A stretch of DNA of 55,035 nucleotides, counting the filler, from Sphacelaria rigidula (Eukaryota): assembly GCA_964200075.2 (NCBI GenBank). It is 6 parts of 6 records of this genome, joined end to end, with 100 filler letters (N's around TTAATTAATTAA, not from the genome) between each part and the next. Parts side by side here need not be neighbours in the genome. Positions count along the whole stretch, not along the records: positions 45,948 to 55,035 come from CAXNAA020009334.1; 5 more parts are not named here. One strand, 5' to 3'. The notes under the pieces were generated by a model that was not told the origin of the DNA, ran no database searches, and saw nothing but the letters and a program-made list of their open reading frames with translations. Shown piece after piece: positions 1 to 55,035 of this stretch. Within the stretch, counting starts at the first letter, position 1. The number at the start of each line of letters is the position of its first letter. Position numbers and translations under genes: made by a program.

Positions 1-255
1 TAGTCGGGTGTTCAGACGGTTGAATCACTGGGCACCGGTTAAGGGCATATGTAAAGAGAAGTGGTTCCCAGGGGGCTTGTAGATATTCCACCGAGAAGAT
101 CCTGTTACCTCGGGTTCCAGAGCCGGCTGTACAAATATGAGATCATCGGGCCTCTTGGACAGTCTACAGTTGGGACTGCATCTGTAACGGCTTTTTGTCT
201 GGTTCACACGCCATAGGAGAAATCTCTTCGCACATACAAAATGGCGACCTCCACA
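1..255 (-). mobile_element. LTR (partial, cut by contig start) inserted antisense into gypsy pol; same family as 3854-4207
   Basis: Reverse complement of 1-255 aligns with 3854-4120 (TGTGGAGGTCGCCATTTTGTATGTG...). It ends ...GGCGACCTCCACA just before the RNase H coding sequence resumes. Confidence 0.8.
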
Positions 256-1664
256 GTGTGTCACAGACTCAGCAATATGTTGACAAGATGGGCGATATCA
301 TTACAGCCGTATGACTTACAGTGCAACACAAACTCGGACAATTCAATGTCGTCCCGGATCCTCTGTCAAGGCTCGTCCAGTTCGAGCAGCAGCAAGAAAA
401 TGAGGTCAAGCTCCTGCTCGCGCCAATTTCTCGCACTGTCCCAGAGGACCCCGCATTACACACGAAGAAATCCCACCCGTCGTTTCAAATTTCGGCAGAG
501 AACCTGGACAACCTAAAACCAGTACAGAGTTACAGAGAGCTTTTTCCCATCAACTTCACATGCACGAGCACTTCCAACGTTTTCATGTCTATGGACAAAG
601 ACAAAGAGTGAACCAAACAGGCAAACAAATATGGCTCATACATTCAGTATCTGACCGATGAAGACGCACCAGTACCGGAAAAAGAGACTCTGACATCCAT
701 GCCCTACGTTACGGTCCGAGACCGCGTATTTTGTTCATGTCGTACTTGCCAGGACAGCTTCGGAAAAAAGGCACCTATCGCGATAGATTGGTGCTACCAG
801 GCGCTCTAGTAAATTTATTTTTGCACGCGTATCACGATCACGCGTTGTCCGGGGGTTACCTAGCATTCAAATCGACATACGAAAAAACACAACACATGTA
901 CTGGTGGCTAACCATAAGTCAAGATGTAAGAAGGTGGTAAAAGCAATACCGATCGTGTTAGAGGAGAAGGACGGGACATAACCGTCCGAAATTGCCCGCA
1001 GATCACGAAGCTGTGAAGATACCGTTTGAGCGGATATCGAGAGATCTAGTCGAATACGAAACGGTTTCAAATTCATCAGGCGGTGGGTCGTGCAAATATG
1101 TGATATCTGTCATGGATCATACTACGCGATACTCACTGTTTTTATCGACTCCAAACAAATCAGCCAACACGGTGGCAAAAGTTCTGGTCGATCATGGTTT
1201 CGCAACGTTTGCCATACCAGAAAAACTATACACTCTGACCAACGGAAAGAATGTGAGAATCGAGTGATCTTTCAGTTGCAGTCGCTCCTCAAATTTGAGG
1301 AAACACGCACGACACCGTTCCGCCCTCAAAGTAACACTGTTTCAGAACGCGTACGCTCGAATTGACACGCCCTGTTACCATTATAGCTCCGTCAAACAAG
1401 ACAACTGGGCGACGATGCTACCCTTTGCAAATGGCGTATAATGTATAATGCCTCGTCCAACACTACATTGCAAGAAACCCCGTGTTTCCTCGTGTTCGGG
1501 CGTCAACCAAAATTGCCCGTTGACATATCTTGGGCATTTGCGGAGACGGGTATGCTGTGGATGATGAATAATAAGCGAAAGAGACGGAAGACAACTTGCT
1601 ACTAGCTTTTGAAATCGCAAGACAAAACCTGAAGAAACGAGCAGACGGACAGAAGGCAAGCAAT

Positions 1665-2302
1665 AACAGACAAATCTATAAAATGAGGTTGTACAATGAA
1701 ATAAGGTTCAAGCCCGAAATAGCGCTTTCCCCACACTTACGCGATGGTGCCCGATGACTTTTTTGTCGACCTAGTGCCCCTCGATCGCGTACATACTTCT
1801 TGAGCGCATTGTACTGCCTCTTTGAGCTTACAGCGCTGACCGAAACCGCCATTTCCCCTGATTCTTTAGGGGGGGTGATACCAGCGGAAACGACGATTTC
1901 GGTCAGCGCTGTATGCTCACAAGTCGGTAAAATGCGCTCAAGAAGTATGTACGCGATCGAGGGGCCTTAGGGCGACAAAAACGTCATTGGGCACCATCGC
2001 CGTAAGTGTGGGGTGTGACGAAATAACGCCGTTACGTTGAGTTGTTAGTGATGATCTGGATAATGACCGGGGACACTAGGTTGATACCCTGGCGTGTCTA
2101 GGAGGCTGTGCCTACGAGGGCACTCCTGAATAATGAGAATGTCGTAAAGGCTGACAACTGAAACTGAGGCCAGTAAGACTGGGAAGTCCCTCAAGAGCAG
2201 TGATCCAACAGTGCTTCCACTGGCTGGCGTCACAGGGGAAGGCACTGTTTTGGGCCTGAACCTCATTTCATTATACAACCTCATTTTGTATAAATGTTTG
2301 TT
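1665..2302. mobile_element. Fold-back MITE family A inserted in the gypsy integrase
   Basis: Ends AACAGACAAATCTATAAAATGAGG ... CCTCATTTTGTATAAATGTTTGTT. Arms of about 200 bp are inverted copies. 4-bp TSD CAAT (1661-1664 / 2303-2306). Confidence 0.85.
2014..2234. mobile_element. Solo LTR-like insertion (221 bp) inside MITE A
   Basis: TGTGACG...CGTCACA termini, flanked by GGGG duplication (2010-2013 / 2235-2238). Absent from the MITE's left arm and from the 4239-4676 copy. Confidence 0.75.
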
Positions 2303-3051
2303 CAATGATGAATGAGCTCAAGCCATACTCAGTTTTTAAACCTGGACAACAAGTGCTACCACATCAAAACTCGGACGGTCCGAATCCAAAATTAGTATTG
2401 CCATGGCGAGGACCATGCAGGGTCATTTCTCAAACATCTCCTGCGGTATATGAGGTCAAGATAAGCGAGGATGCAAATAAGACCTTAGTATACCTTTAAC
2501 GATGCTACCCTCGGGGAGGACCACCGGCACCCGATTTTGATCAGCTCGCCGAATATTCCCGAGGAAAAAATACTCTTTCTAGAGGTAGACCGTCCGGAAG
2601 CAACGAATCCGAAAATTGAACGTTACATTAAAATATTGTTGACAAAGTGGTGGGCCACAGACGAGGTCCGGGAAGAAAAGAACCATCACAATTAAAAGTA
2701 CCGTCTCCGCTTCCAAGGCTACGGTCCATCAGCAGATTTAGAATACCGAGTGGAGGAGATACCACAGTGTCGGCTCCTCATAAACGCATGTAGAGTCAAA
2801 CATAGGTTGAATACAAGTAAAACGCGCTTGACTGGCCCGCCATCTGAATACACAAAACATGAAAAAAGCGGGCTGGTGGTAGAAAAGAATCGTGACATGC
2901 AGAAGATAGTATAAAGTAATAACAATACGCTCCTCGAAATGTAGATACGACTAACGTAGTATCGAGACGGATTTCATGACTGAAAACATGTCGACAGCGG
3001 ACAGAGATTAAGTCTAAAAATCGAGCTCTTATCGGCAAAAGGGGACCTTGC

Positions 3052-3471
3052 TGATAAGGATTGCCATAAAAAAACAACGTTTTCGTGAGATTGAGAGTAT
3101 TGTAGCGTGCTGATTGAGAGTGGCTTTGATCATTCGCTCTCACTTGGCCAATCTTTCATTCAGTGTGTGCTTTTACTTGCCTCTATTACTGGCGTGTGCT
3201 TATAGCTACACGTCGATATCCTACTCAAGGATATCAAGGGCCTCAGTGGCGAGCTACTACAGGAAGCATATCGGGCGTCGCGGAGGGGTATTTCGGAACT
3301 GAAACGATTCATTCACTATTCGACCGCTTCTCACTCTCAATCGTATCCTCTATTCTCAATCTCACGAAAGCGTTGTTAAAAGCTCTTTCGACTCCGAGTG
3401 AAGTACTCCAAAGATAGAAATGCATATAGTTACCACTGCTGTTTCTGGTATTGATCCATCCCTGGTTACCA
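3052..3471 (+). mobile_element. Probable 3' LTR of the gypsy element
   Basis: Follows purine tract AAAAGGGGA (3037-3045). TGATAA...TTACCA termini. The right boundary is tentative. Confidence 0.5.
3073..3377. mobile_element. MITE family B inserted in the LTR
   Basis: TIR AACAACGTTTTCGTGAGATTGAGA ... TCTCAATCTCACGAAAGCGTTGTT, flanked by AAAA. The right end recurs independently at 45948-46004. Confidence 0.65.
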
Positions 3472-3853
3472 GGTATCGTAGCAGCCGCCATATGCCCCAC
3501 TTCTCTGCACGTCATGAGCAGACCTCATAGTGGTGAACCGTTAGATACGGTAATCTATGCAGATCGTTTATCCGATGCCAAATCACCGGACGAAACTTGC
3601 ATAAAAGTGCAGGGAAACATTTTTTTCCCCCATTTTTACACGAGCCTGTAGGAGGATATCGATAACATTCATCGGTGGGTGTTTTTCAATACCCTATAAA
3701 GAGGATACGACACGTTCAACTAGAGACCACTATAGAAGTATTTCGGAAACACGTACGAAATAGACCCCTGAAAATATCATCATCTCGGATGCCCGCCACA
3801 AGTCCTTGAAGATGGACTCGAGGCGCATCGAAGGCGGGGGGGCGGGGGGGTTA

Positions 3854-4207
3854 TGTGGAGGTCGCCATTTTGTATGTGCCGATATATTTCTTCTATCTAT
3901 GACGTGTAAACCAGACAAAAAGCCGATACAGATGCAGTCCCAACTGTAGACTGCCCGAGAGGATCGAAACTCTCATATCTGTACAGTCGACACTGGGACT
4001 CTAGGCTCGAGGTAATGGGATCTTGTCGGTGAAATATTGCCAGGCCGCCTGGGAACCACTTATTTTTACAAGTGTCCCTAAACGATGCCTAGTGATTCAA
4101 ACGCCTTAACAATCGACTACGGTCAATCCTTGCCCACATAACACGAGGAAAATCATCGGCCACCCTTGACGGTTACTACCGTCCACGTAGGTCTCGCGAC
4201 CTTCACA
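3854..4207 (+). mobile_element. 3' LTR of a second LTR retrotransposon
   Basis: TGTGGAGGTCGC...GCGACCTTCACA inverted termini, immediately preceded by a G-rich polypurine tract (about 3831-3850). Second copy at 1-255. Confidence 0.8.
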
Positions 4208-4238
4208 CATACATGGGGATGGATTTTTGTAGTGAAGT

Positions 4239-4676
4239 AACAGTCAAATCTTCTGTAAAATGAGGTTGTACGGTGAAATGTGGTTCAGGCCCAAAACATT
4301 GCTTTCCCCACACTTTCAGCGATGGTGCCCAATGCCTTTTTTTCGGCCTAATGCCCCTCGATCGCGTACATACTTCTTCAGCGCATTTTACCGACTCTGT
4401 GAACTTACATCGCTGACCGAAACCGTCGTTTCGCCTGGTATCACCCCCCCTGAACAATCAGGGAAAATGACGGTTTCGGTCGGCGCTGTAAGCTCACAGA
4501 GTCGGTAAAAAGCTCACAGAGTCTGTAAAATGCGCTGAAAAAGTATGTACGCGATCGAAGGGCATTAGGCCGACAAAAAACGTCCTTAGGCACCATCGCT
4601 GAAAGTGTGGGGAAAGCACTGTTTCTGGGCTGACCCTCATTTCATCGTAGGAGCTCATTTTATAGAATTGTCTGGT
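4239..4676. mobile_element. Fold-back MITE family A, second copy
   Basis: Homologous to 1665-2302 without the solo LTR. Palindromic arms. TSD AAGT (4235-4238 / 4677-4680). Confidence 0.85.
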
Positions 4677-5347
4677 AAGTGGAAAATTCAACGAATCAGT
4701 GGCCCTTCAGTAAGGAATCGACGCAATCTAGCACCAATCAAGTACGACCTTTGAAGTGAATTATGCTGTGAAAAATGCTCGTGATTGGCTCGCAGACTTA
4801 AGTCACGTCTGCAGTGTACGTACTATAGTACAAGAATGAACAGTCGCGCTGGGACGGATAGAGCGGCAGCAGAGAGACGAAGCAGCAAGCAGACAAGCAG
4901 ACAAGCAGACAGCAAATGGTACATTGCCACCGCAGGGGGTCATTGCAATGCTCGTGTATTGGTATATCCTCATCTTAGTATCGCTGGTTGCGTATTTCCG
5001 TGGCGGCGACCACTGGCGCCGATGCTAGCAGCAGCGGCAGCCATGCTGCCGGGTGCAGTCAGTACCCTGGCGGTACAGTATATCCGCACTGTGCTGTGAT
5101 TTGCTCCTTTCATCGGAGCACAAGGTCTGACCCAGCCGGTCGAGCGGTGTATACTGGCGCTGGCTGTGTGTCTTCAACCAGCCATGTTTGGTATCGCGCA
5201 AATTATGGGTCTTGGCAGCGGCTTTTTCGTGATACGGAGGACGAAACAGTCAATACACTATTATGCAGTTTTCGACAGTCAGTATGTAGACAGCACTGCG
5301 CTCCGACTGATATTATTTCTACAGACTAACACAACACAGCAGCTCAG

Positions 5348-5778
5348 AAGACGTGATTTTACTAATTGGGGATGGATTTTTTATTGGGGATGAGAACCCG
5401 GAGAATTAAAATCTTCGTATCCCCACCAAATCTTCGGAACATGATTCAATTTCTTTACTCGCTGGTAGATATTGACAACTACTTCAGGCCATACAAATTT
5501 GGATTTTGATCACCGAAATGTTGGGGTCCTAGGTGGAAAACCAATTATGGAGAATTTTGGTGATCCGATCGGACGCCAAAATAGGTTCTCCATCTAGGAC
5601 CCCAACATGTCGGTTGTCGAGGTCAAAAATTGTATGACGCGTAGTAGTTGTCAATAGCTACTAGTAAGTGAAGAAATAGAACAATATTTCGACGATTTGG
5701 TGTGGATACGAAGATTTTAATTCTCCGGGTTCTCATCCCAAATAAAAAATCCATCCCCAATTTCTAAAATCACGTGTT
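5348..5778. mobile_element. Fold-back MITE family C
   Basis: AAGACGTGATTTTACTAATTGGGGATGG ... CCATCCCCAATTTCTAAAATCACGTGTT. TSD TCAG (5344-5347 / 5779-5782). Confidence 0.85.
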
Positions 5779-6627
5779 TCAGGCGATGCCAGCGGAGGAC
5801 AAACCGTCTTCGCAAGATCGAAACACACCACAAAACAGTGATAACTTCAGCATAATGGGAGAGGGTGTGACCGTCTTTGTGCTGTGCAGTACAGTGGAGG
5901 AGGACATGTCTCATGTTTTAGTTCTTCGCCTGACTTTATGCGGGTCCTCAATTTTTGCCGGGTGCCGATCTTGGACGCTGGGCCATAATCGCGCTTCGCA
6001 CAAAATGATTCGTTTCGCTACAAGATCGTCCCGATGTATGAGTCCTGTGCCGCAATATAATATAGTGGAGCGGGAGCTTTTGTGTAGCTGAATACTACCG
6101 TACATGGATGTTGACGAGACGGGAGAAGTACACTCCGGAGGGGGGAAAGCGGATGAGTGCGATCACATTTTTGCTGCTGTGAATAAAATAGGAGATGATA
6201 CCGGCAACTGCTACCAATGCCAGCACCTGCGTTCTTCTGCGTGTCGTAGCCGGCCGGTCCTAGTGCGTCAGCGATAAAGTTCACCTCGGTCTGCATACGA
6301 AGCACAAGGGAGATAGGTTGCCGTAGATTGGTGACAAGGGAGTAGCAGCTCTCGCAAGCATGGGAAGCACTCTGCATGTTTTGCCAACAAAAATGCCGCG
6401 CGCCGGTGAATGCACTAGATACCGGTTTCGTCAGGAAGTACAACCCATATCGTATTACGGGAGGATCTCGTTAGTGGAAATCGAAATATAAACGGAGGTA
6501 CCTGCCCGCCGAGGAACACGTACACCGTCGCAATATAAATAATATTCATAGCTGGGACATGAAACAAAAAAAGCAACACATCAATGCCTCTTGCATGCGT
6601 TACCAAAATCATCATGTTGAGACGCAC

Positions 6628-8810
6628 TTGAAGCCATCACCGCAGGCTGCCAACTTACGCCAACACGAAAAAGCATTACTGTTTTTCTTTGCACCGTATC
6701 GTCCTCCTCCTGTCGCGGACCGCATTACTCGCACGACCTTCGCCATCGCATCAATCGCAAGCCCACGCCGCAGGGCAAGTTCGATCATCGCACCTCCCAC
6801 ACTACGTAGCATCCCGTCTACCCTATTTGCCACCAATGAGACCCCAAAAGCGTCAGACTCACGATAAATCTCCATGATTTGGTCGACCTCATTCTGCCCC
6901 AGAGATTTCGTGTTCGCCGCTGTAGACCCCAGCTCCACAAAATCTTCTTCGGCGACGCCAACTGAGGTGGGTTGTGGATTCGCTAGGTGTGCCCAGGGCG
7001 GCGACGTCGTGCCCACGGGATCGGAACGCACCGCTTTCTCCCCGCTCGCTCGCGGCAGCAACAGCCGTCCTTATCCTGGAAATGAAGAAAAATGGGAGAG
7101 GGCATGTACCTGTTGGATAGAGAAGTTGTTGGCAGCAAAGATTCCCCCGTGAAATGAGCCGGATGGAACATGTGCAACTTAAAAAAAAAAACGCGCAACA
7201 GTACGTGAACTGGCGGCGCCGACTCACCCTTTGCGCTCGTGCCGCGTGCACATTACGTGCTCAGTGCTCCCCGTTCATAACAACAAGCACACGGTCGCCA
7301 CATGTTGTCCTGCACACGGAGTATGAACTATTTTGGCAGAACCGCGCCCGGCTCGTCGCTTTTTTGGAGGGAGAACGAAGGGATTCCACGACATTAGTTT
7401 AGGGCGTATCTTCTTTGCGATGTCCATACTTCGTGGTGGACGGAATAGTCCGCCCTCTGACTTCCTCTTGTACAGCTGAGGACATACACGCAAACCGTAC
7501 AAGAGGTGGGGTCGGGCGATCACAAAATTACACAAGACGGAAACGAGACCGATTGCCTCCATGATAGATCGTGTTTCAGAAATCAGCAACCTCCTTGCGC
7601 ATCCACCGGGAACGGAGGGGGCGTTTGTGCTATTCACTGCCAGTAACCCTTAGCAACGCGGGATGTTGTTTTGTCGTGAACGAATTAATTTCTCTCATGA
7701 TGAGGTTTTCAGACTTACAAGCAACAACAGGCAGACAACGTCTCTCTCTCCACGTGTTCTGCTCAAGAGCACGAAGTGGAGGCTACATGTAGTGGGGGCG
7801 GTGAGAGATGTAGCAGTAGTAGCCCTTGGGGCCCTCTTATGTCCTCCGACTCTCTCCTTCGATTTGTTTTTTCTGTTGTTGATAAAAAAAATGGGATATA
7901 TATATATATATAATGCATATACTCGTGTCATTTTAATGGCGGACGAAATGTTAAAAACCTCAAAACAAAATTGCGACCTTTGATACAGACACACGCACAC
8001 ACCGGCACGCCCAAGCGGGGGTGCTGTTGTCCAACGATCTGGTCCTATATACGTACACTAGTTGAGCTCTTTTCCTTTCGACACGGATATCTGGCACAAT
8101 ATACCGCCTGCGATGTAACACTACCATCTAACGCCATTCAACTCACGCACCTTGTACTCCTGCGGGCACCCTAGGACGTTGGCACACACAGCAGTGGGTA
8201 GGGATTAGCGCTGGCCAGTTCATACCCTTACATGCTGAGCAACACCACACGCCTCCTCCGCCACCGCCACTGTCGCCGCCACCTCCGCTCCAGCCGCCTT
8301 CCTTACCCGCCCCCCCCGACCGCCACCATCATCGCTGCCATTGCGCTCGCCCACTCCACGGCCATGTCCTCCTCCGTGCACCCTGGGACGATGGCACACG
8401 CAGTATTTTTCAGGATGGAACGATGAACAGTTCAACATATCGCACCTTGCGCATAACCATACGCCTTCACCCCCATCAGCACTGTCGGCCCGGTTCTGGT
8501 CCCCACCCCCCCCCACCTCGTCACCGCCGCGGGCATTGTGCCCGCCGCCTCCACCGCCCCCGCTCACAACCACCCTCCTCCCGCCGCTGCCGCTGCCGCT
8601 GCCGCTGCCGCTGCCGCTGCCACCACTGATGGCATCGTTCCCGCCCCCTCCGCAAGTCGGGTGGAACGATCCCCAGGTCAGCAGATTGCACCCTTCGGAA
8701 AACCGCAAGTTACCGCCGCCGCCTCCCTCTCCGCTCCCCCCCACCCCCCCCCTCGATGGGGTTGGCGTCGGTTGGCGATGGCGCTTTAAAACATGCCACT
8801 CACTGCGTAA
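6628..8810 (-). CDS. Possible multi-exon gene or pseudogene of unknown function with Gly-rich region and RanBP2-like Zn finger
   Basis: Exon-like open stretches bounded by splice-like sites: 6628-7075 (..NEVDQIMEIYRESDAFGVSLVANRVDGMLRS..) and about 8232-8810 (poly-Gly, (GS)n, WLCARCDMLN...YCVCHRPR). I could not assemble a full consistent model. Confidence 0.35.
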
Positions 8811-9090
8811 GCTAGGCAACCAGGTTACCCTTCTTTTTTGCGCGCTTGCGTTTTTTTTATTGCGGTTACCATGATGGTAGTCCAGCTAGATCATGTTGTG
8901 CGGCGTAGGAGAACCTCAACTCCGCACAATGGAGATGATCGTACCGCGTAGTTTTTACATGGTGAGACATTCATGAGGCAGTATATGAGCCATGGCTGTC
9001 TCTGGAAGTGGCGATACCAGAAAATAAAGCAGCTCATTGTAGGCTGTCATCCAAATGCAAGATAATCAGTAGGCTTCGGGCCGAACAAGC

Positions 9091-9190
9091 NNNNNNNNNN
9101 NNNNNNNNNNNNNNNNNNNNNNNNNNNNNNNNNNTTAATTAATTAANNNNNNNNNNNNNNNNNNNNNNNNNNNNNNNNNNNNNNNNNNNN
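9091..9190. other. Artificial contig linker
   Basis: 44N + TTAATTAATTAA (stops in all six frames) + 44N. Confidence 0.97.
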
Positions 9191-9308
9191 ATCTGGAAAA
9201 TTCCTATCCGCTTCTGCACAAAAGCTCGATTCTTCTCGAACACAAAATCGAACATTTTTGCAAAGGTGATACGAGCTGGGCCGCCCAAGAAGCCACCAGT
9301 AATGTTGA

Positions 9309-9586
9309 AACGCATATTCTTCGCTCAATTTTGGATCGTTTTCGATTAAATTTTGACATGATGTACAGGACGTATGTGCAAATACTAAACCTTCCATCCC
9401 CTGTTTTTTTTCTTGGTGAGTCATTGGTAATTTTGTTCCGAAAAAACTGTTCCGAAATGTTCCGTCGCCAAGAACTCACGGAGAAGAAAAAACAGGGAAT
9501 GGAAATTTTGGTATTCGCACATACGTCCTGTACATTGCGTCAAAATTTCATCGAAAACGATCCAAAATTGAGCGAAGAATATGCGT
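9309..9586. repeat. Fold-back/MITE-like inverted repeat
   Basis: ACGCATATTCTTCGCTCAATTTTGGATCGTTTTCGAT.. inverted at ..ATCGAAAACGATCCAAAATTGAGCGAAGAATATGCGT. Arms about 115 bp; no clear TSD. Confidence 0.75.
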
Positions 9587-10739
9587 CATTCCGTCGACAA
9601 GCCGAGGGGCTCCATATCGGGAAATCCATGCACCACCGCTACCCGCGGTTGAGAATGAGGAAAATGCCAAATCAATTTGGGAAAAACCTCATTCTTCCTA
9701 TTGCTCCACTAGTATGCGGAAGTGAACGATCATTCAGATATCTCCGGGTTCGCCTGAACGTGAGCAGCCCAAAACCGAGGAGTTTTGGTGTCAGTTGTTC
9801 TGGTGGCGATCGGGGAGTAATTCTGCCGGCTGGAAAATGACTCTGGAGTCGCGGCGATCACTGGATAATGAAAATTGACTCCCGCTGGCTTTTGCAAGAC
9901 CGGCTGTTACCGACCTAGCACTATCGCAGTGATACGGCCGCCATGCTAAGGAGGGCGGTGTAGGACAAACAGTTCCGTACTGCTACTGAATGGCTGAAAT
10001 GTATATGCAGTAAGTTGACTGCGTTGTTACCAGCCGACACGAAAATGTTCTGATATTATAAACGTGTACAATGTATGTGACCCCAGCTGATGCGCCCACA
10101 TATCCCGAAAGGGATAGACTGGCGCCCAGAATAAATGGGACGACAACACACACACTGTGTGAGTTGCAGATAATCACGTACTTTGCCCGCGTTTTGGCAG
10201 ACAGCCGTGTTCACACAACGCGTATATCTACATATTGCAATTCATACTGCACTGCGACACAAGAGAGGGAGAGGTTGCAGAGGGGAATGTTATGGACGTG
10301 TTGTTACGAAAAAGAATATCCAACATCGAGTAGTCAACATCGAGGTAGCGACAGTCATGAAATGTAATTAACGTGATACTTCCTCTGTCCCATAAGTAAG
10401 TGAAGGTACGTAAATTTGCACGGATCCGTTTCAGCCATGCAGGCTGTGGCCAGAGCGTCGTCATGCTTGTCGTGCTTTCGAGCATCCCTTGAATCACAGT
10501 ACAGGGTAACAGCATGTCGACGGAAGTTTCGTAGCCATGGAGATTATCTGGCGTGACCACCTGCGTGCGCCGTTACCACGACCAATTGCCACGACCAATC
10601 ATGTCACGATAATATCATCAGAATCTCATAGCATGGATTTTCAGTGAGGTCCGTGAATCCACCTTCACTCAAGTCACCTGAAATATCACCCCCTGAATCC
10701 ATCTCTGAAGTGAAAAGATCACCAAAGTGCCATGGTGCT

Positions 10740-11560
10740 AGACGGGGGAATATCGAAATATTTCATATTTCACAAGGAGTTGCACAAGGATGGACGTCAT
10801 CACCCACTTTATTCACAGAATTCATGGGTAACATGATAATAGCAATAGAAGCAGCAAAGCGAGGGGTCAAGGGGGGGAAGATATGATATCAGGATTGGTG
10901 TTCGCGGATGATTTTGCGGGGATATCAGGAACACCAGAAGGATTACAGAAACATATAGTAAAGGCGCTAAAATACACTGGGAAATGGAGAGTGACAGCGA
11001 ACGTTAACAAATGCGCGGTACTCGTATGTAACGAAAATAAGAAAATTCAGGTAGAGTTCAAATGGAGGTGGGGAGAAAAGGAATTGACGATCGTAGACTA
11101 GTATACATACCGTGGCTCAGAGATCTCAAGAAACTGTTCTTGGGATGCGCACATGAATAAAGTAATAAAAAAGGATGAGGCACAGATAGCTAGGATGTAC
11201 CTGATCTTCAGAGACTCGCACCTAGACACTTGGATCAAGAGATGCATCCTGATGAACGTGATTGTACCAAAGCTGGAATATGCAGGAGAAGTATGGGAGG
11301 GGAACGTGAAGTGGTGGAGAAGTTGGAAACAGTACAGATGGCAGCAGCTAAGAAAGTACTTGGATGCTCGAAAATGACGAGAAATACAGCATTGAGATCA
11401 GAGTTGGGAATGTACTCTCTTGAAACTAACAGGCATGAAAAAAACGCGATGGCTATGTAGCGTAAAGAACATGCAGAGAAAGAGATTGCCAGCTATAGTT
11501 GATAATGCTGTATGGAAAAAAAAGTACGAAAGGGCAGGCTGGAATAAGGTGGGATAGATA
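10740..11560 (+). mobile_element. Decayed non-LTR retrotransposon (LINE) reverse transcriptase fragment
   Basis: ISQGVAQGWTSSPTLF (QGxxxSPxLF), LVFADDF (Y/FADD), KWRVTANVNKCAVL, YTYRG, IVPKLEYAGEVW, ALRSELGM. Frameshifts and stops. Confidence 0.88.
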
Positions 11561-11785
11561 AGTTGCCCTATCGGTGCTCACTACCCACCGTGGGCAGCGA
11601 AGCTAAGCTCCTCCAAGAGCATCGTCCGTCATGTTCCTACACCCGCGAGAGCAACACTCATACACCGCAATCTCCGCGCTTAGGAATACAGATCGTCTGC
11701 GCTTGTGGTACACTGATCCAAATCACGAGAGACTCACCGCTGAACCGCTCTTCTGCCGAATGCCAGGTCTAAGAGCACGCTCTCG

Positions 11786-14700
11786 ATGGGCCAGAGCTTC
11801 AATGCGCAGGCCGTGGCCTCTATGGGTAGGTGAGGGATTGAATGTATAATCGTCATTTTTTTTCTTCAGTTTTATTTTGCAAAATCGAACACATGCTCGT
11901 GTTTCTTCTTTGGCGTTCTCTTCTATGATGGTTGTAGAGCACGACTATTTCCTGGGCTGCTGGGCTGCCACCCATCCGGCTACACCCTGGTGAAGTCTTT
12001 CATCGCCTCACCCAAGTGGCGGGGAATAGATTTTACAGCTCATCGTGCCGGTGTCGACTTTTGACGACTTTTATTTCTGACGCGAAAGCACCATCCATTT
12101 CTTTTCTTTTCTCCCGCTTACAGGATAGCGCGACATCCCGCTCTTGCGGTGCCGCACGTTTCGGTATCCCACATCGGGAACTTAGACTTTGAGGCCTTGC
12201 GGAACATGGGCTGCAAGGGGGTAGTCTTCGATAAGGTCAGCTTTGAATTCCCGCACATGCCGCGTTGTACCAGTGTACTTGTCGCATTTTGGTCAAAGTC
12301 GTATCATTTCACCGAGCTTGTCGAAACAAATCCATCGTTTATGACGCTACTATACCCCGACGAGCTTCGTGTTCCGTCCATCAGGCGTTGTATCTAGGCG
12401 GAGGGATACTCTATGTCTTGACAGCCTCGAATTAACGGGGCGAAGGGCTGAATGGAGTGCTTGCACTGCCGGTCTTGAGGTCGAGGTTTTTCGCTTCATT
12501 TTGGTCGTGCACGGCGGAAACAGTATGGTGACGACATGGTGAAATTTGCGACAGACTCTTCCGTACCGCATCTTCGTGTACCCGCAGACGATGCGATAAA
12601 CCAAACACTTTTTGTGAGGTTTCATCTCTATCTAGCGTGACCCTTGGCCCGTAGCATACGGCGCGCAATAAGTGTCATGGTTCATATCAGGATGAGTATC
12701 GCCACTCTGTAGGTGTTTGCCGCTCCTTGGTGGGTGTAATGGTCCAACTGTCACCATCAGGGTGGAGAGAACGGGGGTTCGATTCCCGATATGTTGGAGT
12801 TTTTTTTTCGTAGTACGTGATTTCCACCTTGAAAAGCGTGAGAACGTGAGTAAACAAAGTGGTTGACTGAGTTTGTTTGGCGTGAGGTTGACGTGGTGCA
12901 GGAGTGCTGATGGTCATGATCCAATCCGCGAGACCAAAATGCAAGGCATGTACCGGGGGGAGATGGGTTGATCCCTTGAGGCTACGGACTCGTCCCGTGG
13001 AAGGGGAGGGGTTCAAAGTGCGACAAAAAATAAAACGGCAATAAAGTTGTAGGTGTGTGTGTGTATGTTTGTGTTTTTCCAGTGTGCTGTACTCCTTTTG
13101 TTCTAGCGTTCCTTCTTCTATATTTCCCCCTTTCTCTACATGCTAATATTATCGGGGAGTGTTTCCTCTTGGTTGACCTCGAGTGCATATGCCTATCCCG
13201 TGACCATGGCTGGATTTCTTGGGGACCTATCGATTCGCGTAATCAATCTATTATATCTACCTATCAATCAAGTTATGACTACATCGCCCTATATTGCGCT
13301 CTGCAACTTGTACGAGGTGTTTGCTGCGTGCGATGTGCTGTTTACACCCATCATGTGCTCTTCGATGTGCCGTACACCGAACATATGCGCTTTGACGCGT
13401 TTTATCGGCGCAGGATAACACGCTGACGGCTCCGTATGCAGATGATGTGCATCCTTTAGTAGAAGAGGGTCTCCGGAGATGCACGGAGGCCTTCGAGGGC
13501 AGGGTCTGCATCATGTCCAACTCGGCAGGCACACGGCGAGTACCCGAGCAACCTACATCACACAGCCTCTACTTGCACAATTATTATTTTCTGTGCCCAC
13601 GTGAACATTTCGGCAGCTCGCTCTTCCTGATGCAGGCATTTGTCGTGTTACCAGTAGCTCAAAGTCACAAGGACATATGACGGCACTGGGCTATTGGTTC
13701 CTGGGCAGATATGTCAATACCGTTCGAGGGCGCGGGGGGGGTACTCATTTGTTGCTTGCCTTAGTCGTTTGACCGTGCGATGCGGGAAGGTGGAACGAAA
13801 ATCCACGAGCGCCTCTTGCGCCTCACCCTTCTGTTGCGCCCGGAGTTCTAACGAGATTCATTGTTCAAACTCTGAGCCCTTGATTCGTCGATCACCAGCT
13901 CCTTCTCAATTCTCGTGGAAGTGCTCGAAACTGTGACGGCTGTGATGAGCTAGCTCGGTGGTGAGCGTTTTGTTGGAATGAGATTAACCCTTTGGGAACC
14001 CAGAGACGATTTTTTTTTCTATGAATCGGCATCATTCCCAGGCAAGTCGAAAATGATGCCGATTCACATAAACAAAAATCGTCCCTGGATTCCCAAAGGA
14101 TTAACGCTTGATTTTGCAGTCGAGGAAGGCATTAAAACCAGTTGCCTGCGGCAGTGGCAATTATTCAGCAGCGTAGCTTGTGGGGCGCCTTGGAAACGCT
14201 TGAGCGTCACGGTATCTAGCGCTGCAGGTGGATTTCGATGTCGTCATCGCTTGTTTCGCTCTCTGATTTTAGCCCGACATTCTGTTCATGCCCATGTTTG
14301 TGTGTATATCTGCGCGTTCGTCCCTTTTCTGCTGGACGCCTAGTCCTTCCGGTGTGTGTGAATGCAAGCCAGGGTCACACGGGAGTTTTGTTTTTTTGCA
14401 CTTTACCTTCCTTCTGCCGTGTTCAACTTTTCATCAGGAGAAGGGTTCGGTCTGCCCTTCCCCTCGTCGGTATTTGAATATAATTTTGTTCACTCACGAT
14501 GTAATCGCTATCTACTGATGGGCAAATTGTGAGAGAAAAGTTCGAAGTGACTTTCGCCGAGGATCGAACTCACGACCCCACCGTCAAAATTATGAGGTGA
14601 GTGATCGACTGAAGCACCGGGGCGCCCGGAATCTTGCGAACAATTTCAGTTTTGATTATGATCAACCATATTGGTCGACCGTGCCGTGTTGAAGCTCTCG

Positions 14701-15092
14701 ATCGCGAAAAGTATGGCCAAGAATTATAAAATGTAGCATGATATGTGGCCATAGCAGACTTACAATCACCGCTCCTCGTTTTCTCGCGGTTTTACTGTCC
14801 GCGCTGTAGGGATGACCCAGAATACGCGGATGCTGTTCGCATCGAAAACACACTGGGCATTGCGGTCGTGAGGCATGAGGCCAAGAAGCCGGGAGGAATC
14901 GAAGATGTGCTGGCGTTTTTTGCTGAGAAGGATCCAGACGTACGATTAGATGAGCTGTGTTTCGTTGGAGACCGATTACTGACAGATGTGGTTTTCGGCA
15001 ACCTGCATGGCATGCTCACCATCCACACTCAGCCCTTGACATTGGAGGGCGACAATCGGCCTGCAGCCATTTTCCGCTTCTTGGAGCGCAAG
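11786..15092 (+). CDS. GEP4: Phosphatidylglycerophosphate phosphatase, HAD IIIA GEP4/YqeG family (4 exons resolved; last exon and any N-terminal extension unresolved)
   Basis: Exons 11786-11829, 12124-12235, 13414-13535 and 14810-15092 splice in frame: MGQSFNAQAVASMGRIARHPALAVPHVSV...GVVFDKDNTLTAPY...IMSNSAGTRDDPEY...VVRHEAKKPGG...CFVGDRLLTDVVFGNLHG. HAD motifs DxD, SNS, KP and GDRxxTD are all present. Confidence 0.9.
12724..12808 (+). repeat. tRNA-derived sequence (SINE head or tRNA pseudogene) in intron
   Basis: A-box-like TGGTGGGTGTAATGG, B-box GGTTCGATTCC, CTCC/GGAG acceptor-like pairing and a T-run. Anticodon arm non-canonical. Confidence 0.6.
14290..14626 (-). mobile_element. tRNA-headed SINE-like element (body type 1)
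   Basis: Minus-strand head with B-box GAGTTCGATCC. Body CACCTTCCTTCTGC..CCCTCGTC shared with 17157-17430 and partly 53380-53452. (CA)n-like tail. Confidence 0.75.
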
Positions 15093-17156
15093 GTGACCGG
15101 AAGCCCCACATGCGAGGCAAACAGAGTCGTGTCGCTCCTTTTGGTCATGCTCCAGAACATTCTCTCGTGCACCTCTATTCACGGCATGTATTAATTTTGC
15201 CCTATTTACTGTTGGTGTCTTGCTCTTGCAGAACCCATGGCTGGGAATTCCATCACTGATATTGTGGCTCCCAGATAGCTAAGTATGTCACCTGCTTCCA
15301 CTGACTCCTTGCGGGAAGTGTTGCGATCGGGGCCTGCCGTTTTTTTTTTTTCCTTCTTGGCTCTGTACTACTATTACTTCATTCTGTGCCTTCTCTTCTA
15401 TCTTCTCCCTTTCCGTGGCGTAATGTTGGCGCGTACCGTTCATTGACCTCGGATACGTCTATCTCGTGACGACAGCTGGATCATCAGGGAATCAGTTAGT
15501 GCTAACGTGCGACGAGCAATCCATTATTCAACCTTGTCAACAAAATAAAGGTAATTTCATGTATTTGATTAATTGGTCGGTTGTCGCGCTTCCACTGATT
15601 CTTGAGTCATCCATCCGTGGTCACATCATATACGTACCCAAGGTGAAGAGAACGGAAACGGTAACTCGCTAAAGGAAAACTCTGGAGATGATGGGGGGGG
15701 GGGGGGGGGGGGGGGCGGATCCATTTGTTGTTGGGCTTTTTTTTTTCCCCTTTGCACACCGATCCCTTTCGGGGGGGNNNNNNNNNNGAACATCAGGAGT
15801 GTGGTGTGGGGGGGGGTGGAGTCGGAGTGCGTACTCATGTGTTGCTTGCCTTAGTCATTTGACCATTGACCACGCATCCCTTTCGAGACGGAGCAACTAG
15901 CGGAGGAAACTAAGCAAAAAATTGAGACAAAACAAAACATGAAAAAATGAAAAGCATGAAAGATGTACGTGTGTACAGCAGGCGCATTCGCGTGCACTTT
16001 GCTGATGCTGCTCTAGAAGATATGCAGAGTATTGCTGTTTTGCACAGCGTATAGACAACATGTCCTTGCACCAGGGTGCTCGAATTGTGGTTGGGCTTCG
16101 ACGAGCTCCCCATCTTCCCATCGTCTTCACTGCGTTTCTGCCGTCCTAGCGCGTCCGAGATTTGCCTCTCGCCAGGTCGCGTACTTACGAAGTTCTGGTA
16201 TGGTCTCGCGGACGCTACCAGGTGCCAGGCGTTTGTATGGCAAAACGTGGCCATCCATTGCGTGCCTCTTCGTCGCATCACCTTCGACTGTCAGCGAATC
16301 CCAATGAACTTCGCTCCGTCTGCTCCGCCGTTCGTACTTCGCAGGTTTTCTTGGAGTTCCTGCAGCCTAGATTTTCTGTTGAGCCCGAGGCCCACAGGTT
16401 GTGTCCGGAAGGAGCTGCGACTTTGATTCGATCGAGCAAAAGTACAACAGAAGAGCCCTTAGCCAGCCCAAGACCCTGAGAAACATGTTGCTTCGTTGTA
16501 TCGTGTTTGCCAATGTTTCAAGTGAAGCTTTGGGCTTTACGCGTGAGTCATGGTCGACGTGCGTGACCGTCCCATGTGCCTACGGTGTCCATGAAATTAT
16601 TCGGTTGGCGTCTTTTTTCCGGCGATAGTGGTGCTGTGGTCATAGACTACCGTCCTTCGGGGCTGTGTTTTCATGTTCGTCGGCGTATCGCTGACTTTTC
16701 CCCTTGTACTCTGGCATTTTGTCCCAATAGCTTTGTGACCACGGGTACTAGATTTCTGGACAAGGGCCCACTTGAAAAACAAAAAGTCTGCTGTGTCGCT
16801 GGAGTTTAGAACGGTGCGCTTGACATGAAAATGGTGCGTTTGATTTGTTGTGTGCGTGTAAATGGAGGGTGTGAGCTGTCTTGACAAGGCGCGAAATGTA
16901 CATATGGTACGCGGTACCACGAGCCTCTATGTATGATGAACAACTGTTGGTCACAAAGGATATTCTGAAGCCACGTGAGCGTTTTGCACGTTTCGACGTT
17001 GCTGTTGTAAACCGCCTACACCGATGATACCCTGTAGAACCGGACGCCGTGTAAGTTGCTTTACGCTGGCGAATCAGTGCGGGTGCATTCGTTGACCCCA
17101 ATCGCGTACAACGCATTTTCGCATGTACGGTTTCTCCACGTCCCGGTAATGTGTTG

Positions 17157-17430
17157 CGTGTGTGTGTGTGTGTGTGTGTTGTCGCCCCATCTATTGAGGA
17201 CGCCGGTCTACAGTACACCTTTCGGTATATGTGCGCGCACCATCCGGGTCACACAGGAGGAAGATCAACACAGCAGTTTTCATTTTTTGTTTGAGTTCTT
17301 CACCTTCCTTCTGCGGTGCTTGCCTTTTATTTTTTATCGCGAGAGGGGTTTAGCGGTCCCTTTCCCTCGTCAACCGTTAAGTCCAATTTTGTGTACCCAC
17401 GACATCGTCGCTCTCCACTGTTATGGGGGT
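17157..17430 (-). mobile_element. SINE-like element type 1, headless copy with (CA)n tail
   Basis: (GT)n then GTTGTCGCCCCATCTATT..GGGTCACACAGGAGGAAG..CACCTTCCTTCTGCGGTGCTTGCC, similar to 14290-14520. Confidence 0.7.
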
Positions 17431-17964
17431 GAATGGGGCCCGATTTTGGGCACTATATACAGTACAAGGAAAATGGACCGATCAACTACACAGTTAGTTG
17501 AATGCAGAAGAAATGAAACGTGAATGAGCCAATCAGTATCAATCACAAGTACACGCGTCATTCGAAATGACGACGGCGCTCATAAAAAATGTACTATTGC
17601 TATAGTACATTCTACAACAACCCTGTGACTGACGTTGCTGTACACCTGTGCACAGGGTTATAACAACAGGAGGATGGGAGCTGCTGCTCGTATTGTGCCA
17701 TTCTTATTGCAGTATGTTGTTGTGCTCATCTTTCGACGCAGATATCTCGGCAACGAAGCACAGGATTGGACTGCGGTTTGATGTGTGCGCTTCCCACACA
17801 CCAGAACTACTCAGTGGCGCGGCGGCTTTCCGTAACGCGTGCCGCGGAGCCCGCAGCACTTTGCAAACCGCCAAAATGTACTAAAAAGCGCTTTTTCTTC
17901 GACGTTCATGGGCTTTTCGGATCCGCTGTGGCGAGTCGAGCAAATCCGCCGCGGCACTGAATAG

Positions 17965-18280
17965 ATAAGAGTGTGTGCGCGGGCGGCTGTCAAGTGCTAC
18001 AGGCCGGTTTGCTTCCCGTCTCGAGAAGTATGTGATGAAAAAATTACAGCTGTCGCATACTAAACCTAGGTAACTTCGGATGGAGCGTGTGTTCTGATCG
18101 GCACAGGTCCGACCAGTCAACGACGTCTCCAATATCCCTCCGCGTTCACATTTTTTTTGTTGGCAACGGATTCTTGGTCGGTAAGACCTTCATTCACCCC
18201 CGTAACTGTTGGGCATGGTGTGAGAAAAAATCCCAGATCGCATCGAGATTCGAACCCACGACCCAACCGTCAGAAGGTCT
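17965..18280 (-). mobile_element. tRNA-headed SINE-like element (body type 2), cut by contig end
   Basis: Head GAGATTCGAACCCACGACCCAACCGTCAGAAGG resembles 14560-14590. Body GGCTGTCAAGTGC..AGGTCCGACCA..CCTCCGCGT shared with 33420-33675. Confidence 0.7.
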
Positions 18281-18380
18281 NNNNNNNNNNNNNNNNNNNN
18301 NNNNNNNNNNNNNNNNNNNNNNNNTTAATTAATTAANNNNNNNNNNNNNNNNNNNNNNNNNNNNNNNNNNNNNNNNNNNN
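18281..18380. other. Artificial contig linker
   Basis: 44N-TTAATTAATTAA-44N. Confidence 0.97.
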
Positions 18381-20961
18381 TGATACATATGGAAGCGCAG
18401 CGCAGTATAAAGTATTACTATCGCCGTAGAGTATGGCGTCAGCACTTATCATCCGCTGTGTCAAACTCCGTGCGAAGTTGCTTCAGCAGCTGGGGGCGGC
18501 AGTACGCACGCCCTGTGCTGTCACGAGACTGTCTCCTGCTGCCGTTGCAAAAATATCAAACGCCTCGGACTCTGGCAATGTACGTTAGTGCACGTACGTC
18601 ATCTCAAAAAAATCGAGGGAAGTCACGAACTAGGAACGATTCCCCCCGACTTTATTTTCGAAAAATCGGGGGAAACATTCCGAGATCGTGGCCCCCCGAT
18701 TTGGTCCAAATCCTGTCCATGAAGTGCGTTCCCCGATTTTGTAAAAATCGAGGTTCGTGCCTGCCATAAAAGCGGGTCTCACTGAGGTCACGAGTTCTAA
18801 TCCCGACACGACCATTTTTTTATGCGCATAATCTAGCATGGCGCCTTGCATCTGGGGGGTGTAAAGCGCGGTTTGAGGTAGTACTTCTCCCTCTTACGGT
18901 GGTAAATGACCGTCGGCTGGGAGGTTGTCTCCCATAATGGAGCTGTTGACAACCTTGATGCCATTTTGCAGCACTTCTCGCACCAGTGTGCTTTTGCCTG
19001 CGCATGTCGAATCGACGCGTTCCTGAGCGGCGCAATTCCCTACCGTATTTCCACCGAATTTCGGTAAACGAAACGTCATCAGACACGCAATCACGCAACG
19101 ACACGAGACGTTTCCGGTACTCAATGCAGGATAATGGCATCATCGCCGAAACCTCGCCAATCGACCAGCGGCGGTGCCGTGCGTCACCAGGTTGGTGTGC
19201 AGTTCACAGCGATATGCTCGAGTCGAGCTGATTTGGTGAACGTGACGAGTTATGGTTGGAGATGCAAATGCGGGATGTACTGCTGGCCCAGCTCGTATTG
19301 TTCATGTTTGAAATTGAGAACAGGCTCGTTGCTCAGCTTTGAGCCCTTTCCCCCCCTGCCGTCACCGAACATGGGGTAGGTGGGTAGGAGAGGAGGAAAG
19401 CGAACTGTGGAGCAAACGATGAGTGCGTCTCGTGTGGGAGGAAGTCCATGAAGTCACAGATCAGTTCGTGTGCGGAGAGCTAGAATCTTCCCGCATGGAT
19501 GTTGTATTTTTTAAATCTGGGATTGAAAACAAGATGGTCTCCTGGGCCACTTGTTTTGCATCGTGACAATCACCAGCGTCGTATCCTATCGAAATAAACC
19601 AGTCGGTTCTCGAAATCTGTATTTCAAAACAGATTTGTGCCCACAACACTAGCTCAAGTTCAAATGTGAATTCAGATCCAAACCTAGATCGGTGCACAGG
19701 TTGAAAAAAGAGATGGTCCTCGCGGCGGTCGTTGTTCTAACATCTCTGTACTGGCACAGGCAAGACGCGACAAGGTAACACAACACCTATACACGTAGCT
19801 CCCGCAAAACACGCACAAATACGCGCATTAGCTCCAGCGGTAGCCCTTGCTCATGTGGGCACTGCAGTCATTGACGGATATGCTTTCAGCGTTGAATTAA
19901 AGCTGGCTGCGCGCGTGTCCGAAAACCCATCGCTTTCTGACCCTCTGGAGTTGGTGCTTGGGGCACCCGTCTGGCTCTGTCGGGTTGTGTCACACTTTTT
20001 CGTGTGCCCCTTTCAACCGTACATTGAATTCTCCGCTTCGAGCTGAAAACAGAATAGATCTGTTTCGTCAAAACGATTTCTGGGCATCTTCTTGAGGGGC
20101 GGTATCGCAACGACCACTCACATTCCGTTTTAACGTCTAACGTTTTGTCAACACTTGGCCGTCAGGGCAGGTGCACTGTTCGATCGGCATAGTTGTGCTT
20201 CGAAAATGACCGCAAGGACCATTTGACCCACCCTTCTGGTCAAGAGAAAACCGATGAAAGTTTCCCGAAAAGTCACGGCCTCATGTAGTTCAAGCTATTC
20301 AATTCCTCGAGCGCCCATGCGCCAGGAGGCCGCTTTTCATTTTCCTCCGCCGAAGGATCGGAATCGTTGTGTTGATTGAAGAGACAACGCCGTCATGTAG
20401 GCAAGGATCCGGATCCGCTAGATCATTGCTGCGCACGTAGCCCGTGCCCTCTCCTGAACATGTTTGCATTATACAAGTAGCTGCTATGTGATCGCGCACG
20501 ACTTGTATCTCCGCTGTTGTAAGAGTCGACGGCAAGGCTAGCGGGATACGAACGCATACAGGGCGCATCCAGTTTTTTGAGCGTTGTACAAGAACAGGGT
20601 GAACTGTAATGCTTTTGTATAGCGGTACTACACTGTTGTGTACAGCTATATTTCATCTCTGTGCACAACAAGCTGCAGCGTACTCTATGGGAAGTTTTTG
20701 ATAGACCCGATTTTGACCAATCCTTCATTTCCACGAAAAAAAGTCTGCTTCTCTCGACGAGATGGGCGAGATAGGAGCGTATCTGAGAAAATCTTCAGAC
20801 GTCAGGCACGTTTTTCTCCCAATAAAGCGCGCATGAAGAGGGGGGGAAACGCCCCAAGCTTTTCCAGGCTGATTTTTTCGGACCACAAGCACCGGCCTTG
20901 AAGGAATTTTGGCACACTAGTACAGAGGAGCTAGGCTGCTGCAGCGACGTGAAAACTAATA

Positions 20962-21561
20962 CTTCCTCCGTCCCATAAGTAAAGTCCGTTACGATCACAC
21001 GGACCCTGAACCGTGTGCAATGCCCTCGGCGATTTTTTTTTAATTTTCAGGATTTTTCTAGTTGAATCACGTTTTTTTTTCTGTTTGCGCAGCAGCCAGC
21101 GTGCGCGAACGACCGATACACGATCAATCGACCCCAAAATGGCCATATTTCGCCCCTTTTCCAAAACACGGAAGAACCCAGGGAACCCGAAAAACGGCAA
21201 AAATCGCCTCAAAGGCACAACTGTCTGTTTTTCTCCGGTTCATCGCTGGCATACAATGGCTACGCCTGGTCCGAAACCATTGGTGTCAATTGCAGCCTTC
21301 ACTTACTTCACAATAACCCAAATTTGTCAAAATTCGGCCGAAAATGTACAGATCGGACGGAATTTGGTCGAAAATTGGCCATGTTTGACCACACGATTTT
21401 AAGGGTCGAGGTCGATTATTTTGTTTTTGTTTTTGTTTTTTCCAGTGGCCATCTCCACAACTATATAGTTTCAATGAACCTAACCATAACATCCTGAGCA
21501 CCTCCGTTGGCGAGGTACGGCCTACCCTCCATGTCGGACTTTACTTCTGGAACAGAGGAAG
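20962..21561. mobile_element. Tc1/mariner-type (Stowaway-like) non-autonomous element
   Basis: TA|CTTCCTCCGTCCCATAAGTAAAGTCCG ... CGGACTTTACTTCTGGAACAGAGGAAG|TA. A related lone left end lies at 10379. Confidence 0.8.
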
Positions 21562-22249
21562 TATGTAGTATCGATATATATACTCCGTAGCATACTATAT
21601 ATAAACACCCCAGCTGCAGCTACCGTATCCTTCTCCGCGGCAGGTCACAGATGATGGGGGTAGATAAGCCCTCCCCGCCCTCCTCCCTCCCCCCTTTTAA
21701 ACTGTAGCTTTTTGCCTATAGCCCGTAGATCGAACATGGAATATGATATGGGGGCATGTGTCTTCATCACTTGACCGCCAGCTTTGTTCCAGAACATTAC
21801 CGTATCGCGGGCTGGCAGTCCAGGGGTTTCCTCGGCGAGGAAAAGGGGGTCCTCATTGCGGGGCGATACGGGTTCCCATATCGCCAAAGAAAGTTTCAAG
21901 TTTTTTAGATCCACCATGATTATCTCCGGGAATTTTTCGTGTGGGGCATCAAGCCTGACGAGAGTGGAGTCACCATGTCACCATTGCGACGAGTTGAGTT
22001 GGTGGAACAATCTTGTAGGTCCAGCCAAAAGTCGCTCGATTCCACCCACGTAGTGCTCAAGCTGTATGTGATATTTCTGCGACGGCCACTGGAATGAAAA
22101 GTTACTTTCAGCCTTATGCGCAATCTTCGCGACTTGCCTGCCCTTTCATGTGTCATCGAGGTAGCTATTATAGCTTTTATTGCTTCACAGCCATCACGTG
22201 ACTTTTCCAACATTGCGTCGACAGCATTTTGTTCCAATCCCAAATTCTG

Positions 22250-22765
22250 TGCAGACCGCACCACAGCGGTAGTACAGCAGCCCAGGCAATCTCCAGCGCA
22301 GACCAAACCACGTCCGTAGGGTTCAAACGTACCACAGTACAGCGACAACAGCAACATAGAGATGATGAGTGTGGGCATGAAGCGCGCCGTTGTTTTTACA
22401 GACGACACAATGCATCCAGCACACCATGAGGGTGATGTTGTCGACAGTGTCCAGACTTGTGTACCGATCGAGACACGACAACCTCACAGCAAATCACGCA
22501 ATCCCCAGCGCAGATCAAACCGTCTTCGCACGGTCCATACGCACCACACTACCGTGTCAGCTGCAGCATAGGAATGATGGATCTGGGCACGTAGCGTCTT
22601 GTTCGTTGCGAAAGACACAACATCCAACCAACACACATGGCATTTTCAACTTTAAAGAGACAGCATTGTGTGCCGACCGCAGTTGTTTTACACAGCAACA
22701 ATATATCAGTGCAGCGCAAGGTCTGAACACACCACAGTACAGTGACAGCTGAAGAGCATAAGAGA
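22250..22765. repeat. Degenerate tandem repeat, about 215-bp unit, 2-3 copies
   Basis: Recurrent CAATC(T/C)CCAGCGCAGA(C/T)CAAACC and ACCACAGTACAG(C/T)GACA blocks. Confidence 0.55.
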
Positions 22766-24166
22766 GGCATATGCTGTGTGCTGTATTACAGTAAAAATTC
22801 ATGACACGTTCCATATTCCAGTCTTGGCCTAATTTGGAAAAGCCCGGCCAAAATGTAATGCCCGTTCAAATTTGTGGGGGTCATTTTCCTTCAAATTGCC
22901 AACGATTTTTTGCCATAGGAAGGGCTGTTGTCAACACCCGCTAAAAAAAAAATGGAAAAGAACTTTTGAGCGGCTCCCTCGAGAGTTGGTCTAACTCGAA
23001 ACACCGACGTGAGAAATCAATCGCGCGTGCGTGCGTTGAAGAATACAAATGTACGCGCAGCCTCCTAGTTAGCGACCTACCTGGTTGTAGTCGCTACCGA
23101 CCTTTTTCTTGTGCGTTCAAGCTTGCATCAACCGTGTGGGATCAGTTTTTTGAGGTATGCAATGAAGCCTGCACAAACGTCCCTTGGACTACCCAGAGGC
23201 GAGTAAAATTTGCGTACTTCATTTTGTGGCATTCTGTAACGGTTCCTGGGAATCTTCACAACGGGACCCCGGGAAGCCAGTAGAGCGAATAAACTAGGAA
23301 CTTTTCTTCAGTTAAATTTTCACCATTTGAAGCACCCGTATCTCCCAAACTACTAGGTTTGAGGATGACCGGAGGTTTTTCACGACAGACATGAGGGAAA
23401 CCGTCACGAGGCTTTCTGGGTCTTCAACATGATGAATGGAATCCGACGACGCTGAAATCTCAGGTCGCCGAAATACCATGGTTTGAGGTATAATTCAATG
23501 TAATACAAACCGCTTTCAAATCCGTTCTTGACGTTAGATTCCCTCGATAATGATGATGATTACTAGTGTTTGATTCATGATGAGATTGGGTGAAAATTGT
23601 GTCGGGAATTCTCAGTGCTAGTTTCAAAATAATTTGAAGGTCCCCGTTTGGCCGAGAAACATCTTTAAATGAACTGGGCAAGCCGGCCGTTTTTTTGTCT
23701 GTTTACAGCTGATGCGGGGCTTGATTTGAGGACTTAAGTGCTGAAATTTTGCCGCGACATTTTTATCAACACGCGCAAGATTTCTTGGGATGCAAAGGAA
23801 ATAAAAACAGAAGTTTGAGCGATTTGAAATTTAAGCAAAATGTAGAAAATGTCAGCACTTCACGTTAAAGTTAGAAACGGCGGCGTCCCCGGTCACGAAT
23901 TTTTAACTTGCGCGCAGAAGATCCTGTTGTACATTTTGGCTGTAACTCCTAGAAGTGGGCCCAACGTGAAACTTTTTGTTTGACACCGCTGCACCTCGGT
24001 AATTCAAGTGATACAGGAGACTCCAGGTTCGGAGGTCATGAGTTCAAATCCGGACATTATTTTCCCCGCAGAATCTGATTCCGTCGTTAAGCGCGTATGT
24101 CATGCTGTATATTTTTTTCATACTATCTTCAGCGGTAGAGCATGTATGACCAGGTTGGATTCGAAG

Positions 24167-24598
24167 TACCAAACTCTACGGCGTACGTGAAGAAGAAACA
24201 ACGCCGCCATCTGTAATATGGACTGCACCGTCGGGCGATGTACCAGACTCCACGTCAAAACAAACAGCGCCGCTACCTGCAGTGGGGATTGCTTCGTCGA
24301 GCGGAGTGCCACATGAACCATTTCCCACGTAGAGTCTGGCACTTCGCCCAATGAAGCAATCCCCACTGCAGGTGGCTGCCCTTTCGCGCGTGAACGTCTG
24401 GTACTTCGCTCGAGGAGGTGATCCGTACTGCAGGTAGCGGCCTTTCCCCTCCCCAGGTAGAGTCCTGCGCTTCGCCCGAAGCAATCCCCGTTGCAGGTAG
24501 CGGCGCTGTTTGTTTTGACGTGAAGTCTGGTACTTCGCGCGACAGCGTAGTCCATACTACGGACAGCGGCGTTATTTCTTCCGATGTGGAGTCATGGT
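24167..24598. repeat. Fold-back element built from about 60-bp subunits
   Basis: GTACCAGACTCCACGTCAAAACAAACAGCGCCGCTACCTGCAGTGGGGATTGCTTC inverted at about 24478-24533. Internal repeats of GTCTGG(C/T)ACTTCGC...CTGCAGGT. Confidence 0.75.
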
Positions 24599-26773
24599 CT
24601 GCAGCTTACAGCGATATACTTACATCGGGCTGAGTCGACAAGCTGAAGAAGTTATCGTGTGCTCGCGATATGCACGTTATATGGCCGGCCCAGCTTGTAC
24701 TAGCGCCAGCAGAGGACGCGAGAAAATTCTGGTTGTATCACGGTGTTGGCTTGCTCATGAGGGTAATTATGGTTCCAAATATGTTTCTATCGGATCAGTT
24801 TTGCGTTTTGTAATCAGTGGTGAAATCCTTTTGGGTCATTCACTCTGAACCAGTCTGTAGGTGAAAAGTGTTTCGTTTGCTGACATTGCAGCAGCAGTGG
24901 TAGCCAGCGTGTACCGCTTGCAATTCACATACTCTATGTTTTTCAAACGAGTGTGTAATCTCAGGTCAAGCCATCGCACTCATAGTACAGTACACGTCTT
25001 ACATTTTGCTGTCGACAATTGGATCAGCACTCGTGCACCATGTCGACTCTGTCCAAGTAAACTTCCCTTCGGCTACTCATGCCTTCGCCTATTCTACGAC
25101 GGGAATCAGATGATTCTTGAAGGAATGAGAGAAAACAGAACATGTCCTCGATGAAAGTGGCTCAGTGGTGATGCATCTTTACTTGGCTTGGCTCAAAACC
25201 GGTCGATTGATGTCTTGCACTAGTTTCTGTACAATTGCCCTACATATCCACCTGTTTCACGTAAGACCGCTTCTACATGTCCCACGAAAAGCCTCTCCTG
25301 GCGATTCATGGGCGATTTTCGCCGCAATACGGGGTTTAGCGGATTGTGACACCTTGGACAGACTTCCTGTACTCCCGTGAGGATTCTAGCGCGCTTGTCC
25401 TATTTTTCATACGCCAAGTTTTACTTCTTGCTGAATTTTTTTTTATTCCCTGCAACAGTCCACACAAACGTGGTTGTTTCTCAAGGGTTTCTCCGGCAAC
25501 ATATCCGAGAAACACGGTTTGTTTTGGACAGTTTGAGAAATCGCCTGTCCGGCCAAGAGTCACACTGGGCGCATGAAAATGTCGGAAGTTGCGCCAGAAT
25601 CCTCACGGAAAGTGCAGTGAACTTTTCCGAGGTGACTAAGTACAATCCGCCAAGCCCTGGAAATCGGCGAAAATCGGTCCTGAACCGCCAAGATGAGCCA
25701 TGTTTTTGGATACGACTTTTTTGCAAACAGCATAAAAATCAGCCTGGATACTTGGTGGACGTGTGCCATGTCAGGTGAACAAAAGTTCCGATGCCTCAGG
25801 AACCATGGGTGATTTTGGGCGATCTGGGTGGGGCCGCAGTAGAAGTGTCAAGACCATTCGAGTCATGAAATCAGGGCCCACGGCGACCAGCACCGGATAA
25901 ATTACAGTTGATCCAAGTAGCTTGAACTCTGACCAAAACAGTTGCAATGCTCGCCCCTCGAACAGTGCTCAATAGCCCTCATGATGGCCGTCACTTTACC
26001 GCGTTACGTGATGGTGTGTGCTTGTGTTGACATCGATCCTTCGAACCGTCAACATACGTGCGAGGTTGCGGCGACTATTTTTCCGAAGATTTCATACACT
26101 ACTAAAACTACAAACTCCGGGGCGGCATGGCTGCATCATTGTCTGCACACGCACACACACGTCATGTTCGCCCAATATGCGATCAAACGTACTCGATCAA
26201 GGCACGTTGTATTCCAGGAGGGAATGATGGCCCTCTGTGCATGTGCACGCGTTCTATTATCGGCGTTTGTGCGAGGATACTGCATGCCCTGCAAGGTTAG
26301 GCTTTTCTCGCCAATTTTGAAACAAATTGTCCCATCTTTGTTTATTTCGTTTCCAGCAAAGGCTGGGTGCGGTCTTCCTGGAGTTGGTATATTCGTGAGC
26401 GGTTTGATTTTGTGGAAATTGACCTCGATTTTGGTTGAAAATTAGCGTCTGTTGATCGTGCTCCAAATGACATCTAAGCGAAGTTTCAGCGCCGTGCAGC
26501 TCCTACAGCGCGTGTACGGCGGTAGCTCTGAATGGCGCGACCTATTTGCAGGTGAGGTATGCAAATAAGAGCGTACTGGTCGCGAACGCCTCCAGAATCA
26601 AATCTACGACAAAGCCTATCTCGAATCGAAATACTGCACACACGAAGTAACGGTTAGTCGCACTCCACAGCAGTCCACAGCAGGGCAATGAAAAAAATCG
26701 GGGGAGATGCGGGAGTGTCTCGATTTGAGCAGAAAGGTGATGTATCGGAAGCCAACGCAAAGAACATTGCCCA

Positions 26774-27044
26774 ACGTAAGGGGCCCCATATCGGGAAATG
26801 GCTGCACCGCCGCAATACTAACTCTAAGTAATTAAATGTGATTGACGTGAGAGTGATACACGTGCGGTGCAGTACATATAGCACTATCGCCATCATCCAG
26901 CGATCAGGGGGCACCCCCTCACCCTCACCCCCATAAAATCGGGTACACCCCCCCACCCCCTCTCCGTCAGCCCCAATATGAGAGTATTGCGGCCTGGGGT
27001 CGGTGGTGCAGCCATTTCCCGATATGGGGCCCCCTGCCCTACGT
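26774..27044. mobile_element. MITE with GGGGCCCCATATCGGGAAATGGCTGCACC TIRs
   Basis: TIR present at both ends. Right half recurs at about 53980-54176 and a left end at about 9606-9640. Confidence 0.7.
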
Positions 27045-27470
27045 ACTGGGGTCCGAAAAATCAATCCACGGGAGAAAATCGCCTGTATACGGACTGAAAT
27101 CTCATATTTGTACAAATCCAAATTCGTTGCCATAAAGGTGGGTCTAAGGCTACTCCTCATATATAAAAAAAAAGCCGTTTTCCGACATGATTTTTTGCAG
27201 TAGCCCTTCTTACGTGATAGGCGCTATCAACATTGGAAATCTGTTTTTATCGTTCTCTACAAGGCATTCGGGCATGCTTTCAAATTCTGGGGCGTGCGAG
27301 AGAGACGCAGCACTCTGCTGTCGTGTCGTGGTGTACGTTCCGTACTGACTGTCTTTCTGTACCACTGTAATAGATTACCTTTCCAATACATGGTTGTTTG
27401 CGTGACCTTATTATTATTATTATTATTATATCCATCACATTAGCTCGATCTCTCGAACCCGTGGTCACAG

Positions 27471-27570
27471 NNNNNNNNNNNNNNNNNNNNNNNNNNNNNN
27501 NNNNNNNNNNNNNNTTAATTAATTAANNNNNNNNNNNNNNNNNNNNNNNNNNNNNNNNNNNNNNNNNNNN
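27471..27570. other. Artificial contig linker
   Basis: 44N-TTAATTAATTAA-44N. Confidence 0.97.
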
Positions 27571-28823
27571 CCCCGAAGGGGAGGCGGGGTCAATGGTCAA
27601 ACGCCTAAGACAAGCAAACAATGCGTACCCCCCCCCCCCCCGCCCGCCCGCCCCCCTATTTTCTGTCCATCAGTCGACATTGAAAATGTTGTCAAACTAC
27701 CGGTACCGATTGTACGTGATCATTACGGCGGATTTGATCCGATCATCTGAAGCCTTCTCCTGCTGGGAGTTCAAGCACCCCCTCAAAATACCAAACACTC
27801 GCTTCCTAGACACGAACGGTGGGTGGATAAGTACAATATCAATCGCCATGAGATACCAACTGGGAAGCCTGTTCTTGTCGTCGTCACCAAACGACAGCGA
27901 ACCGTACTCTGAGTGCGCGCCTGGGACCGCGACTAAAAAGTTGTCCTTCTCGAACAGTAGGCCCGCCATGACCTCGGGAATTATAAAGGGGAAAGGGGTA
28001 AACAGCAAGTTGGCGGACCTCGTTTCTGGTGTAGCTTGCGTGCTGCTCCATATAACCGGAGTCGATGAGCTTGGCTGTTTCATTTACCATCACATCTCAC
28101 TGCTGCGGCTGCTGTACTACAACTGTACGCTGTACAAGTGTACCAGTCTGGATCACATTTTTAAAGATAACATAGTACCACGTATATAGAAATTAGACTG
28201 GAACGTTTTGCTGATCAGATTCGCAACAAGAGAGGAACACGAGACACGACCATCAAAGTTTGAAATATTGAAGCCTGAAGCCTGAAGCCTGTGGGCCTGT
28301 CTGGTGACGAGTCACGCCACATGAAGCACTTGCGAGCAGCCGCTAGAGTGGCTGCAGGAGGCGCGTTCAAAACTATCGCAACTTAACGCGCGTTTGAAGG
28401 ATACTGAGCTCCTTGTAAGCTTTGAAAAAAAGCTTATCTAAGCGAAAAGAAAACAATTTGAGCTTGATTTTATGCGTGCACACGGAACAAGAGCCTGATA
28501 CTACTCCGAAATAATAAACCTTTTGCATATCAGCTCATCCGCCTGCTGCGCAACCTACCAAAGGTGTATTCAGCAGGTTCGCACGCTTACCGCCAAATCC
28601 GAGTGGTTACGTGTGTGTTGAAAATATTGCACACATTCTTGGAGGATGAACAAATATCATATTTCGCACATGTTTTGAAGTGGTGACTCGTACGGTGCGG
28701 CTATTCGGAACAATATCCCTCGCCATTGATTATACCTTGGGAGTCTTTGCGACACAATCCCCATCGTTGCTCCGCACTGTGCGACTCTTACGAACATTTC
28801 CCCCACCCTTGATTTGAACGATA

Positions 28824-30105
28824 CGAGGGCAGGTCGAGCAGAGCATACTCAATACTCAGTATTTTCCAAGAGTCATACTTTTAGTGCTCAAATGTCTAAA
28901 GAGTATTTTAGGTCGTACTTAATCTACTCAAAATGTTGAGTATTGAGGTCATACTCAAGTGGTACTCTATACTCGAGTATTACTGAGAGTGCTTACTCAA
29001 TATTTGAGTAAAGTAGTTGACGTCGTACTCCATCTACTCAAAGTTTGAGTAGAGTATTTGAGGCCATGCTCGACCTACTCAGAATTTGAGTAGAGTATTT
29101 GAGGCCGTACTCGACCTACTCAGAATTTGAGTAAAGTATTGAAGGTCGTACTCGATCTACTGAAAAAATGAGTAGAGATTTGAGGCCATACTCGATCAAC
29201 TCAAAGTTTGAGTAGAGTATTTGAGGTCGTACTCGACCTACTCAAACTTCGAGTGGAGTATTTGAGGCCGTACTCGACCTACTCAAAATTCGAGTTGAGC
29301 ATTTGCGGTCATATACCCAATCTACCCGAAAGTTGGGTAGCGTATCTGAGGCTGGACCCGATGTACCGAAAGCCTATAACTTCAACTTCAGTATTCAAGT
29401 TCGTACGCAAGATACTCAAACTTGGGTAGGGGAAATACCGAGGTTTTCCCAGAGTTGCCCACCCATGGTTAGTGCTGATTCAAGATCGAACTTCAGCAAA
29501 CATTCGGATACAGTATATTCGGGAAAGCATTTGGATCAGAACCACATGGTACAAGATTAGGGTAGCATGAATATTGGGGTATTGTCAAAAGGCGTTCGGA
29601 TTGAACCGTAAACTTGCTGCACGGCGCCAGCATATCGAATGCGTTGCGAGGTATCGAGTATGTACTGCCGTGGGTGGGGGCTGGTAGGATGGGGCGCTGA
29701 GGCAGGTAGGTTCACTGTTCATTCACCCGACGCTTTTTCATTTTTTGATGGCCATCGTTCGCCCATGTATTCGACAGCCTGTGAAGTGACTTCACGAAGT
29801 CGCCGACAGTCACGGGTACTCATGATACCCAAGTGATACTCTATACTCAAGTATTACCGAGAGTCCTTACTCAAAAATTGAGCAGAGTATTAGAGGTCGT
29901 ACTCGATCTACTCAAAATTGAAGTAAAGTATGTGAGACCGCGTACTCGACCTACTCAAAATTTGAGTAGAGTATTGAGGTCATACTCAAGTGATACTCTA
30001 TACTCAAGTATTACTGAGAGTGCTTACTCAATATTTGAGTAGAGTAAATACTCGAGTATTTTACTCAAGTAGTCAAAAGTACATACTCTACTCGACCTGC
30101 CCTTG
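28824..30105. mobile_element. hAT-type non-autonomous element with 41-bp subterminal tandem arrays
   Basis: TIR CGAGGGCAGGTCGAG / CTCGACCTGCCCTTG. Perfect 8-bp TSD GAACGATA (28816-28823 / 30106-30113). Unit TACTCGACCTACTCAGAATTTGAGTAGAGTATTTGAGGCCG. Confidence 0.88.
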
Positions 30106-32194
30106 GAACGATACAACTCTGCAGCACTTTTCGCGACTTGTGATCCGTGCGGTATGACTCTTCTAACATTACCCCCACTCGTGATTCGTACAAGTACTGC
30201 GCAGCTCTTCCCAACATTGTATTTGCTTGCAGTTTCTCCGGTCCGATTTGATCGTCGAGAAAACACCGTGTACTCTACGCCATGTGTTCTCCAACGGCGC
30301 TACCCTGTGCATGAGTCTTACTCCAGCCTCAACTTTGGTATCCGCTGATGACGACCAAGCCGTCGCCATCCGAGCTAATCTGACAGTCAGTCCCGATCTG
30401 TATACCGAAGATCCTGGTACGCTCCGATCCTTCACCTCTTTTCCAACATCGTCCCGACTTGAGATTCGTGCAACTTCCGTTCTCTCGAGGTTGGCAAAAT
30501 TTGCGGACTTCTGAACAAGTGCCTTCTCTCAGAAGGTGTCTGTGTTCAGTGTCTCTGCATGTAGACGAATATGCGAACCCGTCTTTCCCAAGACGTATAG
30601 CAAATCTGGGTTGGTCCCTAATCTCTGGAGCGGCCTCCACGCCCACAGTGTAACTACTGCACAGCGCTGTACTGATTCGCCGCGCGCATGTGTATACACA
30701 CTGCAAGTGTCACGTCCAATACATCGACTCTGATTCGATGGCGTTGGCTGTATACAGCAGCAGTTAAGGAGCACCGTCAAACGGGCTTCATGGCTGTTGA
30801 TGGGCCACGGTTGCCAATGTCATGACTAAAGTTTGCAGCTGCCCGACGCATGTGACGATGCACGATCGAGGCACGTCCACGGTACTTGAACGAGCCGTAG
30901 GTGCTACAAGTGCTGCTGTACCGTACTGTTTTGGGACTGCTGCATCTGGCAGAGGCGAGCGATATTTCCTGAGCACAGAGAAGACGAAATATAGTTCTCC
31001 TGTAACGACTGCCCCAGAGCGCACCCTGATGGCTCCCGGCGCTCACCATTATTTATCCCGAATCTGCATCGTGGTACAAGATGATTCCGGGATATCAGCG
31101 CTACGCTGGACGTTCGCATATATGACACGCCTCGGCCCCAGCACCATACCGGCCCGCCGGTCATATCGCCGTCAGCAGGGTTATGAGCAGAGTGCAAGGT
31201 TACCATTATGGGTAGGAATGGGGCCGAATTTGGGTACTATATTCCTGGAAAGTGCAAGCTGAACACTAAATGCGTCAGAAGTGGTCCGTAATCCAACGAA
31301 TCATATCAATGAAAAATACACCCGTCACCTACAAGTAACGATGTGACTTATATCAAATGAACTATATTTCTAGTACATTTATTCAAGCTTGGGGAGTGGT
31401 CGGTGTTGAGGTGATCATGTTCCTCCGGAAAGCTCGCTCCACATCAGTAGATGGACAATCTTGTTGCACTAGCTAGTGTCCTGCTTCTGTCTGTACCACT
31501 CGGGAAGCACACGCCCCCGAGTTGCCACCCCACGTTTACCATCACTGCGAAGATAACTAGTCAAGAATACGAACAGCAGCTGTTGTGGCCGCCACACACC
31601 GACGAAACTGCAGCGAAAGGCGTGCCTGACATAGTGCTAAAACGAGAAGGTACGGAAATTTTGGAGATCATGAGCAGCAGCGTCGCGCATGTGAAAACTA
31701 CTGAAGACGATATTGATAATGTTGACGATCAAGAGGTTCACGCTGTGCTTGTCCTACACACAGCTGTGACTGCGAGATTAGAGAGTGAATTTATCATGAG
31801 CCCCACGGGGTCAGGGTCATGGCATGGGTGGAAGGAATTCCATCTTGTCAGTCGCGTGGGCACGGTCTGGCACACCCTGTCCAGATCAACGTGTTCATCA
31901 TTTGCCCCCTAATTTCAAAATCTCGTAAGGGACGAAGTCGGACAAACGTGACAGAAAACAATTGTGAGACCGGCAGAGACGGGATGGATGGTGATATAGG
32001 AGGGGGCGACGCTCCTCAAATGAGGTGAATTGTTCAGCCACCGACTGTGCTCCTTCCCGCCTGTGTAGTGTCCTGTTTCAACAGCAAGTTGGCTAAAGTC
32101 GCATCGCTTACATGTTTTTGCAGTATGAACAGGCAGTCATGAAATCATGACTGCTCTGCCGACCCGGTGATAAATGGCCAATGCGTCATCGAAA

Positions 32195-32950
32195 ACAAAA
32201 ATCGCTCTAGACGCCTTGGGTTCTGCCTCGAAACCGTCTGCCACAAGACAGCCGTATTTCATCTCTGAACTCGCCCTCTACGAGTCAAGGGATGGAAGGG
32301 TATTCGCTCGTGATACGTTAAATTGTCTTTTGAGCACATTCCCACAGAACAGAGCAGCACATGGCGGACCGCCACCGAAGCAAATATTATGACATTGATT
32401 GGTGACAAAGAAGAACATTAGGTCGAATATGCAAGTTGACGCAAATCGCATGGTGCAAATATTCTTTTCAGTATGTCTCGGCAGTCACTTGAAATATCGT
32501 GGCGCTGCCGACCTGGGCATACATAGTGCGTAGTCTCAAATAAAAATCGCTCTTCGTGCCTTGGCTTCTCCGCTGGAACCCTCAGACACAACAGCCGAAG
32601 TTCATGTGTGACCTTGCCCTCTTCAACTCAATACATGAAGGATACTCGCTGTTGAAAGGCGAATTTGCCCTTTGTGCACAGCCGTACAGAACGAAGCAGC
32701 ATTTGGTGGCACTTACTAAATACATGACCGCAGTCGCCGGCAGATGTAAGGCAGTGCACACACTAAAATCGCTCTCAACGCCTTGGCTTCTGCACTGGAG
32801 CCCTGACACAAAGCAGCCGCCAGCTTTGTCTTTCTTCTGTGAACTCTCCCTCCGTAACTCGACACTTGAAAGGATGCTCGCCGTTGAAAGGCGAAATTAC
32901 CCTATGTGCACAGCCGCACAGAACAAAGCAGCGCGTGGTGGCACGTAACC
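32195..32950. repeat. Degenerate repeat, three copies (last two adjacent, about 220-bp period)
   Basis: AAAATCGCTCT..GCCTTGG..CAGCCG..CACAGAAC..AGCAGC recurs at about 32198, 32544 and 32765. Confidence 0.6.
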
Positions 32951-33335
32951 AAACTGCATGTCGTCACAACTTGCTCGGGGCAATAACAAAAACATGCGCA
33001 CCGATGTTTTGGAATTTGTCATCTTCGACCTCGAAAGACGCTACTGATCCCCAACCCAAAAGTGCCGACCGCGCAACGCTTACAACTCGGCAACGAAGCA
33101 GAGGATTGGATAGCGGTTTCTTGCGTGCGCTGCTCACACACCCAAGCTATAGGTCACGTAGTTATTTTTTTGCGTTTGCGCGTGATACTGGGTCGCAAAG
33201 AACCCAAATATACTAAAATACGATGTTTTCCGCTCGGGGGGGGGGGGGGGGGGGGGGGGGGTGTTGGTTGCTATTTTCGGGGGGAGGTGANNNNNNNNNN
33301 CAGGGGTGGGGCGGTGTGTGGTGGTTGTGGTGTGT

Positions 33336-33368
<33 letters not shown>

Positions 33369-33419
33369 TCTGGTCCACTGTTGCAACTTGAGCTAAATGT
33401 GTAAGCAGTTACCCTAGAT

Positions 33420-33675
33420 CGTGTGGTATGCGGGGGGCTGTCAAGTGCCGTGGGCCGGCTTGCTTTGTCTGTCGAGAGCCGCGCGATCTCCAGTGCTACA
33501 GCTTTCCGATACTAACCCGAGTTCATAAGTGATTAAGCATGTGTTCTATTCGTGAGGGCCTCGGCATAGGTCCGACCACCCACTGACATGTTCAATATTC
33601 CTCCGCGTCATTATTTTTTTCAAACTTCGTGTAGATGTTTGGTCGTAAGGGCCTCCATTCCTACCCATAACTGTA
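33420..33675 (-). mobile_element. SINE-like body type 2, second copy
   Basis: Colinear similarity with 17970-18210. Confidence 0.6.
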
Positions 33676-34200
33676 CGCAATTGTTATACATGGGAACATT
33701 TAAATTATGATTCGCCCGTTTCTACGATTTGCACGTGTCGTTCATGTCATCCGTGCAAAAATTGTGATTCGCACATGTTTTTGAACTCGTGATTCGTACG
33801 CCATGATTGATACCCACCCCTTGCCCGTCCTTGACTGGTACGGTACGACTCTTTCGCACTTTTTCCTTCCTTGTGGTTCGCACGGTGCGACTCATGCCAA
33901 CATTTTTACTGCTCGGGAATCGTGCAGCATGATTTTGACAGACGTTTTCCCCGTCCTTGGTTCGTTCATGATGAATCAAACGCGTATTTCCCCCCAACCA
34001 TGGTTCCTCCTATGGGTGAAATATGGTCCAAAAGGGCACGCCCGGTGCCCCTCTTCTCTTGACGCCTCGTTAGTGCCTGGTCGCCATTTTTCGGCAATTT
34101 TTATTCTGTCTTCGAAAGTATTCAGAGTACAATGTCTAGAGTATGTTGCCCTTGTCTTGAAGTGTTTCGGCACAATGCAGTAGATGGCTCAGCTTGTTCA

Positions 34201-34565
34201 CAAGTGCAGGTCGAGTAGAGTATAATCAATACTCGTTATTTTCGAAAAGTCATACGTTTAGTACCCACAATTCAAGTAAAGCACTTGAGGTCGTACTCAA
34301 TCTGCCCAAAATTGAACTAGAGTATTTGAGGTCTTACTCAATCTACTCAAAATCTGAGTAGAGTACTGGGGGTCGTACTCAATCTGCCCAAACTTTGAGT
34401 ATAGTATTTGAGGTCGTACTCAATCTACCCAAATTTTAACTAGAGTATTTAAGGCCGTACCCAATCTACTCAAACTTTGAGTAGAGTGAATACTTTGAGT
34501 AGAGTGAATACTGGGGTTTCTTACCCGGGTATACAAAAGTACATACTTTACTCGACCTGCCCTTG
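34201..34565. mobile_element. Short copy of the hAT-type 41-bp-array element
   Basis: CAAGTGCAGGTCGAG...CTCGACCTGCCCTTG. Degenerate TSD CTTGTTCA / CTTGTTTG. Same 41-bp units. Confidence 0.85.
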
Positions 34566-35712
34566 CTTGTTTGTCATTTTTGTGCATAGATATATGCGGC
34601 TTGTGGCAGCAGGCTGTATCGATGAGAACGTCATCCGGAATACCACCATGACAATCAAGGTGGGATCCTTCAACTACAGCAAGAAAATACATGAGATCAA
34701 CATGGGTAGATTTTCCGGCTTCAGATTCTTGCCAACTGCTTGTGCCGAGAGCTGCGTGTGCTACCAAGTGTGCTACAAAGAAAAAACAACGGTTATCGGC
34801 AATTTCAAAATACTGGAGCTGTTCTAGTTCTCTTAAACCATGCCAAGCAGCCTGGAATAGGGTCACAATCACAAGCCAAATCTCACCGCATATTTGGCAC
34901 CCGTACATACGGCGGTGGGGCCTCGATTCTCTTATAGGTATTCACCGCAGCCAATTTCAGCGTTGACGAGCGGCGGTGTTGAGGCAACCGTGTGGCCGAT
35001 AGATGATACAAGGCAAAACAGGCAGCAAGACATGATGCTCCCACCCATTTGAAATACTTGATCACCAATTTTGAGGCTGATGAGATAAACAAATGTCAAG
35101 GAACGAAAGTACTGCTCTGTATTTTCAAGATTATAGCACTACGATGGCTTGACCTGAATCTAGATGAACCCCAATTTCACACGGTTTAGCTGTACCATCT
35201 GAAAGCTGCTTGATCGGTAAGCAGCTGATGAATTTAGCCCTAAATGTCGCAACCACTTTGGAGGTAGGAAAATGTCGAAGAGACCATGATACCCATAGGC
35301 CGCGACAGTACAGTTTTACTGCAGCCGGTATATCGCCACAGCTTCTGGTTCTGAATACATACACATTTCCCTTCATGTATTGACGTGCATGAGGAAATCG
35401 CCACCGCGGGGGGCAGGCGGAGTGTACGGCTGTGTCGTGCTTTGCTGCCTAGGGTCGCTGGCAGATCAGAGTTAGCGCCACAACGTAGTCAGTGACACCC
35501 CATTATAGAGCTGGGTGCTATAATAGGTCATTAGAGCCAACGCAGCACCGATACAGCTTGACACGGTTCTGGGCAGACAGTCAGCTCCCTTGTGCACCTT
35601 CTCTCAGCAACAACCCCCGGCCAAGATAGCAAACGTAGCCTGCAATATGGAGTGTAATGCATCCGACGCACTCCCGTACACATTTGCCATTATTTCCCTT
35701 GTGGAACATCAG

Positions 35713-36407
35713 GCGGTGATGGGTATATCCAAGGTCATCGAGCGACGTCCCGTAAGCGCAGCGTCATTCGGCCCGCTATGTCACACCCTCTCGCGCTTGG
35801 CGGCGAGCGAGCAGCGTGCGGTGGTAGCTTACGCCGCGAGAGGCATCAAGCTTTTGGTGCTGGACGATTCTATGAGACCACAAGCCACAGTTGCGGGCAT
35901 TCCCAGTGTCTTGGCGGCAGCGTTGCGAGAGTGGGAAGACGACGGACCATGCCTCAGGGAGATCTTAGGGTGAGGCGCACGCGGCAGCGGAGTTTGTTTC
36001 ATCTCGCGGAATCTGTCAAGATAATATGGTATCTCGAAATCGGCTTCAGGGTTGGTTATATAAGTCAAAGGTGCAAAGGTATGATGTGCAATCCGCAGCG
36101 ATTTGCCAATCGGGTGTACCTGGGAAGACACCAACCGACAAGAAGAGAGAAGTAAGACACAGCCGAGAACGTCCGTCGCGACAGCGACGCCGTACAGGTC
36201 CAATTTTTACCCGCTGTGAAGAAAGCCACGTTGAAGGTTCGAGAATCAATCCGTATCGGCACGGTACTACATCATCAAAATGTCGATAAGCTTGACGCAA
36301 CCCTCAACGAAAGTTATCTATCTTGCTCGGATGGCTTCGCAGGGCGCTGCAAACTCTGTGCTGTGACAAGGCCACGGTGCTCGCTGTGGTCAACGCCGGG
36401 GCGGTTG
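35713..36407 (+). CDS. Two internal exons of an armadillo/HEAT-like repeat protein (partial)
   Basis: Exons 35713-35969 and 36343-36407 have canonical sites and matching phase 2: AVMGISKVIE..AARGIKLLVLDDSMRPQATVAGIPSVLAAALRE..CLREILGALQTLCCDKATVLAVVNAGAV. The ALxxL...xxAGAV pattern is ARM-like. Confidence 0.7.
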
Positions 36408-36659
36408 GTGAGTACTACCATACCGACGTCACCCTGGACATCGCTGAAACGCTCCCAGGTTTCGAGCACAAAACTTTCCCGTTTTTTCGGCGTTGGAAGA
36501 GATACGACATAGTTGTTTTTCATCATGATGGTGCAGAATAGACCTGGCGCGTGCTCGCACAGCGTTATGTGTAGTTGAGGATACCAGATACGAGCTGGGC
36601 CAGCCTAGAGGCTGCATGAACGTTTGCAGGCGGATGCGCCGGCCAATATTTGGAGTTAG

Positions 36660-36759
36660 NNNNNNNNNNNNNNNNNNNNNNNNNNNNNNNNNNNNNNNNN
36701 NNNTTAATTAATTAANNNNNNNNNNNNNNNNNNNNNNNNNNNNNNNNNNNNNNNNNNNN
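36660..36759. other. Artificial contig linker
   Basis: 44N-TTAATTAATTAA-44N. Confidence 0.97.
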
Positions 36760-36789
36760 GGATTGAACCCCCACGACTAACTGTTGTGA

Positions 36790-36869
36790 CGGTTAAAGAG
36801 ACAACCAACCAGACTACTGACCAGTCAGCGCTGACTGGTCAGTAGTCTGGTTGGTTGTCTCTTTAACCG
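36790..36869. repeat. Perfect 80-bp palindrome
   Basis: CGGTTAAAGAGACAACCAACCAGACTACTGACCAGTCAGC followed directly by its exact reverse complement. Confidence 0.95.
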
Positions 36870-37486
36870 CCATAAGCTGTACAGGCTGTATTCATGATCT
36901 GGCATGCCATAGTGACGTGACCATTGATCTCGCATCCCTACAAGGCCGGGACGGAGCACGCCGGGTTTTCGCCGGACCAGGCTCGCAATCAATCCCCAAC
37001 CACGAAGCGCCGTGATGTGTTCGGCGAGTCGCAAGACGGGTTGAGCCGCATCTGTCGTGTTGCAAAATACTTTATGGATCGAGGTCGTTTGTACCTTGGC
37101 AGGAACACATCATGGTGTATTCTTACTTGTAGTAATCTATATCGTATCCCGATAGACTCACAACGGATACCCAGTCGATCCAAAGACTAACGACGTGCTG
37201 CAATGCCTTGTTGGCTGCCTAGTGTTATAACACGGTCGATAGGATACAGCAGCACTCTCATTTTTCTGCCAAGGACTGAAATTGGGGGCGAGTATACACT
37301 TTTCAGAGCAATGTTTGCACTCCGATGGCCAACTGGGTTTTTAGCGTACTGCACGCAATTTCCTGAAGTTTCGGAAGAAAAAAGTCACCCACGGGGCTAT
37401 ACATCGTCCATCCTACACAAACCCAAGAGCTAACAAAGCCCGCGGCGGCAGTAGCATGCGATCGGAACTACACTGGAAAGCCCCAC

Positions 37487-40465
37487 CTGCCCTGCCCCGT
37501 ACGATCCAGGAAGTGTGTTCGTCCTCAATCCCACTACGTACGTGCTCCTAGCGCCGCTAGTATCGACGGTTACATTTTCCGCCACGGGCACGCCGGTTGC
37601 GCGTGTGCCGAGAGAGTTGGGCAGCGACAGAGAGGCCTCGATGCCCACTTCACCTCCTTTGGTTACCAACTGGCGTATAGATGGCGCGTCACTTCCGGTA
37701 GAAGAAGGGGTGTCGGGGCAGCCCGACTGTGCACGAAACAAACACGATATTCAACATAGAGAAGCAGAAATCTGTTGGCGGAGAAAGGGTGGATAGTGTT
37801 GCTTGCTAAGGTGTTCCTTACGCACACACATGAAAATATCATCATGTACGCGACCAGCATCCCGTGGAGGATTGGCGTCTGCCTCGTTCAGTTTTGAAAA
37901 TATTTTCTTCGTACTATATCATTTCGACATGTCATCCTCCAATCCATCACGCTTCTTCGCTCGTTCAAAATATGGGGCAGTGTACGCCGTGTCTTCAGGC
38001 GGCGTAGTAGATTCTCGCTCGCTTGAGTGTCATGAGCGCGCCGGAGTGGAAACGCGATTTCCTGCACATAGTCCTCTGCAAGATGCAAGTGAAGGAAACG
38101 CTTGTAATAGTGCACATGACCTTGAAAAAACAAGCAGACAATAAACGGGTGCGACTTGCCATTGGTCGACGGGGCGCGTGCCTTCTTCTGCATATATATA
38201 TATATATAACGGTCACATGATAAGGTGAGCCGAATATATGTTAAGAAGGGTAGATGGTACGTGCAAGTTATCTGCCAATTCCTTCTATGATGCCTCAGAC
38301 GATAATTAAAACGTATATATTATTTCTTGGATTTACTTGCAGGTGTCCGGTCGGGGTAGGCTCTTCAGCAAGTACAAGAAAACTTATATACCGCGACGTC
38401 AGCTTCCCCTGATTTTCTCAATCTCGTCTGCGTTCAAAGTTTGGCTGGTCCCACTTCAATCTCCGGAGAACAGCACCGGCTTTCATGGGCATATAATGTT
38501 TCAACCGAGCGATGTCTTACTTGTACGCAGAGCGCGTTCGGATGAAATCGATAGCCCAGGTTGTCCGTGCGATCGCCGATTTGGACCTGGGCGTTCGGAG
38601 ATACCCAAGCAAAGAGACGATCAAACAGGCAGACAAGGTCCGAGTGTGGGGTGCACCTCATGAGATGAGAAAAGTTTGAGTTGGGAACAGGACAACTAAC
38701 ATTGGAAGTGGTATGATTTTAATAGTAGAGAGGAAGCATGGGGTATATAAGCTCTTCTCATTCTGTAGCCAGTGATTGTGGCAGCGCACTGGATTCTCCA
38801 CCTCTTGGAAGCTACGTGACCAGTTTTTGTGCAAACCAGTGTATGTGTTCTGTGAGCATGTAGATAGTGTTGAAGCATCTCATAGTACAGCAGTACGCTA
38901 TCGTCCCGTTTAACATAACCATACACTATATCGTACCCCCTAGCATCCCGTCGCGCTGGCGCATTTCCATGCACTACAATGCGGCACAGCCACAGCCTAC
39001 ATAGTAAGCCAAATGTACATGATATGCTAAAACAGTACGTACAGCAGATCACACGAACTTGACACCTGTTTTTTTCAGAACTGCAAGCTAACTTCTGGGC
39101 ATCCGTGTTTTGGTCTTACGGTAGTCCATACCTCATACTCGAATACCAGCGTGGTGGAATCGTTCCCGCCATGAAACAACGCCTCGCGCATCCTCCGGCA
39201 ATCCAGGACCAGTACCGGAGAACCGCGAACGGTTACATTTTTGTCGAACTCAACCGCCACCAGAATGACATCTCCCAAAACGTAGGTTGTGTCGTCGGTT
39301 GTTTCGGGGCTCAAAGAGACGGACACCGACTGCGGCCGGGCACCGTCTAGGGTCACCCGGGACGTGTCCGCCAAGCTTTTGCCTGTTCATGGTGAGCATA
39401 GTAAGCGTTGTGTCGAAAAATACATATAACCATGCGTTGACACTTCGGTGTTTGTTATCTGGTGTTTTCAACTGTGATACGCGGTGCTTGATATTTGACG
39501 TTTAATCCCGGCATACATCCGAGATTCAGTGTTCAGTATTCGATGCGACTTGATGCATCGTACTTCATATTTCTTGCATTTCTGTCGCGTTTTTTTACAG
39601 AGTTCTGCAATCACAAAACATGAAGCATATCCTCTCCTTTTCTATTTTCCTCTCTTCCCTCCTCTCCTGCCCTGTCCTTCTGCCGCTTCTTCCTTTATTT
39701 TCTCATATTTCTCTACTTCTATCGAATGGTTCGCAACCTGCTTCCACGACCTTGATTTTGTGCACCGCCCTAACCGGGAGGCCTGGCGAGGACCTGTCTG
39801 GAGATTTCTTGGAACCGGTACTAGAGTTATAGTCCTTAGTCTGGTAGAAGATCGACGCTTCCCGGGTAACCACGACAGCGACATCGCGTGTACGACGGCA
39901 ACAAAATTCCGTAAAGTTCTGTACGAAGTTCAGCTCTGCGGAATGTGGGCACTACTGCAGGTATACCGGACAAAACGTACCAAGACGCTCGCCATGTGTT
40001 TGGACTCAAAAATACGTTGAGTTAGATGGAAACGATATTTGACGTTCGGAAACATGAACAAAGTCTCATCCAGAAAAATGTTTTTTTCAGGGAAAAAAAA
40101 AAGGCAAGAAAATTCAACCGGGGTAATTCCATGTAAACAATTCCTCGTGTTTTTCACCTGAAGTAATTGCCGCTGCTAAATTCAGGTCCGCATCCTGAGC
40201 GGGAGAGGTCGAGTAACGTCTGAAGTATCCACCGTCGCCTGTGTCCAGGGCGTGAGCACCGTCAACGTCGAGGAGGGATGTCGAGTCCCCCTCCACCACA
40301 GTATATCTGGCGGAGACCAAAGAAGATGCAGAGGAAGAAAAATAAGCACTCGTCCTTTTTCGTTTTCTGTGGTTGCTGCACGTATGTATAATGTATGCGG
40401 AGAATGTAAGAAATGGCGGGGGTGCTAGTGTGCGTCTATCGCAGGCGGGAGAAGCAGGGTGGCAG

Positions 40466-40518
<53 letters not shown>

Positions 40519-43500
40519 GGTGTGCTTGATGACGTCGAAAAACAGGGAAACCCTTGCGTAGGAATGAAGACAACCACACGCAGCTTTGTTCTCCGGATAA
40601 TCGACATGGGTGGGGCGTGTGAGAAAACGACAGCTTTACAGTGTCAAACACCCACACCCCTCCGTCATTCTCACCTACATTGTTACAAGATGAGCGCACA
40701 GCCGTCGCCAGTATGGCATCGCAAGCCTAACGACCAAACACGACTCCCAAGTGCAACAATTTTCATCAACTCTCAACACTGGACGTACTTCCGTGTAAGG
40801 TGTCCAGAGCGGGTGCAGAGGGGAGGTACAGTACTAGACTTGCACCCAAACACGTAGACACCGAAATAGCTTACGGAAGTAGCCAGTTGTACTTCGGCCA
40901 CTCTCCGGAACCGCTGGTGCATGCTCTTGAAACGATGACATCCCGATGTTGCCGTTTGCAATATCACCGCGCTCCGACGGCAAAACCATTCAATCAGCAA
41001 TGAATCAGACGGATTCCAAAGATTGGAATCTCGATAACAGTAAAGCCTCTTTTCCGGTTTCCACCGCCCCAGTATGTGAGAAGGTGAGTTGGGGGGGGGA
41101 GTCTATGGAACGTCGTGGGCTGCGGGAGTGGTCATTATCCAATACACGATGAGGCTATATGCGGTTGAACAACACATGTGTCATTCAACAGAGGTAATCG
41201 TCGAGGTGGGCCGTAAATTCGACAAAACCGGCAAATATCATCCGCACGTTGGCGAGCAATCCAATAATATGATGGATTTCGAGGGGTAAGACGTCCTTCT
41301 GAAATAGTAAAAGATTATCTTCGGAAATGATGATGAGCATCAAACTTAGCTTCAACTCCAAGACAGTGATTTCTCTGACCTAGATTCATGACAATCGACT
41401 TTCGTTGGGAGACCTCATGTCCCCCGACCTCCCTGAAACTATTCTGGGTGGTTTCTCGTCTTCTTTTCCCCCAAGAGGTATGTACAAAAGCGAAATTTTC
41501 GAGTTCATGGCGTCCCTTTTTTCACCCTGGAATCGACGCAGAAAGGTGCTTTCGCACATACCCTTTGAAGGAACAGAAGACGGGAAAAGTCTCAAAATAG
41601 TTTCATGGAGGTCGTAGGGTATGACGTCGTTCATATGACAGTCATTTGTCATGACTTGAGGTCAGCAAAAGAACTGTTTTGGAGTTGAACCTCCTTTTAA
41701 TGTCCAACCCCATCCTCGAGGATAACATTTTATCGTGTAGCTGAGCCGCAACCTGCTTCCGCGACCGTGTTCGTTCTGTTTACATTTTATTGGCTTATTA
41801 TGAACGGCCTCCTTCCCGAATGTCGTGCGGCGGGGGTCTGCCGTTCTCCCCCTCTTCTTTTCTTCTCGTCTTCCCTTTACCGTGTATGCTCTCCCCTTTT
41901 CCTTCATTTCGATACCTCCCCTTCCTCGAGAGTCTCTAGCAAATGTTCTGCGTATCATTTAGCTTGTCGACGTGCACCTTGAATTCGTAGCGACTTGGTG
42001 TGGCAATCAATCAACCCGACAATCAATCCCTCGATCGATCGATCGATCAATCGATCAATCAATAACCAACTCATCAATCAACCACCAAACCATGCACGCG
42101 TCGGACAGCTCATTAGCTATCTGAGATGACGAATCGAAGAGAACTCTCAGATCCTTTGTACAAAAAATACAAAACACGTGACACCAGTGTCCGAGAAGCC
42201 AGAGCGCTACCTTCCCGCTAGGCGGCGTGCTCGGCGTCCATCGTTGCCGGGAGCTAATACGGAAATAGTGGCCAAATCAGCTAGCTCATGATCCGGATCA
42301 GTACTCTAACAAGAAGTAATATCCAGGTGGCTCATGAGCTGTCAGACGTGTGAACACATATCAACATAAACTGCGAATACCAGGCGCTGGATAAAGACAT
42401 GCATCAACAGATTTACACTACTAGGTGCGGCGGATTCCAAGTGATTCTAGAACTGTTTACTAGAATTGTTTGGGTGGTTTCGTACGATGCAGTCGCATGC
42501 TTCTCTTGTCATAATCTAGAATGTACAACTGCGTCAAAAGGCCTCACTTGAAAATCACGTCATGGGTTCCATTTCCTCCGGAGAAAAAGTCCCCCCTCGC
42601 CGCGCGCGTTCCAGTGGAGAGGAAAATTCCAACATCTCCGAACGCTGATATGGGCTTGTTGAACCTGGGGTGGTACATTCAGTTCTAGTTTGTGTTGGTA
42701 ATTTTATTTCCTTGAACAATGGGGGTAGGGGTTGGGGGGGGCGAGCGAGCCTCGACTGTGAGCATCCTTATGCATTTTTTGTGCTCTTAAGTTTGTCGGT
42801 CCTATTATGGGCCGTTTCCAACGGAGCTGTTTTTTCAGGCTTTCTTCGACTTTTTCGGGAAAAACACTTCCTCCCGGAAAAAATGTGACGGCAGATTTCT
42901 CCTCCAGGTTCAGGAGTAGAGCAATTGAAGACTGATCACATGTTACTCGGAAAATCTAGTGCGGGATTTTTTTCGATTTTGTTTTGTTGAAACGCCGTGA
43001 AATTCCCAAGTGGAAGAAGTCTGAGAAAGGAATAACCATCCTTGGCAAAAAACAGCGCACGATTTCGGCCGTTTTTCCTGCTGTAGGCCAGAATATATGT
43101 ATAACTGTTCTACTCTACTTGAGGCATTCCCTTGGCATAACACTACGAGTCTTCATCACTATCCAGCAGCTGGAACACAGGGTACAGAGCATACGTATTC
43201 ATGACACAGAGCGTATGGCCCGAAGCACAGATAGATATAAACAGACCATACAACATGGCGGTGACCTAGCAAATCTGTTACTGTCGTTTCAGACAGTACA
43301 GTAAACGGAAAATGTTCGTTTTTATTTCCTGAATATAGCTCTAGACTTTCATCCTGTGTTCCCTGCAAAATCGTGCGAATAATAGTACGGATTTTCTCTT
43401 TACGATAAGGGGAGTAGTGCTTATTGGACGCACGCGCCCCAACTCCTTGTGTCGCAAAAAACGAGTGATGAGAAAATTTTGATCATACATGTCTGCGCAC

Positions 43501-44954
43501 GCTCCTCGACGTTTGTGTCAGGCGAAGTGGATGAATTAGAGAGCTCTATCATGCATGTCTGTGAAAATTCTGTCTCTAACACGGTATTTTACAAACTGGG
43601 GATGGATTCTTTATCGGGGATGAAAACCCGGGAAATTTAGATCTTCGTATCCACACCAAAACTTCGAAATGTCGTTCCATTTTTTCATTTGCTGCTAGCT
43701 TTTGACAACTACTACACGCCATACGAATTTGGATTGCGATGACCGAAATGTCGGGGTCCTCGAGAAAAAAGCAATTTTGGTGTCCGATCGGATCACCTAA
43801 ATCCCCCAAACTTGGTTTTTCACCTAGGGCCCCGTCATTTCGGTTATCGAAATCCAAACTTTAATGGCGTGGAGCAGTTGTCAATAGCTACCAGCAAGTT
43901 AAGAAATGGAACCATGTTTCGAACATTTGGTGTGGATACGAAGATTTTAATTTTCCGGGTTCTCATCCCCAATGAAAAATCCATCCCCAATTTGTAAAAT
44001 CCCGTGTTCTCTGCCTCTCCGCACACAGATCAAACGACACATATTTCGCACTTGTAACTTTCCTTCGTGCACCCGACTGTGCACTGTTATTTTCGACTAG
44101 TAGTGCCCCTCTCTAGGGGAAGCTACAACAGGTGTTCGTCAACCACGCCATGACATAAGAGAAGGTTTTACCTCTTTCACCTGAAATGTGCAATTTCAGT
44201 TGACCTGCATGTCAGGCCTACGATCACAGCGCACTTTCGCCACGAATTCAAGAAAGCGTGAGAAAATGCCTTCAATAAAACCGCTGCAGTCGAAGATTCC
44301 TAACTGCATGCTACTACTACAAACAGTAGATGGAACATACATAAATCAAATTCTCATAGACGATAACTTTGCTGCAGGCTCACCTTGACCAAGTTTCTCA
44401 TTGTTAGTGCAGCTTACATAGTCTAAACGTTGCACGTATTATGTCATGTGGTGAATGCCCTTCTCCATACAGTTTGGCTTTGCCAAATCGTTTTCGAAAT
44501 CTGAAATAAACAACAACAGAAACTAATACTCCTGCACATGCAGTAGTTCTCCCGGGAACTCAACGGGTCCTTGTTGGATGAACCTGCAGTACAGTACCGT
44601 CTGTGCAAACGGGATTTGCTGTGCTCACCAGACTCTCACGTACAGCTCATCTCCGGCAAAGTATGTGTCATTATCTGCTCCCCAAATATTCACCCCGAGC
44701 TCTGCATCGACCTCAGGAGGCGTCGTGTCCAAGGTTATGTTCATGCCATCGAAGCCCAGAGCCCCGCCGTTGTCCTCAAAGACGCCTCCAAAAGTAATGT
44801 TAGCCGCTAGGGTAGGGCTGGAGGATGACTGTAGAATGCTGGGACTTGCCACGAATGATAGGTACGGCGTTTCAGGCAGAACGATGGTGCTGTTGGCATT
44901 ATTGGGTACTGCTAGGACCCAGGCAATTCCCGCTGCTGCATCTTGTTCGTTGAC
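37487..44954 (-). CDS. Large extracellular-type protein with bacterial Ig-like beta-sandwich repeats (internal part, 6 exons, 383 codons)
   Basis: Exons 44954-44629, 42664-42548, 40306-40158, 39382-39132, 38586-38521 and 37726-37487, all GT-AG with consistent phases. Repeat: LDTTPP..TYFAGDELYVRVWFNKPI..LSTG..SGGNGTHDVIFKYTVVEGD / LDGARP..TYVLGDVILVAVEFDKNVTVRGSPVLVL..GGNDSTTLVFEYEVQIGD / VDTSG..GSYGAGQ. Confidence 0.88.
40468..40510. repeat. (GT)n microsatellite
   Basis: About 21 TG units in an intron. Confidence 0.95.
42005..42082. repeat. (TCAA/TCGA)n simple repeat
   Basis: CAATCAATCAA..TCGATCGATCGATCGATCAATCGATCAATCAAT. Confidence 0.8.
43578..44008. mobile_element. Fold-back MITE family C, intronic copy
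   Basis: AACACGGTATTTTACAAACTGGGGATGG ... CCATCCCCAATTTGTAAAATCCCGTGTT. TSD CTCT (43574-43577 / 44009-44012). Confidence 0.88.
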
Positions 44955-45549
44955 CTGAGAATAGGGAGAGGGGACAAGGGGTGGATGACGGAAATGATTT
45001 TTTCCTTGAATGTAATTATTATGTAACTGAAACACAGTTACACTCTCCTGGAAACCTTATGCCTGAGCTCACGCACACCTTGTCTACACTCACCAGAAGC
45101 GCTTCCACGCTTGGTGTACTTAGCGACTCTTACTCTCGTTCCCGTTATTCCATGTTATCTCAGGAAATCTCATGAAAGAGTGGGAAGGGAAGGATCAAAA
45201 CTTAGTAGCAAGTGGTGGCTGTGTCCACCGGAGCAGTTGCTCGGGCAAAGAACTCGGCGAACTGAGTAAGGATGGTTCTGTAGCTCACCAGTCAGCAAAT
45301 TTGAGGGATCATCGGTGACGTTAGAACGGACCTCTACGAGGAGCCCTGAAACGATCGTTCAAGAGCAATCTGCTGCAGCTCTTGGAGCTGCTATTTGATA
45401 TGGCAAGTATGCCGAAACAAGAGTATATCGCTGATCTTTTCGAGGGAGGTGAACCTCTTCTCGTCGGAGAAACGTCGCAAGTGTGTATCCATAGGAGAGT
45501 TCTTACCGTGCAACATATATTTTAAAAAAAACGGGGTATCTCAAGATAA

Positions 45550-45745
45550 AACACGTGACTTCACAAATTGGGGATGGATTTTTAGTGGGGGGATGAAAAC
45601 CCGGAGAATCAAAATCTCCGTATCCACACCAAGTCTTCGAAGTATCGTTCCATTTCTTCACTTGCTGGTAGCTCTTGACGACGACTACACGTCATATAAC
45701 CTTGGATTTCGGTAACCGAAATGTTGGGGTCCTAGATGAAAAAAA
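45550..45745. mobile_element. MITE family C, single arm
   Basis: AACACGTGACTTCACAAATTGGGGATGG.. colinear with 5348-5540. Confidence 0.8.
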
Positions 45746-45847
45746 CACTACATTCGTGAGATTCAGACTGTAACATCGGATTCAGAGTGAGACCCGAAAC
45801 AATTGATTTTCCCGTCGATTTTGACATCGCCACAGTTCGAGGAGTAA

Positions 45848-45947
45848 NNNNNNNNNNNNNNNNNNNNNNNNNNNNNNNNNNNNNNNNNNNNTTAATTAAT
45901 TAANNNNNNNNNNNNNNNNNNNNNNNNNNNNNNNNNNNNNNNNNNNN
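45848..45947. other. Artificial contig linker
   Basis: 44N-TTAATTAATTAA-44N. Confidence 0.97.
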
Positions 45948-46385
45948 TGACCACTTCTCACTCTCAATCGTATCATCTACTCTCAATCTCACGAAAACAC
46001 TGTTACCTGTGCTTCAAGCACAAAGTTGGCGTGATAAGATGCTGATGGAACGATGTACACCTCGCATATGACTCTACAGTGATCTTGAAAGCCCCGTGGT
46101 GCGCAGTCTACCAAAATCACTCAACCGAGTATACTTTTGTTTAGAGAGGTTTTTGCTTGATAGTTATTACAAGCACAAAATATTTCACGTGTTACAACAA
46201 CTCAGGTAGCTCAATGTGCACACTGACGCACCAGAGTGCACACATTCGTGAGTGCCAGTCCCACTGATGTAATTTCTTGATATTTTTTTCTGCCAGTACC
46301 ACGCTCATGCTGCAGGGGGTATTTTGTATATGCGCTGCAAAGGCTGTACAACACATTAACAGCGATGAATTCTACACGGAGTGAC

Positions 46386-46556
46386 GAAACCGTGTGAAGC
46401 GCCCTGTGCGGCACAAAATAATACCCTACAGTCAAATTCCCGCGAGAAACCCTGCACAATTTCCCTGAAACCCTGTTGAGCGTCCTGTGGGGCGCAAAAA
46501 AAAACTGCAGCCAGATCCCCGCGAGAAACGCTGCACAGTTTCCCTGAACCCTGTAG
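46386..46556. repeat. Short tandem duplication, about 80-bp unit
   Basis: CCCGCGAGAAAC(C/G)CTGCACA(A/G)TTTCCCTGAA occurs twice. Confidence 0.7.
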
Positions 46557-48469
46557 ACGTGCCCCACAGGGTGCTATTTGTCCACGTGTGCTGTCAACGT
46601 TCGAGGGGCTTGATAAAAGAAACAGCCATGCACAGGCGCACCCGAGAAAGCGGCAGAGCGGTTCCCCTACTAATACATCCTAGACTCTGCAGATTAAACA
46701 CCGTTGCCTCAGAGCTAAACAGCAACAAGTCCATGCTAGACTCCAACAATAGGGCATGCGACGCAATCTGCTATGCACAACTAGTTTTCACATGCCCTCC
46801 GCTTGGTGCCATTTCAACGAGTATTGTTGAACTCAAGCATGCAGGACTAAAACGCAACGAGCAGCTTTTCCGAGCTGTTGCAGCTGCTGTGGAAAAGAGA
46901 ATACCTTCCCATCTTGCGACAACAAATATTTTCGGTGACGCCCAGCAGTCAGTCAAACGCGAGCACCCCAAACGCAGCGATGGGCGCGGGTGCGGGGTAG
47001 TCTGGACCAACATGTTACACCTGCGCTTCTGCTCGCAACCTGCCCCGCACCATGCCATGCCGTTCGTGATCGGTGCGCCAACGCTGTTGTCTTACTGTAC
47101 GCTGAGCGACGTTTACAGGTTGCTCAACCTACGCCCCTTGTCCCAAAAGGTAGGATAAGCACATATGTACGGGCACTTGACCGTGTGGGCTTCTTTTCTT
47201 CATTTTCTTTTCTTACATATTTGCAGTGTTTTCAGTTAAACTCCACTCTTTCTTCGACGCACGTCCGTTCCCACCATGCGACCGAACGGCTGAAACATTT
47301 CGAGTTCGCCCGAAATCGGTCGTATTTTGCCCGATTACGGGATGCTCACAAGCATCAGAAAAAACGAACAAAGGTAGCCGTCCTCGTCATCACTGGGGTT
47401 AGATGCTGAACACTGTACTCCTGAGCGCTTTCGAAGCCCTCCTCCTCGTACTTTCCCACCCCCTCCAGCGTCCCCGTCCTCGTCGGCAATCTAACCCTGG
47501 TATGCCCTTACGTACTTTCTCCTACTCGATACTCCATAAACAAGACTCAGCAAAACGCAAAATGAGGGATATATTGACGGCACGTTTTGTAAGTAAATGC
47601 AGCATCGTCTGCGCCATGACTCCCTTATGAAGCCGGCTATAGCATCGTCAGCATCTCCGTTAGGGAGATATGATCTGCATTCCACAGGTCACCTGACTTA
47701 TGGGAAAGAGAAAATAAACTACAAATAAAACGACAATTGCCCTGCTGACGAGCACTGCAAAATGAACCCCATGTGGGCAACTCACAACGAAAATTTGACG
47801 GAACATCGTGCGCTCACAGAAGAAGCTCCGGCACGTGGAAATTTGTCAACCGCACGGTGGCGGCGCAATATACAGTTCCACCTCATACAACGAGTGAACA
47901 ACGAGTGAGCATGTGCGTACATGAACATGGGGGGGGCATAATGTCGACAGCCACAGTGCCGAAGAAAGTGTTGTGCGGTTGGAAAATTCCGTGCATATTT
48001 CCTCCGCGGCTTCTTCCTCTACAGCGGGAATTTTCGGCGACCATGTAATCCGCGAAGCGAAAGATTACTCGCTATTGCTGGCGTCATCTTCAACATGAGG
48101 TTGTTTCGACCAATCAAAGCAACCGGTCGTTGTTTTCGGCCAATCCGAAAATGTGTGCTACTTCGTTCAAATTATCTTTGGCGAATAATAATCCGGATAA
48201 TCTCTCCCCCAAGGAAAAAACAGTTATGACATCAAAACTCAAGCGGTGACGCCGTCTATGCTCGACAGTCCTTCCGCTCCTTTGGGACGTGGATGACGTC
48301 AGCCCTCGACCAAGTAATGTAGACCAAACAAAATACAAGAGTTTCATATTTGATCAATCAAGAAACTGCGTGCCATTTCTCTCAGCTCAAAACCGTGAAT
48401 TGCCCATGGTTGCGATAGAGATTCACTTCAACATCGGGGGACGTTTCGGCAATAAATACCACACCGCCC

Positions 48470-48728
48470 GTGAATGGGGTCTTTCTAAAAGCCTTGCCTG
48501 AACGTCAGCTCCTGCAGCGAGGCAGACCACGCAAGCCGCAAAAGAAGCTGGTCGCCTTCCCACCTAAACATGAGTCATAGCACGGAGGCAGGTGACGCCA
48601 CCTCTGAAACGGTTAAACAATACCTCTTCAGGTCTGAGCAACTGCAACGAAGCAGACAAAGTTACCCTCTCCATCAAGTTACTGCATGATTCATATCTCA
48701 GACAGAGTTGCCGCAGGGAGGCAGGCCA
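48470..48728 (-). pseudogene. Decayed FNIP repeats beyond the stop codon
   Basis: TGA is followed in frame by WPASLRQLCL.. and later SASLQLL and WSASLQELTF. Confidence 0.7.
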
Positions 48729-50432
48729 TCACATCTTCTCAACGGGTTGGTTGAACATTAATCCAACTGCGAGCTCACGTACTGAAGTGGGCCATGCCAT
48801 CCCTTCAACTAGCTGGTTGATGTTGCTGCCAAAAATGAGCTTTTGCAGAGAGACAGGCCACTCCACTCTCTGAATGGGCTGATTGAAAAGCATCCCAAAA
48901 GTTAGCCCCCGCAGCGCTGGAGGCCATTGCACCTCCTCAATGGGCTGGTCAAAGCACTTCCCAAACGTGAGAAACTGTAGCGAAGCAGGCCACGTAGCAC
49001 CCTCAACAGCTTGGTTGAAGTTCTTCCCGAAGCTGAGCTGTTGCAGGGAGGCAGGCCACGCCACTCCCTCAATGGGCTTATTAAAACGCTGACCGAATTC
49101 GAGATGCTGCAGCGAAGCAGGCCACTGCACCCCCTCAATGGGCTGATTGAAATGACTCCCTAGAAGGAGATACTGCAGCGAGGCGGGCCACTCAACAAAC
49201 TCAATGGGGTGGTCGAAGCCACCGCAGAATTGTAGACGCAGCAGTAAAGCGGGCCACCGAACTCCCTCAATGGGATGATTGAAGTCAAACCCGAAGTCGA
49301 TACGATGCAGCGAGGAAGGCCATTCTACCTCATTGATGGGCTGATCGAAACATACCCCGAGGTTTAGACGCTTCAGCGACGCCGGCCACGCTACCCTCTC
49401 GATAGGTTGGTCGAAATCACCCATAAATGTTATAATTCTAAGGTGGGAAGGCCAGACCACCTCTGCAATGGGCTGGTTGAAGCTCTGCCCGAGAAAGAGA
49501 TGCTGTAGTGAGGAAGGCCACACCACTCCTTCGATTGGATGGTTGAAGCGAAAAAAGCGGATGTGCTGCAGCGAGATGGGCCATACCACGTGCTCGATGG
49601 GCTGGTCGAACTTCCCATCGAACGAGATTTCCTGCAGTGATGCAGGCCAAGCAACCCGTTCGATAGGCTGATCGAAACGTTCCCCGAATTCTAGACCCTT
49701 CAGCGAAGCCGGCCACGCTACCCTCTCAATAGGTTGGTTGAAATCCCCACGGAACTCGAGACGTTGAAGGTGGGAAGGCCAGACCACCTCCGCAATGGGC
49801 TGATTGAATTGCCCCCAAAACGTAATGTGCTGTAGTGAGAGAGGCCACACCACCCCCTCAATTGAACGATTGAATGACGCCAAGAAACCAATGTGCTTCA
49901 GCGACGTGGGCCATATTACCCGCTCGATGGGCTGGTCGAAGTCACCATGGAACGAGAGTTCCTGTAATGATGGAGGCCACACCACCCGCTCAATGGGCTG
50001 ATTGAACTTCGGGCGTTTTCCATGTGCGCCCAAAAATGCAATCAGTTGAACTCCCTGCGGCCATACCACATGATCCAAACTGCGATTGAAGTCGGGCGAA
50101 AATTCCACATGTTTCACGTTAGACAAGACGTCGTTCTCGCTACACATGAAGTGCGCGGGAGCACTCCCCATACACGTCACGGCACGTGCCCGCAACAAAG
50201 GCACACGACTCACAGCCGTGGAGGCTTCCTCGACAGGGGTCGCCCATAGCCGTTTCGGTGTGCCTCTCCCCACTTTCACGTGCAGGGTGCTGACAAAACG
50301 GCAAGCCAGGCAGAACTGTAGCGACGCCAGCTGCAAGTTCTTGGTTGACACGTACGGGTGTTGTCCGGAGCAAGCCTGGTTGAGAGCGATGGTGATCACG
50401 TCGAGACACAGATCGCGGCCTGGAAGGAGCAA
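48729..50432 (-). CDS. FNIP-repeat (LRR-like, 22-aa) protein with 20 tandem repeats; true start unresolved
   Basis: 567-codon ORF. Consensus F(N/D)QPIExVxWPxSLQxLxFGxx with 20 WP motifs after a non-repeat N-terminus of about 105 aa. No in-frame ATG at the 5' end before an upstream stop, so an upstream exon or a lesion is implied. Confidence 0.92.
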   Translation of the reverse strand: MLLPGRDLCLDVITIALNQACSGQHPYVSTKNLQLASLQFCLACRFVSTLHVKVGRGTPKRLWATPVEEASTAVSRVPLLRARAVTCMGSAPAHFMCSENDVLSNVKHVEFSPDFNRSLDHVVWPQGVQLIAFLGAHGKRPKFNQPIERVVWPPSLQELSFHGDFDQPIERVIWPTSLKHIGFLASFNRSIEGVVWPLSLQHITFWGQFNQPIAEVVWPSHLQRLEFRGDFNQPIERVAWPASLKGLEFGERFDQPIERVAWPASLQEISFDGKFDQPIEHVVWPISLQHIRFFRFNHPIEGVVWPSSLQHLFLGQSFNQPIAEVVWPSHLRIITFMGDFDQPIERVAWPASLKRLNLGVCFDQPINEVEWPSSLHRIDFGFDFNHPIEGVRWPALLLRLQFCGGFDHPIEFVEWPASLQYLLLGSHFNQPIEGVQWPASLQHLEFGQRFNKPIEGVAWPASLQQLSFGKNFNQAVEGATWPASLQFLTFGKCFDQPIEEVQWPPALRGLTFGMLFNQPIQRVEWPVSLQKLIFGSNINQLVEGMAWPTSVRELAVGLMFNQPVEKM

Positions 50433-51280
50433 GCAAACGGCAATGGTGTGGTCAGTGCACTCGTGGCGATTCGTGTTCTGTTGCTCGGCGATCGCATGGT
50501 ATTACCGGCAATCACTCAACAGATAGACGGGAGTTGGATACCGCGCAAGCTTGGAAACGGCAAAATAAGCGCCCAGCGGGAAAACGCACAGATTGCTACG
50601 GTGGTCATTGGGGCAATGTCTTGACTGAAGGTTGGGACCTGCTCATCTGATTGACGAGAAGAAATACTTTTCCTAGTGGACCTGTGATTAGCGGGCCCCT
50701 GAATTCCCGAAGTACACGTGCTTTTTTTCATGAGAGACTTTCAGGAAATAAATAAAAAATAAAATAACAGACAATTCTATTAGATGGGTATGTTCATTGT
50801 GAACTGTTCCACAGTTGCTGTGGGTGCGATCCATGCTCCTCCTCGCTTTCCTGAGTTCTGGTGCGGCATTTCACACCACCCTAGGTGGTGCCGGCATGGT
50901 TCGATTGCGTGTGCTAGTAGTGGAGAAAGAGGAAGAATACAATTATGCCATAATTTTTCCTCCTCTTGACATCCTCCGAGGGGGCGGGGGCGGTATTTTG
51001 TTGCTTGCCTTAGTCGTTTTACTCGACACGCATCCCTTACGAAAGATAATACCGTCACAACTCCTAATAGAGATACCTCCAACATTTGGGTGCTCATTAC
51101 GTTGTCCCATACATTACACAGAAACTCTTGCACATCTTTTCCTCTCCCTGTTTTTCGCCGTCTGTGGCTCTCTGTAATGCGTGAAAGGACTGCGTGCTTA
51201 GAGGACCGCGCCGTAGTTCAAAACACCTCAGGATCGATGATTTTCAAAACCAATCGGGCCAGTCCCTGCAGGTACCACGC

Positions 51281-51316
51281 CCCTAACCATAACCCCAACC
51301 CTAACCCTAACCCTAA
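51281..51316. repeat. Interstitial telomere-like (CCCTAA)n
   Basis: CCCTAA CCATAA CCCCAA CCCTAA CCCTAA CCCTAA. Confidence 0.8.
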
Positions 51317-51379
51317 CCATGGGGATGTTCAAATTCCGATGCGGTCCTCTAAGCGCGCGGTCCTCTCACGCATTACACT

Positions 51380-52640
51380 CTCTATCTCTTACGATAGTGG
51401 TCGTATTTCCGTTCCTATCTTTGCACCAAACTTTCTCATGTCACATTCGTTCAGTTCCCTCATCTCTTCCAACACGTCCCCTTTCTCCCTGTATAGTTCA
51501 CACCTTCCCACTACTTGAGTGCTACTCTTTGTACTCAGCAACACAGGCGATTATGTTAATATTTCCCCCACTTCACCTGCTCCGTCTCGAAAGAGATGCG
51601 TGGCCAATGGTCAAACGACGAAGGCAAGCAACAAATGAGTACGCCACCCCTCCCTCCCCCCGCCCCCTCCACCCGTCTACGCCAAGGCATGGATACTGAT
51701 CCTCGATCGGTAATTCATCCTCTCCTCACTTCCCTGTGAATTTTACCGGGTTTTACTTATCTTCGCTGCATTCCACCACTGCGCACTCGTCTATGTCCAT
51801 TGTCTCTCTCCATTTCCTAGCGTATTCCAGTTCTTTCCTTGGTCATGCAATCTTTCCGGTCTTCCTGATATGTCCCCCACGAAATCATCCGCAAATATCG
51901 ATTTTTCCGACCCTGTATCTCAACCCACCGCAACTCCTTGCATTACTGCTTCTGCTACTGCGTTTGTCGTGTCATTGATGAATACCTTCAATATAGTGGG
52001 TGATGAGGTATACCTTCGTGCAACTCCTTGTGAGGTATCAACATATTTTGACTTTTTCCCATCCAGTATCATCGCACTTCTCGCACATTCTGTCATCTCT
52101 TTCAGCATTCTCCACATCGCTCCTCTGATTCGAGTTCCCTCTATCGTTTTCCACAGCCCATTTTCCATAATATGTCGTGGGCCTTCTGTTTGTCTGGAAA
52201 TAAACAATCGATGTTAGCCCCGCGTATTTTCTATCTTGAATAATCTTGCCCAACGTGTACACATGGTCTACGCAGCTACGGTTCAGTCTACTCCCTGCTT
52301 ACCCTTCGTTGATTTTGGTCCCTTCTTCATCATTGTTATAATTCTATCTTACGAAGTCTCACAGGGTCCATTGCCTACGGTACTCAGTAGTGTTATCCCC
52401 GAAACATTTCCCGGGTCAGTCTTGTCTCCTTTCTCGAGAAGGTGTACTGCAACTCCCTCTCTTCACGTCTTGGATGCGTACTCATCTTCTCGGATTCAAT
52501 CATACAACGTGGCCATCATGATAACTACCCCATTTCCCTCGTACTTCATGAATTCACCCACTCCTTTGTCTGCCCTGCTGCCTTTCCTCCTTCACGTTTA
52601 GCTAAGCACTCCTTTACTTCCACCGTCATGAGCTATGGTG
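51380..52640 (-). mobile_element. Decayed LINE reverse transcriptase, related to 10740-11560
   Basis: KGDKTDPGN..GITLLSTVG, VYTLGKIIQDRK, GLWK..IRGAMWRMLKEM, SQGVARRYTSSPTILKVFIND, IFADDF. Frameshifts, an internal deletion and an insertion. Confidence 0.88.
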
Positions 52641-53823
52641 AGTCAAACTCTCGGAGGCGTTATGGTTTTGTACTGAACCAGTTCTAAGGTTAAAAGAGAG
52701 AAGCATGTATGTGGGAATCGGGGTAAAATTCCGATTTCACGAAGTGAATTTGGTTTCTGCTGCGGGTAAACATTCGACAACCCGTTTTTTTTCGATACGA
52801 TCTTTGCGACAGGATTTTTGCAACATTTGTTTTGCTAGATTTTTCTACTCTAAACCCCCTATTGTTTTCGTTTTTTTGGGGGAAAACTTTGTCAAACAAA
52901 AACCAAACACATCTTGCTCCAAGGAGCACCTGGACACACAGCAGTTGCTGCTGCCTACTAAGTGTCATTCTCCAAATCGACCTCCTGAGAGAGAACGCCC
53001 ACCGTTCGGTGCCCATGTACAATGAAGGATGGTCTTTACCTAACTTCATGCTCCAAAACGTACCCCACAAGGGGGCAACATCCCCGTACAGACAGTAGCA
53101 ATGCTAGCGGATCCTATGCTCTGATAGTCTGGCACAGTCTGGCAGCCGGCAAGGTGGTTATGGTAATGTCCTTCTAGCAATATCAACTTACAGTGGAGCA
53201 GCTAGAGTTTGCAGGTGAATAATGCGGCGATTGCCTCACCTGCAGTACGCCCAGATGTTGCGGGTTTTTTTCACGATATCACTGAGAAACATCACAGTAA
53301 ATACATTTATTTTCATGTGGAAACGTACCAGAGTCAGTACGAACACGATGTTGAAAGTATACTGCGCACAGTCAGTGTGGTGTGTGTGTTGTCGTCCCAT
53401 CTATTCTGGACGCCCGTCTGGACCTTTCGGTATATGTGGGCGCACCAGCCGCGGCTGTGTTACCATACAGCTTCGCCCAAGATACAGGCAGCCACTACAG
53501 CGGTAAAGGCGGCCTTTCACTCCTGCGTGCGCCACCTGGGGCAAACGCACGCTGTAGCTGCAACACGGAGACAGCTTTACAAAATGTGACGTAGCGATAT
53601 ACAGCGCGTAGCGAGGGGTGATATCCTGCGTAAACGTTGACCCCCGACACAAGGGACTGCATTCATGATGTCGCAAACTGCATAGGACAATGCGAAATCA
53701 ATGCAGGACAGGGATAGGCTAAGAATTCCACGTCCTCCGGTGTGCTTTGTCACCTTGCACCCTGCCGCTGTGCAGTGAGCAGGTAGTACCGCCGGACGCG
53801 TAACGCTGGGGTTGGTACGCACC

Positions 53824-53929
53824 CGGGTGGCCACTAGGGTGCCTGCAACCTCAAATTTGAACGTTGCAGACCTTGTGCAACGTCTGTAACGTCTACATTT
53901 GAGGTTGCAGGCACCTCAGTGGCCACCCG
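53824..53929. repeat. 106-bp hairpin (mini-MITE-like)
   Basis: CGGGTGGCCACT..GGTGCCTGCAACCTCAAAT..ACGTTGCAGAC pairs with GTCTGTAACGT..ATTTGAGGTTGCAGGCACC..AGTGGCCACCCG. Confidence 0.8.
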
Positions 53930-53979
53930 TGCAGCGTCCAACACAGCAGCAATCAGTATATTTCATGTACCGTATCATT

Positions 53980-54176
53980 GTACATAGATCTGTGCTCTAT
54001 AAGAAGACCGATGCGCGCACGCACAGAAACTATTATCGCCATTATCCATCGATCAGGGGGTACCCCCCCTCTTCAAATAGGGTACCCAGAGCCCCCCCCT
54101 CCCCCCCTACAGCCCCAGAATGAGGTTTGGGCGACCTAAGGGGTGGTGGTGCCGTCATTTCCCGATATGGGACCCC
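53980..54176. mobile_element. Partial copy of the 26774-27044 MITE
   Basis: TATCGCCAT..CGATCAGGGGG..GGTGGTGC..CATTTCCCGATATGGG.CCCC shared. Confidence 0.65.
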
Positions 54177-55035
54177 TCGGCCTAGAGTGCAGCTGTTTGA
54201 CGCTTGACACTGTCTCCTGTCTGCCCGAGAAACAGCAATTTGCAATTCTATGGCATACCGGGAAGTAAGTCGTGTACGTGTACTTGAAAACAAGAATGAT
54301 AGTGGCTGGGACTGGAGCGGGACGACCTAACGGGAATTTGCCGGGAAACGGCTCGCGTCTCAGCGTCCGCTTGCTGCGGGCCCTTCCGAATGTAGGGCGA
54401 CAGCGATAACACGAACACGATTTTTGCTTCAATACAACAACTTTACGCTTCCGTGCAATGCCACATCACCATACCCCGGGTGCGTGCGGCAGACCATCAT
54501 TTTAGAGTAGAAGGGCCCAGCCGAGACCACTCCGGTTTCACCGCCGCAATCCGAGACCGCAACGTCACAAACACCGAAATATATTGAAGTTGGAAGCGCC
54601 CTGGACACAGGGCAACCTATAATATAAAATAGTCATATTCCGGGGTACAGGGATGGTGTCATGGTAGTTTCTAGGCACTACGAGACACTATCCTAGTTTT
54701 GGATACAAGTGGACGGGGGTGTTCGAGGTTGAAGTATTAAAAGTAAAAAAACTTGTAGGCCGGCCGTCAGGTTTTGGAATCTGGGGTATGTTTGAGAGAA
54801 AATACAACAAAGCAAGATACGATTTTTAGAGCTTTTGTATGTTTAGGGTACGTGAGAGCTAAACCTGTAGGGTACTTCCGAGTTGGACGATATTTCAAGG
54901 GTAGAGTCACAGATTTGAGTTCAAGTGCGTGTGGGAGGACAAAAGGGTCAAAGGCGAGCGGGATGCGATCGAGCATCGACGCAACCCCCCCCCCCCCCCC
55001 CCCCCCGCCCCCCACTCCCATCTTCCCCACCCCCC

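What the first reader, a model, noticed from the sequence alone, without database searches (positions are those of the whole stretch)
49330..49880. FNIP array shows alternating near-identical and hypervariable blocks: candidate diversifying recognition receptor
Seen: an internal duplication at 327-bp offset (five repeats). Scaffold blocks are almost identical: 49371 CTTCAGCGACGCCGGCCACGCTACCCTCTCGATAGGTTGGTCGAAATC vs 49698 CTTCAGCGAAGCCGGCCACGCTACCCTCTCAATAGGTTGGTTGAAATC, and 49443 vs 49770. The roughly 20 nt between them are barely alignable (RIITFMG vs QRLEFRG; HLFLGQS vs HITFWGQ; RLNLGVC vs GLEFGER). Known: in LRR-type solenoids the xxLxLxx strand forms the ligand-binding concave face, and concentrated variation there typifies immune receptors. 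Inference: this could be a rapidly diversified binding surface (selection, gene conversion or repeat shuffling), possibly an under-described algal defence or recognition family.
Basis: partly seen in the sequence, partly recalled or inferred. Interest (0 to 1): 0.72.

Follow-up and report, generated by a model that had tools for sequence, protein, structure and literature searches.

The report
Hidden F-box on algal FNIP repeats
This stretch is part of one gene in a large brown-algal family of repeat proteins that vary most at three surface positions per repeat and likely carry an unrecognised F-box head, so they would pick out changing target proteins for destruction; this copy has a premature stop.

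Summary
The 327-bp offset is a true five-repeat duplication: a sister gene holds one copy of the block. Only 2 of 5 repeat pairs have near-identical scaffolds. The variable blocks are the concave beta-strand and the FGxxFN loop of a known FNIP (WP-class) LRR, where variability is already published.

The gene is one of at least 57 paralogs. Family-wide, positions 18, 21 and 22 show excess amino-acid change (omega about 2; about 1 if only first repeats are used). For this gene alone, selection cannot be separated from a locally raised silent rate. Two other samples carry the same array order, so there is no sign of fast shuffling.

New here: the conserved N-terminus is predicted to fold as three helices, and its structural neighbours are enriched for F-box domains (low Z; Pfam misses it). 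That points to SCF substrate receptors, the layout of giant-virus F-box-FNIP proteins. My literature searches did not find this stated for brown algae.

This copy stops inside its last repeat, and its first exon was not found. The scan noted the same variable di-residue before in giant-virus FNIP genes.

The parts
48729..50419 (-). Long coding exon: N-terminal module, cap repeat, 19 full FNIP repeats, partial 20th repeat, TGA stop
   Evidence: PF05725 E 1e-81; exon start inferred from the conserved acceptor
50420..50421 (-). Inferred phase-1 splice acceptor (AG after a pyrimidine tract), at the same place in nearly all paralogs shown
   Evidence: a matching ATG exon with a phase-1 donor lies about 550-660 nt upstream in 12 aligned paralogs but was not found for this copy
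50292..50417 (-). Predicted three-helix F-box-like module (residues 1-42)
   Evidence: model H3-19, H25-31, H33-41; F-box domains are 10 of the top 50 rows, Z 3.1-3.9; no Pfam F-box match
50007..50291 (-). Irregular LRR-like strands and a 28-residue cap repeat linking the head to the array
49677..50006 (-). Repeats 1-5, first copy of the duplicated block
49350..49676 (-). Repeats 6-10, second copy of the block; repeat 7 (49548-49610) has 21 residues, giving the 327-bp offset
48756..49349 (-). Repeats 11-19; repeats 14-19 are colinear with repeats 9-14 of the sister gene
48729..48731 (-). Premature TGA inside the last repeat; no other base is listed here in the two other samples that cover it
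   Evidence: X3 contig 48352-49108 with 0 other letters; X4 differences all lie elsewhere
48624..48728 (-). In-frame DNA after the stop that matches the C-terminal cap of the sister protein

Best explanation
The region is the middle of a brown-algal FNIP (FGxxFN, WP-class) leucine-rich-repeat gene whose conserved head is likely a divergent F-box, so the family would act as interchangeable substrate receptors of an SCF ubiquitin ligase, with the variable stripe likely being the target-binding surface. Shown: repeat class, family size, the five-repeat duplication, the site pattern and the premature stop. Predicted: fold of the head and position of the variable residues. Inferred: (1) the head docks on Skp1; (2) the solenoid core (F1, N2, P4, I5, V8, W10, P11, L14, L17, F19) is held by purifying selection, while positions 18, 21 and 22 are pushed to change, and in this gene and its sister also 16 and 20; (3) repeat gain, loss and conversion plus gene birth and death renew the repertoire over evolutionary time; (4) the targets are probably fast-changing, possibly foreign, proteins. 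The alternating pattern is what an old block duplication looks like under these two regimes, probably with some later homogenisation of repeats 4-5 and 9-10. This copy lacks its C-terminal cap and may be decaying.
For: Family. FNIP E 1e-81; CroV588 and CroV539 are the only 2 solved relatives; 57 of 65 scored candidates carry the N-terminal module; relatives with the same head are named from Ectocarpus, Scytosiphon, Pylaiella and Ascophyllum. F-box. Three helices. Among 48,161 chains, 10 of the top 50 rows are F-box domains aligned on the F-box itself (Skp2 twice, Cdc4, FBXL2, COI1, FBH1, 5ibk, FBXL5, FBXL17, TIR1), and 3 of the 4 rows that span the whole head are F-box-LRR proteins. All 6 rows shown from the Foldseek-ranked set are D3/MAX2 F-box-LRR. 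Viral structural neighbours of the repeats include F-box-FNIP proteins. The helices are more constrained than the rest of the head (omega 0.41 vs 0.60). The genome encodes Skp1. Selection. Omega is 1.9-2.1 at 18, 2.3-2.6 at 21 and 2.3-2.6 at 22 in 30 repeat pairs from 11 sister-gene pairs; bootstrap over gene pairs 1.3-3.2, 0 of 40 at or below 1. In 830 repeats the first two bases of codons 21 and 22 are near random (heterozygosity 0.66-0.73), while their silent third bases keep opposite biases (21: T 221 of 313; 22: C 283 of 360). Aromatic residues are 18% at 21/22 vs 1% at convex sites.
Against: F-box. Z is only 2.5-3.9, with unrelated helical bundles ranked as high or higher. No F-box Pfam family appears for 37 members or among the 25 of 41 families shown for 110 members. 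Profile comparison with 5 F-boxes from this genome gave nothing above shuffles (a thin profile). No LP motif is present and helix 1 is long. Selection. Using first repeats only, omega at 18/21/22 is 0.9-1.1. Orthology of repeats 2-3 is assumed from position. After correction for 22 positions, site 18 is not significant. For this gene vs its sister, omega drops from 2.1 to 1.1 when the variable block has its own silent rate. The head is loosely constrained (omega about 0.5), and 9 of 41 paralogs have a broken frame. No evidence on targets.
Confidence: 0.5

Rival explanations
1. The variable blocks are simply unconstrained surface positions in a redundant, partly decaying family. Short conversion tracts homogenise the scaffolds and make the contrast, and no selection for new binding is needed.
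For: First-repeat omega about 1. Silent change is raised in the variable block of this gene (17 of 38 same-residue codons differ vs 27 of 106 in scaffolds and 13 of 85 in the head). Copies 4/9 and 5/10 are closer to each other than to the sister gene, while copies 1-3 are not. 55 exact tracts of 45 nt or more between repeats within genes; 9 of 41 frames broken. Premature stop here.
Against: Family-wide silent divergence is even across the repeat (four-fold sites: 33 of 193 scaffold, 8 of 31, 4 of 23, 3 of 10). The first and second bases of codons 21/22 are more diverse than any silent site in the scaffold, while their own third bases keep the old bias. Conversion cannot spare two bases of a codon.
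Confidence: 0.25
2. The repeats are a selected binding surface, but the head is a plain N-terminal cap or another docking module, so the proteins bind or sequester targets without an SCF ligase.
For: No sequence-level F-box signal; low Z. CroV FGxxFN proteins have no enzymatic partner domain according to PMC9525666.
Against: F-box enrichment in two structure searches, with alignments running on from the helices into the first LRR strands.
Confidence: 0.2
3. A programmed process (cassette swapping, somatic shuffling or targeted hypermutation) rewrites the roughly 20-nt blocks, as in lamprey VLRs or as proposed for Ectocarpus ROCO exons.
For: The block of repeat 9 differs at 14 of 24 bases from repeat 4 between scaffolds that differ at 2 and 3 of 42.
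Against: No donor: best match 15 of 24 among 830 repeats and none in the genome search. Repeats are not separate exons. Samples X3 and X4 are colinear without gaps; X4 has 5 coding differences, 3 silent. Third bases in the hot codons are not randomised.
Confidence: 0.03

Closest known systems
FGxxFN/FNIP LRR proteins, CroV539 subclass (PDB 7ZAL; PMC9525666; Pfam PF05725)
   Same: 22-residue LxxLxFGxxFNQPIExVxWP repeat; variable positions 5, 8 and 9 (here 18, 21, 22). The paper counts 104 brown-algal sequences of the WP type and likens the repertoire to VLRs (passages).
   Different: Here a conserved head of about 135 residues precedes the array; this gene also varies strongly at 16 and 20; the passages I read give no selection analysis.
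Giant-virus F-box-FNIP proteins (Megavirus, Moumouvirus, Gaeavirus)
   Same: Same repeat family with an N-terminal F-box, proposed to select proteins for degradation.
   Different: Their F-box is annotated; the algal head is missed by Pfam and found no viral relative (no BFVD match under E 1.8). The gene is a host gene with an inferred intron.
F-box-LRR substrate receptors (Skp2, FBXL2/5/17, TIR1, COI1, MAX2/D3) and the unstable F-box families of Caenorhabditis
   Same: Predicted three helices followed by LRR strands; birth-death expansion with a constrained F-box and selected substrate domains, proposed to target foreign proteins (PMC8665587 passages).
   Different: Different LRR class; no sequence similarity detected; Skp1 binding unknown.
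Brown-algal ROCO-LRR and NB-ARC-TPR candidate immune receptors (PMC3341825, PMC11378527)
   Same: Large families with positively selected concave-face repeat sites (passages).
   Different: Those have one repeat per exon, exon shuffling and a GTPase or NB-ARC domain. Here the array lies in one exon. Neither paper's main text holds the words FNIP or F-box.

Membership tests
FNIP/FGxxFN LRR (WP subclass) | Pfam PF05725 over its cut-off and 22-residue period | tested here: met
   269 bits vs cut-off 21; period 66 nt
FNIP/FGxxFN LRR (WP subclass) | LxxLxFGxxFNQPIExVxWP motif and fold like CroV539/588 | tested here: met
   Foldseek E 4.5e-7; Z 15.6, rmsd 2.3, 157 aligned
F-box proteins | Sequence match to an F-box profile | tested here: not met
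   no F-box family for 37 members or among the 25 of 41 families shown for 110 members; hhalign to 5 own F-boxes at shuffle level
F-box proteins | Three-helix F-box fold N-terminal to a substrate-binding repeat domain | tested here: inconclusive
   three helices; F-box domains 10 of top 50 rows and 6 of 6 rows, but Z 2.5-3.9, rmsd 3.0-4.5
F-box proteins | Binding to Skp1 | tested here: inconclusive
   see Tried and rejected; needs a bench test
Diversifying LRR recognition receptors | Variable residues on the concave strand and its edge | tested here: met
   strand = positions 16-19 in the model; matches positions 5, 8, 9 of PMC9525666
Diversifying LRR recognition receptors | dN/dS above 1 at those sites | tested here: inconclusive
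   family 1.9-2.6 but 0.9-1.1 for first repeats only; this gene 0.8-2.1 by model
Diversifying LRR recognition receptors | Recognition of pathogen ligands or induction by infection | not testable with these tools
   no ligand or infection data
Exon-shuffling or somatically assembled receptors (ROCO-LRR, VLR) | One repeat per exon or donor cassettes, with array rearrangement between individuals | tested here: not met
   single-exon array; no donor; colinear in X3 and X4

The most novel reading that the evidence does not exclude
Brown algae took over the F-box-FNIP design of giant viruses and expanded it into an intracellular surveillance repertoire of dozens of SCF substrate receptors per genome, whose antibody-like variable stripe tracks virus or parasite proteins and sends them to the proteasome. 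The F-box has diverged beyond Pfam detection, which is why one of the larger brown-algal gene families has been left without a function.
Probability: 0.25. Interest if true: 0.8.

Novelty: new variant of a known kind. Interest (0 to 1): 0.48.

Why it matters
Brown algae carry about a hundred FNIP genes (121 in Saccharina, PMC4421812) with no assigned function, and their immune machinery is poorly known. A cryptic F-box gives the family a concrete, cheap test (Skp1 binding, then substrate trapping) and would add a ubiquitin-based, possibly virus-derived candidate immune family beside ROCO and NB-ARC-TPR.

Tried and rejected
Complex prediction of the head with an Ectocarpus Skp1 gave no verdict: score 0.03, alignments not used, partner fold uncertain. 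It is counted neither way.

Expression: no RNA holder was listed. Two runs guessed to be RNA each gave one short exact contig inside the array (232 nt at depth 2.1; 187 nt at depth 3.1) and none on the single-copy flanks; a third gave none. This is a weak hint only, and no splice joint was seen.

Searches with no useful result: word-based protein search with the head and with an own F-box; ESM Atlas, hits 0.80 or lower with low recognition; viral contigs, 20 pattern matches and none confirmed; BFVD with the head model, nothing under E 1.8. The first exon of this copy was not found by blastn, nhmmer or a donor scan; likeness to the sister gene ends at 50721, just before nested inverted-repeat elements.

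The triplet test on near-identical scaffolds gave pN 0.48-0.55 at 21/22 vs scaffold pS 0.17-0.25. I gave it little weight because such pairs need not be true sisters.

Retroposition and a mobile-element boundary were rejected: paralogs share 1-3 kb of upstream non-coding DNA with no common end. Local hypermutation was rejected.

Rows dropped: 2 of 13 gene pairs gave no usable repeats; loci with no recognisable head motif or with an atypical or broken head were left out of the pair analysis (35 kept of 59); the repeat pattern skips non-22-residue repeats.

Literature: searches showed no paper stating an F-box or a selection test for brown-algal FNIP genes. Subscription papers and all supplements were not seen; the Saccharina FNIP phylogeny is in a supplement I did not read.

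Full report
Observation. The interval lies in a minus-strand frame 48729-50501 with 19 full FNIP repeats. The 327-bp offset equals five repeats minus one codon. Over the five offset pairs, scaffold (codons 1-14) identity is 76, 86, 81, 95 and 93%, and variable-block (codons 15-22) identity is 79, 57, 42, 42 and 75%. The means over 171 pairs are 69% and 45%. So the duplication is beyond chance, but the sharp alternation holds well only around repeats 4/9. The closest paralog (L031, 83% identical in the head) has one copy of the block, and both window copies map onto it. Copies 1-3 are no closer to each other than to the sister, while copies 4-5 are, which suggests an old duplication with some later homogenisation (inference).

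Gene and family. The organism is a brown alga, inferred from its Skp1 exon (97% to brown-algal entries) and from named relatives. A search with the head found 57 matches among 65 scored candidates in the genome, a lower bound. I fetched 58 loci besides the window's own and extracted 830 regular repeats. Nearly all paralogs shown have an AG acceptor at the same place. Twelve aligned paralogs show an upstream ATG exon ending in a phase-1 donor. Paralogs share upstream non-coding DNA with ragged ends, so they spread by DNA duplication. Nine of 41 have two or more repeats beyond their first in-frame stop. The window copy has a TGA inside its last repeat, followed in frame by DNA matching the sister's C-terminal cap. 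Two other samples show no other base there. Its first exon was not found.

Where the variation sits. In the model of the head plus four repeats (pLDDT 79) the strand is positions 16-19. PMC9525666 (first sixth of the text and passages read) names repeat positions 5, 8 and 9, here 18, 21 and 22, as the variable concave-face and edge sites. It counts 104 brown-algal WP-type sequences and notes F-boxes on Megavirus members. In this genome 21 and 22 carry about 4 bits of entropy. The window gene is unusual in also departing from the family norm at 16, 18 and 20 (70% of sites, second highest of 45 genes).

Selection. Sister genes were paired by the head alone, and their first three repeats were compared by position (30 repeat pairs, 11 gene pairs). 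Omega was 1.9-2.1 at 18, 2.3-2.6 at 21 and 22, 1.5-1.6 at 7, 0.5 at 16 and 0.4 or less in the core. With a clock from the repeats alone the three sites gave 2.1, bootstrap 1.3-3.2; dropping three doubtful pairs gave 2.05; first repeats alone gave only 0.9-1.1. An independent argument: the first two bases of codons 21 and 22 are near random, while their silent third bases keep opposite biases as strong as scaffold sites. That fits repeated amino-acid-changing substitution better than block replacement or hypermutation. For the window gene against its sister, omega on the face is 2.1, 1.65 or 1.1 depending on whether silent rates are shared (1.8, 1.3 or 0.8 with the other copy), because silent change is also raised in its variable blocks. 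So selection is likely for the family and unproven for this gene. Sample X4 differs at 5 coding bases, 3 silent and 2 replacements at positions 15 and 18 (my reading of the places), with no gaps; this is too few to test.

The head. A profile of the head plus cap found relatives widely; 135 of the best 150 match the head itself. Modelled alone from 110 sequences (pLDDT 77, pTM 0.56) it has three helices followed by LRR-like strands. Against 48,161 solved chains no match passed Z 4.4, but 10 of the top 50 rows are F-box domains aligned on the F-box, and COI1, TIR1 and FBXL5 align across the whole head. Among 59 Foldseek-ranked chains, all 6 rows shown are MAX2/D3 F-box-LRR proteins, one family. 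By eye the conserved TxELQLASLxxCxxCR stretch resembles the second half of the five F-boxes printed. Against this, Pfam and a thin profile comparison gave no signal. I put the F-box reading at about two in three.

Mechanism. Most likely the proteins dock on Skp1 through the head and present a concave stripe that binds targets for ubiquitylation. Docking, targets and any defence role are inferred, not shown. The precedent is the unstable F-box families of Caenorhabditis (PMC8665587, passages) and viral F-box-FNIP proteins. Rivals are relaxed constraint with conversion, a binding protein without a ligase link, and programmed shuffling, the last unlikely.

Novelty. The family is known in brown algae (PMC4421812, one passage; bioRxiv 10.64898/2026.04.27.720984, section 8, which lists FNIP among the largest putatively virus-derived orthogroups). 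The two brown-algal immune-receptor papers do not mention FNIP or F-box in their main text, nor does a 2026 review of brown-algal viruses (PMC12993054, passages). The Denoeud preprint shows zero FNIP counts in a listing. My searches found no statement of an F-box head or of site-wise selection in this family; subscription papers and supplements were not seen. An earlier scan note on giant-virus FNIP genes reported the same variable di-residue; it is unchecked and not used as support. Verdict: an ordinary LRR pattern in a truncated copy, which leads to a testable new reading of the whole family.

Noticed in passing
window 50997-51635: Nested inverted-repeat elements upstream of the gene: outer arms 50997-51022 and 51610-51635, inner arms 51173-51218 and 51332-51377 around a CCCTAA array. 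The inner one is very high-copy in read depth. They lie where paralogs have their first coding exon.
   Followed up: partly
window 51900-52300 (-): Broken frames that look like a non-LTR reverse-transcriptase fragment (recalled resemblance; no Pfam match).
   Followed up: partly
window 28994-29313, 29868-29987, 34262-34487: Three arrays of one 41-bp satellite unit with internal inverted symmetry.
   Followed up: no
window 14742-15194 (+): Exon of a mitochondrial PGP-phosphatase-like gene (PF09419, E 2e-17).
   Followed up: no
window 48400-48620 (-): Likeness to the sister locus continues past the coding end and includes degenerate FNIP-like DNA, suggesting a 3' region made from lost repeats.
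   Followed up: no
repeat position 7 across the family: A convex-side position with omega about 1.5 (not significant) and as many replacements as 21/22 in sister pairs.
   Followed up: partly
P0063, P0073, P0095, P0126, P0147: FNIP arrays in database proteins together with EF-hand, AAA, ankyrin, DEAD-helicase or dynein domains; these may be real fusions or gene-model errors.
   Followed up: no
G000, F-box searches: Only 5 Pfam-detectable F-box-like matches were found in this genome (38 candidates scored), far fewer than the 57 FNIP heads; counts are lower bounds.
   Followed up: partly
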